64,000 nt of DNA from an uncultured bacterium (GTDB lineage Bacteria; Babelota; Babeliae; Babelales; Vermiphilaceae). Each line of letters opens with the position of its first letter. The first letter of the stretch is position 1. Location: contig OY968764.1 of NCBI GenBank assembly GCA_963695335.1, positions 192,001 through 256,000 of the forward strand. The letters run 5' to 3'. Both the position numbers and the translations under genes were made by a program. The notes under the pieces are model-generated. The model ran no database searches and had not been told where the DNA came from. It saw nothing but the letters and a program-made list of their open reading frames with translations. Below, one piece after another: positions 1 to 64,000 of this stretch.

Positions 1-1086
1 GGTATTGCCATTACATGCAACAAACAACTCATGGATAAAATCTATATTGAGGCCTCAGAAATATCTTCCACTTTTACACTTAAAAGTTTTACTTCCATTG
101 TTACAATGATGAACAAAGCAAAAACTGAACATATAACTGAAACTGTTATGGGGAACTATGCATACACTTTATGGCTGCCTTATAAAAACTCTCAAAAGCA
201 AAATTACGAAAAGACTGCGAAGAGAGCTCCGGTACTTTTTTTTGGGTACTTAAAACACTATAACCAGACAGTCAACACAACAAAAGAGCAATTACCAAAG
301 CTCAATAATATATACAGAAAAACATCATCAACAAAAGTTAATAACCGACTTGCTCAAAAGCTTAACCTTTCATCATCTGCAAACAAAAAACATGAGGAGA
401 TTATATATGATGAAGCTCACGCAATTAAAAACTATCATGCATTTGCTGCATTAAAACAAGCTATAGATCTCAATCTCACAAAACAATGTAACCATTTTCT
501 TTCTTATATCTATTCAGAAGACAACACACCACATAATAAATATCTGAATCTTTCTTATGACAAATTAAAAAGTGAGATGTATGAAAAAGCAATCAATCGC
601 GATACATGGAATTTGTTAGACGATGCAAACTTTATCTATGATATGATACAGATAATTGAAGCTGGAAAAACATTAATACCTGCAAAACAAGAACACGATT
701 TTGGCTATGATATTATTGAATCAGAACAAACATTCACAGGACAACTTTTTTCTTTTGCAAACATAGATTACACAAGTAAAACAAGAAAACGTATTGGTAT
801 GCTATGCCATCTTATACAAACATATAATGATGAACGCAAAGCTAAAAAATCACCAACAATGGAACAATATCTTGCTCATAAAGAGTATCTCCAACTGTGC
901 CCTTTTTATCTTACAAATCTATCAGTCTTTGCCTTTCCAGATTCATTTGATCATAAGCTCCTTGATGAAAAAATATATGCGTTTGATGAATTAAAAAAAT
1001 TAACCGATATGGTATGGACATTAAAATCTGCCACTGATGAAAATGTACAAGAATGCGTTGATCAAATTTATCCGCCAAGGAAATAG
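1..1086 (+). CDS. Hypothetical protein, probably truncated by the window edge; paralog of the C-terminal part of the next gene
   Basis: Frame is open from base 1. Shares motifs with 1092..2576 (KSEMYEKA/KSEFYTKA, RKRIGMLCHL/RKRIVLFCRL, LLDEKIYAFDE/LLDENSYAFEE). Confidence 0.8.
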   Translation, partial: GIAITCNKQLMDKIYIEASEISSTFTLKSFTSIVTMMNKAKTEHITETVMGNYAYTLWLPYKNSQKQNYEKTAKRAPVLFFGYLKHYNQTVNTTKEQLPKLNNIYRKTSSTKVNNRLAQKLNLSSSANKKHEEIIYDEAHAIKNYHAFAALKQAIDLNLTKQCNHFLSYIYSEDNTPHNKYLNLSYDKLKSEMYEKAINRDTWNLLDDANFIYDMIQIIEAGKTLIPAKQEHDFGYDIIESEQTFTGQLFSFANIDYTSKTRKRIGMLCHLIQTYNDERKAKKSPTMEQYLAHKEYLQLCPFYLTNLSVFAFPDSFDHKLLDEKIYAFDELKKLTDMVWTLKSATDENVQECVDQIYPPRK

Positions 1087-1091
1087 TAATC

Positions 1092-2576
1092 ATGAAAAAA
1101 TTATATCTCTCTTTATTGCTAACCACCACCATCTCTGTATCATGCATGGAAAAAGAACAACAATATTACGGTTACAATCCACAACAAACAACTGTTCCTC
1201 TATTCACCCTTACAACACCATATCAACCTACTATTCAACAATACTCCCAACCGGGATATTGCGAAGCCAATGAACCTGGTTGGGAATTTTATGATAGCAT
1301 CGAAAACACAAGCTATCATTCACACTACTCTTCTGTTATACAACCCTCTCCAATGACCACAGTTCAACTTACTCCTATCTACAAACCTGCAAATACAAAC
1401 ACCACTCAAAAGAGTAAAAAAACAAACGCAACTCTTACTGAAAAAAATAAAAAGTGGCTCCTAAACAGCAATTCCCCTGAAGCTATAGAGGTAACTATTA
1501 CTCAAAAAGATAAAGAATGGTTCTTGGATACTAATTCTTTACAACCCGAGAAAATTATCCCACAGGTACTTACTATCATGGAAGCGCTTCATGGCCAAGC
1601 ATACAATATTTTAAACCGTTACCGACATAATACAACTCGCAGTAAACAAAAATTTGAAAATGAACAATTTGCCCAAATCATCAAAGATATGAACAATGCA
1701 AAAGAGAAAGGTATCAATGAAAACCTTATGGGAGAATTTGCATATAAAAAAGGTTGGGATTCATGCATACCTATTATTTTCATGCTTCTAAAAAAATATA
1801 ACGCAACTGTGCAAGCAACCGGTGAAAAACTGCCCTTTGTTTATAGTTCAAAAAAACCCTCTCTTACAGAAATACTCAATACGCGTACTAATACAAATAC
1901 AAAAAATGTTACTCCTCATATAACCAATACATGTAATGAGATCACAAAATATCCAGCATTCTTTCAACTCATTTATACTTTGTGTGATACAGCACAAGAA
2001 CAACTATCTTATTCCTCAACAGAAACTTTTATGACCTATTTATACGAAAACAACAACATATTACTTGAAGACTATTCTGATGGTTCTTACAAAGATTTTA
2101 AAAGTGAATTTTATACCAAAGCGTATGATATGCTCCAAGCATTTTTGCATGAATCTGGCGTGAACTGTTATAACCTTGTACAGATGATTGATAAAGCAAA
2201 AGAAATGGGTGAAATACATAATGAAGATGATCTTATCGCTCACATGGCTAGTTATACAGCACCACAATCTTTCATGACACAACTCAAAAGCACATTTGAT
2301 TCATCTCACATTGATACTGAAAGAAAACGAATCGTCCTTTTTTGTAGATTAGTAAAAATATATAACAATAAACGCGGTTTTAAAATGACTCCAACTCTTA
2401 ACCAACATCATGCGTATTCTGTAAAAAGAGCTCTCGATATCTCTTTGCCTGAATCTCTTAAAAACAAAGATCTTCTCGATGAAAACAGTTATGCTTTTGA
2501 AGAGATTGCAGCATTAAAAGATGCAACTAATGTACTAAAAAAATTAGATGCCAATGAAATAAAAGAGTTACTTTAA
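1092..2576 (+). CDS. Secreted hypothetical protein (signal peptide followed by Met)
   Basis: 494 aa ORF; MKKLYLSLLLTTTISVSC-MEK leader; paralog of the upstream gene. Confidence 0.85.
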   Translation: MKKLYLSLLLTTTISVSCMEKEQQYYGYNPQQTTVPLFTLTTPYQPTIQQYSQPGYCEANEPGWEFYDSIENTSYHSHYSSVIQPSPMTTVQLTPIYKPANTNTTQKSKKTNATLTEKNKKWLLNSNSPEAIEVTITQKDKEWFLDTNSLQPEKIIPQVLTIMEALHGQAYNILNRYRHNTTRSKQKFENEQFAQIIKDMNNAKEKGINENLMGEFAYKKGWDSCIPIIFMLLKKYNATVQATGEKLPFVYSSKKPSLTEILNTRTNTNTKNVTPHITNTCNEITKYPAFFQLIYTLCDTAQEQLSYSSTETFMTYLYENNNILLEDYSDGSYKDFKSEFYTKAYDMLQAFLHESGVNCYNLVQMIDKAKEMGEIHNEDDLIAHMASYTAPQSFMTQLKSTFDSSHIDTERKRIVLFCRLVKIYNNKRGFKMTPTLNQHHAYSVKRALDISLPESLKNKDLLDENSYAFEEIAALKDATNVLKKLDANEIKELL

Positions 2577-3187
2577 AATTTCTTTTCTACAGTCAACCAA
2601 TCAGAAATGCGGTTAGGATAATACAACTCTACACCCCGTATTCCCTTACGCCTTTTATCTATCATCTCTTGAATAACTATTTCAATAACCTCAACAAGCC
2701 ATCTATTTGCTTTGTCTCCCCAATTTTTACTTTCTTTTTCAGGGCATTGTCTCCACCCAAATTCTCCACGATCAGTATAATATACACAAGGAAACTCATA
2801 TATTTTTATATTAAACCGTTCATTTTGCGATGATTCTGTGCACACAGCATGTAAAATGATAAAATTGGGATATTGTGCTGGACGACTATGCTTAATATAA
2901 CTACACATTGCAGGAAAATTATCCCAACGAGACATAGAAATATCTTTTTTTACTCTGCGACTCATTCTTTCATAAGTAATGCTTTTGCTGAAATGATTGG
3001 TTAACAATATTTCTTTTTTTAAACCTTTATACGCGCTTGATACATTCACAATGTAATTATTGATATATAAAATAGGAATTTGACACTTAGGTTCTCGTAA
3101 CTGTACTATGCCTTCGTGTTGCATACCCAATACAACACTACACATACAAATCAATGCTACAATAAAAATACAGCTTCTATACATCAC
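2573..3187 (-). CDS. Secreted hypothetical protein
   Basis: 204 aa ORF with hydrophobic N-terminal leader; AAGGG upstream. Confidence 0.7.
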   Translation of the reverse strand: MMYRSCIFIVALICMCSVVLGMQHEGIVQLREPKCQIPILYINNYIVNVSSAYKGLKKEILLTNHFSKSITYERMSRRVKKDISMSRWDNFPAMCSYIKHSRPAQYPNFIILHAVCTESSQNERFNIKIYEFPCVYYTDRGEFGWRQCPEKESKNWGDKANRWLVEVIEIVIQEMIDKRRKGIRGVELYYPNRISDWLTVEKKF

Positions 3188-3201
3188 TACCCTTTTTTAA
3201 T

Positions 3202-3744
3202 CTAATGTTTAAGAAAGCCATGAACTGGCCACGGAAATGAAAAATCAAGATGAGCGTCATAAAGCTGCTGATGTTGGACAAAAAATTGTACCTGCTGCAA
3301 CAAAATACCATTCGCAACCAATGTTTTTAATAATCCTTCAATCAACATCCATTTTTTAAAAATAGTCTCTTCTTTTGTAAAAATATTGTGATCAAAAGAA
3401 AGATATGCGCAATCTGCTGTGGAAATAAGCGCTGATTGAACCATTGTTTTTTTAGGCGTTATATGTTCTTCATCAAGCAACATAAACCATGCATTAAGTA
3501 GTTGTAGAATGTTTTGTTCTACGCTATCTGACCATAGCAACTCTTGTTTTTCCGCTTTCCACTTATCACCGTGATAATAATGCATGAAAATCTGTTTTTT
3601 TTGTATTGCTGATGATGTGTTTGTTGCATATTGCGCACTCCAAGGGGAAGAAAACAAAATTAACTGATTGTAGATGGCAAAAAAAAGGAGCGCTGAAATA
3701 CATGCAGCGCTGGAAATGATTATATATAGTTGTTTTGTATTCAT
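3202..3744 (-). CDS. Membrane-anchored GerMN-like protein
   Basis: N-terminal TM helix; AYLSF and 'IEGLLKTL...QVQFFV...HLDFSFP' resemble GerMN; overlaps an amidase-like gene. Confidence 0.55.
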   Translation of the reverse strand: MNTKQLYIIISSAACISALLFFAIYNQLILFSSPWSAQYATNTSSAIQKKQIFMHYYHGDKWKAEKQELLWSDSVEQNILQLLNAWFMLLDEEHITPKKTMVQSALISTADCAYLSFDHNIFTKEETIFKKWMLIEGLLKTLVANGILLQQVQFFVQHQQLYDAHLDFSFPWPVHGFLKH

Positions 3745-4412
3745 GAAGGTAACCCATCAACAACCGCAATAATTGCACTCGCCAACGGCTCACTATAATA
3801 ATGCCACCAATCTTTACTTTTCAATCCGATATCAAACGCAACACTCGGAGCAACAACACCAATTAACGGCTTAATGGGCAAACTATACGGACCAGAAACC
3901 ATGTATATTGATTGATACTGCTGTGCACACAGCTCGCGTTTTAATAACTGACATGCAACAGTTGTTGTATCTTTATTAATCCTGTACGCCTGATCATACG
4001 TATGCAACACTATACCTTGCTCACATGATGCAAAATCATTCCCGTACGAAAATTGATACATATGCACCGTTGGTTTTGTTTCTTGCGTATAATAAAAATT
4101 AAGATTAATAAAAAAATCCGCTTGTAAGCGGTTTGCTAATGTTGCATTTTGCAGATCATACACATTATCACCCGGCATGCGCGTAATAACAATTTTAATA
4201 TGCGGTGCACGTTCTTCTATGATCTCTTTTATTTTTTCAGCACACTGCAACGTCAATCCACGTTCAAAACTGTCACCGATGCGTCTGCCAACACGCTTGG
4301 CATCACCTGAAGGATCTATGACAACAATACGTTGACGTTTGCCTTCGCGAATTGCGAAGGTGTAGCTGATAACAATACACAATAAAAAAATAATTTTTTT
4401 TTTCATCTGCAC
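3741..4412 (-). CDS. N-acetylmuramoyl-L-alanine amidase (Amidase_3)-like protein, Zn ligands degenerate
   Basis: IVVIDPSG...ERGLTL...VITR...RLQADFFINLNF...PSVAFDIG follows the Amidase_3 motif order, but the His/Glu ligands are replaced. Confidence 0.75.
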   Translation of the reverse strand: MQMKKKIIFLLCIVISYTFAIREGKRQRIVVIDPSGDAKRVGRRIGDSFERGLTLQCAEKIKEIIEERAPHIKIVITRMPGDNVYDLQNATLANRLQADFFINLNFYYTQETKPTVHMYQFSYGNDFASCEQGIVLHTYDQAYRINKDTTTVACQLLKRELCAQQYQSIYMVSGPYSLPIKPLIGVVAPSVAFDIGLKSKDWWHYYSEPLASAIIAVVDGLPS

Positions 4413-6583
4413 GCTAAATCTGTTGTCAAAAATTGCTGTAAAAACGTAATGCGCTCGCTATTTTTTTTATTTTTTATACCCATAGCAACAGCGCGCGATT
4501 GCCCTATTATTATACACAGTTTCTTTGCACGCGTAACAGCAGTGTATAATAAATTTCTTTGGAGCATCATAAAATGTTGCATAAAGATGGGAATAATAAC
4601 TGCAGAAAATTCTGAACCCTGACTTTTGTGAATTGATATTGCATATGCATGCACCAATTCATTCAAATCAGACATTTCGTATTCAACAAGATTTTCAAAA
4701 AAACGAACTTTTATTATTTTATCTTCTGAATCAATCGTCTCAACAACACCAATATCACCATTAAACACATGTTTATCATAATTATTGCGCAATTGCATCA
4801 CTCGATCGCCAATATAATAATGTGCACCTGCATACACCAACGAATTGCCATCATGCTCTTTATTAAGCATCTGTTGCAGATCATGATTCAATTTTTGTGT
4901 TCCTGCAACACCACGGTGCATTGGCGTGAGTACAATCGCATCATCTTTGTGTATGCCATAACGGTGCAATTTAGAAAAAATAGTTTCCAAATGCAGCGGT
5001 ATATTTTCTGGATTATCTTCTTTAATAAAAATAAAATCTTTACGTGTGTTCTCGTGCTCGTACGCAAGAGATTCGCCATTATTAATGCGATGAGCATTGA
5101 TCACAATCAGACTGTTTTGCGCTTGCCTGAATATATGTTTCAGACCAACTACGATAATTTTTTGACTCGCAATCATATCATTAAGAAAATTACCAGCACC
5201 AACAGATGGCAACTGGTCAACATCTCCAATTACAATAAGATGTGCTGATAATGGCAATGCTTTAAGCAATGCATTAGCCAAAAACACATCTATCATAGAA
5301 GCTTCATCAACAATCAAAAAATCAACTGCTAGCGAACGTGATTCATTGTATCTAAAGCTCATGGTGCTCACATCAAAATCTAATAATCTATGCAACGTAT
5401 ATGCTGGGCGCCCGGTACCTTCAGTAATACGTTTTGCAGCCCTTCCTGTTGGCGCTGCAAGTGCATATTTTACTTGTTTAAGATCGAGCATCATTAACAG
5501 TTTTTTGATTAATGTTGTTTTACCTGTTCCTGGACCACCAGTAATAATGGTCACCTTGTTCTGTAAACATGCAAGCACACCGTCTTGTTGTTGCTCGTTG
5601 AGCATTAATGTTCCCGCAGATTGATCTTGTAATAATGTTTTTATGTGAGATATATCAAACATGTGATGCGATGGAGCTGTAATCATCTTATCAAGCTTGT
5701 GCGCAATCCCTTTTTCAGAAAAGTAAAACTTGGGCAACGTGATATAATGAATATCATTGTGCGTGAGCAGTTTAATTTTATCTGCATTATACAGTTCATG
5801 CAGCGCACACTTGGTAGTTTGCTGTATTGCCTCTAACTCCAATTCAAGCAGTTCTGCCATCTCTTTTTTAAGCTCATCAAGCTGAATATACAAATTACCA
5901 TCAGAAGCTGTTGTTTGAATAACATGTAAAATTGCTGCAGTGATCCGGCGTTTACAATCAGGAGCAATGCCACTTTTTTGTGCTATCTGATCCGCTGTCT
6001 TAAAGCCAACACCCCAAATATCTTGTGCAAGGCGATACGGATTTTCTTCAATAATAGCAATTGCATTTTCTTTATACTGTTTATAAATTTTTACTGCATA
6101 CGTGGCGGATATGCCTTTGTTTTGCAGAAAAACCATGATATTAGAAATCTCTTTTTGGTCTTTCCATGCAGCAACAATAATTGCAACACGTTTTGCACCA
6201 ATACCAGGAACAGACCTAAGACGTTCTGGGTGTTGGTCAATAATTTCCAAAACTTTTTCACCAAATGCTGCAACTAACTTATCACCATACACGGGCCCTA
6301 TTCCTTTAATAAGGCCCGATCCGAGGTATTTTTTAAGTCCAAAAATAGAAGTTGGTGCCTGTTTTTCACACGATTGTGCATCAAACTGTTTGCCAAATTT
6401 TTGATGCATATTCCAAACACCACGCACCACAACCTGCTCACCAGCAATAATAGAAGGCACAGATCCTTTAACGGTGACGCTATCTTTAGCAGTAACTTTT
6501 ACCACAAAAACAGCAAAACCATTCTCTTGATTTTGATAAATAACGCGATCAACAATTCCTTGTAACGATTCGATTTCAGCCAT
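4403..6583 (-). CDS. recD2: ATP-dependent RecD-like DNA helicase RecD2
   Basis: N-terminal HhH region (LIKGIGP), TGGPGTGKTT, APTGRAA, DEASM, GDVDQL, HKSQGSEF, LLYTAVTRAK. Confidence 0.95.
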   Translation of the reverse strand: MAEIESLQGIVDRVIYQNQENGFAVFVVKVTAKDSVTVKGSVPSIIAGEQVVVRGVWNMHQKFGKQFDAQSCEKQAPTSIFGLKKYLGSGLIKGIGPVYGDKLVAAFGEKVLEIIDQHPERLRSVPGIGAKRVAIIVAAWKDQKEISNIMVFLQNKGISATYAVKIYKQYKENAIAIIEENPYRLAQDIWGVGFKTADQIAQKSGIAPDCKRRITAAILHVIQTTASDGNLYIQLDELKKEMAELLELELEAIQQTTKCALHELYNADKIKLLTHNDIHYITLPKFYFSEKGIAHKLDKMITAPSHHMFDISHIKTLLQDQSAGTLMLNEQQQDGVLACLQNKVTIITGGPGTGKTTLIKKLLMMLDLKQVKYALAAPTGRAAKRITEGTGRPAYTLHRLLDFDVSTMSFRYNESRSLAVDFLIVDEASMIDVFLANALLKALPLSAHLIVIGDVDQLPSVGAGNFLNDMIASQKIIVVGLKHIFRQAQNSLIVINAHRINNGESLAYEHENTRKDFIFIKEDNPENIPLHLETIFSKLHRYGIHKDDAIVLTPMHRGVAGTQKLNHDLQQMLNKEHDGNSLVYAGAHYYIGDRVMQLRNNYDKHVFNGDIGVVETIDSEDKIIKVRFFENLVEYEMSDLNELVHAYAISIHKSQGSEFSAVIIPIFMQHFMMLQRNLLYTAVTRAKKLCIIIGQSRAVAMGIKNKKNSERITFLQQFLTTDLACR

Positions 6584-6588
6584 GTAGA

Positions 6589-7455
6589 TTAATTCGTATG
6601 CTTTATATATTCAATTAACAAAGGTGCGATAACTTGTGGAGTAATTTCATGCAAAGCTATTCCATCAAGATATCGCTCTTTAAGATGTTTAAGAAATTCA
6701 ATTTCATTAACATGCTCGCTTTTTACGTGCGCTTTTTTAAACACTGTTGGCAGTATGCTTTTCACAGCGCTCCATTTTGCAACACGATCTTTAAATTGCA
6801 GTTCCGCTTTGGGGCAACTGTGCGTTAAATCAGCTAAGAAAGTAACCAGATCAGTTAAAAAGTAACAATACAAATTAAAATTGGTAATGTGACGTTCAAA
6901 CATGGTTGATTCTTGCCCTTCTTTGGTTTTAGCCCATTCAAGCAGAGGACTATCAAGATGATTACGTTTTTGACAATATTCTTGAATCAACACAATCATA
7001 ATATTTTTTGCACCACGTCCACTTTCTATAAACTCAGCTGATTGTACAATAAAATCTGCTTTGGCATGCGTTAAAAGCTCTTCAAATGCTAATAGTTTTT
7101 CTGCGTCTTCTTTACGGTTTGATCCAACTAATTCTTGTTCAATACGCGCAAGAGATTCTATGCTATGCCATTTACCACCAAACAGATATTTTCCTTTACG
7201 TTGCCCATCAGCCAGTTGATCACCAATAAGAAATGAAAGTAATGTGCGACGAAATTTTCTGATAAATTCTATTTTGTCAGCATTGATCAAGGTACCATCT
7301 GCAAGCTTAATAACAGATGCCTCCAATGTAATATTTTCTACTGCATACATGATAGGCATACTCATCAGTGGTAACAAAAATAGTGTCTTGTTCAATTGAG
7401 TCTCCTTTATACAAAATAGACTTATCCTCTTTATCTTCATTATCTTTCTTAGCAT
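6589..7455 (-). CDS. Hypothetical protein
   Basis: 288 aa ORF co-oriented between the OMP-like gene and recD2. Confidence 0.75.
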   Translation of the reverse strand: MLRKIMKIKRISLFCIKETQLNKTLFLLPLMSMPIMYAVENITLEASVIKLADGTLINADKIEFIRKFRRTLLSFLIGDQLADGQRKGKYLFGGKWHSIESLARIEQELVGSNRKEDAEKLLAFEELLTHAKADFIVQSAEFIESGRGAKNIMIVLIQEYCQKRNHLDSPLLEWAKTKEGQESTMFERHITNFNLYCYFLTDLVTFLADLTHSCPKAELQFKDRVAKWSAVKSILPTVFKKAHVKSEHVNEIEFLKHLKERYLDGIALHEITPQVIAPLLIEYIKHTN

Positions 7456-7469
7456 ATTACAGACTCTTA

Positions 7470-9164
7470 TTAAAAGCTTGCCTCAAAATTTAAAGAAAGC
7501 GTGTAATCTTTGCCAAGGCCCCGTTCAAAAAGTGAAACATCACCATTCAATGAAAAAAACCATGTGCGTCGATCTGCATTATGCTTTAACACAATCCCAC
7601 CAAACGCTTTACCTTGATACGCAATTGACTGTTTTGCTTTGGGAATATCAAGTGCACATATTGTTGCGTCAGGTGCATAAATTTTTGAAAAATGAGGTTT
7701 GCTTTGCAACCAAAAATCTGGTCCCACATTAAAGCCCCATTGCTGACCTTTATAATATAAGCCTCCTGACCAACGGAAAATCACTCCCGGAATAATACGC
7801 GTATCAAATGCACGTAAAAAAAGCCGCTCAACAACTTGTTCAGTTAAAAACTGTACATTATCGGCAGCAACTTGAGCATTTTCAGTATCGTTAAAATCAC
7901 GATCGGCAAACGCTTGTTCATTAATTTTATTAATATAAAATCGTTTTTCTGATGAAGGGAATTGAACTTCTAATGATGTACGTCCAGCAAAATGCATTCG
8001 ATCAGCAAATGTTGTACTGATAAAATGATGCAATGGCACTTTCCATCGTGTGTATGCGCCAACACCAAAATGGTGATTGTTGCCAAGTGGTGTATCAAGT
8101 AAATTGGCCGCAACACGATCCAAACTATCAAGAAAAAAATCCTTGAGTATCACGGTTGCTTCACTCGCGGTTGGATTTCCAGCCGCTTCAATAAGAGGTT
8201 CTAATTCAAACACTGGTAAACTCGACGGTTTAGGAAATTGTGAACCTGCAAATCCACCACCCCATGTCCATGCTGTTGGCAATGTTAAAAAACCACCACA
8301 ACGCAATGTATATTTTGGTCTTTTGAACGTGATATTATCAACCTCAATCCGCGTATCACCAAACCCTATTTTATCACTAATAAAATGTTGCTTATTAAAA
8401 ATATCCGCTTCATCTGGATCAAAAACACCAAATATGGGATTGAGCACCTCATCTGCAAGATCTTTTTCTTGTTGCGTTAAAGAAAAATTGCTCTGCAAAT
8501 AATAAATGGGCATCATCAAACGAAAAGTTGTTTTACGCCAGCGCTTCATACAATGAAACATAAACCCAGCTTGCCGTTCCTCTACGGTCATGTTTTCAAA
8601 AACAGAAAATAGATCAGCAAAATCTATATTAATACCAGGAGGAGACAGTTCATTGATTGCATTAAGCGCATTTTGCAGCTTAGTCAATAACGTTTCTTCT
8701 GTAAGTGCTATGTATGATGCTAGTTTGGTACTATTTTTGGTAAAATTAGAACGATCTATTTTGTGCGCAAAGGCATGAGCACCCACCACAAAACTTTTAG
8801 GGAATTCCGCACGATCAGGTTCAAAAATGGGTTGATCAAGTAAACTTCTTTTATTCAAAACATTGGTATGCAAAAAAACAGGTTCTTCCAAAATTGCCGG
8901 CACCCCCAAACGGTTAAGAATGATCATAATATCTCCAGGGTTTATTGACCGAGATATATGGTCCATACCAGCAGTATCAAGATACTCCATTAATTGATAA
9001 TCATCATCTTCAAAAGAGATCATATCAAAGTCAAAATCAAAATCTTTTGTGGTATCTTCTTGATGGCTCTGCTCACTGGCATAAGCATGATTGGGTAAAA
9101 AAAGCGATGCGGTACTACTCAAAAACAGTACAGAGCATAATAATCGTATCACATAACTCATCAT
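7470..9164 (-). CDS. Putative outer-membrane beta-barrel protein (lineage-specific)
   Basis: Signal peptide, alternating beta-strand C-terminus ending in Phe (YTLSLNFEASF); motifs shared with 60545..62155. Confidence 0.6.
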   Translation of the reverse strand: MMSYVIRLLCSVLFLSSTASLFLPNHAYASEQSHQEDTTKDFDFDFDMISFEDDDYQLMEYLDTAGMDHISRSINPGDIMIILNRLGVPAILEEPVFLHTNVLNKRSLLDQPIFEPDRAEFPKSFVVGAHAFAHKIDRSNFTKNSTKLASYIALTEETLLTKLQNALNAINELSPPGINIDFADLFSVFENMTVEERQAGFMFHCMKRWRKTTFRLMMPIYYLQSNFSLTQQEKDLADEVLNPIFGVFDPDEADIFNKQHFISDKIGFGDTRIEVDNITFKRPKYTLRCGGFLTLPTAWTWGGGFAGSQFPKPSSLPVFELEPLIEAAGNPTASEATVILKDFFLDSLDRVAANLLDTPLGNNHHFGVGAYTRWKVPLHHFISTTFADRMHFAGRTSLEVQFPSSEKRFYINKINEQAFADRDFNDTENAQVAADNVQFLTEQVVERLFLRAFDTRIIPGVIFRWSGGLYYKGQQWGFNVGPDFWLQSKPHFSKIYAPDATICALDIPKAKQSIAYQGKAFGGIVLKHNADRRTWFFSLNGDVSLFERGLGKDYTLSLNFEASF

Positions 9165-9400
9165 AATTTTTTATATTTCTTTACTTAAAATTTCAGATTT
9201 TTTAAAAACAAACAGATAAAATCATATAATATATCGCTGATGACATGTAACAATTATTGCAAAATTTTAAAAAAAATGATACTCCCCTCCCCTAAAACCC
9301 CTATTTTGTCAATATTGTTCTTGTGAAAAAATAAAAAACTGCGCTACACTAAGAAAAGATAGAATAATCCCCTAAATGTCGAAGTTTTTCTATATCTGTA

Positions 9401-9472
9401 TGCGCTCATTCTGAACTTGTTGAAGAATTAAGCGCTCGAAAGATATCCTTCGACAGGCTCAGGATGAGCGCA
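9401..9472. repeat. REP-like palindromic element, family A (inverted pair)
   Basis: tgcgctcattctgaacttgttgaaga ... tccttcgacaggctcaggatgagcgca. Related copies near 12750, 21036, 21717, 32203, 34693, 62320 and 63961. Confidence 0.75.
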
Positions 9473-9523
9473 GGGATGAAAAAACAAGTAAACTCTAACA
9501 ACAAAAATGATAAAAGGGTCACC

Positions 9524-9778
9524 ATGGATGGAATCTTTTATGCAAAAGCAGCTGCGTATATTGGCGCAGCAATAACAATGGGTTTTGGTAGCCTCGGGCC
9601 TGCAATTGGTCAAGGAATGATTGGAATGAAAGCTTGTGAAAATATTGGTAAGTATCCAGAAAGTGCAAACAAGATCCGTGCAACAATGATTTTCGCCTTG
9701 ATTATTGTAGAATCTTCTTCAATTTATTGCCTACTGATTTCTGGTGCATTATTACTCTTTGGTTCACAAATTGGATAA
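9524..9778 (+). CDS. atpE: F0 ATP synthase subunit c (Na+-binding signature)
   Basis: GSLGPAIGQG...YPE...IVESSSIY. ATG 9524 after aaaggg is preferred over the start in the ORF track. Confidence 0.95.
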   Translation: MDGIFYAKAAAYIGAAITMGFGSLGPAIGQGMIGMKACENIGKYPESANKIRATMIFALIIVESSSIYCLLISGALLLFGSQIG

Positions 9779-9784
9779 GCTTCA

Positions 9785-10156
9785 ATGACTATAAATGGAA
9801 CATTACTTATTCAAGCATTCAATTTTATGATCGTATATTGCATGCTGCGAATTTTCTTGTTTAAACCTGTCATCAGTATTATTGAGCATGAAAAAGCGCA
9901 AGAAAACAGTATGCTTGATAGCATTGATCAGCAAGTAAAAAGTCTTGAAATCCAAGAAAAAGAGCGGCAACGTCACTGGTATATCTGCCAAGAATATTTT
10001 AAAACACATCAACCTCCGCTCTACAAAGAATCACTATTCCTTGCAGATGATACAGAAACCAGTATTGATATCTCTCCAATTGTATCATCTGATATTGCCC
10101 ATATAATCGCTGATACGCACAGCGTTATAGAGGAAAAAATAAAACATGTTCAGTAA
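9785..10156 (+). CDS. atpF: F0 subunit b/b' (divergent)
   Basis: INGTLLIQAFNF...LFKPV; position in the atp cluster. Confidence 0.75.
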   Translation: MTINGTLLIQAFNFMIVYCMLRIFLFKPVISIIEHEKAQENSMLDSIDQQVKSLEIQEKERQRHWYICQEYFKTHQPPLYKESLFLADDTETSIDISPIVSSDIAHIIADTHSVIEEKIKHVQ

Positions 10157-10643
10157 TCAAGATATTATTGTTATCGCATTCAAGCTCATTAATTTTGCGG
10201 CACTTATTGGTGTGGGCTTTTTTCTTTTTAAAAAACATGTTTTACCCGATCTTCTTTTGAGTATTGCAAGAAAAAAGAACAAACAAGATTCACTATTCTT
10301 GCAACAAACCAATCTTGAAAAACAACAATTCAACCTTGATATCCAGTTAAAAGAAGATGCTGCACAGTGCGAAGCTTTTAGAGCCAAGATTGATGAATGG
10401 AAAAAAGTTGTTGCACAACAGCATAATCAACTTACAAAAGAACATGAATATATGGTGGTGCTTGTGCGTAAACGAATGGAACATACTGCCACGCAACGTG
10501 AACAAAAACGCATACAAAAAATTGTTGCTCACGCCGTTGTTGCACAATTACAAAAATCTCTCTCTCAATATTTTGAAAAACCACAAGAAAGTTCTGAGTA
10601 CCTCAATTCAATCATTGATTTTATGAATGAAAGAATATCGTGA
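10146..10643 (+). CDS. atpF: F0 subunit b (second, divergent)
   Basis: FKLINFAALI TM helix plus coiled coil; position in the atp cluster. Confidence 0.7.
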   Translation: MFSNQDIIVIAFKLINFAALIGVGFFLFKKHVLPDLLLSIARKKNKQDSLFLQQTNLEKQQFNLDIQLKEDAAQCEAFRAKIDEWKKVVAQQHNQLTKEHEYMVVLVRKRMEHTATQREQKRIQKIVAHAVVAQLQKSLSQYFEKPQESSEYLNSIIDFMNERIS

Positions 10644-11185
10644 ATAACACAGTTATTGATAGAAACATTTCGCAAAAATATGCAAAAGCCTTTATGGCTA
10701 TTTTCCCCAAAGCAATTACATTAGCTCATGTGGGAAAAATCAATGTTGCGCAAAAATTTCTGCAACACCACAAAGAAACTCTTCTCTTTTTACAGCTGCC
10801 ACGATTTAATCAAGAAACAAAAAAATCAATGGTCATGGATCTTATCAGTCATTTCCTTTTGCCAGAGCCATTATCAGCAATTATGCTTCTTTTGATTAAA
10901 CACGATCGCGCTTTTTATATTCCTGATGTTCTTCTGTGCATCAATCAACTCTATAAAAAACAAACTAATAGCATGGTGTTTTCTTTAAAAAGTGCTCATT
11001 CATTAAATGAAAAACAGATAGAAGTGATTAAACAATTTCTTGGAACATTAGTTCATAAAAATATTATACCGCAACCATCTTTAGATACATCTCTCATTGC
11101 TGGTCTTCGTTTGCAAAGTAGTGAATATCTATGGGAATATTCAATACGCAAACATCTTCAAACCCTGCATGAGTTAGAAAAATAG
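10640..11185 (+). CDS. atpH: F1 subunit delta
   Basis: KYAKAF, SAHSL, DTSLIAGL, EYSIR (OSCP-like). Confidence 0.85.
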   Translation: MNNTVIDRNISQKYAKAFMAIFPKAITLAHVGKINVAQKFLQHHKETLLFLQLPRFNQETKKSMVMDLISHFLLPEPLSAIMLLLIKHDRAFYIPDVLLCINQLYKKQTNSMVFSLKSAHSLNEKQIEVIKQFLGTLVHKNIIPQPSLDTSLIAGLRLQSSEYLWEYSIRKHLQTLHELEK

Positions 11186-11199
11186 AAGGCGAAAATCAG

Positions 11200-12699
11200 A
11201 TGAAAAATACAGATCTTATATCACTTTTTGAACGGTCACTCCGCAATTTACCCGAAGAACAGTTGCAAGAAATAGGTACTGTAATCCGTGTTGGTGATAA
11301 TATTTGCACCGTGTATGGATTATCACATGTTATGATGGGTGAACTTATCACGTTTGAAGGTGGCAACAGCGGCATCGTATTCCAGCTCAATGAAAATTCT
11401 GTTGCTGTGTTTTTAATTGATAGAACTATTCCTGTAGCAGAACTTGAAACCGCAAAACGTACACATGCTGTATTTAAAACTCCTGTTGGCATGAACCTTA
11501 TTGGGCGTGTTATCAGTGCTGATGGATTACCGCGCGATGGAGCTGGCGATCTTAACGTTACAGAATTCCGTCCCATAGAAACGGATATTCCCGGCATTAT
11601 GGAAAGATCTCCCGTTAATGAATCATTAGAAACAGGAATTTTAGCAGTTGATGTTCTTGTTCCTATTGGAAAAGGACAACGCGAACTCATTGTGGGTAAT
11701 AGAAATACCGGTAAATCATCAATGGTGATTGATGCTATATTGCATCAAAAAGGGAAAAATGTTATCTGTATTTATGTTTCCATTGGCCAACGTCAAGCAA
11801 ATTTAGCACGTCTTGTTTCATTATTAGAAAAAAATGGTGCGCTTGAATATTCTGTTATTGTCAGTGCTGATTCGGGCGATGCAGTTCTGAATCAATATCT
11901 TGCTCCCTATGTTGGTTGCACCATCGCTGAATATTTCCGCGACCAAAGCAAAGATGTTCTTATTGTATACGATGATTTAAGTAATCATGCCGTTGCATTC
12001 CGTGAAATGTCATTACTATTGCGCCGAGCACCGGGCAGAGAAGCGTATCCAGGAGATGTGTTTTATCTCCATTCACGTCTTCTTGAACGTGCAGGAAAAC
12101 TTGCAAAAGGTGGATCTATAACAGCACTACCAATTGTACAAATTCAAGGTGATGATATTACCGCATACATTCCAACTAATCTTATTTCTATCACTGATGG
12201 GCAAATATTTTTAGATACAAAACTGTTCAACCAAGGAATTCGTCCAGCAGTTAATGCTGAACTCTCTGTCTCTCGCGTTGGTGGAGCAGCACAAACAAAA
12301 GCAGTCAAAAAAATGACACGCGCTTTGCGTTTGGAACTTGCACAATATCATGAACTGCTTGCATTTGCTCAATTTGGTGCAGAACTTGATGAAGTATCAC
12401 ATCGTCAGCTTGAACGTGGCAAACGTGCAGTTGAACTGCTCAAACAACCGCAATACGTCACATTCTCTTTTGTTGATCAAGCTCTCATGTTACTCTTTTT
12501 AAAAGAAGGCTTTTTAGATACCATTGCACTCAATCAAATTAACCATTTTGCACTCCAATGCGTCAGTTATATCAAATCAGTGTACCCAGATATTTATGAT
12601 ACAATCTTGAAAACACAGGATATCTCTGAAGATGTGCAAAAACAAATTCATACGATTGTTGCAGAATTTATTAAATTATTTATACCAGTTACAAATTAA
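11200..12699 (+). CDS. atpA: F1 ATP synthase subunit alpha
   Basis: PIGKGQRELI, GNRNTGKS, YDDLS, PGREAYPGDVFYLHSRLLERA, ISITDGQI. Confidence 0.98.
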   Translation: MKNTDLISLFERSLRNLPEEQLQEIGTVIRVGDNICTVYGLSHVMMGELITFEGGNSGIVFQLNENSVAVFLIDRTIPVAELETAKRTHAVFKTPVGMNLIGRVISADGLPRDGAGDLNVTEFRPIETDIPGIMERSPVNESLETGILAVDVLVPIGKGQRELIVGNRNTGKSSMVIDAILHQKGKNVICIYVSIGQRQANLARLVSLLEKNGALEYSVIVSADSGDAVLNQYLAPYVGCTIAEYFRDQSKDVLIVYDDLSNHAVAFREMSLLLRRAPGREAYPGDVFYLHSRLLERAGKLAKGGSITALPIVQIQGDDITAYIPTNLISITDGQIFLDTKLFNQGIRPAVNAELSVSRVGGAAQTKAVKKMTRALRLELAQYHELLAFAQFGAELDEVSHRQLERGKRAVELLKQPQYVTFSFVDQALMLLFLKEGFLDTIALNQINHFALQCVSYIKSVYPDIYDTILKTQDISEDVQKQIHTIVAEFIKLFIPVTN

Positions 12700-12825
12700 T
12701 TTCTGATGATTTTTTGCAAATTAGTGGTATAATAATATTATTGTGCGCCCCCTTCGTCAGGCTCAGGATAAACTCCGCTCAGTGAGCCACATGGCGCAAA
12801 GCAATTTGAAATATAAAAATATCAT

Positions 12826-12902
12826 GCGCCCGTAGCTCAGTCGGATAGAGCAACGGATTTCTAATCCGTAGGTCGTAGGTTCGAATCCTACCGGGCGTGC
12901 CA
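12826..12902 (+). tRNA. tRNA-Arg (anticodon TCT)
   Basis: GCGCCCG/CGGGCGT acceptor stem, TAGCTCAG D-arm, ACGGA-TTTCTAA-TCCGT anticodon arm, GGTTCGAATCC T-loop, encoded CCA. Confidence 0.97.
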
Positions 12903-12987
12903 GTCTCCGTTGCTACGCAACTTCGTCTGGCTGCGCCGCAAGAAATTAACTTGGCAACGACAAGAACTTTGATAGCAGAATAGGAGA

Positions 12988-13050
12988 CTGTCCGACGTAG
13001 CGTGAGTCCGAAGAAGCCGTAGGCGAAAACGGATCGAAGGCGTAGACGGA
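12988..13050 (-). repeat. Nested family C palindromic elements upstream of the GIY-YIG gene
   Basis: Reverse complement tccgtctacgcc..[tccgttttcgcctacggcttcttcggac]..gctacgtcggacag resembles the copies at 56644 and 57105. Confidence 0.6.
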
Positions 13051-13099
13051 CCAAGCCCGCAACCACCCAAGACCTCTTTATTATTTTTCTTATTAAATC

Positions 13100-13345
13100 A
13101 TGTTTTACTACGTCTACTTAATACAATCCATCGAACATCCTGACCTTCGATATGTTGGATATACCACAAACCTCAAAGAACGTTTATCTACTCATAATTC
13201 AGGCGGATCATTTCATACCAAAAAAAATCGTCCCTGGAAATTAATCATGTGTTCAGCATTTGAAAATATTGATTGTGCCAAACAATTTGAACAATATTTA
13301 AAATCACAATCTGGAAGAGCTTTCGCTAAAAAACGTTTTTGGTAA
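13100..13345 (+). CDS. Small GIY-YIG nuclease family protein
   Basis: YYVYLIQS...YVGYTTNLKERLSTHNSG...RPWKL...FEQYLKS. Confidence 0.92.
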   Translation: MFYYVYLIQSIEHPDLRYVGYTTNLKERLSTHNSGGSFHTKKNRPWKLIMCSAFENIDCAKQFEQYLKSQSGRAFAKKRFW

Positions 13346-13513
13346 TTTCATTCAATCTTTACAGCAAAATATAACTCTTTTTTCTTTTTGCTCTTCTGTG
13401 CTTACACGTGCAATGATGATCGCTTTCATCAACAAGTTCCTTTTGCTTTTATGTTAACTGTTTTTTGTTGAGGATAGTGTAACAAAAGAAAAATAGATTG
13501 CTATCGTATAAAA

Positions 13514-13552
13514 TAAAAAAGGGTCAGTTACAAATTATTGTAACTAACCCTT
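13514..13552. terminator. Probable intrinsic terminator
   Basis: aaaaagggtcagttacaa...ttgtaactaaccctt hairpin after a convergent gene. Confidence 0.55.
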
Positions 13553-13570
13553 AAATCTTTATTACTTATT

Positions 13571-14191
13571 TTAAATAATATCTTTTGTTTGCAATTGATC
13601 TATTTCTTTTCTCATTTCCCCTGCTACTAAATTAATCTTTTTAGTATTTTCTGGGCGTAAGAATCGATGCATGTATCTATGATAGAATGCACGATTCATA
13701 CAACGATGTTCTTCTAATGCTTCTATTTCCTCAACCATTTGTTGGTCAATAGGCAATACACGCTTAAACAACCGATCACTATCAAGAAATCGATCAACAT
13801 CTATAATTTCTTTGATGCGGCTAGCACCATAATGTCGTGCTGCATTTAATCCATGATCTTTTTCTTTTTCAGAATATTTCTGATACGCTGCGCGTCTTTC
13901 ATCAGTTGGCACACCGGATTTAGGATCATAATCAGGATAAGTCTTGTGTAATATGTTATGGCTTTCCTGTGTTTCTTCAATTATTTCATTAAAAGGACGT
14001 TCTAAACGTTCTCTTGCTTTCTTAAAAGCAGCTTGTTGATTACCACAAATTAATGTTGAAACCATCCAGTGTCTGTTGCTTTTACATTTTTCAAATTCTT
14101 GTCGTGTATATTCATACTGATCAACAGGTGACATTGAATTAATACCCGTGACGAATGAAAAGGAAAGTAAGGCTATAAACTTTATATTCAT
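13571..14191 (-). CDS. Secreted hypothetical protein (tandem paralog 1)
   Basis: Signal peptide + MSP; aligns with 14212..14868 (DQYE.TR.EF.KC, PFNEIIEE, GLN.ARHY.AS). Confidence 0.8.
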   Translation of the reverse strand: MNIKFIALLSFSFVTGINSMSPVDQYEYTRQEFEKCKSNRHWMVSTLICGNQQAAFKKARERLERPFNEIIEETQESHNILHKTYPDYDPKSGVPTDERRAAYQKYSEKEKDHGLNAARHYGASRIKEIIDVDRFLDSDRLFKRVLPIDQQMVEEIEALEEHRCMNRAFYHRYMHRFLRPENTKKINLVAGEMRKEIDQLQTKDII

Positions 14192-14211
14192 AAAAAACCC
14201 TTATTTAAATA

Positions 14212-14868
14212 CTATTTTTTTGTGCTCAATTGATAGATGTGTTGTTCTGCTTCTCCTATTGCCTGATTAATAATTATAGCATTACTTGGACGTAAAAGAA
14301 GATTAATATGATTCATTGTATAAAGCTTATTTTTAGATTGCATATCACGTTCATCAACTAATCGATCTCGTGTAATATAATAATTAGGTTCTTTCATTTC
14401 TTTTATTTTCTGCAAGATTTGCATTTCAATCGGTAGACGATCATCATTTTCCATATAGTCCGACATCAGCATTCCCATGGGCCTAGGATTATCCAACTGC
14501 ATCTTTCTTAAAATAATGCTTGCAATATAATGTCGTGCAGAATTTAATCCATAAGTTTCTTCTGTTTTTAGATATTTCTTACGAACTGGTGAAATAAGTA
14601 AATTTTCTTTATCACATTGATAAGCTATATCTGCTAATATTTTGTCACCATCTTTTGACTCTTCAATTATTTCATTAAATGGATGTGTAAGTTGATTTTT
14701 TGCTTTATTAAAAGCAGATATTTGATCATCACAACCAAACAATGAAGACCAAGAATCTCTGCATTTTATGAATTCTTTTCGTGTATTTTCATATTGATCA
14801 AAAGAAGACATTGAATTAATATCACAAACAAATAATAGGGAGAATAAGGCTACACATTTTACATTCAT
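14212..14868 (-). CDS. Secreted hypothetical protein (tandem paralog 2)
   Basis: Signal peptide + MSS; paralog of 13571..14191. Confidence 0.8.
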   Translation of the reverse strand: MNVKCVALFSLLFVCDINSMSSFDQYENTRKEFIKCRDSWSSLFGCDDQISAFNKAKNQLTHPFNEIIEESKDGDKILADIAYQCDKENLLISPVRKKYLKTEETYGLNSARHYIASIILRKMQLDNPRPMGMLMSDYMENDDRLPIEMQILQKIKEMKEPNYYITRDRLVDERDMQSKNKLYTMNHINLLLRPSNAIIINQAIGEAEQHIYQLSTKK

Positions 14869-14947
14869 AAAAATATCCTCTGTTTTTAAAGTTAAAATGG
14901 ACTTGAATCACTCATGTATTATAATTGTACCACAAATAGAAAATAAA

Positions 14948-16105
14948 TCAAAAGAGCCTTGTATTGAGCGTATCCAATGTTTTAGTCGCTTTAAACTCTT
15001 CAATACACCTACGTATCTCTTTAAATGGGCTATGCATCATAGGCAATGTAATCTTGCCTGCCTCAGCAATCAGCCGATGCCATGATTGTGGCTTATTTTT
15101 GCCAATGATTGTTCTAAGCTCCCGCAATGGCGCTGCTTCTAGGGCTCTTTTAAACCCCAACATCATCATCGCTTGTTTTGGTGTTATAGCAGGATTATCA
15201 AAGCTCAATTGTGCCAGAAAGGCTTTATCATCACTTATTTTAAGGTTCAACAACGGTGAACGGTTCCGTTCAAGCTCATCAATATAATGCAGCAATACCT
15301 TCTTTGCAATCGCAGGCTTAAAGAGCTTCTTAAAGGTGAGGTCCGCAGCTATGTTGAGTTTTTTAAAAAGCTGCTTGATTTTTGCACGTTTATTAAGACG
15401 CACTTCCATGCGCAAAAATTCTAGTTTATGCCTTTTTTGAAATGTCTTAAAAAGATGATGCTGCAATTCGTTATCTTTTTCAATTGCACGCTTGCTGCTC
15501 TGCTTTGCCTTTTCAAGGTCCTTAATTTTATCATAAAAAACAACTTCATACGCGTTGCAGTGCCATTTATAACTATGCCCTTCATTGCGATAATCAGTTT
15601 GATTGGTATCAACAGAAAAGCGTATATTCGCCTCTTTTATTTTGTTGATGTAATGATATGGTGTTGAACCATCAGTCAACGGAATATTTTTGGAATAATG
15701 GATTGCCATAACGGGTGCATGAGCAAGATCTTCTGCGGTTGCAACAACACCCATGGTTGCAAGTGTGGCAGCAAGCTTATCTGTTATTGCTTTAAAATCT
15801 TTATATTGCAGCTCATTAAAATTATTCCCATAAACAAGCTTGGGAAGCGATAATTCTATTTTCAGCAACGGCTCAACAATGCCTTGCATGTTTCTGCAGT
15901 ATGCCAACGTAAGATGTGGTTTATATATCCCGTTTAAGAGTTCCTTTTTGGTACCGTTTTGTTTGGAGATGATGGAGCGATAATGCAAGCGCGCTTCTTT
16001 ATTTTTGCTTGCTTGTAGTACCCAGTGAGCACTGGGTTTAAATTTATCAGGTTCACTGATTTGATACATCTCAGGTGTAAGCGATAAAACTATGGTGTCT
16101 ATCAT
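14948..16105 (-). CDS. Phage/plasmid replication initiator-like protein (gene II/X, Rep_trans-like)
   Basis: MIDTI start, ELSLPK..GNN, FYDK and LRMEVR motifs. Confidence 0.65.
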   Translation of the reverse strand: MIDTIVLSLTPEMYQISEPDKFKPSAHWVLQASKNKEARLHYRSIISKQNGTKKELLNGIYKPHLTLAYCRNMQGIVEPLLKIELSLPKLVYGNNFNELQYKDFKAITDKLAATLATMGVVATAEDLAHAPVMAIHYSKNIPLTDGSTPYHYINKIKEANIRFSVDTNQTDYRNEGHSYKWHCNAYEVVFYDKIKDLEKAKQSSKRAIEKDNELQHHLFKTFQKRHKLEFLRMEVRLNKRAKIKQLFKKLNIAADLTFKKLFKPAIAKKVLLHYIDELERNRSPLLNLKISDDKAFLAQLSFDNPAITPKQAMMMLGFKRALEAAPLRELRTIIGKNKPQSWHRLIAEAGKITLPMMHSPFKEIRRCIEEFKATKTLDTLNTRLF

Positions 16106-16406
16106 TATTGTATCTCATGATGAAGTGCATTTTGTTGCACCTAAAGATACGGGTAAATGCATTTAAATACAAGTCCCGCAAAGCGGTTCTTGATGAACAA
16201 CACATTACGGGACATTTGATGGTGCAAGGCTTCATGGGCCTGCCTTTACCTTTTCGAGTTGTGCGTTTTGTTTTTCTTGTTTTTGTCTTAGCGTTTTTCG
16301 GTAAACGAAAATCTACTTCAACAAGCAGCATGAAAAAGTTACTTACACGCGTTATTTCTTCAAAAGTCAGAACAGTAACATTATGAGTTCGACGTAATCG
16401 AGCCAT
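16071..16406 (-). CDS. Small basic hypothetical protein upstream of rep
   Basis: ORF co-oriented with and overlapping the rep start; no recognisable motif. Confidence 0.35.
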   Translation of the reverse strand: MARLRRTHNVTVLTFEEITRVSNFFMLLVEVDFRLPKNAKTKTRKTKRTTRKGKGRPMKPCTIKCPVMCCSSRTALRDLYLNAFTRIFRCNKMHFIMRYNNDRHHSFIAYT

Positions 16407-16652
16407 ACAATACTTTCGTATTAAAATTTAAAAACTTAAAAATATTTTAAGTATGATGGCGTAAAAATTACTGCAAAATTTGTTTTTTTGATGATGGGAT
16501 TAATTAAGACAGGAATTGTACGCCATGATACCCATGATCTGCATGAGATCATCATAATTTGTATCTATAATCGCGTACATGATATTCCTTTTTTAGAAAC
16601 GTTTTTATAACTATCGGGTGCAATAATAGCAATACATGAAAGATAATGCAAC

Positions 16653-16964
16653 TTATTTTTTAATAATTTCAGGACGATAAATACCTTTATCAACAATTTC
16701 CAATAAACGTAATGCTGAATGTGTCGGAACACGTTTACCCGCTTCCCAAGATTGCACGGTTTTTATACTAACATTGAGAACCAAAGCAAACATGCCTTGT
16801 GAATAATGATTTTTTTCTCGTATCTTTTTTATCTCTCTTGGTTTGTATTCAGCAGGTGGTTCAGGAATTTCTATATATTCTGAATAGAGATCAAGCTTAC
16901 CTTGTTTATGGGCAATAGCTTCTTTAAGTGCTGCCTTTAAATCCTTAGCAAATTTACTGCTCAT
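16653..16964 (-). CDS. HigA-like HTH (XRE) antitoxin
   Basis: IKKIRE..YSQGMFA.VLNVS.KTVQSWEAG.R.P; overlaps the toxin stop. Confidence 0.9.
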   Translation of the reverse strand: MSSKFAKDLKAALKEAIAHKQGKLDLYSEYIEIPEPPAEYKPREIKKIREKNHYSQGMFALVLNVSIKTVQSWEAGKRVPTHSALRLLEIVDKGIYRPEIIKK

Positions 16965-17308
16965 CGTGAATTCCTCCGTAATTCATTCACTAATTCTTTG
17001 AAGTCTTTTTTATCTTCAGCTGTTATATCTTCCTGTTGATTCTTTGCATAAATAAGGAGTAGATATATCTCATTTCTGCTTGTTACATCGTAATAGCATA
17101 CTCTAGATCCGCCACTTTTTCCGCGAGAAGCAGATTTTAATCGAACCTTACGTACTCCATTTGTTCCAGGAATTATATCACCCATCTCTGGATTTCTTGC
17201 AAGCTCTTCTTGAAAATCATCAAAATCTTCTTCCAAGATCTGTCTTTTCTTTAAAAGACTATTGAGGGCTCTGCTAAAATATTTGGTTCGATTTATCTTC
17301 CTTTTCAT
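16961..17308 (-). CDS. RelE/HigB-family toxin
   Basis: NPEMGDIIPGTNGVRKVR...GKSGGSRVCYY...LLLIYAKN. Start MKRKIN fits the upstream promoter. Confidence 0.9.
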   Translation of the reverse strand: MKRKINRTKYFSRALNSLLKKRQILEEDFDDFQEELARNPEMGDIIPGTNGVRKVRLKSASRGKSGGSRVCYYDVTSRNEIYLLLIYAKNQQEDITAEDKKDFKELVNELRRNSR

Positions 17309-17315
17309 ATCATAG

Positions 17316-17345
17316 ACTATACTACGCTGTGGCATACATTGTCAA
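17316..17345 (-). promoter_or_regulatory. Sigma70-like promoter for the TA operon
   Basis: Minus strand TTGACA-18 nt-TATAGT, ending 7 nt before the toxin ATG. Confidence 0.6.
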
Positions 17346-17364
17346 TATTACATCATCTTAAATA

Positions 17365-18342
17365 ACGTGAGTTCGATCTAAGAAAATTTTAAAAAAAAAT
17401 TCATTACGATATCCTTTTAAAAACAATCAAACTTAAAAAAGGGTATTGTAATGAATTTGACTACTATTTTCTACCATTGTGATGAATTTTGCAAATTTTT
17501 TGAAAAAGAGTTTCCAATCCGTGTTCTTTCTGATGGGAAAAATATTAGAAAAAGGAATGGATCTTTAAAGCTTAGTGAAACTATGACGATTGTCATTTAT
17601 TATCAGCAATCTGGCTATAAAACATTCAAGGATTATTACACAAAAAGTGATGAATTAAAATCAGCGTTCCCTGGTCTTACAAGCTATAATCGTTTTGTAG
17701 AATTACAACAAAAAATTACAATGCCTTTAGCTATTTTTACAAAATTATATGCGCTTGGAAAATGTGATGGCAATTCATACATTGACAGTTTTTCACTGTC
17801 TGTAAGTCATCAAAAAAGAATATCTTCTCATAAAACCTTTAAAGGATTAGCCGCTCGAGGAAAAACAAGTGTGGGTTGGTTTTACGGATTCAAAGTTCAT
17901 GTAATTATCAATGGTTGGGGAGAAATTATTGATTTTTGTATCACCTCAGGAAATGTTGTTGATAATAATACAAAAGTTATTGAAAAAATAACTGAAAAAA
18001 TTCATGGAAAAGTTTATGGAGATAAAGGCTATTTGCTTAATTCAGAACTGTTTCAAAAGCTTTACTCTAAAGGCATTCATATTGTTACAAAAATTCGAAA
18101 TAATATGAAAAATAAGCTTATGGATGTTAAAGATAAAATCATGTTAAAAAAACGTGGAATCATTGAGTCTGTTGGAGCAATTCTTAAGGAGGATCTTAAT
18201 ATTGAACATTCACGATATCGTAGTCCAAGATCATTGATTATAAATGTATTTGCAGCTTTAGCTTCTTACGGATTTCGAAAAAAAAAGCCATCAATATACA
18301 AAAAAAGCTTTTTTCTATTGACGGCTTAGATCGAACTCACGT
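17365..18342 (+). mobile_element. IS982-family insertion sequence
   Basis: Perfect 18-bp terminal IR ACGTGAGTTCGATCTAAG (17365-17382 / 18325-18342); TAAATA direct repeat on both flanks. Confidence 0.93.
17451..18329 (+). CDS. IS982-family DDE transposase
   Basis: SYNRFVEL, IDS, GKTSVGWFYGFKVH, GDKGY, KRGIIES, IEHSRYRS. Confidence 0.95.
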   Translation: MNLTTIFYHCDEFCKFFEKEFPIRVLSDGKNIRKRNGSLKLSETMTIVIYYQQSGYKTFKDYYTKSDELKSAFPGLTSYNRFVELQQKITMPLAIFTKLYALGKCDGNSYIDSFSLSVSHQKRISSHKTFKGLAARGKTSVGWFYGFKVHVIINGWGEIIDFCITSGNVVDNNTKVIEKITEKIHGKVYGDKGYLLNSELFQKLYSKGIHIVTKIRNNMKNKLMDVKDKIMLKKRGIIESVGAILKEDLNIEHSRYRSPRSLIINVFAALASYGFRKKKPSIYKKSFFLLTA

Positions 18343-18399
18343 TAAATATTAAAACATTATGATAATTCGCGACATTCGCGACATTCACGACACATTCGC

Positions 18400-18560
18400 G
18401 ACATTTTAGTAAATTTCCGGCTTGATCTTAAATGATGAATACACCGTCTGGATGAAGGTTAAACTTATGGTTATATCAACTTTATCGGTCCTGAACATAT
18501 CAGGTAAGTGGTGCCATACTACGCTCCTCCTCCCGGAGGACTTTTTTTTTACAAAAAAGC
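18400..18560. repeat. Direct repeat copy 1 (att-like tail plus terminator)
   Basis: Aligns with 19459..19620, e.g. identical taaatgatgaatacaccgtctggat and ctcctcc...ggaggacttttttttt. Confidence 0.85.
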
Positions 18561-18703
18561 AAGGCTACGTATGGCGCGGCCAGTTCTTTTAAAGGTTTGA
18601 TATAAATTATAAAAAAGGCCTCAGCATTGCTGGGGCTTTTTTAATTACCAAAATACGGTAAAGTATATTCTATACAAACCAATTCAATACTAAGGTAATC
18701 ATT

Positions 18704-19033
18704 ATGGAAACACATCCACTCGATCAAAATACAATAGAAGAAATTGCTCGACGACTTGTCAAAACTTATAATCCTCGTGAAATTTATTTATTAGAACCAG
18801 AAGGAAGAGATACTATTGATATTGGTATCTTGGTAATTGTAGATGATAGTATGGCTGGACTTCAACAACGATACGCTCTTATGGCAGAGGGACACAAAGC
18901 TCTTATTGGTGTTAAAATTGCCAAAAATATTTTAGTTTATACCAAAGAAGAATTTGATGAATATTCTCAAGATCCATCAACATTAAGCTACTCAATTAAA
19001 AAATATGGAAAACGAATTTATGCACGGGCATAA
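18704..19033 (+). CDS. Minimal nucleotidyltransferase (MNT)-like protein, degenerate motif
   Basis: IEEIARRLV..YNPREIYL...DIGILVIV...ILVYT.EEF...IKKYGKRIY; overlaps a HEPN gene. Confidence 0.75.
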   Translation: METHPLDQNTIEEIARRLVKTYNPREIYLLEPEGRDTIDIGILVIVDDSMAGLQQRYALMAEGHKALIGVKIAKNILVYTKEEFDEYSQDPSTLSYSIKKYGKRIYARA

Positions 19034-19400
19034 ACATTGGCTTTTAATAGCCCAAGAGGATTTAGCCTCTGCTAAGCTTCTTTCTAATGAGCCTTTTATG
19101 ACCGCTCTTTTTCATATTCAACAATGTGCAGAAAAAGCATTAAAGGCCTACATGGTATCCAAAAAAAATTCTTTTATCAGAACTCATGACTTAAATCGAT
19201 TAGTAGACATATGTATGGAAATAAATGCAGATTTTGAAACTATTCGTTTTTTTGCTGCTGTCCTCACTCCATATGAAACAGCTGGAAGATATCCAACTAC
19301 TGACTTTGTAAGATTAAGCATAAAAGAAATCGAAATACTAATTGCGCAATCTGAATTTGTATTCAACTTTGTTATGCAACGAATTAATAAAATAGCTTAA
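19020..19400 (+). CDS. HEPN domain protein
   Basis: WL..AQEDL.SA, FHIQQCAEKALKA, THDL, RYP. Confidence 0.88.
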   Translation: MHGHKHWLLIAQEDLASAKLLSNEPFMTALFHIQQCAEKALKAYMVSKKNSFIRTHDLNRLVDICMEINADFETIRFFAAVLTPYETAGRYPTTDFVRLSIKEIEILIAQSEFVFNFVMQRINKIA

Positions 19401-19458
19401 TAAAATTACTTAAACATTACCGCATTCTGCTCACTAAAAAGTATCGCGACAGAATCAT

Positions 19459-19620
19459 GACATTTTAGTAAATTTCTAGCTTAATTCTAAATGATGAATA
19501 CACCGTCTGGATCATTGTTAAGCTTATTGCCACACTGACTTTATCATTCCTGAATATATGAGGTAGGTGATGCCAGTCTATGCTCCTCCTGTCGGAGGAC
19601 TTTTTTTTTACAAAAAAAAC
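19459..19620. repeat. Direct repeat copy 2 (att-like tail plus terminator)
   Basis: Aligns with 18400..18560. Confidence 0.85.
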
Positions 19621-19777
19621 TCGGTTATTATATCTTTCTGTTGATTGCTAAAAAAATGAGTTCGTGACATTTTATCACGGACTGAGATGTCGACAATTTG
19701 TCGACATCTGAAATTAATGACACAATCTATCTTACTGTGTTCCCCTATCCACAGCGGATTATCATTTGCCATATCCG

Positions 19778-19806
19778 TTGACATAATACCTTTTTCTGTA
19801 TACCAT
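19778..19806 (+). promoter_or_regulatory. Sigma70-like promoter
   Basis: TTGACA-17 nt-TACCAT upstream of the gene at 19874. Confidence 0.6.
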
Positions 19807-19873
19807 TTTACTTGATTATACTTTTGTGTAAGTATACGTTGTAAATTATAATCTCTATAATAAAGGATTTTTC

Positions 19874-20269
19874 ATGAAGATATCACGCATTGCGTTACTT
19901 TCAACAGTTTTTTGTGCAACTTCTATGTTTGCAAGTGAAGCACCCGTAGCAAATGCTGCAGCAGCTCAACCTGGTATAATCTCACAAGTAACTGGATTTG
20001 TAACAGCTCCTTTTGTATATGTATTTAATACAGCTGATGGCGCAGCAAGCTGGATTGCAGATAAATCATACCTTAATACTATCATTGGAAAAATTACTGG
20101 CGTGTCTTTCCTTAAAGGCAGCTGCATTGATAAACCAGCATTAATTGGTAAATCTCTTGTTGCAGTAGCAGCTGTTTATGCAGCTTACAAAGCTTACCAA
20201 GCACTCAATGAACAAAACGTTGACAATGATGATGATATGATCTTTGTTGATGAAGAATATGAAGCGTAA
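19874..20269 (+). CDS. Secreted/membrane hypothetical protein with acidic tail
   Basis: AAGGA RBS, signal peptide, hydrophobic helix, DNDDDM..DEEYEA tail, downstream terminator. Confidence 0.8.
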   Translation: MKISRIALLSTVFCATSMFASEAPVANAAAAQPGIISQVTGFVTAPFVYVFNTADGAASWIADKSYLNTIIGKITGVSFLKGSCIDKPALIGKSLVAVAAVYAAYKAYQALNEQNVDNDDDMIFVDEEYEA

Positions 20270-20292
20270 GTAACGTTAGTTATATAGAAATT

Positions 20293-20326
20293 AAAAAGAG
20301 GAACTTTTTTAAGTTCCTCTTTTTTT
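20293..20326. terminator. Bidirectional intrinsic terminator
   Basis: aaaagaggaactt..aagttcctctttttt between convergent genes. Confidence 0.75.
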
Positions 20327-20365
20327 ATGCACATCAATTACTTGTCTATAATCTCTTTTTCTACT

Positions 20366-21016
20366 TTAATCAAGTTTCGAAGGACACAGCGAAGCTGCTG
20401 TCGTAGAAACTTTACAAATCCACTGCAACATCAAATTTTGTGTTTCTTCTTCAGACAGTTTCCAATCAATATCAGATGCCCGCAGTCTATGAATAACATC
20501 ATACAAACATAATGCAACACTCACCGATACATTAAAACTTTCCACAAAACCATACATTGGAATTTTCACAAACGTATCTGCTTGCGCTAATGCTTCCGGC
20601 GATAAACCAGTTTGTTCACTGCCAAAAATAAATGCTGTTTTTTGATCGAGCGGTAAATTGGGTAACTCATAACAATTGGTGTGCGGTGTTGTTGCAACAA
20701 TCCGATATCCATCTTTTTTGAGCGCAGTGATTGATTCAGTAATTGAACTGTATGCGTGCACATCGACCCATTTTGATGAACCCATTGCAATAGTTGGCAC
20801 AGCCTTAAAACTGTATTTTCCTTCTACCACATGTACATCTTGAACACCAAAAATATCACACGTGCGCAGGGCTGCACTTGCATTATGCTCTTGGAACAAG
20901 TCTTCCAAAACCACGGTAATGTAGCGCGTTCTGTTTGCGATTACTGCTTGCATCTTTTTCCGCTTATTTTCTGTTACGTATGCAAGGAGTTGGTCGATGA
21001 GAGCTGCTTTATCCAT
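20366..21016 (-). CDS. trmH: TrmH/SpoU-family RNA 2'-O-methyltransferase
   Basis: HNASAALRTCDIFG, FGSEQTGLS, IPMYGFVESFNVSVS. Confidence 0.88.
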   Translation of the reverse strand: MDKAALIDQLLAYVTENKRKKMQAVIANRTRYITVVLEDLFQEHNASAALRTCDIFGVQDVHVVEGKYSFKAVPTIAMGSSKWVDVHAYSSITESITALKKDGYRIVATTPHTNCYELPNLPLDQKTAFIFGSEQTGLSPEALAQADTFVKIPMYGFVESFNVSVSVALCLYDVIHRLRASDIDWKLSEEETQNLMLQWICKVSTTAASLCPSKLD

Positions 21017-21035
21017 AAATGACTCATATTTTCTA

Positions 21036-21122
21036 ACGTTCGCTCATTTCGACAAGCTCAATGCGAACGGGGATGACTTATTTTAATCCGTTCGTGGTGA
21101 GCCTGTCGAACCATACGAACGG
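21036..21122. repeat. Family A palindromic element pair
   Basis: ttcgacaagctcaatgcgaacgg ... ccgttcgtggtgagcctgtcgaa. Confidence 0.8.
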
Positions 21123-21251
21123 ATTAGCTCTATTATACCATATTTTACATATAAACCTCATTCAATCGATCTTTTGCCACCCCATTTGCACAAAACACAG
21201 GATCCATGTACGCTTAATAATGTATAATCACATTAAAAAATAGGAATATTT

Positions 21252-21686
21252 ATGACACATAAGGACTTACTCATCGCAGTACTGATCGCGATGGCTCCTT
21301 TTTCTTACATCATTTTCTCTAAAAATGGCTCTGGCAACAATGTTATTTACCTACATAAAGAGCACAAATCAACCCGTTCTTCAGAAGCTCATTTACATCA
21401 ATTCAGCAATACGGGAAACGTAGTTATCGATTTTTATGCAGACTGGTGTAACCCATGCAAACGCATGTCACCACTTATTGATGGTGTTGCTGCTATTATG
21501 CCTGAAGTCACATTTATTAAAATAAATCGCGATTATTTCTTAGATTTAGCAAAAACATTTAACATCACCAGTATTCCAACACTGATATTCTTAAAAGATG
21601 GTAAAGAGATTGGGCGCTATGATGGTGGACCATTAACACAAGACAAACTTGCAAACTTAATTACTAAAATGTATCACAACACGTAA
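21252..21686 (+). CDS. Membrane-anchored thioredoxin
   Basis: VIDFYADWCNPCK, SIPTL; N-terminal hydrophobic segment. Confidence 0.9.
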   Translation: MTHKDLLIAVLIAMAPFSYIIFSKNGSGNNVIYLHKEHKSTRSSEAHLHQFSNTGNVVIDFYADWCNPCKRMSPLIDGVAAIMPEVTFIKINRDYFLDLAKTFNITSIPTLIFLKDGKEIGRYDGGPLTQDKLANLITKMYHNT

Positions 21687-21781
21687 TTGTTACAAAAATA
21701 GTATAAAAAAGATTAAAGCGCTTAATCCTTCAATAAGTTCAGGATGAGCGCTTTAATCTTTTTACACAATTTCCAGTTCTT

Positions 21782-21820
21782 TCCAACTGGGGTCCTCATT
21801 GAAATGCAATGAAAATGGGG
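21782..21820. repeat. Family B short palindromic repeat
   Basis: tccaactggggtcctcattgaaatgcaatgaaaatgggg; related copies at 44400-44441 and (reverse, two units) 62330-62407. Confidence 0.7.
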
Positions 21821-23047
21821 TCAAGTTGGCGATCCTGTTGGGAACATTGTTGGCATAAGAGTTGGCATACTTGTTGGAGTAGATTTAGTTACTTGACCAA
21901 TAATTCCCCAAACAACCCCACCTGTTCCTATTAAAGCAATTACCACTTTAATTCCTATCGCTATCCAAAAATCACGCTTTTCTGTAGCAACTTGATCTTC
22001 CAATAACTGAATATGAGTATCAGTGAGTGGTGATACAGCTTTTTGTCCATCCGGCTGCGCTTGTTCTTCGCTAATATCTTTTAATATTTCAAGAATTATC
22101 TCTTTATATTTATCCGGCTTTTCTTTTTGTATCTTTTTATACTCCGCGGCCGAAATAACTGTCTTTTTATCATCAGATGGCTTATTTTTATTAATATGCT
22201 CAACCACCACATCTGGTGAGACATTAAGTTGTTTTAATAACTTTCCAAGCACTATAGCTTGCTCTAATGATAAATTATTTTCTTCTGCAAACTTAACCAA
22301 CTCAGGCTTCACTTCGTGTATCATTTCCCACACTTCCTGTACAGTATAAGTTCTCACTCCTATAGTAGATGCATCATGCGCTTGATGAGTACCCTGTGAT
22401 GACGATAAGGGAACAGATTTTTGCCCAGAACCCATATCAATCACAACATCATTATTACTCACCGAAGGTGTATTTTGTGTAGAAGGTGTATAATTACGTG
22501 CAGATTGCACCGTTACTTTAGCAACATTTTTTTTTAAGTGATCAACATTTCTAACTTGTGTCTTTGGAGGTAATGAGCTACTTCCAGCACGAATAAATGT
22601 CGAAGTAGAAGTTACAGAAGAATTATTCAAATGTAAGTTAGGCACTTGAGTTTTAGATGTTTGATGACTGTTAGATAATGGATTTTGTTCGGATGAAGAT
22701 TGATTCAATGCTGCATTATTTTGAGCAATAACCGTATTTGCCGCTGGATTAGAAATAACAATTGTTGGAACAGTTGTTGAAGTTGCTGTAGTAGTTGAAC
22801 TGTCAGTTGTTACTGCTGTATTGTGTGAAAAAAAAGATACAGCTTTATCTTCTACCTCTTTTATTATCCCTTGTCCCGTTGATGACTGAATAAATCCAAC
22901 CGCTTTAGTTTCAAGATCTTTTACTTCAGAAGAATTCGCCAATTTTTCAACTTCCTGGACAAGTTCCATAGCATACATTGTATAGGGAATACATAGCACC
23001 AACAATACATGCAACAAACTTTTTTTCATCATAACTACTCCCAACAA
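21821..23047 (-). CDS. Secreted S/T-rich protein with C-terminal TM helix and PTxx repeats
   Basis: Signal peptide + MEL; TM FWIAIGIKVVIALIGTGGVVWGII; tail PTSMPTLMPTMFPTGSPT. Confidence 0.8.
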   Translation of the reverse strand: MLGVVMMKKSLLHVLLVLCIPYTMYAMELVQEVEKLANSSEVKDLETKAVGFIQSSTGQGIIKEVEDKAVSFFSHNTAVTTDSSTTTATSTTVPTIVISNPAANTVIAQNNAALNQSSSEQNPLSNSHQTSKTQVPNLHLNNSSVTSTSTFIRAGSSSLPPKTQVRNVDHLKKNVAKVTVQSARNYTPSTQNTPSVSNNDVVIDMGSGQKSVPLSSSQGTHQAHDASTIGVRTYTVQEVWEMIHEVKPELVKFAEENNLSLEQAIVLGKLLKQLNVSPDVVVEHINKNKPSDDKKTVISAAEYKKIQKEKPDKYKEIILEILKDISEEQAQPDGQKAVSPLTDTHIQLLEDQVATEKRDFWIAIGIKVVIALIGTGGVVWGIIGQVTKSTPTSMPTLMPTMFPTGSPT

Positions 23048-23087
23048 TATTAAAAAAAGTACGCTTTACGTTGTTTTAATAATTAAA

Positions 23088-23321
23088 TTATTTTTTATCT
23101 TCCGCAGTAGATCGTTCGGTATGACTTCTGCTTCTTTTTGTTTCATAATGTTCTCCATAATAAGCAAGTCCGCCTTTTTGCTGAAACTCTGCATGTCCTT
23201 TACGTACTTCAGAGCGTAATTGGTCAAGATTTGTAATATCTTTTTTTACACTTTTTTTTTCACTTGCGTGCATTGATAGAAAACATACTAAACTCACACA
23301 AACAGTCATTTTTTTCATCAC
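23088..23321 (-). CDS. Small secreted hypothetical protein
   Basis: AGGAG RBS; signal peptide MKKMTVCVSLVCFLSMHA. Confidence 0.65.
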   Translation of the reverse strand: MMKKMTVCVSLVCFLSMHASEKKSVKKDITNLDQLRSEVRKGHAEFQQKGGLAYYGEHYETKRSRSHTERSTAEDKK

Positions 23322-23432
23322 AAACTCCTTTAAAAAATAATAAATTCAACGCTCTCCAGCACTATAGCAAGCATCTCGACAAAAAAAAAGGGGAAGATTT
23401 TTTGATCTTCCCCATCTCTATACAAAAAATAT

Positions 23433-24437
23433 TTACCACTCCAACGAACCGGCCGTTTGATATTCGGTAACGCGTGTTTCAAAGAAGTTCTTTTCTTTAC
23501 TCAAATCAGTTGATTGCGACATCCATGGGAATGGATTTTTAGTGCCATATACTTTTGGCAAATCAATACGTTCTAAACGACGATCAGCAATATATTCAAC
23601 ATATTCACAAAATTGTTCAGCATTAATACCAAGCAATCCTTGTGGGCATGCATCATGCGCATACTGTTTTTTCAAGCACAACTGCTTGTTTAATCAGTTC
23701 AACAATTTCATCTTGGAATGATTGCTGTCCAAACTTCAGGATTTTCTGCTTTAATTGTGTTAATCAAATCGCACCCAAATGCAAGATGAAGACTTTCATC
23801 ACGCATAATATATTCAAATTGCTCACCAACACCAACCATTTTATCTTGACGTTTTAATGCAAGCATCATTGCAAAACCAGCATAAAAGAAAATACCTTCC
23901 ATGATCACATAATAACCAATCAAATCATGCAAAAATTGTTGAATATTTTCTGACTGTATCGGTTTTAAAATTTGGATCAAAAATTGATTTGGTTAAATTA
24001 ACAACAAAATCATCTTTTTCTTTAATAGAAGGAATTGTTTCATACATGTTATAAATTTCATCAGGATCAAATCCCAATGAATCACAACAATAAATAAATG
24101 TATCGGTATGAATTGCTTCTTCAAATGCCTGACGCAACAAATATTGACGACATTCTGGATTGGTTACATGTTTATACACTGTCAACACCAAATTATTTGC
24201 TGTTAATGATTCTGCTGTTGAAAAAAATCCAAGATTCCATAAAATCAGACGACGTTCTGTTTCAGTTAAAACCGTAGCAGATTTCCATTGCTCAACATCA
24301 TTTTGCATAGAAACTTCTTCTGGTGTCCAGTTATTTGCAACACCATCTTTATAATGTTGACGCGCCCAGAGATAACTCATTGGTAAAATTTTATTTGGAT
24401 CGACTGTTGAATTATTAATAATTCCATTTTTATTCAT
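23433..24437 (-). CDS. nrdB: Ribonucleotide reductase beta subunit, class Ic type; frameshifted in this sequence
   Basis: [56 protein letters not shown] spread over several frames. Confidence 0.9.
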
Positions 24438-24525
24438 ATTTTTTTCCTACCGTTCCTCACTTCACAACTCATCAACAAATAAACTCTTAAAATCCTTCTG
24501 TACCTGTCAACCATACAACTGTTTA

Positions 24526-27110
24526 TTACTGACATACTTCACACTCAGGATCAGATGAAATAGTGCATGATTTACCAGCAACAATTGCATCATCCGATGC
24601 AATAACTTCTTCTGTTGCAGCACCAGCAGTTTCAACTGCTACAGTTTCAGCTGCTGCACTTTCTACTGTTTTATAATTACGTTTTTGCGTAAATCCAAAC
24701 TTCTTTGCATCAAGCGTTGATTTTTCAATCTGACTTGCACCAAGTGTACGCAAATAATAGGTTGTTTTAAGTCCAAATTTCCATGCAGTAATATAAATAT
24801 CATTCAGCTTTTTTCCCGAAACACCTTTCATAAACACATTATGCGATTGACTTTGATCAATCCATTTACCACGTGCTGCAGTAACATTAATAAGCCATTC
24901 AATGGATCAATTTCAAAGCTTCTTTATATTTATCTTTTAATCTTTGAGGAATTGCATCAATCATCTGCACATTTCCATCATAATATTTAAGCTGCTCAAG
25001 CATCTCTTGATCCCACAAACCAAGCTTTTTAAATCTTCAACCAAATATTTATTAACAACGGTAAATTCACCACTCATATTTGCTTTAACATAATATTTTT
25101 ATAAATCGGCTCAATGCAAGGGAAACAGCCTGCAATATTTGAAATCGTTGCAGTTGGTGCAATTGCCATAGTATTTGAATTACGCATACCATATTGTTTA
25201 ACATGTTCACGCACTGGAGTCCAATCAAGTTTGCCACCTACGTTGCACATTCAATTGCCATGCCACGCTCTTGTTCAAGAAATCAATGGTATCTTGTGGG
25301 AAAATATTACGATCCCATTTAGAACCTTTATATGATTGCATATGCACCACGTTCTTGTGCAAGTTGTGATGATGCAAAAATTGCATGATATGAAATCATT
25401 TCCATAATTTCATCAGAAAATTCAAGCGCTTCTTGTGATGCAAAATGCAATATCAAGCTTGATACAATGCATCCTGAAATCCCATAATCCCAAGACCAAC
25501 AGGACGATGACGCAAGTTTGCATTTTGCGCTTCTATGGTTGGATAAAAATTAATATCAATCACATTATCAAGCATACGCACTGCAGCTGTCAACCGTTTG
25601 TGCCAAGCATTGCTTCATCAAGTTTACCATCAACAACATGCTGCGCAAGATTAACAGAACCCAAATTACATACTGCTGTTTCATCTGCTGAAGTATTAAG
25701 TGTAATTTCTGTGCACAAATTTGAACTATGAACAACACCTACATGATCTTGTGGAGAACGAATATTACATGGATCTTTGAAGGTAATCCATGGATGTCCT
25801 GTTTCAAAAAGCGGCTCAACATTTTACGCCATAACTGCTTGCGCTGCAATTGTTTTATACATTTTTAATTTCACCACGATGCAGCCATCTGCTTCATATT
25901 CTTCATATCGTTCTTCAAATGCTTTGCCATAAAATGATGCAAATCAGGACTTCTTCAGGAGAGAAGAATGTCCACTCTTCATCATTGCAATAACACGCTT
26001 CATGAACAAATCAGGAATCCAATTTGCAGTATTAATATCATGCGTACGGCGACGTTCATCACCGGTATTTCTACGCAAATCAAGAAAATCTTCAAAATCC
26101 AAATGCCATGTTTCAAGATACACACACTGCTGCACCACGGCGCTTACCACTTCGATTAATTGCAGCAGTAACATCATTAGCAATTTTTAAAAATGGAATA
26201 ACTCCTTGGCTTTCTGTTTTAATAGCTTTAACCATTGCACCAGTTGCACGAATATTGGTCCAATCATTGGCAACACCGCCAGACCATTTTGAAAGCTGTG
26301 CATTATCACCAATAACATTTAAAAATATGACTTAAATCATCTTCAACCGTAGTTAAGAAAACATGAACTTAATTGCGGACGCGTTAAACCAGCATGAACA
26401 ATGTTGGCGTACTTGGCACATAATCGCAATGATGACATTACATGTATAAAAATCAAGCGGCTGCTTCATTTTTATCTGGTTCATTAATACGCAAGTCCCA
26501 TTGCAACACGCATCCAAAAAGCTTGCGGCAATTCAATATATCGTGTTTCATGCTTAAGAAAATAACGTTCATACAGCGTATTAACACCCATATAATCAAA
26601 CAGATGATCACGATCAATACAAAGTTCCTGTGCAAGATATTCTAAATCAAAACCGGCCAAACGTTCATCAAGCAGTTCAAGATCTATACCGGTTCTAATA
26701 CCATTAATAAAAGATTTACGATATGTTTCTTGACTATCACTGCGTGCAATAGAATAATGCGTAACTTGTCTAAACAGTTTTTTTAACTGTAAACGTGCTG
26801 CAACTTTACTATACGCAGGGTCACGTTCAATAAACGTGGTTGCTGCAAGCATCAAAGCATCTGCTATTGCATGAGGAGTAATGCCATCAAAAATATTTTT
26901 TAACGTTTCACTGACAATCAACTCAACATCAACAAAGGATTCATATCCAACGCAGGCCCAGCCAACCGTTCGTCGTAACCGTTGTTCACTTACTCTCTCT
27001 TTAACGCCATCAGGTTTTACCACAGAAAACATATACAAGTTATTTTCTGTTTTTTCACCCGCATCATTTATTAAAAAAGGTGCGGGTGAAACACGATTAT
27101 GCTGTTCCAT
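24526..27110 (-). CDS. nrdA: Ribonucleotide reductase alpha subunit; many frameshifts in this sequence
   Basis: ATP-cone-like N-terminus, [58 protein letters not shown]-terminal CEVCQ. Confidence 0.9.
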
Positions 27111-27700
27111 ATCATCCTTTAATTTTTTAGGTGTTACTGCTTACTTATACAACATCCACACAACGAGACAAAATACAATGATCAATTTTCCGCACAAAGC
27201 ATTGCAAGGACGGGAAAAACTAACCTCATTTTTTTATAAAACTTTTAAAAATAGTTACTATATGAAAAAAGAGAATGCATTGTATCATTCTAGGATAATG
27301 ACTAAATTCCTTATAATCAAATAGTTTTATTATTTTTTTATTGAAGATATATTCTTCAATATTTTCAAACAACTGATCTATATTAAATTCATTTAGAATT
27401 AACAAAAAAAGAACTTGTGTTTTTCTATCTCTGCAACCACACATAAAAAAAAAGATTTTTTCTTAATAAAAAAAGAAAAAAAATCAAATCAAAACAAGTA
27501 AATCATTTTGAAAAACATTTTGATAAAAACGTCTATGGGTAATTGATTTGCTTAGAAAACCTGTTTCTTATGTAAAAAGATTATTTTTATACCAAAAAAA
27601 TTAAAAGCGCTAAATATTCCCATTAATGCCAAATTTCTTGTATGATAGAAAGTAACACAAAATAGAAATAAATAACATTATTTAAAATGGATAAAAATAT

Positions 27701-29428
27701 ATGAAGAAAATATATACCATCTTACTCTGCGCAATTGCGTTCTTTTCTTCTTTGTACTCTATGGAAGATTTAAGTCAATCGATAATAGGTATACCCCGAG
27801 AAGCCTCACAAAAATCAGAAAATCCTATATCAAAAAGAAAAATATGTTCTACATTGCAAGCAAATGTTAAAAAGCTGGAAAGCGAAAAATATAAAAAACC
27901 ATTTATTAATAATTTAGAATCATTAAAAAATAGCAAAAACATTTTCAATAACCCTAACGTTTCTACAAATATTTTTAGAGATAAGCAAATCAATAACTTA
28001 ATACATTTTATAGAAGAAAACCCCTTTAACAAAAATCTAATCCCTGCAATAGAAACACAATTACAAGAAATTTGTCAAAAGACGGCAACCTCTTTCAACA
28101 ATATAACAATCAAAACCTCATCGGCAGTAGATTCATTATTAAAAGCGCGTAATGATGTCGACAGAAATAAGCTCATCGATGATATTGACCAAAACATACA
28201 TCTTATGATGGATTTTATGGAAATGCAAGGTTCACGAGCACGCATTGATTCGTTAACTCGAGTGTTAGCTGAAATTAAATTGATACCTGAAGACAATGCT
28301 ATGCTCACCAGAGAAAATATCAAAAAATGGAAAACTAAACTCTTAGCTGCATCTGTTGTATCTCTTGAAAAAAAACCTATGGACACCAGTGAAATAGTTC
28401 TTCCTCAAAAAGAAAAAGAAATCGCAGAAGATATAGAAAAGCTGATAGAAAAACAGACTCCAAAAACATTAAAACCTCGATCTTATAGCTCTACATCCTT
28501 GAAGCTGCCAAAAATATCTATGGCTCAACGATCCAAAAAGCTAAGGGCAAAAGAATATGAATCATTGCCCAGCTCAGAAATAAAATATGCTCAGCAATCT
28601 CTGGAACTTCCAGAACAAAGTGAGCAACTCAATATTACTAACGAATTCACTGCTACTGTTCAAAAATTAAATACTATGGCTGTTTTTGAGATGTTGAACG
28701 AAAAGAAAAATGAATTTATACAAGGTATCATATCTTTAGCGGATGGACTAAAATATGCTAACGATGACGACAAAGAGCAACTCAAAACTCTCGCCCAGCA
28801 TCCATTTTTTAAAAGACAAATGCTCTTAGAGAAAAGATATGAAATACTTACACAAGGGATGAATAAAGAAGAACAACAACAGTTTGAAATCGCGTGGAAT
28901 ACAATTATCAATTATGTTACACCTGAAAAAGAAACGTTCATCAAAACCGTTACAACTCCTATTAATTGGAAAGACGAAGAAGGCAATCCAATTGATCCTA
29001 ATGTAATGCGTGCAGCATATACTCGTGAACCAATAGAACTCAATAAACTTCCTAAAGAAACAATCGACCAACTCAAACGAAAACAAGAAGAATTAGAAGA
29101 GTCCAGAAGACAACACGGGAGACAGATAGACCAAGAGACACGAGAGCAAGAAGAAAGATATATACAACAAAGAGAAACACAACAACTATTCGAAAAAAAT
29201 AGGAAAGAAAATGCAGAAAAACTTAAAGAAGAAAGAGACAGAACATACCAAGCCGATCTTGATGAAGTAGCACGAAGATTAAACGAAGAATATGAACAAG
29301 AGAATGCTAAACGTTGGATGCCTCGGATCATAAATACACTTTATCAAGCAAGACAAAGCGTAACTAACTTTGTTAGCAACATCACATCAACAGTTGCTTC
29401 TTGGTGGTCATGGTTAATGGGAAGATAA
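27701..29428 (+). CDS. Secreted coiled-coil protein with amphipathic Trp-rich C-terminus
   Basis: Signal peptide + MED; E/K/R-rich coil; ends VASWWSWLMGR. Confidence 0.85.
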   Translation: MKKIYTILLCAIAFFSSLYSMEDLSQSIIGIPREASQKSENPISKRKICSTLQANVKKLESEKYKKPFINNLESLKNSKNIFNNPNVSTNIFRDKQINNLIHFIEENPFNKNLIPAIETQLQEICQKTATSFNNITIKTSSAVDSLLKARNDVDRNKLIDDIDQNIHLMMDFMEMQGSRARIDSLTRVLAEIKLIPEDNAMLTRENIKKWKTKLLAASVVSLEKKPMDTSEIVLPQKEKEIAEDIEKLIEKQTPKTLKPRSYSSTSLKLPKISMAQRSKKLRAKEYESLPSSEIKYAQQSLELPEQSEQLNITNEFTATVQKLNTMAVFEMLNEKKNEFIQGIISLADGLKYANDDDKEQLKTLAQHPFFKRQMLLEKRYEILTQGMNKEEQQQFEIAWNTIINYVTPEKETFIKTVTTPINWKDEEGNPIDPNVMRAAYTREPIELNKLPKETIDQLKRKQEELEESRRQHGRQIDQETREQEERYIQQRETQQLFEKNRKENAEKLKEERDRTYQADLDEVARRLNEEYEQENAKRWMPRIINTLYQARQSVTNFVSNITSTVASWWSWLMGR

Positions 29429-29454
29429 AAAATTAAAAAAAAGAGAGTAGCGCT

Positions 29455-30225
29455 ATGAAAAGTTATAATGTTTTATGCACACTTTTTGCTATATCTATAA
29501 TCTGTTCTGACTCTTTCTGTATGAAACAACCAAAAAAAATACTACCGCAAAAAATATCACAGCAATTAATAGTAACCCACAATGTAGAAAAACAAGAAAC
29601 AGAATTACTTAATAACATAATCGAATATTATCCAGCATGGGCACATATCAATGACCCTGATCAAAAAAAACTAAATGCTATAGATTTTACCGTTTATACC
29701 CCCCAGTACTTTAAAGATTCTATTAAAGTACTCAGTACATTTAAAACAGGCGAAACTACTGAATATGAAAACACACTAAAACAACAAGCCGTGCTATATA
29801 TCACGTATGTGGCAACAAATAATAAACAATGGCCAACTATCAACGACAAATTATCTCACATTAAAGAATGCTTTCAACAATACACCTTATCTTACCTAGA
29901 AGCAACCTGGGAACGTTATAGACCAAAAATGGTTATAACAACAACTCCTTCAATTGCAGAAGAACTTCCCTATGAAAAAGGCACAGTTGAAGAAGTTTCT
30001 TCAGAGGAAGAAGAGAAAACTATTCTAGAAAAACCTATACCATCAATTAAAACTCAAAACATCAAAGAAATACACACAAAAATTACAAAACAACCCTACT
30101 CCGCTAAAGCTACAAAGGGCGAGCCAAAACAACCTAAACAATCCAGTATTATATATCATGCAATAAATTTTATATGGAATGGCATTAGCTCTGTGTTTAA
30201 GTGGGTTTTTTCTTGGTTTAAATAA
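29455..30225 (+). CDS. Secreted hypothetical protein (paralog of 30343..30864) with an in-frame family C element
   Basis: Signal peptide + MKQ; ETELLNNI/EKELLENI and YITYVA/YINHVA matches; SAKATKG insert. Confidence 0.85.
   Translation: MKSYNVLCTLFAISIICSDSFCMKQPKKILPQKISQQLIVTHNVEKQETELLNNIIEYYPAWAHINDPDQKKLNAIDFTVYTPQYFKDSIKVLSTFKTGETTEYENTLKQQAVLYITYVATNNKQWPTINDKLSHIKECFQQYTLSYLEATWERYRPKMVITTTPSIAEELPYEKGTVEEVSSEEEEKTILEKPIPSIKTQNIKEIHTKITKQPYSAKATKGEPKQPKQSSIIYHAINFIWNGISSVFKWVFSWFK
30094..30123 (+). repeat. Family C palindromic element inside a CDS
   Basis: ccctactccgctaaagctacaaagggcgag, 28/30 identical to 32059-32088. Confidence 0.85.
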
Positions 30226-30342
30226 AAAAGCTAAAAATCATGCCAACTGAGCAATCCCACTTCACTTTTATATAAAAACGATGCATGATGACAAACGAAC
30301 TCATTACAAATAAAGTTTCTATAATAAAAAAAGAGTACATAG

Positions 30343-30864
30343 ATGAAATATAATTCTTTATATATTCTAATGCTGAGCGCAACAATAATTTTTTTTAATG
30401 TATGTAATGCGCAAGAAGTTTCAACAAAGCAATCGCAAGAAATTCAAGAAAAAGAGTTACTCGAAAATATACTCAAACATCCATCTCAAGATCCAAAAAG
30501 AGATTATTCACGCTGTCCCGTTAACTATTTTGAAGGATTATTTGATGCAGTAAGAATCATGAAAGAGCTGAATCAAGATGCGACTCCTTACATAGATCTA
30601 CTCAATACTGAAGCGATAAGCTACATTAATCATGTAGCATCTGATGATGAACATTGGCAAACAGTAGAAAATAAATTAGCTGAAATTAAAAAACATCTTC
30701 CAGATGAAACATCATTTTATCTGGAACTCGCATTGGAACATAACCAACCAAAAGCTATTATTCCACAAAAAGAAGAATCTCAACCGCAATCAAATATATT
30801 TGCTCAAGCTATTACTTATATATGGGATGGGATTACCAATACCTTCAAATCACTCCTTACATAA
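30343..30864 (+). CDS. Secreted hypothetical protein
   Basis: Signal peptide; paralog of the upstream gene; amphipathic C-terminal helix. Confidence 0.85.
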   Translation: MKYNSLYILMLSATIIFFNVCNAQEVSTKQSQEIQEKELLENILKHPSQDPKRDYSRCPVNYFEGLFDAVRIMKELNQDATPYIDLLNTEAISYINHVASDDEHWQTVENKLAEIKKHLPDETSFYLELALEHNQPKAIIPQKEESQPQSNIFAQAITYIWDGITNTFKSLLT

Positions 30865-30867
30865 CAT

Positions 30868-32136
30868 TCACAAAGATGTAATCAAAGTTTTATATGTAAC
30901 AGTTGGTAAAGGCTCGTACAAAAACAATGTACGGGCCTTTGTATAAAACTGTTCTAAATCAGTATGTATTCCACTAAAAAAATCTCGTTCAGACATGTTT
31001 CCCGCAATCAGTTCTTGTATTTTTTTAGTTCCCACTGCTTTATTAAACGATGCTGAAAAAGAGAATTTAATTTTTTCTTTTTTAAAAAACTGTAAAATCG
31101 TAATAAACAGCTCAAATGCATGCAGATTATTAATATCAGAAAATTCTAGTCGTAATCCTCTACTTTTTTTCTTATTTTTTGGATTTGTGTGATGATAATG
31201 AAAGCTTTGTACACCAAATGAACTTAAAATAGTTTGTAACTTATTCCACACTTCATGCGGCACATGCAACGCTTCTGGTAATGTGATGCAACGGAATGCA
31301 TATTGCGTTCCCACGCCAACATCAAATGGTTCCACTTCTCCTAATAATCCCAAAAAACTGTATCCATAACATGATTGTAATGATTGCAAATTTGGTGATA
31401 GTTGATGTTTAAGTTCGCCAACAAATCCGTGTGTGCGATCATAATTTTTCATTGTAACCACATGCAACTGAACAGACTTGTTGCAAACATGCTTGTTAAA
31501 ATACCGTGCAATTTCACCAATCGTCATACCATGACGCAATGGAATTGGTGCAATAGAGATAAATGAACTCAAATCAGGTTCTACCAATGGCCCTTCCATA
31601 ACTCCTGCTAATGGATTAGGCCGATCTAATACAATAAATGGTTTATCGTGTTCTGCTGCAATTTTCATAGTGTTGAGTAATGTGGAAATGTATGTGTAAT
31701 GACGCATACCAGAATCTTGAATATCAAATATCAGACAATCAATACTGTTCATATGTTCAGGTGAAATCATTTTGCCTGAACCATGACCATACAAACTCAT
31801 GATTGGAATGCCTGTTTTTTTATCAACAGAATCATGCACAGTTTTACCCGCTGCAACACTCGTGAACCCATGTTCTGGAGCAAAAATATACTGCAATGGG
31901 CATCCAAGCTTAACCAATGTATCGATTGTTCTTACGCCATTTTGATCAACACCACTTTGGTTAGTAATTAAACCAACTATACATGGACTATGTTCTTTGT
32001 TTGGACATACTTTTTTTAGTAATGAAAGAGAAAAATTTTCAACGCCAAGTTTAAGGGGCCCTACTCCGCTAAAGCTACGAAGGGCAAGTGCTAAACAATA
32101 GGTATAAAAGAATTTTTTTTGAAATTGTATTTTCAT
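30868..32136 (-). CDS. namZ: DUF1343 / exo-beta-N-acetylmuramidase NamZ family protein
   Basis: LGVE, GLITNQSG, FAPEHG, SLYG, FDIQDSGMRHYTYIST, VLDRPNP, RHGMTIGE, SPNL; start MKIQF after a GGGAG RBS. Confidence 0.9.
   Translation of the reverse strand: MKIQFQKKFFYTYCLALALRSFSGVGPLKLGVENFSLSLLKKVCPNKEHSPCIVGLITNQSGVDQNGVRTIDTLVKLGCPLQYIFAPEHGFTSVAAGKTVHDSVDKKTGIPIMSLYGHGSGKMISPEHMNSIDCLIFDIQDSGMRHYTYISTLLNTMKIAAEHDKPFIVLDRPNPLAGVMEGPLVEPDLSSFISIAPIPLRHGMTIGEIARYFNKHVCNKSVQLHVVTMKNYDRTHGFVGELKHQLSPNLQSLQSCYGYSFLGLLGEVEPFDVGVGTQYAFRCITLPEALHVPHEVWNKLQTILSSFGVQSFHYHHTNPKNKKKSRGLRLEFSDINNLHAFELFITILQFFKKEKIKFSFSASFNKAVGTKKIQELIAGNMSERDFFSGIHTDLEQFYTKARTLFLYEPLPTVTYKTLITSL
32059..32088 (+). repeat. 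Family C palindromic element inside namZ (antisense, reads LALRSFSGVG)
   Basis: ccctactccgctaaagctacgaagggcaag. Confidence 0.85.
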
Positions 32137-32318
32137 ATAATTCTCCCTTTTTTGTATATCCTCAAGATACGATTTTTCACAATATAAGAGCAATCCTTTC
32201 CCCCCGCTCGTCCTGAGTGCCCCCGCTAGGGAGGTGTATCGAAGGGTGCAAAAAAACAATAACTCGTGATATTATTATCTCTATTACATTTTTAACTCGT
32301 ATCACAGGAAAAAATATT

Positions 32319-34679
32319 ATGAAAAAAACAAGTTTACTTCTTCTTTGCACCTTACTCACCAACACCACCTTTGCGCACAACATATTTGATGATGTTCGCA
32401 CCAAAAATAAAGAAGCACTCAAACAACGCTTACAAAATTGTGAAAATTGCGCAATCAAAGATGAACATGGCAATAATGCACTGCATATTGCCACACAAAA
32501 CGGTGATCAAGAAATCATTGATATACTCACTACACCTGCCACATATGAAAATTGGTCAGATTGGCTGTATGCATGGCTCTATGCACCAGTACTACCCAAT
32601 ATTGATGAACAAAACAATGACGGAAATTCGCCACTACTCTGTGCAACAGACAATGGTGATCTGACAACAGCTGAACAGTTGGTACAAAAAGGCGCTCGGA
32701 TGGATATTGTTAATAAAAAAGGATTATCTCCAGCATTTCTTGCGGTACTCAAAGATGATCCACGTTTTATCCGTGTGTTTGTAGCTCACAAACTTAATTT
32801 AGTTCAACATAAACGGAATGGTGATACTGTTTTTCATACAGCAGTAAAAGAAAAAAAACCAAATTCCATATATTATTGTGCACAGAAAACATCATTACAC
32901 AATATCACCAACAGAGATCATAAAACACCAACATTTATTGCTATTGATGCTGAAGATGATGTACTGAAAATTTTTACCAAAGAACAGCTCAACGCTTCTT
33001 CAACATCAATAGGCATAAAACCAATCCATTACGCAACACAACAGAATAAATATAACGCTATACATTATTTACTGAATAATAACATCTCTGTGAATGAACC
33101 AGATGCGCAAGGTAATACTCCAATCTTCTATGCCAATAATGAAACAACGCTCAATTTTCTTTTGCAACGCAATGCAGATATACATAAACGTAACAACAGA
33201 GGAGAAGACATTCTTGCTATTGCTACCCACAACAACAATATTCCACTTATAACCGCTCTTATGCAAAAACATAATGTTGATATTGATGCACGAGACAACA
33301 AAGGTCAAACATCATTAATGCGCGCAACGATTGAACAAAATTATGAAATGATGGCAACTCTTATAAGCAATAAAGCAAATATTCGCATCACTGATAATAC
33401 ACGCGAAAATATTCTCCATAAAATAGCGCGTAATGGTGATCAAAAAGCTGCAAGAATAGTACTTGATCATGAAAAGGCATTGCTCACGGATTTAAATAAA
33501 AACGGTGATACACCAATTTTTGTTGCTATTCAAAATGGAAATATGACATGTACTGAATTTTTGATTGATGCAGGTTCACGTATCGACACAATCAATAATG
33601 AAGGGAATACAATTCTTCATGAATTGATTAAACAAAACAATAGCTGGTTACTCACTAAAGTACTGAGAAAAATAGATTACAACATTATTAATCACAAAAA
33701 TAAAAACAGTGAATTTCCACTCTCCCTTGCAGCACAACATGATAATATTGAAGCAATTAAAGCACTCATAGTGTGCAAAGCAAATACGTATACCATTGAT
33801 GCAGATGGGAACAATATTGCTCATATTGCTGCAAAACATAGTAGTCTTAAAACGCTGCAATATCTCCAATCTCGGCAAGATCTGTTGCGATCACACAACC
33901 ATTATGGAGAAACTCCTTTTATATGTGGAGCAAAACATGGTCAACTTGAAACAACACAACTATTACTCACGGAAGAGCATTTTATCAATGGCGATGTTAT
34001 CAACCTCATTAATGCTATGAAAGATCGCTATTTTGCTTGGGATACGCATTATCACGTCTACAGTTTTCTTACCCAACAACACAATAACCGTGTATCTGAA
34101 TGCCAAAACATTGTGATAATCGCACAATCAACACAGAATATTATAAAAGAAAATAATAACATATCAAAAATAATATCTGAAAAAACATTTCAACATCCAT
34201 ATAATCCAGAATCATTAGGTTCATATTATTCAGAAAATGATCTGTATAAAATGATGCAAACAGACCGCAATAAGATTAAAAATATGTATGTAGAACGCCA
34301 AAACAGAACAATCACAACAAAAAAAGCGTTAGAGCAAAGATTTCATGCAATTACTCTCGAAGAACAAGCACGCATTGACCAGCAAAAGCAAAGCGTAGAA
34401 GAGCTCAAAGAAAAAGCACGTATTGATGCTCTCAAAGAAGAACTCATCAAAGCTGCGGCACAAAAGGCACAAGAAAAACCTGAACATAGCCCATTTGAAC
34501 CTACAATTGCTCAGGACACTGATACACAAGCATCATGCTGCATCTGCTTTGAAGATGATCAACAATTATTAAGAAAAATTCCATGCAAAAATGCACACAG
34601 TGATCATATTTGTGGAGCATGCCTCAAAGCACCATCAATTACAACATGTCCAATTTGTAGAGGACCGATAACAAAATAA
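32319..34679 (+). CDS. Ankyrin-repeat protein with C-terminal RING finger (putative E3 ligase effector)
   Basis: Signal peptide; many ankyrin motifs (GNNALHIA, GNSPLLCA, GDTVFHTA, GQTSLMRA, GDTPIFVA); C-x2-C...C-x3-H-x4-C-x2-C...CPICR. Confidence 0.9.
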   Translation: MKKTSLLLLCTLLTNTTFAHNIFDDVRTKNKEALKQRLQNCENCAIKDEHGNNALHIATQNGDQEIIDILTTPATYENWSDWLYAWLYAPVLPNIDEQNNDGNSPLLCATDNGDLTTAEQLVQKGARMDIVNKKGLSPAFLAVLKDDPRFIRVFVAHKLNLVQHKRNGDTVFHTAVKEKKPNSIYYCAQKTSLHNITNRDHKTPTFIAIDAEDDVLKIFTKEQLNASSTSIGIKPIHYATQQNKYNAIHYLLNNNISVNEPDAQGNTPIFYANNETTLNFLLQRNADIHKRNNRGEDILAIATHNNNIPLITALMQKHNVDIDARDNKGQTSLMRATIEQNYEMMATLISNKANIRITDNTRENILHKIARNGDQKAARIVLDHEKALLTDLNKNGDTPIFVAIQNGNMTCTEFLIDAGSRIDTINNEGNTILHELIKQNNSWLLTKVLRKIDYNIINHKNKNSEFPLSLAAQHDNIEAIKALIVCKANTYTIDADGNNIAHIAAKHSSLKTLQYLQSRQDLLRSHNHYGETPFICGAKHGQLETTQLLLTEEHFINGDVINLINAMKDRYFAWDTHYHVYSFLTQQHNNRVSECQNIVIIAQSTQNIIKENNNISKIISEKTFQHPYNPESLGSYYSENDLYKMMQTDRNKIKNMYVERQNRTITTKKALEQRFHAITLEEQARIDQQKQSVEELKEKARIDALKEELIKAAAQKAQEKPEHSPFEPTIAQDTDTQASCCICFEDDQQLLRKIPCKNAHSDHICGACLKAPSITTCPICRGPITK

Positions 34680-34799
34680 AATACAATATTTCCCCGTTCG
34701 TGCTGAGCCTGTCGAGGCATACAAACAATTTTAAAGTAAAAGAGCTGCAGAAAATTCCGCAGCTCTCTTTTTATTATGAATGCAATTTTAATAGCTAAT

Positions 34800-35072
34800 C
34801 TAATTATAAATATCTCTTCGATGACCAACGGCAGAGATACAAATTTGTTTCTTTTGACTATCAACTGAAAAAATAATTCTATAATCACCAACTCTCAATC
34901 TATAAAGATTTGGATACCCCTTCAGTTTTTTAATATCACTATTTTCATGCAAAGATACTAAAACATCTATCTGCTTTATAATAGATTTTTGGGTAGACAA
35001 AGGTAGTTTTTCGAAACTCTTATGCGCAGATTTAAGCCATACAACAATAAAATTTTCAAAATTACTAGCCAT
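34800..35072 (-). CDS. RelE/ParE-family toxin
   Basis: KKLKG...YRLRVGDYRIIF...VGHRRDIY. Confidence 0.92.
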   Translation of the reverse strand: MASNFENFIVVWLKSAHKSFEKLPLSTQKSIIKQIDVLVSLHENSDIKKLKGYPNLYRLRVGDYRIIFSVDSQKKQICISAVGHRRDIYN

Positions 35073-35293
35073 TACTTTTTCCTACTTATTTTCTTCTTAA
35101 CAGCCTCATGCGTAATATACTCATCTTCATCTTGTAATGCTTTATGAGCAATAGATCCAAAATAAAGATCTTCTATTTCTTCCAAAAGCTTTTCAAAAGT
35201 TAAAATATCAAGAATAACGCCTGTTTTTTTACCAGCTTTATCCACAATATATTGAGGAGTAATTTTAGACAAAAAAGCTTTATTTTTTAACAT
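35072..35293 (-). CDS. Antitoxin of the RelE module
   Basis: PQYIVDKAGKKTGVIL..FEKLLEEIED; overlaps the toxin start. Confidence 0.8.
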   Translation of the reverse strand: MLKNKAFLSKITPQYIVDKAGKKTGVILDILTFEKLLEEIEDLYFGSIAHKALQDEDEYITHEAVKKKISRKK

Positions 35294-35357
35294 ATATCCC
35301 TCTATTGAAAAAAAGAGTTACAGAAATTCTGTAACTCTTTTTTTATTTACAATCAAT

Positions 35358-37328
35358 TTATCCAACTAATACCAGCAGCAATGAAACAATAGACATCAAC
35401 TTAATTAAAATATTAAGCGCTGGTCCAGATGTATCCTTGAAAGGGTCGCCCACCGTGTCACCAATAACAGCTGACATGTGTGCAACAGATCCTTTGCCAC
35501 CCATGTGACCCGCTTCAATATATTTCTTAGCATTATCCCATGCACCACCAGCATTTGCCATCAACAGTGCAAGTAAAACACCTACAACGGTTGAACCAAC
35601 AAGTACACCACCAAGAACATGAATACCAAGTGTATATTTAACAACAACTGGAACAGAAATTGTTAACACACCAGGCAACACCATTTCTTTTAATGATGCT
35701 TTGGTACTGATCGCAACACAACGTTCATAATCAGGTTGTGCTGTACCCGCCATAATGCCAGGAATTTCTTTAAACTGACGACGAACTTCCATCACCATTT
35801 TCATTGCAGCATCACCAACAGAACGCATAGTAAGGGCTGAAACAACAAATGGAACTGTTCCTCCAATAAAAATACCGATCAAAATATATGGATCTAAAAC
35901 ATTAAGCATTTCAATATTTGCTTGTTGCGCATATGCAGAAAGTATTGCAAGCGCAGTAAGCAATGCTGAACCAATTGCAAAACCTTTACCAATTGCCGCA
36001 GTGGTGTTACCTAATGCATCAAGTTTATCAGTAATTTTTCTGACTTCTGGTCCAAAACCTGCCATTTCAGCAATACCACCAGCATTATCTGCAATAGGAC
36101 CATATGCATCAACAGTCATAGTAATACCCACCGTTGCAAGCATAGAAACTGCTGCAATAGAAATACCGTATAATCCACCGTAATAATGCGCTGCTAAAAC
36201 AATAAGTCCTAAAATAATAACCGGAGCAGCCGTTGATTCCATACCAACAGAAAGACCATAGATAATATTAGTTGCTGCACCAGAACGTGAAGTTTCAGCA
36301 ATGTTAATGACTGGTTTGCCACTTGTATAATATTCAGCAACTGCACCAATCACAACACCAGACAAACAACCAAGTGCAATGGGGATAAATAGTTCCATTG
36401 CAACACCATGGACCGTTTGATACCAATATGTTCCACCAAGAAATGCTACAATCGCCACATAGGTTGCATTACGTAACATAGCTGCAGGACTGCTCTGTAA
36501 AACTAAATTGAAAAGTAATCCTACAACAGAACTGATTAAACCAATTCCTGCAAGTACTAATGGGAACAACACATATTGAGGTGTCATTTGTGAACCAATT
36601 GCCAAAATTGCTGTTGAAACAATTGCTCCAACATATGATTCATAAATATCAGCGCCCATACCTGCTGTATCACCAACACAATCACCAACGTTGTCAGCAA
36701 TTACCGCTGGGTTACGAGGATCATCTTCTGGAATACCTGATTCCACTTTACCCACCAGATCAGCTCCAACATCTGCTGATTTTGTGAAAATACCCCCACC
36801 AACACGTGCAAAGAATGCAACTAAACTTGCACCAAGGCTAAAACATGTTAATAAGGTAACAAATTCAGGATGATCGCCAAATAAATAAAAAATTTTGACA
36901 AGCGCAAGTAAACCAAAACTTGCAACAGCAAAACCCATTACACCACCACCATAAAATGCAACCATAAACGCAGCAGATTCACCACCTTCACGTGCTGCAC
37001 TTGTTGTGCGTACATTTGCAGATGTCGCTGCAATCATTCCAACAAAACCAATTAACATAGAGATAAATGCGCCAGAAACAAATATAAGAGCCGCTAACCA
37101 ACTCTTAAATATTACTCCTAAAATAATTGCAACAACAGCAACCACCATTGCAATTACTCTATATTCTTCACGTAAAAACGTCATTGCACCTGCATGAATT
37201 GCAGCTGCAATCTGCTCGGCTTTGTGATTATTAACCGATAATCGGTTAATCGAACAAAATAAAATTGCTACGACCAGCAGGCCGAGCAATGCTATCATGC
37301 CCAAAACTATTAAATGCATCAAAATCAT
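35358..37328 (-). CDS. hppA: Membrane-bound pyrophosphatase, K+-dependent, probably Na+-translocating
   Basis: [63 protein letters not shown]. Confidence 0.96.
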
Positions 37329-37486
37329 ATTCCTCCCTCAATAAAAATATACACTTTTTTAATACGCATATGATTGTACGATCAAATGGCCTTTCTGTAA
37401 ATACAACAACTGTAAAAAAAAATAACTACTCAACAAAAAAACCCTATTTTTGCAAACAAGGGTTTTTTCTATTTCAAGTATATCAA

Positions 37487-38353
37487 TTATAATTTGGAGG
37501 GTTTCACTCTTTTCAAATAAGCATCCCAGCCGGCTTTTTTATAACGTTGTGCTTCTACAAGCGGATCTTTGGCTTGCAAAATACCTCTGCCAACAATAAT
37601 AATATCACTACCAAGTTCATTGATAACTTTATCTGGAGTTAAATATTGTTGCCCAAATGCATCACCACCTTCAGCCATTTGCACACCAGGAGTAAAATGA
37701 AGCAATCCAGGATTATCAGATAATTTTTCGCGACAAATAACACCAATAACATTATTTGAATGTTGCAACGCTAATTTGACTGTGTGTGTTGTATAATCAC
37801 CTTGCGCAAGCGTGTTGGCGCTACTCATTTGTGCAAGTAAAAGAAATGCTGCATCTTTTGTTTTTTCTGTTGATTTAAGTGCTTGCAATGTACCATCACC
37901 TGCTATGCTGTGTACGGTAACCATATCAGCCCAGTCTGCAATGCGGAATATTCCACCGGTGTATTGTTTTAAAGCAATCGTTCCGATATCAGCAAATTTA
38001 CGATCTTCCCAAATTAAAAAATTATGTTTCTTCGCAAGAGCACACAATTGTGCCGGAAAATCTTTATCATAATCATCAATTGCATCACAATGTACTTTTA
38101 AAACAGATATTTCTGGCCCAACCAAATCTGCCAACTCAAAAAGCTTATTCTTTTGTGTAACATCTGCGGAAAAGATAAGATTAGTTTTTTTTGCATCCAT
38201 AATAGTGAGCAAACGTTGTGCAATCGGATTAGTGCAATAAGTTGCACGTTGCTTATATGTTAATACTTTATCTTGGAAATCCATTGCGATTAGACGAGAA
38301 CAATTACTCAAACAAACGATAAGTGTTATTAAAACAAAACATTTTTTAAACAT
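37487..38353 (-). CDS. pyrF: Orotidine-5'-phosphate decarboxylase (UMPS/eukaryote-like type) with N-terminal signal-like extension
   Basis: KKTNLIFSADV, LKVHCD, EDRKFADIG, TPGV, GQQY.TP, IIVGRGI. Confidence 0.93.
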   Translation of the reverse strand: MFKKCFVLITLIVCLSNCSRLIAMDFQDKVLTYKQRATYCTNPIAQRLLTIMDAKKTNLIFSADVTQKNKLFELADLVGPEISVLKVHCDAIDDYDKDFPAQLCALAKKHNFLIWEDRKFADIGTIALKQYTGGIFRIADWADMVTVHSIAGDGTLQALKSTEKTKDAAFLLLAQMSSANTLAQGDYTTHTVKLALQHSNNVIGVICREKLSDNPGLLHFTPGVQMAEGGDAFGQQYLTPDKVINELGSDIIIVGRGILQAKDPLVEAQRYKKAGWDAYLKRVKPSKL

Positions 38354-38375
38354 GTATATAGTTTTTTCTTTTTAA

Positions 38376-40001
38376 TTATAATTTACTACGTGATTGTAAT
38401 TGAAATGTTTTATATAAGCTCAATAACTCTTGCAACATAAACAGCGCATGGAAATTATATCCTGCTTTCGTAATATTTTCTCTCCCACCTTGCTGGCGAT
38501 CAATAAGTCCAATAATATCTTTAACTTGCAAACCAGCAGATTCTACTATTTTAACCGTTTCTAAAACACTTGAACCTGTCGTTATAACATCTTCAATAAT
38601 CAAACATTTTTGCCCTGATGTATACACACCTTCAATCATCTTTTTTGTTCCATGATCCTTTGCTTGTTGACGCGCCATCACCATTGGTATACCTGAAAGC
38701 ATAGAAAGCATAGTAGTTATTGGAACTGCTGCATACGGCACAGGACACAATACATCTGCACCATATTGTCGTTGAATACCGTTAAAGCACAGAGCCAAAT
38801 CGCGTAAAATATCTGGATGTGATATTGCAAGGCGCATATCAACATAATTATTTGAACGAATACCACTTTTCAAAACAAAATCACCAAACTTAATAACACC
38901 AATATCAAACAATTTATGAGCTAACTTTTCTTTACGTGTATGTTTTATCAATGCTTGTTCATGATATTGTGCTGCAAGACATGGGTTACTCATCATACCG
39001 GTTGCAGCAAGTGCAACCGCTGCACCTGCCTTCAAAAATTGTGAAAAATGAGATGGCATAGTAATTCCTCCTACTCCTAAAAGGACAAGATTAAGATTTT
39101 CTTTGTGTATGATTGTAGAAGCTCTGTTTATAAAATCAAGCGCCAATTGCCGAATAGGCGCCCCTGAAACTCCAGCCATAATGCGTGTGCCAAATGTTGG
39201 GCAACCATCACTGTTAATAACTTTCATCGGAACAGAATTAATACCAACAACACCTCTGACACCGGCTTTTGCAGCTGCAATTAACGCAGACTTCATTACT
39301 GAAACATCTGTAAAAACACCACATTTTATAATTACTGGAACATCAGATGTAACCGTTTGTACCACATTGTGCGCTATAACAAAAATATCATCAGGTCGTG
39401 TATATATTGGTTCGTTATGGGTATTTAAATTGGGACATGAAAAATTTGCTTCAATAATATCTGCTCCACTATCCTTTGTTAATTGCGCTGTTTTTATCCA
39501 TTCCTCAACACTGTTACCAAATATAGAAACAATCAGAACCTGACCTTCTAATAAAGATTGTTTAGCTTTTGTAATATCGTTACGTGTATATTCACTATCC
39601 ATAGATGGATTGCCAAAAGAATTTGCAAGAGAAATCTCTGCAATGTTTTCGGGTTTCTTGTTGTATGCCATCACTGTTTTACCAATATCATCATATGTTA
39701 ATGGTGAAGATCTTTGAACATATCGTATATTCGGTGCCGGATGTGCATCATGTTCATAACAACGAACGGTTTTATACGTTAAAACATCATAACCTGATCG
39801 CGCTGCTAACCAAATTCCTTTACTATCAGTGGTTGCACGTGCAGATATTCCAATAGGTGAAGCAATTTTATACCCAAGAAAATCATGCCAATCTTCTTTG
39901 GGTGCGCGATGAATTATTGGCAATTTGATTTCAGCAGTGTGAACTAATGGAATAATGGTCATGCACAACAATAATACACATCTGAATATCAATAATCTCA
40001 T
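38376..40001 (-). CDS. Dihydroorotate dehydrogenase-like / orotate phosphoribosyltransferase fusion with signal-like leader
   Basis: N-part: SPIGI, TYKTV, NSFGNPS, EANFSCPN, GVSG, GVGGI. C-part: FGDFVLKSG, VPYAA, KDHGT, LIIEDVITTGSS. ATG 40001 after GGGAG. Confidence 0.88.
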   Translation of the reverse strand: MRLLIFRCVLLLCMTIIPLVHTAEIKLPIIHRAPKEDWHDFLGYKIASPIGISARATTDSKGIWLAARSGYDVLTYKTVRCYEHDAHPAPNIRYVQRSSPLTYDDIGKTVMAYNKKPENIAEISLANSFGNPSMDSEYTRNDITKAKQSLLEGQVLIVSIFGNSVEEWIKTAQLTKDSGADIIEANFSCPNLNTHNEPIYTRPDDIFVIAHNVVQTVTSDVPVIIKCGVFTDVSVMKSALIAAAKAGVRGVVGINSVPMKVINSDGCPTFGTRIMAGVSGAPIRQLALDFINRASTIIHKENLNLVLLGVGGITMPSHFSQFLKAGAAVALAATGMMSNPCLAAQYHEQALIKHTRKEKLAHKLFDIGVIKFGDFVLKSGIRSNNYVDMRLAISHPDILRDLALCFNGIQRQYGADVLCPVPYAAVPITTMLSMLSGIPMVMARQQAKDHGTKKMIEGVYTSGQKCLIIEDVITTGSSVLETVKIVESAGLQVKDIIGLIDRQQGGRENITKAGYNFHALFMLQELLSLYKTFQLQSRSKL

Positions 40002-40104
40002 AACTACTCCCTTTTTTAAAAAATAATATGTTGAAGCTTGAAAAGACGCCCAAGACATATTAGATTTGTTGAGAAATTTATACAACCATAAAAAAGGAAG
40101 CTGT

Positions 40105-40983
40105 ATGCAAGATACATTGATGTACGATTATATCGCCAAAAGAATGCGAACGTTTTTTCTCGAACAAAAAAATTTTGTTGAAGTGCCTGCACAGTCACGA
40201 CTCTCTATTTTAGCCGCATGCGAAGATCCCAAAACTATTACTCAATTTGTTTTCAGCGGCGTCAATTATCCACTCCCCCAAACAGGCCAAATGTGGCTTG
40301 AAGTTGAACTACTTAAAAATCCAACGCTCCCGGGAGTGTTCTGTGCAACAACAAGTTATCGCAATGAACCGTTCCCTATTCCAGGTCGTCACGATAAAAT
40401 TTTTCCGATGATAGAATTTGAATCACATGGCACCATTGATGAGATGAGAAAATTGGAAGCAGAACTTCTTGAATTTCTTGGTTTTGAAGCGCCAGTATGT
40501 GTGCAATACAATGATATTTGTAAACAATACGAAACTGATAATATTAGTGCAGAATACGAAACACAAATGGCACGCGATATTAGCCCAGTGATTAGTCTTG
40601 AAAATTTCCCAATACGTACACATCCATTTTGGAATATGAAGCATAACGCAGAAGGCATTTTTAATAAAATTGATGTGATTTTATACGGCATGGAAACAAT
40701 AGGATCAGCAGAACGCTCAACAAATGTTGAAGAAATGCGTGATTACTTCTTTAATATTTCCAACGGCCAGTATGCACAGCTATTGTTCAGCTCTTTTGGT
40801 AAAGACCGCGTGATCAAAGAACTTGATGAATATTTATCATTGCCTATGATTCCACGCTTTGGAGGTGGCATTGGAGTTACGCGTATGGCACGTGCTATGG
40901 CACTGGCTGGTATTGGTCCTAAAGTTGCAAACACAGATTTTATCAAGCCACAACCGAACCGCATACACGAACAACAATTATAA
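40105..40983 (+). CDS. Class II aaRS-related protein (AsnRS catalytic core only, no anticodon domain)
   Basis: FVEVP, LPQTGQMWLE, SYRNE..GRH...EFE, PFWNM, ETIGSAER, PRFGGGIGVTRM. Confidence 0.75.
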   Translation: MQDTLMYDYIAKRMRTFFLEQKNFVEVPAQSRLSILAACEDPKTITQFVFSGVNYPLPQTGQMWLEVELLKNPTLPGVFCATTSYRNEPFPIPGRHDKIFPMIEFESHGTIDEMRKLEAELLEFLGFEAPVCVQYNDICKQYETDNISAEYETQMARDISPVISLENFPIRTHPFWNMKHNAEGIFNKIDVILYGMETIGSAERSTNVEEMRDYFFNISNGQYAQLLFSSFGKDRVIKELDEYLSLPMIPRFGGGIGVTRMARAMALAGIGPKVANTDFIKPQPNRIHEQQL

Positions 40984-40994
40984 ATTTTGCTCAA

Positions 40995-41029
40995 AAAAAA
41001 TGTCCTATCTATGTAGATAGGCATTTTTT
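40995..41029. terminator. Bidirectional intrinsic terminator
   Basis: aaaaaaatgtcctatcta-tg-tagataggcatttttt between convergent genes. Confidence 0.7.
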
Positions 41030-41032
41030 ATT

Positions 41033-42487
41033 TTACAACTGCTCAACAATCTGACGTTCACTAAAATAGTGCTTTGTTGTACCAATAATTTGATATTCAT
41101 CTGGACCTTTGCCCAGAAGAACAATAATAGATCCGTTATCAGATAGATGATATGCAAGCTCAATGGCGCATTTGCGATCAAGTTCTTGCACAACTTTATG
41201 ATGAGATTCTTCTGCAATGCCACACACAATATCTTGTGCAATTACAACAGGATCTTCCAAACGTGGATTATCGGAAGTGATTACAACAATATCAGCAATC
41301 TGTGATGCAATGTTACCCATCATAGGGCGTTTTGATCTGTCTCTGCCACCGCCTGCACCAAAAACTACAATTAAATGATGTGTTAATGCGCGCAAGGTAG
41401 AAAGCACCGCTTTAAATGATTCTGGGTTATGAGCATAATCAATAAAACAACGTGCACCATTAGGTAACACATGTTCTTGTAATCGCCCTGGCACACCAGG
41501 AAACGTTTGTAATGCTCGTTTAATAATCCCTGGGTGTACGTATAACTCTTGCGCCATACTTGCAGCGGCTAAAACATTGTAAGCATTATATGCACCAAAA
41601 AGCACTGGGCAAACAAAATCATCAGATTCATAACACTCTTCTGTTGCGTCTTGATACTGAATACCTAATTCAATCAATTGGGTAGGATCTGTTAAAAAAG
41701 TGCCGTGATAATCATATAAACTATTCATTTCTTGACGTGTATCAAATCCGTAAGCAAAAGCTCTTTGATAGTGATCAAGCAGTTGTTGCCCATGCTCATC
41801 ATCAGCATTAATTAACAACGGTGCATCCTCAGATGCACTCAAAAAAATAAGCGATTTTGCTTTAAAATAATCATTAAGCGTTGGATAAAATTCTAAATGT
41901 TCCAAAGAAAAGTTGGTAAAAATCACACCACAAAACGTAATACCTTCAACGCGATGCAATGTCAGTGCTTGTGCAGCAACTTCCATCACCACGTAGTCAA
42001 CGTCCTCATCAACACACATTTTTAAAAACTGCTGCAAATAATCAGGCTGTGGTGTTGTTAATGGAGCGGAAAAATTATTCCCGCAAATACGGTTTTGAGC
42101 AGAACTAATGAGCGCTGTTTTATAACCAGCAAAGCTTAAAATATGTTCAAGTAAAAACGATGTTGTTGTTTTACCTTTGGTGCCAGTGATACCAACAATT
42201 TTTAATTTTTGTGCAGGAAATCCTGCAACTTGCGCACTGAGATTTGCCAAAGCTTTTCTGGTATTATCAACACGCTCAATAACAACATTGTGCGCATGAA
42301 TAAAAGCGCACAATTCATCATCTAACGCAACAGAAAGGTGCACCACAATTGTGCGTGCACCTTTTTCAATCGCTTGTTTAATATATTTAATACCGTTATC
42401 AGAATATCCCTCGATGGCAACAAAACAAGAGTTTTGTCCCACAAAATCGGTATGACATGTGACAGGAAATATGCTTGGTATATTCAT
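41033..42487 (-). CDS. murE: UDP-N-acetylmuramoyl-tripeptide synthetase
   Basis: GITGTKGKTTT, LTTP, DYAHNP, FGAGG.RD..KRP.MG, TSDNPR.E (DAP-type DNPR), GKG. Confidence 0.92.
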   Translation of the reverse strand: MNIPSIFPVTCHTDFVGQNSCFVAIEGYSDNGIKYIKQAIEKGARTIVVHLSVALDDELCAFIHAHNVVIERVDNTRKALANLSAQVAGFPAQKLKIVGITGTKGKTTTSFLLEHILSFAGYKTALISSAQNRICGNNFSAPLTTPQPDYLQQFLKMCVDEDVDYVVMEVAAQALTLHRVEGITFCGVIFTNFSLEHLEFYPTLNDYFKAKSLIFLSASEDAPLLINADDEHGQQLLDHYQRAFAYGFDTRQEMNSLYDYHGTFLTDPTQLIELGIQYQDATEECYESDDFVCPVLFGAYNAYNVLAAASMAQELYVHPGIIKRALQTFPGVPGRLQEHVLPNGARCFIDYAHNPESFKAVLSTLRALTHHLIVVFGAGGGRDRSKRPMMGNIASQIADIVVITSDNPRLEDPVVIAQDIVCGIAEESHHKVVQELDRKCAIELAYHLSDNGSIIVLLGKGPDEYQIIGTTKHYFSERQIVEQL

Positions 42488-42497
42488 AACTATATTA

Positions 42498-43835
42498 TTA
42501 CGCTTTATATCCACGTAATTGAGCAAGTAATGTTGTTTTTACTTTTGGCAATAACATGATCAATCCATATAAGTTGATCAAAAGCATTATCGCCATAATC
42601 ATATCAGCTAAATCCCATACCAAATCAACAGTTGCAAGCGCTCCAAAAAACGCACACAAACTATACACCACTATAAATCCATAATTAAAGCGATTGTTAG
42701 TAACAAATAGCCATGCAGAACGTACAACATATGCATACGAAACCATAACACCAAGACCAAAACTGAAAGAAAGAAAACTCACAATCCATCCGCCATATAC
42801 GCCAAATACTGTATCAAAGGCTGCAATGGTTAACGCAGTACTATTAAAACCGCTATTCCATGCACCAGAAACAACAATACATAATGCAACAATAAAACCA
42901 AGACATGTACTAATAAACGTACTCACCATGCCCATAAAACCATTTTTTATTGCATCATTACTGCCTGTAGATCCAAACATAATTGCTGCTGAACCAAGGC
43001 CTGATTCTGTAGAAAAAATAGAGCGAGACATACCCGCAGAAATCATTTGTTGCAATGTGAAACCAAGGACTCCTCCACCAACTGCTTGTAACCCTAAACC
43101 ACTGGAAACAATTAAATATAACGCAGGAATTAATGATTTGTAGTGAAATAGCAAAATCACAATAGTAGAAAGCATAAACACAACAACTTTAACCGGAACA
43201 ATACTCACAGAAATTTTTACAATACGTTGTGCTCCACCAAAAAGAATGTATAAAACAAAAGCGAGCAATGCGATACCACTGAATAATGGCGCAATGCCCC
43301 ATGTGGCAGCAAGACTCACCGCCATAGAGTTAGCTTGAATAATATTACCACCAATTAATCCATAAAAAACACAGAAAAATGCGTACAAAAAAGGAAGATA
43401 TTTTCCGCCAGGAACATGCTTTAAATACAGCATTGGTCCACCGAGTGTTGTTTTTTCTGACGCTTGCGATGCATATAATGTACTTAAATACACTTCACCA
43501 AAACGAACCGCCATCAAAATAAAACCAAAAACAACAAACCAAAATGCTGCACCAGGCCCACCTGCATAAATAGCCGTTGCAACACCCGCAACAATACCAT
43601 TGCCTAAATTTGAATTAATCGTATTAATAAATGCTTGAAAAGGAGAAACTTCACCGCCAGTTTGCGCTGCTTTTTCTGATGGAGATACCGTCGCTTTTAA
43701 TGCAGTGAACAGATATCTAAACTGAATTCCACGTAAAACAAATGTATAAATAAGGCTAATTGCTACCACATACAACATTAAAGGCCATCCTGTGGCCGCT
43801 ATACCTATTTTATTAATCAATACCATAAAATCCAT
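42498..43835 (-). CDS. Alanine/glycine:cation symporter (AGCS)
   Basis: VSPFQA, GNGIVAGVATAI..GGPGAAFW, GGPMLYL, RSIFSTESGLGSA. Confidence 0.92.
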   Translation of the reverse strand: MDFMVLINKIGIAATGWPLMLYVVAISLIYTFVLRGIQFRYLFTALKATVSPSEKAAQTGGEVSPFQAFINTINSNLGNGIVAGVATAIYAGGPGAAFWFVVFGFILMAVRFGEVYLSTLYASQASEKTTLGGPMLYLKHVPGGKYLPFLYAFFCVFYGLIGGNIIQANSMAVSLAATWGIAPLFSGIALLAFVLYILFGGAQRIVKISVSIVPVKVVVFMLSTIVILLFHYKSLIPALYLIVSSGLGLQAVGGGVLGFTLQQMISAGMSRSIFSTESGLGSAAIMFGSTGSNDAIKNGFMGMVSTFISTCLGFIVALCIVVSGAWNSGFNSTALTIAAFDTVFGVYGGWIVSFLSFSFGLGVMVSYAYVVRSAWLFVTNNRFNYGFIVVYSLCAFFGALATVDLVWDLADMIMAIMLLINLYGLIMLLPKVKTTLLAQLRGYKA

Positions 43836-43921
43836 AATGCTTCCTTGAAAAAAAATAATTTTCACAACAATCACAAATTCAGTATACTGAAATTTTAATA
43901 TTTGGATAAGGTAAAAAAACA

Positions 43922-44353
43922 ATGAAAATTCTTGCACTTGATATTGGTGATCGTTGGACCGGTGTTGCAATTTCAGATCCACTGGGCATTTTACCTCGTC
44001 CTTATGATACTCTTAAAACTACAGAACTTTTTACTTCCCTTGAAAAAATCATTGAAAAAGAACGCGTTTCTACTATTGTTGTGGGACTTCCAACAACACT
44101 ACGCGGAACTGAAAGTGATCAAACCAAAAAAGTTCTTGCTATGACAGAAGATCTCAAAAAACTTTTTCCTGCTATTGAATGGAAAATGTGGGATGAACGG
44201 TTAACGAGTAAACAAGCTTCCACTCTTAAGTCTACAAAAACAAAAGAAGATAAATTACGCTCCCATGCTATTGCTGCTGCTATTTTTTTAAGCTCCTATC
44301 TTGAATATAAACGTTTTCACGAAAACTCCATTAACGAAGTTGACAACTCATAG
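43922..44353 (+). CDS. ruvX: RuvX/YqgF pre-16S rRNA nuclease
   Basis: ILALDIG...GVAISD, VVGLP, WDERLTS. Confidence 0.93.
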   Translation: MKILALDIGDRWTGVAISDPLGILPRPYDTLKTTELFTSLEKIIEKERVSTIVVGLPTTLRGTESDQTKKVLAMTEDLKKLFPAIEWKMWDERLTSKQASTLKSTKTKEDKLRSHAIAAAIFLSSYLEYKRFHENSINEVDNS

Positions 44354-44461
44354 AGTTATGCTCTACGTTGAAACTCAAAAGGGAAACAATAAAACAAGAT
44401 CCTAATTGAGGTCCCCATGTAAAATGCAATGTAACATGGGGTAAAACAGAAAGGGTAGTGT

Positions 44462-44641
44462 ATGAAGTGCCAAAAATGTGATGGATTATTAATCCTTCAA
44501 TCATTTTTTGATAACCCTCTTAATTTTGAAGGGTGGAAATGTTTAAATTGTGGTAAAATAGTACTCAAGAAAGAAAAACCGATAGAATATGATTCGTTTA
44601 GTCTTTTTTACCAACAACAAAAATCTAAAAACCGCAACTAA
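44462..44641 (+). CDS. 59-aa Zn-ribbon protein (below the ORF-track cutoff)
   Basis: MKCQKCDGLL...EGWKCLNCGK with two CxxC motifs; AAGGG RBS; fills the gap between ruvX and tsaB. Confidence 0.75.
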   Translation: MKCQKCDGLLILQSFFDNPLNFEGWKCLNCGKIVLKKEKPIEYDSFSLFYQQQKSKNRN

Positions 44642-44649
44642 AGATACCA

Positions 44650-45318
44650 ATGCATTCCTACATAGCAATTCAAAACACCTATGACGTTTTTGAGATAGCG
44701 CTTTTTACCAATAATGAACTTATCGGTAAAAAGCGCGAAAATAAGTATCACGCAAGCAAATTGTTCATCCCATTATTGGATGAACTTCTCACAGAAAATA
44801 ACGTAAAAATCAGTGATTTTGATTTTTGCGCGGTCAATTGCGGCCCCGGACCGTTTTCTACGTTGCGATCAATTATCGCTTCAGTCAATGGCTTGCATTT
44901 TGCAACCAACATACCTCTGATTGGTGTTGATGGTCTTGATGCAACGTTTCTAGAATTTTATGATAACAACTACCAACACACAATTGTTTTATTAAATGCT
45001 TTTAATAATGAAGTATATTATTTAATCGCTGATGGCAAACAGATTCTCAGCAAGGGCTATCAAAAAACTGATCTGTTTTTGCAGGAAATCAAACAACAAA
45101 TACCAGCACCCGTTAACTTTATTGGCAATGGAGTCTCCCTGCACCAATCTCTCATCACAGAAAAACTTGGCAATAATGCCGTTATTAAAGAACCAAATCC
45201 CGCAATGTGTTCAGTAGAAATGATTGGCAAAATTGGACTAGAAAAATGGCTCCTTAAACAAGGAGCCACTACGTATGTTATGCCATTGCATCTTAAAAAG
45301 CATGCTGTGGAATTGTAA
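44650..45318 (+). CDS. tsaB: tRNA threonylcarbamoyladenosine biosynthesis protein TsaB
   Basis: AVNCGPGPFSTLR, NGL, IPLIGV, FIGNG. Confidence 0.88.
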   Translation: MHSYIAIQNTYDVFEIALFTNNELIGKKRENKYHASKLFIPLLDELLTENNVKISDFDFCAVNCGPGPFSTLRSIIASVNGLHFATNIPLIGVDGLDATFLEFYDNNYQHTIVLLNAFNNEVYYLIADGKQILSKGYQKTDLFLQEIKQQIPAPVNFIGNGVSLHQSLITEKLGNNAVIKEPNPAMCSVEMIGKIGLEKWLLKQGATTYVMPLHLKKHAVEL

Positions 45319-45326
45319 AAAATTAA

Positions 45327-46379
45327 TTACGCTAACGTATACCAAATAGCACGACCTTTTCCATGTCGCATTATATATTTTTGATCAATTAAAAAATTCA
45401 AATGTTTTTTTATAGTACTACGTGAAGCATGTGTAATTTGTACAATGTCGACCATGGTAGCTCTATTTTTCTGCTGAATCAATTGTAAAATATCTGCTGC
45501 CAATGGAGGCACCGATGGACGCGCTATTTGTTCATGTTTTATTTTGACTTCTAAATGTTCAATTTGTTTAACCAAAGAACGTAAAAAATAAAGCAACCAT
45601 GGATCAAAATCTGGCGTCTTTGTTTTAAATGTTGTTTGTGTACGCCGCAGGGCACGATAATACCCTTCTTTGTTGTGCTCTATAATTGATTCTAATGCAC
45701 TGTAAGAAACATATGAATAATCAGACTTTAATAAAAGTAATGTTGTTAAAACACGCGATAATCTGCCGTTACCATCTTGAAAAGGATGAATTGCTAAAAA
45801 TACAACTATAAAAACAGCTATCACAATCAATGGATTCAATGAATGGCTCATTAAAGCATTATTAGTCCAATCAACAAGTTGTTCCATTTCTCGTGGGGTA
45901 TCAAATGGTGATGAAGTTGCAAAAACAATACCTAGTGACTTTCCTTGTGAATCAAAAGCCTCAACGTTATTAGGATGTTTTTTATACTCGCCGCGATGGC
46001 GCATATCTTTTGTTGAATACTGAAGCAACATGGCATGTAATTGCTTAATATAGTTTTCAGTCAAAGGGATATATTCATAACTTGCAAATACTTCCTCCAT
46101 AACATATCCATATCCTGCAATTTCTTCTTCATCTCGAGATTTAAATGATTTTGTGGTAAGACCTGACAATAATGCTTCTACTTCGCGATCTGAGAGCTTT
46201 GCCCCCTCTATTCTGGTAGATGATCCTATGCTCTCGATAGTAGCAACATAACGTAATCTTTTAAGTTGCTCTGGCGCCAAACTATGCTTTAATGTGGGCC
46301 ATGCATCATTAAATGTATTAATTTTGTCGATCAATGCTTGCAGTTCCGCAGAAAGTGTTATTTTCTCAATTTTAATCAT
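45327..46379 (-). CDS. Fic family protein with C-terminal wHTH
   Basis: SIGSSTRIEG and HPFQDGNGRLSR. Confidence 0.93.
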   Translation of the reverse strand: MIKIEKITLSAELQALIDKINTFNDAWPTLKHSLAPEQLKRLRYVATIESIGSSTRIEGAKLSDREVEALLSGLTTKSFKSRDEEEIAGYGYVMEEVFASYEYIPLTENYIKQLHAMLLQYSTKDMRHRGEYKKHPNNVEAFDSQGKSLGIVFATSSPFDTPREMEQLVDWTNNALMSHSLNPLIVIAVFIVVFLAIHPFQDGNGRLSRVLTTLLLLKSDYSYVSYSALESIIEHNKEGYYRALRRTQTTFKTKTPDFDPWLLYFLRSLVKQIEHLEVKIKHEQIARPSVPPLAADILQLIQQKNRATMVDIVQITHASRSTIKKHLNFLIDQKYIMRHGKGRAIWYTLA

Positions 46380-46518
46380 TAATATCCTTTTGATAAAGGT
46401 TACACCTTAAGCTTATTGTATCACATTGCCACCTCAAACGTCCACCAACTTATAGAAATCACCCACAAATGACCGATTTATATCAAAAAAAGGAGAGTTT
46501 TTTCTCCTTTTTAACTCA

Positions 46519-46809
46519 TTATCCTTTATTGGCGAGTAAGCGTCTCTCTTCTAACTTCGCATCGCGCCAGAGTCGTGATTCTGCTTCCGAGATTAATTGA
46601 CGCTTATTATTCTGCTCCCATATTTGCAGCTCTAACTTATTATTCTGCTGCCACAAAGCCAATTCTCGACTCACAGATGGCTGCATACTTTCTGCTCTTC
46701 GGCCTATCGCCAACTTTTGTTCTAGTGATAATCCGTTTTTATCCATAGCAACTAAAGAACAACCCAAGAAACTAAACCCTACTATCATGCAATTAATTTT
46801 TGTCATCAT
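46519..46809 (-). CDS. Small secreted hypothetical protein
   Basis: Signal peptide + MDK. Confidence 0.6.
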   Translation of the reverse strand: MMTKINCMIVGFSFLGCSLVAMDKNGLSLEQKLAIGRRAESMQPSVSRELALWQQNNKLELQIWEQNNKRQLISEAESRLWRDAKLEERRLLANKG

Positions 46810-46822
46810 TGAACCCTATTTT

Positions 46823-47749
46823 TTACGCCGCACCATATTCTCGTAACAACTGCTCGGCGGAATGATACTGATTTTTCATAGCAACAGATAACGCAGTACC
46901 CGTTGTACTCACGCGGTCAACCACCGCCCCTGCATCAAGCAATATTCGCATTATATCCATATTATTTTTTTCAACCGCTGCAATGAGCAAGGTTTTGCCA
47001 GCTTGCGTACGATTAACATCCGCATGTGCATGACGAATTAATAAACCCATTAATTTACTATTTTTGTTATGTTCAACAATATGCCACAACAATGATGAAG
47101 CTTTTTCTTGAGAAAGACGAACTTTTTTAATAAACAGTTGTTCAACCGCGTGATAATCGTCATCGTTCACTGCAAACGTAAAAGCTTGTTCAGCGCAAGA
47201 AGCAAGAAAATTACACGGAGCTTTTCCTGTTTTTTGACGATCTTTGCCCCATGCAATCACCAAACCAATCAAATCAATGTATCTGCTTTTAACCAACGTT
47301 ACCAATGCTGGTGTTTTGCCATGCAATGTGGGATATTTACAAAGAAGATCCAATAGATCATATTGAATATTTTTTTTACAACCACAATGCGCAACCACTC
47401 CATACACAATGTTTATTTTTTCTTCAGATGATAGTTCTATGCTTTGATCGTTAATCATTTTTTCAGCAATATCATACACAAATCTGCACTGAAACTGACT
47501 CATCACTTTAACAATCAGATCAATATCATGACTCAAAAACAAAGCATTCATTGTTTCATATGCCTGATCTAATGATAGAACAGTCATTGGATCTGCTTTA
47601 AAATTAAAAACATCAATATGGGTGGCTGTTATAATATTTTTTTTATTATTATTCAAAAATAGTATACTAACCCCAAAAAAACCCATAATGATACATAATC
47701 GTAAAATTCCTGCTTGCCTGCTTTCCATTACACTCTCCCCTGTCCTCAC
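46823..47749 (-). CDS. Ankyrin-repeat protein with N-terminal TM
   Basis: GKTLLIAAVEKNN...LLDAGA, GTALSVA...LLREYGA. Confidence 0.85.
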   Translation of the reverse strand: MRTGESVMESRQAGILRLCIIMGFFGVSILFLNNNKKNIITATHIDVFNFKADPMTVLSLDQAYETMNALFLSHDIDLIVKVMSQFQCRFVYDIAEKMINDQSIELSSEEKINIVYGVVAHCGCKKNIQYDLLDLLCKYPTLHGKTPALVTLVKSRYIDLIGLVIAWGKDRQKTGKAPCNFLASCAEQAFTFAVNDDDYHAVEQLFIKKVRLSQEKASSLLWHIVEHNKNSKLMGLLIRHAHADVNRTQAGKTLLIAAVEKNNMDIMRILLDAGAVVDRVSTTGTALSVAMKNQYHSAEQLLREYGAA

Positions 47750-47854
47750 TCAAAAACTGATCCACCCACCCTTAATTAATAACAGTGTAATACTCAAAAA
47801 TATAAAAAATCAATAAAAATGTAAGTACTATTTGAATACATTTTATTGCGCAAC

Positions 47855-48628
47855 TTACACAAAAAGAGAACGAATAAAACCAGCAGCAAGCCCTGTTGCT
47901 TGAACAGCACGCATAATGGTAGGAGTAAGAGCACAAAAAATAAAATTATGAGCTCGTACCGTTTCTTTTTCTTCTAACGTTAAATCTCCCTCTGGTCCAA
48001 CTAAAAGCACTATATGGGCAGGTTGTTGATCGCGCAACCCTTGCGCAACATCAAAAAAGGGTTTTCCTTGCGGATCAAAAAAAAGTTTGCTTTCGTAACT
48101 GTTATACTTTTTTAAAGCATCCTGAAGAGAAATTGGTTCATGAAACATAGGATACGCAAAGTTTTTTGACTGTTCTGCTGCAGCAATCATAATACGCTGA
48201 GAACGATCCTTATCACGCTCACCAGACCATTTATTTCCTGTTTTTTGTGTATAAATCAATTGAATGTTGTTTGCTCCAATTTCCGTCAAACTGTATAAAG
48301 CAGCTTCATAATCTTCACGCTTAAACATTGGCAATAAAAAAGTGATGTGGGGTTGCAAAATAACGGTTGAATATATCGAATGTATAGCAATTTGAACCTG
48401 TTTTTTTCCAACAAAAGTATTAATGGTAACATTAATATATGTATCTCTATCAAACAAGATACATTGATCATTACTGCACAATCGCAAAACATTCATCATG
48501 CGATGCACTAATGTTTCATCAGACAATATAAGAATGTCGCCGGAACCTTTTTGTTGTAGTAGCAAAGATAATGATTCTGTATACAAAGCAAATTCATGCT
48601 TATCTTTATGCGCTATTGTGCCATCCAT
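47855..48628 (-). CDS. rsmE: 16S rRNA m3U1498 methyltransferase
   Basis: HRMMNVLR, LTEIG, AAEQS, VGPEGDLT, IMRA. Confidence 0.85.
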   Translation of the reverse strand: MDGTIAHKDKHEFALYTESLSLLLQQKGSGDILILSDETLVHRMMNVLRLCSNDQCILFDRDTYINVTINTFVGKKQVQIAIHSIYSTVILQPHITFLLPMFKREDYEAALYSLTEIGANNIQLIYTQKTGNKWSGERDKDRSQRIMIAAAEQSKNFAYPMFHEPISLQDALKKYNSYESKLFFDPQGKPFFDVAQGLRDQQPAHIVLLVGPEGDLTLEEKETVRAHNFIFCALTPTIMRAVQATGLAAGFIRSLFV

Positions 48629-48654
48629 GGGAAATATGTTCTTCTTTCAATAAT

Positions 48655-49059
48655 TTATGCTTTTATGAGTCTCGTAAACCAGTTATTCAGTGTTTGTTTG
48701 ATGTCTGAGCAATACGCATGTGTAATTTCTCTAATGGCCATATACTGTATCAGTACAAATCCAAACATCTCTTGTATTAATGCTTTCGCACCTGATATTG
48801 TTTCCGGTTGTGCTTCATCACAAACATGTTGATCATACTCATCAATAGCAATTTGATTATTTTGCTGAATCACTTGATATTCATCAGTTTGATTGGTTTG
48901 CTGATATCCGTATTCATCTTTAAGGTTATCTGCCGCATCAAGAAAAGATATTTGCGAAGGGTCTTGATCATACTCTCTTTGTATGAGCTGACTACCATAA
49001 AAAGCATTGCTTGCATTGCTTATCAGAACAACTCCAAGCACAATTGCTATCTTTTTCAT
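48655..49059 (-). CDS. Secreted hypothetical protein
   Basis: Signal peptide MKKIAIVLGVVLISNASNA; AAGGG RBS. Confidence 0.7.
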   Translation of the reverse strand: MKKIAIVLGVVLISNASNAFYGSQLIQREYDQDPSQISFLDAADNLKDEYGYQQTNQTDEYQVIQQNNQIAIDEYDQHVCDEAQPETISGAKALIQEMFGFVLIQYMAIREITHAYCSDIKQTLNNWFTRLIKA

Positions 49060-49182
49060 AAAAATCCCTTTTTCTCATAAAAATTAATCATTACAACGCT
49101 CATAATATAAATTATCTCAAAAATTAAAAAAAGCTCTTTTTTTACAAAGAGCTTTTAAATCGCTATAGATAAAGAAAAAATT

Positions 49183-49488
49183 TTATTGATTAAAATCTAA
49201 ACGACGTACAATACCTGCAGGTTGTCTATCTCCCTGGTCATACTGCTGTTCTGCAAGTTGCCTTTCAACCCGATTCAATCGAGCCTGTTCCATTCTTTGC
49301 CGATGAGCTTGCTCTCTATCCTGACGCAATTGTCGTAGCATTTCCTCACGTTGGCGATTTTCTTCTGCTCGTCTTATATCTTCTATATGCTCTGGGGTTG
49401 CTACCCCCTCTGACATATATTCCATTGAAAACATATTAGCAGCTGTGATTAATAAAAAAACAACCACAAGATTACATAGCTTATTCAT
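49183..49488 (-). CDS. Small secreted charged protein
   Basis: GAGG RBS; signal peptide + MEY; R/E/Q-rich coil. Confidence 0.65.
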   Translation of the reverse strand: MNKLCNLVVVFLLITAANMFSMEYMSEGVATPEHIEDIRRAEENRQREEMLRQLRQDREQAHRQRMEQARLNRVERQLAEQQYDQGDRQPAGIVRRLDFNQ

Positions 49489-49525
49489 GATATCCTCTAT
49501 ATTTACAATTATATTTATACTATAT

Positions 49526-49795
49526 CTAATATCCCTTTGAATATTTCTGAAACACTCTATCCCTTGCAAAATTTCGTCTTTGCTCTTGATCAGCTTCTCT
49601 CTCTCTTGCCCTATACTCTCGTTCTTCTGCCAATACTTGAACTTCTCGTTCTGCAGCTTCTCGCGATTTTCGAGCTGCCTCTTCTTGTGCTATATTTTGC
49701 GCATGCTCATACGATATTGCATCTTCTCGCATCGAAAACAGATTCATTGTGACTATTGCTAAAAAACTAACCATGAAATTAATTAGTTTTTTCAT
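49526..49795 (-). CDS. Small secreted charged protein (related to the neighbour)
   Basis: GGAGG RBS; signal peptide + MRE; leader similar to 49488. Confidence 0.65.
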   Translation of the reverse strand: MKKLINFMVSFLAIVTMNLFSMREDAISYEHAQNIAQEEAARKSREAAEREVQVLAEEREYRAREREADQEQRRNFARDRVFQKYSKGY

Positions 49796-50001
49796 AATAC
49801 CCTCCATTTTTTTACAATTTCTATTTGCATCATACACATATAAAATATATCACATTCTACCTCTTTACTTCAATAATAATTATTCTTTTTGTAAAAATAA
49901 CATCTTGATGTATAAAGACTCATATTGAGAAAAGCTTATTTTTTTGCTACTCTTGGCAAGTAGACGATATAGCTTTAAACCTGATACCAATGGGGATTGC
50001 A

Positions 50002-52439
50002 ATGATCTCACGAATTCTCGCGAAAATAGTCGGCACCAATAATGAACGTCAATTAAAAAAAATGCTCCCCATTATTGAAAAAATTAATGCTCTTGAACCT
50101 TCAATGCTCGCATTAACCAATGAAGAGCTTGCTCATAAAACCATTGAATTTAAAGAACAAATCTCTGCCGGCAAACATTTAGATACTATTCTGCCGGAAA
50201 CTTTTGCCGTTGTGCGTGAAGCAGCTCGCCGTACACTTGGTCAACGCCACTTTGATGTGCAGTTAATGGGTGGTATTGTTTTACATCAAGGAAAAATCTC
50301 AGAAATGAAAACAGGTGAAGGTAAAACGCTCACCGCAACACTCCCTCTCTATCTTAATGCCTTAGCTGGCAAAGGCGCCCATCTTATCACCGTCAATGAT
50401 TATCTTGCACGCCGTGACTCTGAATGGATGAGTCCTGTGTACAGCTTTTTGGGTTTAAGAGTTGCATGTCTTCAAAACGCAATGAATGATACAGAGCGTA
50501 AAGATGCCTACCAAGCAGATATTTTATACGCAACTAATAATGAACTTGGATTTGACTATCTACGCGACAACATGAAATTCCGTGAAAGTGATCTATGTAC
50601 AACGCGAACTTTCTTTTGGTATTGTTGATGAAGTGGATTCAATTTTAATTGATGAAGCTCGTACTCCACTCATTATTTCTGGCAGTTCAGAAGAAGTTTC
50701 ATCATTATACCGCGATGCCGACAGGGTTGTTTCTTATCTTGAAAAAAATGTTGATTATGAAGTTGATGAAAAAGCCCGCAACGTTATCTTAACTGAATCT
50801 GGTATTGATAAAGTTGAAGCGGCTTTTAATATCAAAAATCTCTTTCTTGTTGAGTACATGCAACTATTACATCACATCAACCAAGCATTACGCGCGCATT
50901 CCCTTTTTAAACGAGATGTTGAATATGTTGTTGCTGATAACCAAGTGCTTATTGTGGATGAATTTACCGGACGTATTTTACCAGGACGGCGCTATAGCGA
51001 TGGGTTGCACCAAGCAATTGAAGCTAAAGAAAATGTAGAAATTGAACGAGAAAGCCAAACATTAGCAAGTATCACATTACAAAACTTTTTCAGACTTTAT
51101 AAAAAACTCGCTGGTATGACTGGTACTGCTGCAACTGAAAGTGAAGAATTCCATAACATTTATAAACTTGATGTTATTTCTATTCCAACAAATCGCCCTA
51201 TGACTCAGAAAAGATATGCCTGATCTTATCTTTTTGACAAAAAATGCAAAATACAAAGCTATTATAGAAGATATCACTGAGCGTCATAAAAAAAATCAAC
51301 CAGTTCTGATTGGTACCATTGCAATTGAAACATCAGAACTATTAAGTGCAATTTTAACAGCAAGTGGTATTCGCCATGAAGTGTTAAACGCAAAACAACA
51401 TGCACGTGAAGCGGAAATTATTGCGCATGCAGGAGAACCTGGGCGTATCACCATTGCAACTAATATGGCTGGCCGTGGTACAGATATCAAACTTACTCCA
51501 GAATCTATTCAAGCAGGAGGTTTATATATTCTTGGAACTGAACGTCATGAAAGCAGACGTATTGATAATCAGCTGCGTGGACGTTCTGGACGTCAAGGCG
51601 ATCCAGGTGAATCACGATTTTACATATCTCTTGAAGATGATCTTGCACGTATTTTTGGTGGAGATTCATTAAAAAACAAAATGGTGTTTGTGGGAATGCA
51701 AGAAGATGAAGTGATTGAATCCGGCTTGGTTTCTCGTACCATTGAACGCGCTCAAGAACGTGTAGAAAAACATAACTTTGACAACCGTAAACATCTACTT
51801 GAATATGATGATGTGCTTAATCAGCAACGCATCGTAATCTATAATCATCGTCTTGATGCACTTGCTGGTGAAAACCGCATTTATGAACTGATTCGTGATT
51901 TTATTATCACGATTGTACAAGATCTTGTAACGTATAATGCGCCACAAAACACACTCAAACAAGAACAAGTTGCTAAAATTTACGAAGCATTGGTATATAT
52001 TACTGGCCTTAAACAAACAGATTTTTCTGCTGCAGGCATTAGCACTTCTAACAGTGAGCTGTTCCAAAAGGATCTTATTAATTTTATTCTTGAACAATAC
52101 GACCTGTATCGCAGAAAGTTCAATGAAAACATTATTAAAAATGCGGAAAAGTGGCTTGTTTTAGAAACAATTGATCAAGCGTGGCGCCAGCATATGCTTA
52201 ATCTTGATCATCTTAAAGAAGGCATTGGATTGCGTGGATGGGGACAAAAAAATCCACTTATTGAATATAAACGTGAAGCATTTGATATGTTCCGTGAAAT
52301 GATGTCACATATCCGTTTTGATATTGTGCATCACATATTCCATCTGAACCTCACACAATTTAATGAACAAGAACTTGAGCAACGCCGTGATGCTGAGCTT
52401 GAGCATCTCAATCTCTCCGGCACTGGCGATCCAGCATAA
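50002..52439 (+). CDS. secA: Preprotein translocase SecA; two apparent +1 frameshifts (near 50593 and near 51206)
   Basis: [75 protein letters not shown] across three ORFs. Confidence 0.95.
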
Positions 52440-52471
52440 AAATAAAACCCCTGAAAAACAGGGGTTTTTTA

Positions 52472-52909
52472 CTATCTACAGTTACAATGACAACTTTTTT
52501 TCTGTATCATCGGCAACCTATTCACCATAGAAGAGTATGGTTTATGCTTGGTGAGAGTAAACAATTGTGTTACGTCAGTACAATTTTCTACATCAGAAAG
52601 TTTTAATATAACGTTACCCTTACTTCCACATTCATTTTGCTGACAATCGTATACAGGGATCCATAATTGTGATTTTTCATTTTGAATCATATAAACAGTA
52701 AACTGAGCATGTTTAACTTGATCACCAAAACGGCGTTTACCATTTTTAGGGATAATCATAAATGTTCGATCGAGTGTATTAAGAATAGCTATTTTGTTAT
52801 TACTATCATTAATGAATGTTGTCATACATCCAAAAAGATTATTTCCTATTATTGCAGTGCATAACAAAGCTATAAATATAAACCTTTTATTTTTGTTTTT
52901 CATAAACAT
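52472..52909 (-). CDS. Secreted Cys-containing hypothetical protein
   Basis: Signal peptide; C-terminal CHCNC. Confidence 0.7.
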   Translation of the reverse strand: MFMKNKNKRFIFIALLCTAIIGNNLFGCMTTFINDSNNKIAILNTLDRTFMIIPKNGKRRFGDQVKHAQFTVYMIQNEKSQLWIPVYDCQQNECGSKGNVILKLSDVENCTDVTQLFTLTKHKPYSSMVNRLPMIQKKSCHCNCR

Positions 52910-53121
52910 GATCCTTTATTACTGATATATCTACAACTCCTTTTGCTCTTAATTTACACTTATCAAAATCCAAATAGCAATAACTGTCAAATAAACATAA
53001 CTTTATACACTAGAACAAAGGCTTTTTGTTTGTTTTATAATTTTTATTGAATGTGCTGAGCAAAAAAATATATTTTAGAGAAAAAAGAGCTGTAAAATAC
53101 AAAACAAAGGTCATCCCCGCG

Positions 53122-55500
53122 ATGAAAAATAAAAAATGTACTATCACACTTTTGCTTTGTATATTATTGCCAATAGCTTTACGTGGCATGAAACAAACTT
53201 CTAAAATATTTCGTCCCGGGACTAAACCAACTGCACCAATAATTCGCAAACCTCAACCGGAAATCAAACTACCCACAGAATCACCAACAAAACCTCAAAC
53301 AGGTACCATACAGCTTCCACAGCCAAGCACATCAAAACCAATACAACCTATCAGGCCATCTGAACCCATTAAATCTCTTGAACCTGCAAAGCGATATCAG
53401 ACATTTATTTCTCCAAAAGATAGAATAGAGCATTATAAAACACTCATAGAAGATGCTCAAAAATATAATTTAAAGATCAAAAAATATAACAATCTTATTA
53501 AACATATCGAACAAGCAGAAGATTTTACAGAAACTGAAACAGTTAATATAGCCAATCTCTTTGATGTATTACAAGCTAAAATTGAGTTAAAAGAACTAAC
53601 TATAACACTCGATAATCTCATAACAACTGCAAAAGAAGCAGGCATTTCAGATCAAGATTTAAAAAAATTTAAAAAACTGGATATCAATACAGCTAAAGAC
53701 ATGTTAACAATTGATATTTTTAAAGAAGAAACAGATAAACAAATCAATGAACTTGAAAATCTCATCAAAGAACAAAAAACAAAAAAAGTCTCTGAAAAAA
53801 CTTCAAAAGAGATCGCTATAGAACAACAAATTGAAAAAGAGATCTTGGAAGGTTTGCAAGAGTCTGAACAAGAAAAAACAACAAAAGAAACTGAAGAGCT
53901 CCAGAAAAAGCCTGCTCGTAAACCAATCAGAGTTCCAAAAGAAATTAAAGAAAGCCCCTTGAAAGAATTTAGAGATAAAGAACAACTCAAACTCGCCCAA
54001 GAAGCTGCTGAACAAAAAAAGATCGAAGAAAAAGCACGATTAAAAGCGGAAAAAGACCAAAAAGAAATTAATCAATTATATAAAGAAATTGAAAAAGAAG
54101 TTGATGCCGAACTAAAAATAGAACAGGAGCGGCTTGAAGCAGAAGGACAAATCAGAAAAATTGAACAAGAACAAGAGAGAGTTTCTGCCAGCAAAGAAGA
54201 ACAACAGCCACTCATTAATGAAATAACTGAACTTGAAGCACAGTTAGGAAAGATCGAAAAAGAGCAACAAAAACGCAAAAAAAAGATAGAACGGTTGCAA
54301 AAAGAATGGCAAATCAAACAAACAGAGCTCGATGAACAAACAAACGAAGAGCAACAAGCACATACAGCGCAACAAATGATTGAATCCAATCTGCGCAAAA
54401 ACGAGTTACAAAAAATCAAAGAAGAAGCCGCACAAGCAAAACAAGAAGCTGTTGAAGCTGAAAAAAAAGCGAGAGAGCAAGCACAATTCGAAATGGAACA
54501 ATTAGAAAATACAATAAAAGCTGATGAGCTTGCTTTACAAGAAATGCAAAAAAAACAGCTAGAATTAGAGGAAAAATTGGAAGCTGAAAAAGCTAAGACA
54601 GAAGAAAGAGAACGGCAGAAAAAAGAACATGAAAAAGAAGAACGCGAAAGAAGAGAACGGGAAGAAAGAGAAAGAGAAAAAAAAGAAGAAAAAGTTGAAG
54701 GTGGCGGAGATAGCAGCATACCACACAACATACAAGGGGAACCTTCTCAAGACATTAATAAACCAGAAATATCTCAAGAAGAACAGGGCAATGAAAAACC
54801 AAATATTCCAATATCTTCTCAACCCCAAGAACCATTACTTCCTACTCCAGAAGAAATCAAACCTGGTGAAGCGGCTCTGTTACCACAAAACACCCCTGAA
54901 ACCACTCCCACACAACCAACAGAAGAACCACAACCAATAATGCAAGAGCCCATTGAACAAACAATACAACAACCAACAGAGCAAACTCAGGAAGAAACAA
55001 GCCCCAGCTTTAGAGGAACATCAACCGGAACCTCTCCACGCTGGCCAACTTCGCCATCTTCCTCTTATATCCCTTCCACTAAAACAACTCCTTTTACACC
55101 TTCTATCCCTTCTGGAGTTGGTATGCCTTCAGCAGCAGGAAGCATGGGTGGAACCTCTCTTGATCACATGAATCGTTATATACAAAGAATTGGCCTGCCA
55201 CCACGCCCTGCAACCAAAGAAGAAATTGCTGCTTACGAGGCTGCACAAGCAAAAAAAATACAACCTCAAGATATTGTGTGGTGGGAAAAGATACTACCAA
55301 AATGGGTAGTGCAATATTTAGGACGTAAAGACCGGACTATAAAAGAGACGCCACCCGTAGAAACATCAGCGCCAATACCTGCGCCAGAAGAAGTAAAAAC
55401 TGAAAAACCAAAACCTGGCGTTGTGCAAATCTTCATTGAGACGATCAAAAAGCCTATCAGCAATGCTGTAAGTTACATCCGTGGGCTCTTTTACGACTAA
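53122..55500 (+). CDS. Large secreted coiled-coil / Pro-rich protein
   Basis: Signal peptide + MKQ; long E/K/Q coil, Pro-rich linkers, amphipathic C-terminus. Confidence 0.85.
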   Translation: MKNKKCTITLLLCILLPIALRGMKQTSKIFRPGTKPTAPIIRKPQPEIKLPTESPTKPQTGTIQLPQPSTSKPIQPIRPSEPIKSLEPAKRYQTFISPKDRIEHYKTLIEDAQKYNLKIKKYNNLIKHIEQAEDFTETETVNIANLFDVLQAKIELKELTITLDNLITTAKEAGISDQDLKKFKKLDINTAKDMLTIDIFKEETDKQINELENLIKEQKTKKVSEKTSKEIAIEQQIEKEILEGLQESEQEKTTKETEELQKKPARKPIRVPKEIKESPLKEFRDKEQLKLAQEAAEQKKIEEKARLKAEKDQKEINQLYKEIEKEVDAELKIEQERLEAEGQIRKIEQEQERVSASKEEQQPLINEITELEAQLGKIEKEQQKRKKKIERLQKEWQIKQTELDEQTNEEQQAHTAQQMIESNLRKNELQKIKEEAAQAKQEAVEAEKKAREQAQFEMEQLENTIKADELALQEMQKKQLELEEKLEAEKAKTEERERQKKEHEKEERERREREEREREKKEEKVEGGGDSSIPHNIQGEPSQDINKPEISQEEQGNEKPNIPISSQPQEPLLPTPEEIKPGEAALLPQNTPETTPTQPTEEPQPIMQEPIEQTIQQPTEQTQEETSPSFRGTSTGTSPRWPTSPSSSYIPSTKTTPFTPSIPSGVGMPSAAGSMGGTSLDHMNRYIQRIGLPPRPATKEEIAAYEAAQAKKIQPQDIVWWEKILPKWVVQYLGRKDRTIKETPPVETSAPIPAPEEVKTEKPKPGVVQIFIETIKKPISNAVSYIRGLFYD

Positions 55501-55608
55501 AATATTCTTTAATCCTCCACGTTTTTATTAAAACCATTGCTATTAGAAAATCATTTATGTGATACTAAAACCAGTAATAATATAGTTTTTTATCAAAAAG
55601 GAGATCTC

Positions 55609-56046
55609 ATGAAATTTCTTAAAAGTACAATAGCTATGGTAGCATTGTTTGCTATCGGATCTGTAAATGCAAAAGTAATGAAAAAGGTAACTAGCCCTGC
55701 TGTGTCAGCTCCAAAACCTGCCCCTTATAACAAACCACTACCTGCATTACCTGCAAAACCTACCCCTAAAGGCATAACTCTATTTAATGAATACAAACAC
55801 AAAATAAATGCTAATGATAAAGTCACCAATGATTTTATTAAATCCGTCAATTCAGCAAAATTGTCTGATGAAGAAAAAGTAAATCTATTAGGATCTGCGG
55901 CAAGCATACTTAAAAAATCTACTTCAGCAAATAGAGATGCTTTACGTTCTGCTCGTCAACAGTTAATACCACTTCCTGCTCTTCCAGAAAAACAAGAAGA
56001 AGAACAAGAATTAAACATGGAAGAATTCTTCTACGCAAATGAATAA
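55609..56046 (+). CDS. Secreted Pro-rich hypothetical protein
   Basis: AGGAG RBS; MKFLKSTIAMVALFAIGSVNA-K leader; PLPALP appears twice. Confidence 0.8.
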   Translation: MKFLKSTIAMVALFAIGSVNAKVMKKVTSPAVSAPKPAPYNKPLPALPAKPTPKGITLFNEYKHKINANDKVTNDFIKSVNSAKLSDEEKVNLLGSAASILKKSTSANRDALRSARQQLIPLPALPEKQEEEQELNMEEFFYANE

Positions 56047-56134
56047 TACAATCAACTGACAAACTCAAAAAAGATACATCTAAAAATCCTGGCCTAAAAA
56101 CCAGGATTTTTTTAACCCAAAAAAAGGAAATTAT

Positions 56135-56425
56135 ATGAAAAGTAAGCTAATAATAGCCATAACTCTCATTATAAGTTTTAGCACCACGCACATATCAGCT
56201 TATTCAAACAGACCTTCCTCCCCTTCATCATCTATTAAACGCAAAGACGCAGCAAAACATATAACGATACATGGAAAGCGAATAACCAAAAAACCTGAAT
56301 ATTATCGCCCCGGCAAATCCGATGGTCTGCAAAATTGGCCTGGAAAAACAATTGATGCTGGGATGAATACAGGAATGTTATCAACAAATAGTGCTTCTTA
56401 CTCAGGAAATGATGTATCGTTTTAA
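56135..56425 (+). CDS. Small secreted hypothetical protein
   Basis: AGGA RBS; signal peptide. Confidence 0.65.
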   Translation: MKSKLIIAITLIISFSTTHISAYSNRPSSPSSSIKRKDAAKHITIHGKRITKKPEYYRPGKSDGLQNWPGKTIDAGMNTGMLSTNSASYSGNDVSF

Positions 56426-56466
56426 AAAAATAGATCATCAAACAAACTAAAAAAGAAGGATTTTTT

Positions 56467-56946
56467 ATGACACATTTCAAGAAAATGCTTGCAATTGCAG
56501 CACTATTCACCATCGGGCTTGCACATGCAAAACAGATGGTGAAAAAAACAACTACAGCACCTATAACAACACCTGTAACTCAACCAATACAACCGATTAA
56601 ACCACAAACAAAGCCATTACCACAACCCAAGCAACAACCATCATCCTCCTCCGCCAAGGCTTCGGCGGACAGGGCAAAAACATTTAAGCAACTTTATAAT
56701 GAAGTAAAAAATGCAAAAAATGCCTGGGACTATAAAACTCAACTATTAAGCGAAACCTTTGTTAATAATCTTTTTAATGATGCTCAAACAGCAAAAATAA
56801 GTAATATGCAATTCGATTTTTTAATATTATTCGCACAAGATTGTCATGCACAATTTACCGGCCCTAAAAAGGATATTGATATATTAAAAGGTCTTCAAAA
56901 TCAACGTGTAAACATTTCGTATCTCTTTGCAGACAGGGAGCTATAA
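56467..56946 (+). CDS. Secreted hypothetical protein with an in-frame family C element
   Basis: Leader ...IGLAHA-KQ; SSAKASADR encoded by tcctcctccgccaaggcttcggcggacagg (56644-56673). Confidence 0.8.
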   Translation: MTHFKKMLAIAALFTIGLAHAKQMVKKTTTAPITTPVTQPIQPIKPQTKPLPQPKQQPSSSSAKASADRAKTFKQLYNEVKNAKNAWDYKTQLLSETFVNNLFNDAQTAKISNMQFDFLILFAQDCHAQFTGPKKDIDILKGLQNQRVNISYLFADREL

Positions 56947-57947
56947 TGAAATCTTTTAAAAGTACAGCTATAATCTTAACGTTATGTATCATTGGAAATA
57001 TAAATACAAAACAAGTAGGAAAAAAAGGAATTACTACCTCGCCCGTAACAACACCCTCCTCCGCTCCATCTTCCGCACAAGGCTCCAGAGGACACGGTAA
57101 AGCTTCCTCTTACGCTAAAGCTACAGAGGACAGGTCGGCGAACAGGCCACAACCTCAAAAACAACTACAACTTCAAAAGGGAACATTCAGAGAATTCCTT
57201 AATGAAATTAGAAATATGAAAACAAATGATATATTTACACCAGACAGATCGCAATTTACTGATAAAGTAGTATGGCTTATAGCTAGCGCAAGAATCTCTC
57301 CTCTTGAACGTTTAGAAACTGATAGTCTATTGCACGCGTTAACGCTATTACATGTCATTGGCACAATAATTCCTATAGAAGATGTACTCGATCCTAACAA
57401 AGAAAAAGAGCATGAAAAAAAAATCAAGTCTTTAACGAATGATTTGAACAAAAGAGTAGAAGCGTTGGTTGAAAAACAAAATCCAACAATACAAGAATTT
57501 CCAAAAGAAAAACCTAAAACAGAAGTAACTAAAAAAGAAGAAAAAAAAGAATTACCGAAATTTGAACAACCACGCGTGACGGAAAAAAACAAACAAATGA
57601 TGCAAGGGCGTCTAGAAATAGAAACTGCATTAAAATTAAACATGTTCATTGACAAGAGCGATCTTGATAATAATGACATGAAAAAAATCTGTACCGAAAT
57701 TGATTTTCTATTAAGAAAAGCCAATCTGGACTATGAACAATTAGGCTCTACAAATGCAGAAAAAATTGCCAATGCTAACATGGCAATCGATATGGTCAAA
57801 AAAGAAATCATAAATAAACTCTCAGAGCTTAAACCAAAAACAATGCTAAAATTAGCCGATTATATACTACTTACGAAACAAAACGATAAAACTATGATAG
57901 AAATTGGAAAAGAACTCAACATGCGTGCGACTGCACAATCTTTATAA
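56946..57947 (+). CDS. Secreted hypothetical protein with in-frame family C elements
   Basis: Leader ...IGNINT-KQ; SSAQGSRGH and SYAKATEDRSANR from 57066-57146. Confidence 0.8.
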   Translation: MKSFKSTAIILTLCIIGNINTKQVGKKGITTSPVTTPSSAPSSAQGSRGHGKASSYAKATEDRSANRPQPQKQLQLQKGTFREFLNEIRNMKTNDIFTPDRSQFTDKVVWLIASARISPLERLETDSLLHALTLLHVIGTIIPIEDVLDPNKEKEHEKKIKSLTNDLNKRVEALVEKQNPTIQEFPKEKPKTEVTKKEEKKELPKFEQPRVTEKNKQMMQGRLEIETALKLNMFIDKSDLDNNDMKKICTEIDFLLRKANLDYEQLGSTNAEKIANANMAIDMVKKEIINKLSELKPKTMLKLADYILLTKQNDKTMIEIGKELNMRATAQSL

Positions 57948-57964
57948 TATAATAACAGTGAATT

Positions 57965-58029
57965 ATCGGGTAGGAGGGGACGATTAGTCCCTGACCTCCC
58001 ACACCACCGCACGTACCGTTCGGTATACG
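57965..58029 (-). ncRNA. Group II intron 3' fragment (part of domain V and domain VI)
   Basis: Nearly identical to 59940-60005; reverse complement cgtataccgaacggtacgtgcggtggtgtgggagg...cctcctacccgat. Confidence 0.8.
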
Positions 58030-58170
58030 TATGAACTTTACAGATGATCTTACATAAGTAAGCATACCACAACCCTTTATTCCCGTAAAAAGCCCCTAAT
58101 TTGATCACGACAAACAGAATAAATAATACCTTCTGAGGCAAATATCCTTGTTGTATCAACATTTTTCATA

Positions 58171-59483
58171 CAGGGCGATCGCATTTAAAACTCTGATTTT
58201 AACGGAAATTTCGAAATTCACTTGATACACTATTTGTATTGGAGGCTGGAGGATAAAGACGGAACAAAATAAAAAAAGTATGATGCTCAAAAAAAACGTC
58301 CCACTTGAAAAAGGAGATTTTTAATGAGCATCATACTGCATGAAATATGGCATAACTACGACCATTTGGCAAATCTTATAGCATGCTTAGAAGAAGTCAC
58401 TGATCCAAGAATTGATCGATGTAAAAAACATGAACTTGTCGTAATACTTTTGATTGCAATTTTAGCTATATTTTCCGGTGCACAAAACTGGGTACATGTG
58501 GTGAGATTTGCACATGATCATGAAGAATGGTTACATGATAAAATATGGCTTCCAAATGGTATTCCATCACATGATACCTTCCATCGTGTCTTTTTACTTT
58601 TAAATCCAAAAGAATTAAAAGATTGGTTAGTGCTTTGGCTCGAAGTTGCACTGCATGATAATAGCGACCATATCGCAATTGATGGCAAAGTCATAGAAGC
58701 TTGGTCTTCAAACAATCCGTTTACGTTAATAAATGCATTCAGTCCTTCATCAAAAATAGTTCTTGAGCAAGCACGTGTTCCAGATGGCAATAATGAATTA
58801 ACCGGTATGAATCGCGTATTAGATACGCTAAATTTAAAGGGAAAAGTAATCACTATTGATGCGATGGGTACAAGAAAAGCATTTGTAAAAAAAATTATCG
58901 CACGAGGCGGTGATTATATCTTGCCAGTTAAACTGAATAATCGTTTACTTTACGAAGATATTGACCTTTTTTTACGTACACTCGCACAAGGTGAACATGA
59001 AGAAATTGCATATAAATATCATGAAACTATCGATTATAAGCATGGTAGAAAAGAAATCCGAAGGTGCTATTCAACCGAATATATTGATTGGATCTATCAA
59101 AAGAAAGAATGGACCAATCTAAAATCAATAACTCTTATAGAATCAAAGGTTGAAGGTAAAAGAAGAAATGCAAATAATATACGTCTTTTTATCAGCAGCC
59201 TACCAGCAGATCCCGAACGTATCTTGGGTTATATTCGTGCCCATTGGAGCATCGAAAACCATCTTCACAGAAGTCTTGATGTCAATTTTAACGATGATCA
59301 AAGAAGCTTAAGAAAAGGCCATGGGGCTCAAAATTTTAATTTTCTCAGTGCCTTCGTTAATTCACTTTTAACCAGAAAAACCTCAGATTTCAGCTTGGGA
59401 AATAAATTACGAAGAGGAAATAGTGACCCTAATTTTATTTTGGATACCCTTATAAATCCAGGGTTTTAAATGCGATCGCCCTG
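58171..59483 (+). mobile_element. ISAs1-family insertion sequence
   Basis: Perfect 21-bp IR CAGGGCGATCGCATTTAAAAC; 9-bp target duplication TTTTTCATA (58162-58170 / 59484-59492). Confidence 0.95.
58324..59469 (+). CDS. ISAs1-family transposase
   Basis: DPR, GIPSHDTF.RV, IAIDGK, NE, TIDAMG, HGRKE.R, RAHWSIENHLH..LDV.F.DD. Confidence 0.95.
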   Translation: MSIILHEIWHNYDHLANLIACLEEVTDPRIDRCKKHELVVILLIAILAIFSGAQNWVHVVRFAHDHEEWLHDKIWLPNGIPSHDTFHRVFLLLNPKELKDWLVLWLEVALHDNSDHIAIDGKVIEAWSSNNPFTLINAFSPSSKIVLEQARVPDGNNELTGMNRVLDTLNLKGKVITIDAMGTRKAFVKKIIARGGDYILPVKLNNRLLYEDIDLFLRTLAQGEHEEIAYKYHETIDYKHGRKEIRRCYSTEYIDWIYQKKEWTNLKSITLIESKVEGKRRNANNIRLFISSLPADPERILGYIRAHWSIENHLHRSLDVNFNDDQRSLRKGHGAQNFNFLSAFVNSLLTRKTSDFSLGNKLRRGNSDPNFILDTLINPGF

Positions 59484-59576
59484 TTTTTCATAGCTATACT
59501 ATTGACAAATTGAAACTCAAAAAGATAGACTTACAAGTGATAGATATCATATTAATCTCAAAAAAGGAATGTTTCC

Positions 59577-59906
59577 ATGAAAAACACAAAAAACTTACTT
59601 GTTACAGGCTTAGCCCTGGCAATAACATTATGTTCATCAATACAAGTATTTGCACAGCTTACCGGGCCTCAACGAATGCTTGTTAAAGAGGAGATGGATA
59701 ATCAAAAATTACTCTATGAAGATCTTGTTGAGCTAAGGAACATAGCAATACGAAATGGTAATAAAGCCAAAGAAAACTACAATCATAATAAGGCAATGGC
59801 ACATTATACAAAAAAACAAAAACTAGAAGAACTTTATGGAACTACAAAGACATATTCTGACTCCGAGGTATCTAATAAAATAGAACGCATAAAAAGTGAG
59901 CAATAA
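59577..59906 (+). CDS. Small secreted hypothetical protein
   Basis: AAGGA RBS, signal peptide, upstream TTGACA-18-TAGACT (59502-59531). Confidence 0.7.
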   Translation: MKNTKNLLVTGLALAITLCSSIQVFAQLTGPQRMLVKEEMDNQKLLYEDLVELRNIAIRNGNKAKENYNHNKAMAHYTKKQKLEELYGTTKTYSDSEVSNKIERIKSEQ

Positions 59907-59939
59907 CTTTAATTCATTCCACTAACATTAAAGTCAACA

Positions 59940-60485
59940 ATCGAGTAGGAGGGGACGATTAGTCCCCCGACCTCCCACACCACCGCACGTACCGTTCGGT
60001 ATACGGCGGTTCATATAAAACTACAAAGTTCTTCATATCGTGTTAAAAGACTTACAAGCCCTTGCTCTCGCCAATAGGCGAGGTCCAGGGCTTTGTGCGT
60101 TTGTGGCGTTAAGGTTTTTTTTTCTTTTCAGGTACTATGACATCTGGTGACTTCTGATGATTTAGCCACTTTTTTTTTCAAAGTGATTTGCCAATATAAT
60201 TAGCGTATCATCAGATCTCCTCGGGTAAGTTCGCTGTCTTTCATTCCATTTACCTGTCTCATTTACCTCCGATAGCCTTTGGCAATATGGATTTTGTTTT
60301 CTGTGGCAAACTCATCAAACTATCGTGGCCTCCTATGAGCTTCGTGTTCCTCAGGCCGGAATTTTGCCGCCAACTTCCTTTAGATTCCGCCTTACGGCGG
60401 ACACCCTTGTCTTAGGCTAAAAGTTACTATTGCCTTCACTTTTCAGGATTTTCACCTTATAGACTTGCGCACATGCCGAGCGCAC
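59940..60485 (-). mobile_element. ORF-less (internally deleted) class IIC group II intron
   Basis: 5' GTGCGCTCGGCATG at 60485 just after a terminator hairpin; domain V GAACCGCCGTATACCGAACGGTACGTGCGGTGGTGT; 3' end CCTACTCGAT; remnant IEP tail LTPQTHKALDLAYWREQGLVSLL. Confidence 0.88.
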
Positions 60486-60490
60486 CACAA

Positions 60491-60523
60491 GAAAAAAGTC
60501 CTGGTTTTTCCAGGACCTTTTTT
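60491..60523 (-). terminator. Intrinsic terminator, the intron insertion site
   Basis: gtcctgg-aaaaa-ccaggac followed by a T-tract on the minus strand. Confidence 0.8.
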
Positions 60524-60544
60524 AATTCAAAATAATAGTGTTGG

Positions 60545-62155
60545 TTAGTAAGACACGCCCATTTTGCCCCAAATAACCCATCTGCGTGGAACTGCATTAT
60601 TGTTTTTTGAGAACGTGTATGATGCACCAACATTACCAAATAATGGATATTCTCTGTCGTATGCATGGAAACCAATAGTTGCATATAATGTGTTAGCAAA
60701 TAGTGCAGGAGTTGCTGCTGAGTTAAGGTTCAAATCTGATTCTTGAATTAAACTCATTTCATAATTTGCTACAGATACTGGGATTATAATACCATCGCAT
60801 GCAATGCTTAAATCATCTGGAATATTTGCAACAATCTGTTCATCATATTTATTACCATCAATTGTACGGATTGGATTTGTTGTACCATTGCCTAGATAAT
60901 GTTTAAGAGCTGGGCCAACTTGCCATGGGCAATGGAGCTTAACATTTTCAGCTCTTTTAGCGAGGAAGTTATAACCACCTTCAATTTGCAACTTTTTCCA
61001 GGTGAACTGAAATGCAGTGTTAATATCTGTTGTTAATCCTGGAGTAACTTTTACTTCTTGTGTAAACACGTTAATACCAGGAGTTGAATTATTCATCGCA
61101 AATGGTGGATTACTTACAATCAAATCAGCCGCTTCTTGTGCTTCTTCCTGATTGATATACACCGGCAAATAACGGCTCCATGGTCTATTTTTTAAATCAA
61201 AAGAACGTCTTTGTTTATTTTCAAACAACCACTCAAAATGGTTTGCTAATTCATAGCGAATATCCATGTCACCAGAAGCACTCTCCCAAAGATCTATTCC
61301 CAAAGAGCTACCAAACATAATCCCAAAGTTTTTACCACGACCAACAATTGGTTGGAAAACATACTCAGCTTCATTTTTGTTACCTGTTGGGATGACAATA
61401 CCAAAATATGATTCCATATGAGTTGGTGAATGATCAAGCCATTCGTAACCAACCTTTGCTTCTATATCCCCCAAGCCCGTTTTTTTCATAGAACAATCAC
61501 TGATTTTCCCATACTTCCAATCTGATTGCTGGAATGCTTGCGTCATATTTGCTACAGCAAATTCAGTTGCGGCCTCATTCACACCACCACCATCATTTTC
61601 AATTTTTTCAAAAAAGTTCATATCATTATTAACACGCATAATTGGTGCAGAAAAACTAAACCATACACCTTTTTTATATGTATGGCTTTTCCAAACACTT
61701 TGACGAATATGAAGACCAAGACCAATAACTGATTGTTGTGGACGAACGCTAATTGTACTTTCAAATGTATTATTCACCGTGAAAACGTTAAAGTCTTGTG
61801 CAAGAAGATCTTTTTTAACATTAAAGCCTGGTTGTTGAGGAGGACCATCATTTGCTGCGACTAATGATGTATTTGCATCTGGAAAAAAATACTGCGCTAA
61901 ATCTTCTTGATCAGATGTTTGACTTCCAAAAAGAACTGCCTGGAACGCACCACCCCAACCATTTTCACGCGTTAAATTGCGATCATTACGAAATCCTGAA
62001 ACCATTTCTGGTTGTTGTGATACAAATAGTGGATGGATTGTCAGCGTAGTTTTACTTGTTGCTTCTAATTCAGCCGCTTCATTTCTACAATCAGCTAATA
62101 ATGGTATTCCCACTGTTAGCGATAAAATTGCCATTATTCGTGTATTCTTCATCAT
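60545..62155 (-). CDS. Putative outer-membrane beta-barrel protein (lineage-specific)
   Basis: Signal peptide; GLGDIEAKVG, VIPTG; ends VIWGKMGVSY. Confidence 0.6.
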   Translation of the reverse strand: MMKNTRIMAILSLTVGIPLLADCRNEAAELEATSKTTLTIHPLFVSQQPEMVSGFRNDRNLTRENGWGGAFQAVLFGSQTSDQEDLAQYFFPDANTSLVAANDGPPQQPGFNVKKDLLAQDFNVFTVNNTFESTISVRPQQSVIGLGLHIRQSVWKSHTYKKGVWFSFSAPIMRVNNDMNFFEKIENDGGGVNEAATEFAVANMTQAFQQSDWKYGKISDCSMKKTGLGDIEAKVGYEWLDHSPTHMESYFGIVIPTGNKNEAEYVFQPIVGRGKNFGIMFGSSLGIDLWESASGDMDIRYELANHFEWLFENKQRRSFDLKNRPWSRYLPVYINQEEAQEAADLIVSNPPFAMNNSTPGINVFTQEVKVTPGLTTDINTAFQFTWKKLQIEGGYNFLAKRAENVKLHCPWQVGPALKHYLGNGTTNPIRTIDGNKYDEQIVANIPDDLSIACDGIIIPVSVANYEMSLIQESDLNLNSAATPALFANTLYATIGFHAYDREYPLFGNVGASYTFSKNNNAVPRRWVIWGKMGVSY

Positions 62156-62319
62156 TCTCCTTTTTTTATTTGATTCATTATCTTCATTTTTCTACCATGA
62201 ATAGACAAATTCATCAAATTTTACTCTAAAAAAATATCCTGAAGATAAACTCTTTCATTAAAAGATGATACAATCAAAAACAAGAGTTTATCTCAAACAA
62301 ATTAATTAGTTCCCTCTAT

Positions 62320-62458
62320 GCGCTCACTTCCCCCATCTTCAATTCCTTCCGACGGGGACCCCGATTCAGCCCCATTTCCATTTCATTCCAATGGGGACCC
62401 CAATTGGAGTAAAACGCAAATTGGGGATAAAACGTAGTAAAATGTATCGAAGGATATG
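62320..62458. repeat. Composite repeat: two family B units inside a family A-like element
   Basis: gcgctcac..[ccccatcttcaattccttccgacggggacccc][ccccatttccatttcattccaatggggaccccaattgga]..tgtatcgaagg. Confidence 0.6.
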
Positions 62459-62513
62459 CAAAAATTTATAAAAAACTGTATCCTAAAATAAAATATATTT
62501 TAAGGATTCCATT

Positions 62514-63776
62514 ATGCTTATTCCTCGCGTCAAAGGCACACAAGATTTTATCGATTGCACACTCTACAACTTTATTATTGATGCAATCAAAAAACATCTC
62601 ACAACATACCATTTCACTGAGATTCAAACACCAATCCTCGAATCAATCGACCTTTTTCAACGCTCGCTTGGGCAGCACACTGATGTGGTTTCTAAAGAAA
62701 TGTTTGTCATCGAATCCCGCAATGAAGATACTAAAGAGCGCATCTGCTTACGCCCAGAAGGCACCGCTTCTATTGTACGCGCATTCAATGAACATCGCAT
62801 TGAAACATTACCATGGAAAGTATTTTCACATGGCCCAATGTTCAGATACGAACGCCCTCAAAAAGGAAGATTCCGCCAATTCCACCAAGTAACTATGGAA
62901 GTAATTGGATCAGGTTCAATTTCTCAAGATGTGCAATTTATTGCAATGCTCGATCGCTTTTTTCATGAAATATTAAACATCAATAGCTACGCACTTGTAC
63001 TGAACTTTTTGGGATGTTCGCAAGATCGCGAACAATATTTAAACATTTTGCGACAATTTATGAATAAACCTGAAGTTGCACAAAATATCTGTGATAATTG
63101 CCGCGAAAGAAAAGAACACAATATCATGCGCATTTTTGATTGCAAAAATCCGCAATGCCAAGAATTATACAAAAATGCTCCGCACATTGCAGACAACCTT
63201 TGCCCGATTTGTGCACAAGAATGGCATGATTTGCAAAAACAGTTAAATCTTTTATCCGTTTCGCATGCATACAAACCAACATTGGTCCGTGGACTTGATT
63301 ATTACACCAAAACAGTATTTGAATTTGTAAGTGAAAATCTTGGCGCACAAAACACATTCTGTGGTGGTGGAAGATACAATCAACTCATCAAAGAACTTGG
63401 CGACAATCAAGATCAACCTGCCGTTGGTGCTGCATTTGGCATGGAACGGCTTATGCTGCTTCTTGAGCCATTCAAAAATCAATTGGCAATACCGCAACCT
63501 CCTGCACTTCACATGATTATTCCTATGACTCCTGCACAACACACATTGGCATTACTCCTTGCTGATGAACTGCAAGCGCAGAATATTTGCACTGATATAC
63601 TTTTTGAAGGCTCTATAAAAAATATGATGAAAAAAGCAAACAAACTTGGCGCTGCATATGCACTCATTTTGGGTGAAACGGAACAAGAAAATCGCACGGT
63701 TACACTCAAAAATATGGTTACAGGAACTGAAGAAGTTGTTGCTCAAATTGATGTTGTTGCAAGATTGAAAAAGTAA
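62514..63776 (+). CDS. hisS: Histidine--tRNA ligase
   Basis: RVKGTQD, KEMF, LRPEGTA, FRYERPQKGRFRQFHQ, LVRGLDYY, GGGRY, AFGMER. Confidence 0.98.
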   Translation: MLIPRVKGTQDFIDCTLYNFIIDAIKKHLTTYHFTEIQTPILESIDLFQRSLGQHTDVVSKEMFVIESRNEDTKERICLRPEGTASIVRAFNEHRIETLPWKVFSHGPMFRYERPQKGRFRQFHQVTMEVIGSGSISQDVQFIAMLDRFFHEILNINSYALVLNFLGCSQDREQYLNILRQFMNKPEVAQNICDNCRERKEHNIMRIFDCKNPQCQELYKNAPHIADNLCPICAQEWHDLQKQLNLLSVSHAYKPTLVRGLDYYTKTVFEFVSENLGAQNTFCGGGRYNQLIKELGDNQDQPAVGAAFGMERLMLLLEPFKNQLAIPQPPALHMIIPMTPAQHTLALLLADELQAQNICTDILFEGSIKNMMKKANKLGAAYALILGETEQENRTVTLKNMVTGTEEVVAQIDVVARLKK

Positions 63777-63961
63777 TGGAATATAAAGGTTATTTTGGAG
63801 AAATAACTTACGATGATGAAGCAAAAATATTTCATGGTGAAGTAATTGGCCTTAAAGACATTATCACATTTCAAGGAAGAAGTACCAACGAGCTCGAGAA
63901 AGCGTTTCAAGATTCTATTAATAATTATCTTGCATGGTGCAAAGAGTTAAAAAAAATATAA
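63776..63961 (+). CDS. HicB-like antitoxin, N-terminal domain only
   Basis: MEYKGY...IFHGEVIGLKDIITFQG..ELEKAFQDSI..YL.WC; no C-terminal DNA-binding domain. Confidence 0.75.
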   Translation: MEYKGYFGEITYDDEAKIFHGEVIGLKDIITFQGRSTNELEKAFQDSINNYLAWCKELKKI

Positions 63962-64000
63962 CGTTCGTGTTGATGCTTCGTCATACTCACCAGTAAACGC

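Follow-up and report, generated by a model that had tools for sequence, protein, structure and literature searches.

Results

The window, meaning the whole 64,000-nt stretch that was analysed, covers positions 192,001-256,000 of the forward strand of contig OY968764.1 (assembly GCA_963695335.1) from an uncultured member of the Vermiphilaceae (Babelota). Between a tRNA-Arg(tct) gene and the first conserved host gene, features assigned to two putative elements, A and B, were annotated as follows.

12826..12902, plus strand: tRNA-Arg(tct), the putative integration target
12897-12902: att core in tRNA-Arg(tct), GTGCCA, the last 6 nt of the tRNA (core comparison)
12903..13060, plus strand: palindromic tRNA trailer repeat, host-side arm (right limit approximate)
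13100..13345, plus strand: GIY-YIG nuclease gene that accompanies the trailer (Pfam PF01541; tblastn)
13382..13429, minus strand: first 16 codons (5' stub) of the element A serine integrase gene, with the catalytic-serine motif (blastn, translation, tblastn)
13571..14868, minus strand: pair of cargo paralogs of 206 and 218 aa with 36% identity
14948..16105, minus strand: replication-initiator-like (Rep-like) gene
16071..16406, minus strand: small conserved ORF that overlaps the Rep start in the element family
16653..17335, minus strand: RelE-family toxin and HTH antitoxin (PF06296, PF01381), right-end module of element A
17365..18342, plus strand: IS982 copy (NF033520), between the RelE gene and tail A
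18406..18516, minus strand: tail A, the C-terminal 36 codons of an integrase, P arm of the putative younger attR (core 18511-18516)
18517..18583, plus strand: tRNA-Arg trailer (hairpin, T run and palindrome end), host arm of attR-A
18704..19400, plus strand: two-gene module of a 109-aa gene and a HEPN gene (PF05168), right-end module of the putative older element B
19465..19575, minus strand: tail B, a second integrase C-terminus, P arm of the putative older attR (core 19570-19575)
19576..19617, plus strand: truncated tRNA-Arg trailer, host arm of attR-B
19874..20269, plus strand: first conserved host gene beyond the island

The minus-strand frames 18516-18406 and 19575-19465 read exactly as in the original prediction, with 27/36 residues identical, 6 synonymous and 9 non-synonymous codon changes, an identical stop position and no common start codon. 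They lie in a direct repeat of 174 nt (18385-18558 vs 19444-19617) that scored 78; when 12801-20400 was shuffled 30 times in dinucleotide blocks, the highest score was 14. In the frame of the tails dN/dS was 0.18 with no stops, and the other five frames held 1-5 stops per copy. This pattern and the gap to the shuffled scores showed that the repeat is not due to chance. It had been claimed that both copies begin at (G/A)TGCCA, the last bases of the tRNA. The core was present there, but the repeat runs 42 nt beyond it with 37/42 positions identical, so the homology does not start at TGCCA. Of the two cores, the GTGCCA of tail A matches all 6 nt of the present tRNA end as proposed, but the ATGCCA of tail B only 5. 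The antisense of the tRNA reads WHAR*DSNL, as previously stated. Both attR junctions were base-exact; the integrase is gone and the att sites are retained.

Sequence comparisons showed that each tail corresponds to the last ~35 residues of a large serine integrase (LSR) with a predicted attP within the 3' end of its own gene. Pfam gave zero matches for tail A or tail B, and tail A scored 69 bits on a tail HMM that was built with tail A included. The enzyme found at tRNA-Arg(tct) in the related genome G009 was above the cut-offs for PF00239, PF07508 and PF13408. P0110, a protein in which body and tail are naturally joined in frame (51 bits), has an LSR-like fold (4KIS, Z 15.4; Bxb1 9IU2, Z 13.9), with a high rmsd from domain movement. 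Structural alignments to phage LSRs stop near residue 474-486, where the tail starts or ahead of it; residues 1-482 span the known LSR fold and the tail forms two extra helices, 484-491 and 501-510. An invariant Trp codon of the integrase is the antisense of the tRNA CCA, and 107 of the 120 best homologs end at most 6 residues from this Trp or in antisense-tRNA sequence. Locus L169 also encodes a natural in-frame fusion, L029, L031, L035 and L072 hold partial ones, and a region search for full-length proteins with body and tail gave 6 matches among 45 candidates, with the tail in two (P0110 and P0121). Because natural fusions can also arise in chromosomes, they are no proof of a circle. Homology, geometry, filled and empty sites and the fusions all supported the proposal that the tails are recombinase C-termini from a gene split at an internal attP upon integration into a tRNA 3' end. 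The suggested likeness to SSV1-type integrases held only in part, since the enzyme is a serine and not a tyrosine integrase and all canonical domains are retained after the split. Two other readings were dropped because the DNA in question is tRNA trailer: a Shine-Dalgarno start, and a -1 frameshift at the A-run and hairpin that precede the Trp codon.

In all 11 islands, at least 6 nt were common to the cognate tRNA end and the tail (exactly 6 in eight, with a core range of 6-10 nt). Under 20000 permutations, a mean of 2.5 islands shared a core of at least 6 nt and none reached 11. Genome G009 carries two LSR copies that are identical (1446/1446), one of them off-target inside a protein gene, and only 'AT' was common to both junctions and the interrupted gene. 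From this one natural case, the putative 2-bp crossover lies on the first two bases of the core, tRNA positions 71-72, and the presence of identical copies at different sites suggests recent recombination activity.

The genome of the window has two intact islands elsewhere, one at tRNA-Glu and one at tRNA-Gln; in each, the LSR gene runs antisense into the tRNA and a homologous tail lies at the far end. A tblastn search of this genome with the LSR as query gave two bodies and the stub, nothing more. Among 18 mapped loci in relatives, an LSR or LSR remnant adjoined tRNA-Arg(tct) in six (G009, G010, G006, G004, G033 and G026). The expected empty sites were found in four (G001, G005, G003 and G008), where the next host gene lies within 1 kb of the tRNA; the first conserved host gene was 170-950 nt past it. 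Across 214 genomes of the phylum, which are kin to one another so that the counts are not independent, the tail was found in 77, the LSR in 79 and both in 57. When LSR loci from metagenomes were searched, 58 of 80 ended on a called tRNA, 57 of these at one offset, and none of the 58 called targets was a tmRNA. Targets in the integrase family were tRNA Arg, Asp, Asn, Glu and Gln. A degenerate arm pattern matched 76 of 261 genomes compared to 17 for a reversed control, a rate at which some single matches are due to chance. With P0110 as query, viral contigs gave no relative in a search sensitive to close relatives only. The 80 metagenome loci showed no terminal repeats, and no circular or attP joints were seen in reads from one study, in which four runs had 8-12% of words and gave short exact contigs, none spanning the locus.

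The trailer next to tRNA-Arg(tct) represents the host-side arm, so that the tRNA is at present empty and attB-like. In the same genome, tRNA-Arg(cct) and tRNA-Arg(tcg) are followed by near-identical trailers, and in G008 a trailer of the 18517..18583 type lies directly 3' of tRNA-Arg(tcg) and tRNA-Arg(cct). G010 has a homologous trailer and GIY-YIG gene after its attR, and the gene in the window is 93% identical to the latter. The integrase stub, at 13429-13382, shares 15/16 residues with the G009 enzyme and matched the LSR starts of G009, G010, G006 and G004 by blastn (tblastn E 0.003 in the window). Codons 17-482 of element A are deleted in the assembled sequence, and tblastn in the window gave only codons 1-16 and no integrase 3' end. 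The recombinase body is thus absent as proposed except for these 16 codons; with the two tails they are all that is left of a large serine integrase gene in the window, which holds no functional copy, and the locus is a dead, inactive scar.

The two cargo genes have signal-peptide-like starts, as judged by eye, and no convincing Pfam match. The Rep-like gene is ~81-83% identical to island homologs at the same tRNA in G009, G010 and G004. It has no Pfam or NCBIfam match; its Atlas score to clusters in which 26% of members carry PF05144 was 0.98, a recognition below the tool threshold, and a Phage_CRI-like assignment is a lead from language-model features only. The small ORF at 16071..16406 had no Pfam match. 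The RelE/HTH module is 90-99% identical to tail-adjacent modules of G009 and G008, and the IS982 copy has a 6-bp target duplication, TAAATA, and is one of four near-identical copies genome-wide. The module of element B has a counterpart in G010 that is contiguous with a tail (72% over 943 nt); its 109-aa gene had no Pfam or NCBIfam family match, and from its position we take it to be MNT-like.

Discussion

Tails A and B are very probably the attR scars of small Dependentiae integrative elements with a serine integrase split at tRNA-Arg. Such an element would carry the integrase, a Rep-like gene, a small ORF, cargo and a toxin-antitoxin pair. On the circle, the integrase gene would be whole (~516 aa) and span attP at Trp483. 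Integration would be a strand exchange on the 2 bp at tRNA positions 71-72 in which the element brings a new discriminator base and CCA, the antisense of the Trp codon, and so restores the tRNA. The 482-residue body would then end in a few antisense-tRNA residues (WHAR* at tRNA-Arg(tct)), with the last ~35 codons stranded at the far end. Element B probably entered first, with the AT dinucleotide of the common allele (ATGCCA is the tRNA allele of G002, G003 and G009), after which its left part would have been lost and the tRNA would have regained a trailer. Element A would have used the regenerated site, with GT as in the current allele, before the trailer and GIY-YIG gene took the place of its integrase codons 17-482. 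The AT of tail B and this GT differ, however, by one synonymous change, which could be drift. What is left would be scars anchored by the toxin-antitoxin genes. Site regeneration may have been seeded by deletion or replacement and continued by pick-up and drop-off via alternative attR sites (accretion), and loss of the tail may tune the enzyme rather than kill it.

The two successive integrations of the original prediction hold up as those of two different elements, but not in the simplest version, a plain tandem integration at one tRNA without site regeneration. This version would give two co-oriented tails behind a single tRNA, and junctions of an integrase end with a tail do occur (G105, G254, L029, L031 and L072). 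Here, however, tail A would be fused to the earlier integrase end, and a tRNA trailer is found instead. Since both tails abut host tRNA trailer, the target site would have been regenerated between the two events. We consider the plain tandem very unlikely; it is refuted here unless the trailer replaced the old integrase end exactly at the CCA, which is the regeneration step itself. Hardly more probable is a single integration with local duplication of the attR region and later cargo exchange. The 37/42 identity past the core and a rare trailer type shared by both copies (3 matches in the same genome) would fit a duplication. On the other hand, the tails are identical to one another at 86/108 nt, compared with 92 and 90 to the G010 and G008 tails, so they are not mutual closest relatives; each lies within its own module, intact in different relatives, and the trailer belongs to the tRNA-Arg trailer family in G008. 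There is next to no probability that the repeat encodes a stand-alone small protein or a structured RNA, although one frame is under purifying selection and a hairpin with a T run lies alongside. The hairpin is tRNA trailer, the tails lack a common start, homologs start at the tRNA-end core in unrelated contexts, and LSRs naturally end in this peptide, with the natural fusions refuting the small-protein or RNA reading.

It is possible but doubtful that trailer-cargo-tail units (e.g. 18517-19575) are live cassettes that a resident or incoming integrase picks up via an outer attR and drops via an inner one, so as to build integron-like arrays of toxin-antitoxin genes at tRNA ends. This is compatible with the preferred reading and differs on the upkeep and use of the sites. 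Such stacks recur: of the 23 inner tails in 14 hand-picked examples, 21 border on trailer or other DNA and not on an integrase end; the stacks were picked from search matches, excluding those with eroded members (G033, G186, G191, G026, G032, G187 and G067). In G040, six co-oriented arms, conserved for ~40 nt from the core and divergent past it, have toxin-antitoxin genes between them and adjoin an intact LSR at tRNA-Asp, and G071 shows the layout of the window again, without an LSR. However, whole elements normally carry a toxin-antitoxin pair as cargo at the right end, so addiction is enough to explain why such pairs persist beside tails. The units in G011 hold paralogous genes, as expected from tandem duplication, and tails A and B both remain open over their full length, with no sign of selection on the DNA arm alone. 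The idea that the Dependentiae LSR is an integron-like device, with stacked attR half-sites that delimit small cassettes, often toxin-antitoxin pairs, and the ~35-residue tail as a built-in switch, is likewise tentative. If true, only excision via the whole-tail site would give an element able to reintegrate, and pick-up and drop-off would need no more than the usual recombination of attL with attR and of attP with attB. Unlike in integrons, there are no attC-type palindromic ends, and the units end in integrase-coding half-sites with a tRNA core; the enzyme adjacent to the G040 array is an LSR.

The layout seen here has been published before, for Dehalococcoides DsiB at tmRNA (PMC3146451, in excerpt). 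There, the ssrA islands carry a reverse-strand large serine recombinase, DsiB, with a 3' end that always overlaps attL where a tRNA-like gene ends (3') and that was suggested to be complete only on the circle or beside the 3' fragment of an adjacent island; the islands are in tandem and 15 lack an integration module. The elements described here likewise have a serine integrase 3' end overlapping attL at a CCA-ending RNA gene, and tandem and integrase-less units. In contrast to the tmRNA target and 20-bp direct repeat of the DsiB islands, as excerpted, the targets are tRNAs with a core of 6-10 nt. The module here has a Rep-like gene; that of the DsiB islands has ParB and Mom genes and a second, small serine recombinase, DsiA. 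The likeness is one of layout.

IntP of phage Mx8 is a tyrosine recombinase. Its attP lies in the integrase gene, and the new 3' end alters but does not abolish activity (PMC6070905, in excerpt). Integration also swaps the integrase C-terminus here, but the enzyme is a serine integrase and its small element is not a phage. According to the excerpted part of a review (PMC8371274), suicidal integrases of the SSV1/pTN3 type belong to the tyrosine family and are exclusively archaeal. They share an att site inside their own gene, a tRNA target and fragments that flank the element, but their split separates the catalytic part, whereas the canonical LSR domains all stay in the body. The serine integrase, with all canonical domains kept after the split, is nearer to DsiB and Mx8 than to SSV1. 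The phage LSRs A118/LI, Bxb1 and phiC31 have the same fold, domain order and 2-bp crossover, but the tail lies beyond the aligned region. Serial integration at tRNA ends, decay to integrase-less units and putative cis-mobilisation of composites resemble what is excerpted from work on CIME accretion (PMC5704250) and tycheposons (bioRxiv 10.1101/2020.12.28.424599), and the integrase lost with att sites kept in the window is as in CIME. Those systems mostly use tyrosine integrases and long tRNA-fragment repeats (910/937 tycheposons), in contrast to a scar made of a protein-coding tail and a 6-nt core.

In the literature covered, largely main texts outside subscription journals, no paper dealt with serine integrases that target tRNAs in Dependentiae or CPR, although supplementary TIGER island tables may list such elements, and the arrangement is not described in the excerpts of PMC12424338 and PMC12884075. 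In the available part of the Islander paper, serine integrases are not known to target tRNA genes (PMC4383910). A target of the last six bases with a Trp-written CCA is outside finders that, from the same excerpt (PMC4383910), assume tyrosine integrases and long tRNA fragments, and such islands would therefore be systematically missed, despite the enzyme in 79/214 phylum genomes searched. In reduced intracellular bacteria, the 36-codon tail makes it possible to search precisely for earlier insertions. The integrase would be a one-gene switch and a candidate tool for near-universal sites if direction is set by its tail.

Two recombinase tails behind tRNA-Arg

Two related minus-strand reading frames and a tRNA-Arg gene had been described in this region, and both were recovered on re-reading. 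The frames are 27/36 identical, differ by six synonymous changes and have their stop in common.

Order of features at the locus (window positions)
12826-12902: tRNA-Arg(tct)
12903-12945: trailer, a palindromic repeat directly 3′ of the tRNA
next: GIY-YIG gene
next: codons 1-16 of a large serine recombinase (LSR)
next: two cargo genes, Rep, small ORF, HTH-RelE and IS982
18516-18406, minus strand: tail A, C-terminal 36 codons of an integrase
next: trailer
next: 109-aa gene and HEPN
19575-19465, minus strand: tail B, C-terminal 36 codons of an integrase
next: trailer, then host gene

The repeat scored 78 compared with at most 14 in 30 shuffles, far beyond chance, and tail A versus tail B gave a dN/dS of 0.18, with protein-like evolution in this frame only. 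When nine tails were pooled, in pairs that are not independent, dN/dS was 0.25, with 0 stops in this frame and 14-38 in the others. Both frames had been thought to begin at the tRNA core; the TGCCA core is present, but homology continues 42 nt beyond it, in a repeat of 174 nt. A 12-nt motif spanning the stop of both tails occurs a third time at 19663-19674, and three of its four genome matches lie here; this extra copy may be an eroded tail of greater age or a binding site. Units like GCGACATT are repeated at 18367-18408 as well.

A loose tblastn search of the source genome (1.37 Mb, single contig, window at C1:192001-256000) turned up a similar peptide at each of two places, 499976 and 894803. 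Homologs carry the names Babeliales/TM6, which would put the genome in Dependentiae. Each of the two peptides terminates an island that opens with an LSR gene entering tRNA-Glu or tRNA-Gln in antisense, and the Rep-like gene and small ORF of the window also occur in the tRNA-Glu island. The LSR frame at tRNA-Gln (C1:885171-887072) stays open in antisense for 150 codons, crossing the tRNA and a neighbouring, presumably SpoVG-like gene, before its stop. Among the best 120 protein homologs, 77 end at most 6 residues from the junction Trp, 30 continue into antisense tRNA, 12 are of other kinds (including about six with a second tail type, judged by eye, and three without the junction), and one, P0110, carries the tail in frame. 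A called tRNA marks the end of 58 of 80 metagenome loci (Asp 16, Asn 16, Arg 12, Glu 9, Gln 5); one has the tail, 16 are other and 5 run off. Across 214 genomes of the phylum, an LSR was found in 79 and a tail in 77, with both in 57 and a tail alone in 20. An LSR that targets tRNA genes and splits its own gene is widespread, and it is present at this locus as two dead scars. The original prediction was largely right about the tails, which are very probably integration scars of a split integrase.

An AlphaFold prediction for P0110 (mean pLDDT 87.6, pTM 0.49), built on 71 sequences of which few cross the junction, showed the tail as two helices. Solved LSR structures align only up to about residue 474-486, and thus the truncated body keeps all canonical domains. 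Loss of the tail would somewhat more probably tune the enzyme, as in Mx8, than amount to suicide.

Probable crossover site

The cognate tRNA end and the tail have at least 6 nt in common in 11/11 islands, and exactly 6 in 8. Two LSR genes of a relative, G009, are identical (1446/1446); one lies at tRNA-Arg and the other within a protein gene that we take, from its HxxEH motif, to be M16-peptidase-like (L060:11100-11250 and L024:4483-4700). That gene is interrupted by this second, identical element copy, which is either an off-target insertion or a gene switch. Its junctions have AT alone in common, with host ACCA at the right and element GCCA at the left, and from this one natural case we infer a 2-bp crossover at tRNA positions 71-72, in line with serine-integrase chemistry. 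The element would then provide the discriminator and CCA, the antisense of its own invariant Trp codon.

History of the locus

The recombinase body had been reported absent; no further LSR body is present, but codons 1-16 persist between the GIY-YIG and cargo genes. The Rep-RelE-tail block matches G009 (83% over 2377 nt), the HEPN module and its tail match another relative, G010 (72% over 943 nt), and each tail is nearer to tails of other genomes than to the other tail. These matches make local duplication very unlikely and point to two elements, A and B. Plain tandem integration would place an LSR end behind tail A, and a search of the window found none there. The 42 nt beyond each tail are instead the trailer type found directly 3′ of tRNA-Arg(tcg) and (cct) in G008, suggesting that the tRNA regained a trailer following each event. 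The two successive integrations that had been proposed thus stand as two different elements, but not as a plain tandem. Among 13 tRNA-Arg(tct) alleles, positions 71-72 read AT in 9, AC in 2 and GT only in the window and G005; the tail B core carries AT and that of tail A carries GT. This fits an older element B, a pattern that one silent change could mimic.

Of 20 regions fetched from relatives, 18 contained the tRNA-Arg. An LSR or remnant adjoins it in 6/18: whole in G009, interrupted in G010, deleted in G006 and G004, and of a distant clade in G033 and G026. Empty sites had been expected in relatives, and the next host gene does lie <1 kb from the tRNA in 4/18 loci. Even at the nearly empty G005 site the final codons of a tail survive, and insertions at this locus thus have a long history.

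Stacked scars were compared at 14 loci chosen from search hits, each with at least two intact co-oriented tails; stacks with eroded members (G033, G186, G191, G026, G032, G187, G067) were excluded. Inner tails adjoin a trailer or other DNA in 21/23 cases and an LSR end in 2/23. Single body-tail junctions were also found (L029, L031, L035, L072), and G071 has the same layout as the window. In G040, toxin-antitoxin genes occupy the intervals between six arms with ~40 nt conserved, and the LSR at tRNA-Asp is intact. These co-oriented attR arms (L033:3156-8270) separate ParE, HI1420, DUF433/DUF5615, Gp49 and Fic modules, and only the outermost has the full tail frame. Trailer-cargo-tail units could be read as cassettes moved by an active system, but this seems unlikely, as toxin-antitoxin pairs are the usual right-end cargo and the G011 units are paralogous. 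By ordinary reactions, an existing unit would be carried via outer-attR excision and left behind via the inner attR; such pick-up and drop-off through an alternative attR is accretion, as presented in excerpts of a review (PMC5704250).

Between tRNA-Arg(tcg) and tRNA-Arg(cct) of the source genome (C1:1066074-1069716) lies a further scar, in which two trailers are stacked, Rep survives as a fragment and the tail is frameshifted. Palindromic trailers directly follow most 3′ ends of the 35 RNA genes there; their end can pair with the tRNA CCA, they finish in a pseudo-GCCA, and a GIY-YIG gene is often behind. Trailer types seem to replace one another across tRNA-Arg paralogs. Just before the window's GIY-YIG gene, ten bases (13058-13067) equal the 3′ end of tRNA-Met at C1:471388, which may be chance.

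Related systems

In excerpts of McMurdie et al. (PMC3146451), the serine integrase DsiB always overlaps attL at the tmRNA 3′ end and is possibly whole on the circle only, and tandem and integrase-less islands occur. The logic is the same as here, but the target is tmRNA. Mx8 (PMC6070905) and archaeal suicidal integrases (PMC8371274) are parallel but tyrosine-type. Extracts of the Islander paper (PMC4383910) give serine integrases as not known to target tRNA genes, and those on tycheposons (bioRxiv 10.1101/2020.12.28.424599) a minority with LSRs. No paper on the present LSR family came up in our literature searches.

Other observations in the window

Direct repeats 1975 nt apart lie at 57939-60005 with a 32-nt inverted repeat (58170-58201, 59453-59484). 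The text of the repeats resembles a group II intron end around an insertion element. At 23433-27000, genes that are presumably ribonucleotide-reductase-like seem split into several short ORFs, either by assembly frameshift errors or as pseudogenes.

Follow-up and report, generated by a model that had tools for sequence, protein, structure and literature searches.

Viral auxiliary metabolic genes are parasite-encoded enzymes that raise nucleotide flux in the host, and their products are made on host ribosomes without export. Babelota form a group of bacteria that live inside protists. The closest described parallel to the locus reported here comes from microsporidia, in which a secretion signal on the cytosolic enzyme hexokinase has been proposed to boost host biosynthesis, nucleotides being imported by the parasite (PMC3514677, PMC6460350). 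Among the Dependentiae, Chromulinavorax destructans carries predicted signal peptides on 44% of its genes and remodels the mitochondrion of its host (PMC6561590), and in seven TM6 genomes parts of a type II secretion system (T2SS) and ATP/ADP translocases belong to the core, nucleoside biosynthesis genes being absent (PMC4776705). The secretome of this group has been described in terms of proteases, nucleases, hydrolases and ankyrin proteins (PMC6561590, PMC4776705), and Babelota have been located in the host cytoplasm by FISH (PMC12172432).

The window analysed here is the whole 64,000-nucleotide stretch C1:192001-256000 of a 1.37-Mb single-contig genome (94% complete), whose named relatives are Babeliales/Dependentiae. 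A first-pass annotation had described a two-gene unit encoding a DHODH-like/OPRT fusion and an OMP decarboxylase (ODC), and both its domains and its coordinates agree with our analysis. The pyrD-pyrE fusion (38376..40001, minus strand, 541 aa) consists of a leader, a class-1 DHODH-like barrel and an OPRT, as indicated by its DHO_dh and Pribosyltran domains and by a structural model. The co-oriented pyrF, 22 nt away (37487..38353, minus strand, 288 aa, OMPdecase domain), encodes a leader followed by a UMP-synthase-type OMP decarboxylase with the motif DRKFAD. An inverted repeat with A/T tails, terminator-like and seen in the sequence, lies 3' of the pyrF stop (37435..37468, no strand assigned); it is absent from the terminator-scan list, and the promoter and terminator scan of the locus gave chance-level output. 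On the other side of the unit lies a stand-alone AsnRS-like catalytic core (asparagine-synthetase-A-like; 40105..40983, plus strand), a gene that is tightly linked to the module across the phylum and yet has no leader. The idea that this protein cyclises carbamoyl-aspartate as a substitute for PyrC is unsupported: ATCase is missing too, module genes adjoin the AsnRS-like gene at 0/80 viral loci, and one phage copy adjoins tRNA-Asn.

The OPRT domain (38379..38939, minus strand, PRPP-binding motif IIEDVITTGSS) and the ODC both score above their family cut-offs (TIGR00336, 136 bits against 106.8, and TIGR01740, 173 bits against 92.3), with catalytic motifs present. In the PDB both are matched best by domains of UMP-synthase type, and animal UMPS is 51-55% identical to them, so that the eukaryotic likeness noted at first pass holds for the structural matches; it is not exclusive to eukaryotes, since similar bacterial ODCs reach 53-56% identity, equally close leaderless ones among them. 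A "eukaryote-type" OPRT or ODC is thus not necessarily host-derived, and a direct host origin is unsupported. Animal UMP synthase (OPRT-ODC) and its bacterial kin are the closest structural and sequence matches to both domains but differ in architecture, OPRT and ODC being split here, OPRT being joined to DHODH and each chain bearing a leader.

The DHODH-like domain (38952..39932, minus strand), delimited by alignment, profile and Foldseek searches, has the features of class 1 DHODHs, namely an FMN TIM barrel, a catalytic Cys and the conserved Asn/Lys set, and its residues K77, N127, G130, N186, C189, N191, K226 and N255 are kept across 56 sequences. In an alignment with DHOD A, N127-S-F-G130 falls on N67-S-M-G70 and C189 on C130, at a weak E-value of 0.03. 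Profile searches ranked DHOD B above dihydropyrimidine dehydrogenase and the latter above class 1A, and Foldseek placed dihydropyrimidine dehydrogenase on top. With Lactococcus DHOD A and DHOD B, trypanosomatid DHODH and dihydropyrimidine dehydrogenase the barrel shares the FMN barrel, the NxSCPN Cys motif and the substrate-binding Asn set, but it differs from class 1 DHODHs and dihydropyrimidine dehydrogenase by its low identity (17-24% in structural matches), by the lack of PyrK, the class 1B hallmark (found in 0/20 genomes with the module), by its fusion to OPRT (in relatives also to ODC) and by its leader. A class 2 enzyme or a membrane anchor was rejected, the catalytic residue being Cys189 instead of Ser and residues 1-21 being unfolded in the model. 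The barrel is, by prediction, a divergent soluble class-1 enzyme, and the genomic context makes dihydroorotate its likely substrate. A quick DHODH tree, whose leader labels are confounded by database start calls, contains a leaderless sister clade of 27 rows that includes a Rhabdochlamydiaceae protein.

Leaders were called with a custom rule (a basic n-region and an uncharged hydrophobic h-region, with a small residue at -1 in the tested leaders), applied to 1262 predicted proteins of at least 80 aa from our own gene calls. The rule fires on 438 of them (35%) and on 4 of 4109 internal-Met controls, and the N-termini of the fusion and of the ODC both pass it as Sec-type leaders, which bears out the hydrophobic leaders reported for both proteins. 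Because 35% of the proteome has leaders, a leader alone says little. Calls on LDH and G6PD were discarded as false positives of the rule, their domains beginning at residue 5-7. The predicted signal peptide of the fusion comprises residues 1-22 (39936..40001, minus strand; leader rule, model and relatives), the cut being tentatively placed behind Thr22, at the position of Ala/Thr-Met-Glu in relatives; AlphaFold models residues 1-21 at pLDDT <50 and apart from the barrel. That of the ODC comprises residues 1-23 (38285..38353, minus strand; leader rule and alignment) and ends in Ala, so that Met24 would start the mature chain. Neither leader contains a lipobox Cys or a twin-Arg motif, and a lipoprotein or a Tat substrate was rejected.

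The genome uses Shine-Dalgarno sites, and one of them, GGGAG (40007..40011, minus strand), precedes the leader ATG of the fusion and pairs with the 16S tail of this genome at -8.1 kcal/mol, no in-frame start past the leader being stronger than -3.3. Consequently, a gene-calling artefact is rejected for the fusion and true starts downstream of its leader are not indicated. For the ODC the sites do not discriminate, that of the leader ATG being weak (-1.1) and level with that of inner Met24 (-1.0); in three relatives read at the DNA level the leader ATG has -4.6, -5.6 and -6.0, and one of them also has -5.4 at the inner Met. An artefact is nevertheless unlikely for the ODC, as the properties of its leader are conserved. 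Among stand-alone ODCs, the leader is present in 12 of 15 that are closely related and in 0 of 87 that are distant. Across 13 ODC leaders identity is 39% (72% for the enzyme), and yet 155 of the 156 residues in the h-regions lack a charge, Ala stands at -1 in 12/13 and Met at +1 in 11/13. Under neutral drift simulated to equal distance, the share of open frames that kept the leader properties was only 9-39% per lineage, a comparison in which the ODC leader lineages are related to each other. The ODC leader is thus apparently under selection, conserved in its properties through 60% divergence, and the alignment of orthologs suggested at first pass came out in favour of conservation. On the DHODH side conservation is partial: 29 close relatives comprise 9 full leaders (one counted by eye after being missed by the script), 17 short Met-rich stubs without basic residues and 3 without leader according to database starts. 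Some stubs are start-calling errors, and three read at the DNA level are real starts after a stop.

The PyrF leader had also been noted to end in the same "-Met" as effector-like proteins of the window, and this resemblance extends genome-wide. Among the 384 leader proteins that lack later membrane helices, 190 have [AGSC]-Met at residues 14-33, against 36 of 551 non-leader proteins, and the motif is followed by Glu or Asp in 101 of the former and 6 of the latter. In the eukaryotic cytosol, chains that begin with Met-Glu or Met-Asp are stable and become acetylated. In 110 motif genes the ribosome-binding site averages -5.6 at the leader ATG versus -1.4 at the inner Met, and sites of -4 or stronger occur at 73% of leader ATGs, 5% of motif Mets and 20% of other inner Mets. 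Since the site precedes the leader ATG and not the Met, the leader-Met is a feature of the protein and not a relic start; the relic-start explanation is rejected genome-wide, though it holds for single genes. The motif is present in 1/17 hand-picked envelope-type proteins, in 10/20 cytosol-type or repeat proteins (a few of the matches falling inside the h-region) and in 22/34 proteins of the largest cluster of leader-bearing paralogues.

The gene-content searches of the source genome were run alongside 14 reference genomes, 11-14 of which gave a positive control (6 for pyrK). As the first pass had proposed to check, we looked for the upstream pathway and for translocases: ATCase (pyrB), amidohydrolase/pyrC, carA and pyrK were not found in the source genome, in which two TLC nucleotide translocases are present. 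Nor did the searches find uridine kinase, pyrH or any amino-acid-kinase family member, or PRPP synthetase, the last also sought by tblastn and with a profile from 21 fetched ORFs and found in 0/10 other genomes of the genus. CTP synthase (PyrG) and cmk are present, and Cmk could phosphorylate UMP. In the bacterial cytoplasm, the module would therefore, on this gene content, be without both substrates and without the usual kinase for its product. The eukaryotic cytosol has cytosolic CAD, PRPP synthetase and UMP-CMP kinase. Regarding secretion, signal peptidase I (LepB) is encoded, as are GspD, GspC and two T2SS-E-family ATPases, a candidate outer-membrane route; secA is in three pieces in the source assembly and whole in 3/4 same-genus genomes, so that we read the split as probable assembly indels. 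A Pfam scan of 222 representatives (at least 170 aa, first 400 residues) of the 317 clusters formed by 441 leader-like proteins revealed further leadered, cofactor-dependent enzymes (UDP-glucose dehydrogenase, PEP synthase, myo-inositol oxygenase, enoyl-CoA hydratase, acetyl- and methyltransferases and PP2C); ribosomal, tRNA-synthetase and RNA-polymerase families were not found among the representatives scanned.

Of 261 genomes across the phylum, 20 encode an ODC and 27 the barrel; the module is organised as separate genes, as DHODH-OPRT, as OPRT-ODC or as triple fusions. The 20 module genomes contained ATCase and carA in no case and an amidohydrolase in one. Among the 19 that could be scored, leaders are on all genes in 6 (two of these judged by eye), on some in 6 and on none in 7. 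Both PRPP synthetase and pyrH are present in 5 of the 7 leaderless module genomes, and at least one of them is missing in 5 of the 6 fully leadered ones, a trend that two genomes (G254 and G070) break and in which kin genomes are not independent. In G254 the module is a triple fusion without leader, and neither PRPP synthetase nor pyrH was found there; the missing enzymes therefore do not force export. Both exported and cytoplasmic versions of the module seem to exist, as 7/19 modules are leaderless. In three loci of one genus (g29) only the OPRT is leadered and its inner Met retains its own ribosome-binding site. Modules with a leader on only one step sit awkwardly with the view of an exported pathway.

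The leadered module is not special within the phylum. All 13 strong-scoring PRPP synthetases that were read (of 16) are leadered, whereas 8 of the 10 weaker-scoring ones read are without leader. All 15 full-length IMPDH-family genes have a hydrophobic leader (11 by the rule, 15 by eye), and APRT, GuaA and a PurF-like protein are also leadered; in one cluster (genome G222), purB and purC-like genes without leaders stand beside leadered guaA and guaB. As controls in 30 genomes, CTP synthases were leadered in 0/29 cases, and adenylate kinases in 4 of 27 read (30 loci), 3 of the 4 being extra copies accompanied by a leaderless one. Leaders are thus placed on supply enzymes and spare copies and not on the copies needed inside. 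By eye, no transporter appeared as a conserved neighbour among the genes listed around 18 modules.

The predicted export of both enzymes is well supported, if indirectly, because the ODC leader is conserved, a Shine-Dalgarno site precedes the DHODH leader and housekeeping nucleotide enzymes behave differently. Of the three destinations first proposed (periplasm, vacuole or host cytosol), the host cytosol fits best, since the genome has translocases, whereas pyrH, PRPP synthetase and the enzymes upstream of the module were not found. The placement of Babelota in the host cytoplasm by FISH (PMC12172432) is in keeping with this destination. On balance we lean towards the reading that both enzymes are exported to the host cytosol and would there convert dihydroorotate and PRPP of the host into UMP. 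The proposal of an exported pyrimidine module thus stands in part: the conserved leaders and the contrast with housekeeping enzymes speak for it, and the 7/19 leaderless modules and the ordinary status of the module within the phylum temper it. Each chain would pass through Sec and be cleaved by LepB, and release would probably follow through the T2SS or in vesicles; FMN loading must come after export, because Sec exports unfolded chains. In the host cytosol dihydroorotate would be converted to orotate, OMP and UMP, host kinases would raise UMP to UTP, and the parasite translocases would import UTP, from which parasite PyrG would form CTP. Cleavage, outer-membrane passage, destination and direction of flux are steps that we infer, and the electron acceptor may be fumarate or oxygen, PyrK being absent. 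The mitochondrial DHODH of the host is respiration-linked, and a soluble DHODH would bypass this coupling and could free the UMP supply from it. Such a bypass would fit the remodelling of the host mitochondrion described for the relative Chromulinavorax (PMC6561590).

The other readings differ in where the enzymes would act and on what. That they are mainly cytoplasmic, or dual, working on imported dihydroorotate and PRPP through inner starts or poor export, with Cmk acting on UMP and leaders easily gained and lost, appears unlikely to us. The leaderless modules, 5 of which coexist with both PRPP synthetase and pyrH, agree with it, as do leaderless G254 with neither, the stub leaders of many DHODHs, the presence of cmk and the inner Mets preceded by a separate ribosome-binding site in several OPRT, PRS and GlmU genes; the source genome, however, has no strong inner start past either leader, inner Mets lack a site genome-wide, the ODC leader has held its properties through its long divergence, housekeeping pyrG and adk do not acquire leaders, and no conserved transporter was seen around the modules. 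There is a rather small chance, in our estimate, that the proteins are exported by Sec and then retained, whether as periplasmic or surface proteins, within outer-membrane vesicles or in a vacuole, host dihydroorotate and PRPP leaking in and UMP being made beside the parasite transporters. A Sec leader per se reaches the periplasm only, and a T2SS substrate signal is unreadable from sequence; moreover, vesicles have been observed in Chromulinavorax (PMC6561590) and microsporidian hexokinases concentrate in a surface coat (PMC6460350). Against retention, the +1 Met motif sets both proteins apart from envelope residents, and imported UMP or uridine would be without the usual onward route, pyrH and uridine kinase not having been found in the source genome.

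It is improbable that the exported proteins serve another function, with the barrel catalysing a dihydropyrimidine dehydrogenase, oxidase or reductase reaction, or with the module draining or rebalancing host pyrimidine intermediates. The top Foldseek match, the missing PyrK partner and the occurrence of the barrel gene also where ODC was not found are in line with such a function, but many relatives have the barrel joined to OPRT and ODC, its Asn and Cys positions align with those of DHOD A (with the weak E-value given above), and the profile search puts DHOD B first.

Export of both enzymes to the host cytosol, our preferred reading, would resemble the microsporidian case in that an obligate intracellular parasite unable to make nucleotides carries a secretion signal on a cytosolic enzyme; as far as described, that case concerns a eukaryotic parasite and one glycolytic enzyme, with signals tested in yeast (PMC3514677, PMC6460350), whereas Babelota are bacteria in which several enzymes, at committed steps of nucleotide synthesis, are concerned, here on the evidence of sequence. 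Unlike the products of viral auxiliary metabolic genes, Babelota enzymes must cross two membranes. The Dependentiae Sec secretome belongs to the same phylum, but the accessible parts of its descriptions mention neither leadered biosynthetic enzymes nor the +1 Met motif, and a search of mainly open-access main texts turned up no account of nucleotide enzymes with leaders, or of this motif, in Dependentiae. Parasite-secreted metabolic enzymes and a large Dependentiae Sec secretome are therefore known, and what would be new is their extension to nucleotide synthesis in bacteria.

We tentatively propose, at somewhat less than even confidence, that Babelota outsource nucleotide synthesis: enzymes drawn in varying combinations from one set (PRPP synthetase, APRT, IMPDH, GMP synthase, DHODH, OPRT and ODC) would be exported to the host cytosol and the triphosphates re-imported, the soluble DHODH would free the UMP supply from the host mitochondrion, and the Met exposed after cleavage may mark host-bound cargo or mimic a native host protein. 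The clade is in any case a source of natural DHODH-OPRT-ODC triple fusions. Part of a mostly uncharacterised Babelota secretome would gain functions, and the leader-Met motif may offer a sequence rule for host-bound cargo of the Sec/T2SS route. Genome-based metabolic maps presume that an enzyme acts in the cell that encodes it; if the leaders do export, the orphan pathway fragments of Babelota would be host-rewiring effectors, bacterial equivalents of the microsporidian hexokinase and of viral auxiliary metabolic genes.

The window encodes, near the module formed by the DHODH-OPRT fusion and the ODC, a stand-alone, leaderless AsnRS-like core (40105-40983, forward strand) for whose product fold comparison gave AsnRS as the nearest fold. 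We found this core at most three genes from the module in 13 of the 18 related loci (L027, L029, L030, L032-L035, L037-L039, L041, L042 and L044) and, in every one of these 13, on the strand opposite to it. At the level of genomes, the core is present in 19 of the 20 that contain ODC versus 22 of the remaining 241. Viruses are also rich in its close relatives, and none of the 80 viral loci examined carries pyrimidine genes beside them.

The architecture of the module varies among relatives. Natural triple fusions of DHODH, OPRT and ODC are encoded at three related loci (L027, 3112-5646; L037, 5935-8307; L042, 5972-8389), the triple fusion of genome G092 is grouped with pyrG, IMPDH and an AsnRS-like gene, and the domain order is reversed (ODC-OPRT) in protein P0138. 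In two genomes, an additional OPRT with a leader lies immediately upstream of the DHODH-OPRT fusion (L035, 5524-6222; L247). Upstream of DHODH, four modules contain a gene judged by eye to be nitroreductase-like (L028, 8478-9047; L038, 8932-9576; L043, 9528-10139; L044, 8366-9010), which has a leader in two of the four and whose product is a possible flavin or electron partner.

Predicted leaders were also found on other enzymes. Babelota possess a second, leader-bearing PRPP synthetase (loci L045-L055 and L144-L154), which in several genomes is preceded by an NrtR-like leaderless regulator and transcribed divergently to an APRT gene that also encodes a leader. Adenylate kinase likewise occurs as a second, leader-bearing copy beside the leaderless housekeeping one (group of loci L174, L198, L201 and L202), and the sole adenylate kinase match of genome G209 carries a leader. 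The window's own genome (G000) encodes leader-bearing PEP synthase (C1:1078537; L129, 5744), myo-inositol oxygenase (C1:1131184; L132, 1) and UDP-glucose dehydrogenase (C1:273187; L087), together with a GlmU (C1:591430) that has two starts, each behind a ribosome site, one with a leader and one without. Genome-wide, about half of the G000 leader proteins show at the predicted cut a small residue with Met directly after it, and often Glu after the Met; this motif is rare in the envelope proteins of G000.

Elsewhere in the window, secA is split into three pieces (50002-52439), and fragmentation also affects the genes for ribonucleotide reductase (23433-27110), breaks that are probably assembly indels; secA is intact in three of four genomes of the same genus. 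Immediately downstream of pyrF lies an H+-pyrophosphatase gene (35358-37328, reverse strand), and the reverse strand also encodes a ParE/RelB-like toxin-antitoxin pair (34800-35293) and a Fic-HTH protein (45327-46379). Finally, the forward-strand product of 32319-34679, which combines a leader, ankyrin repeats and a C-terminal Cys/His-rich tail judged RING-like by eye, is likely a host-directed protein of the ubiquitin-ligase type.
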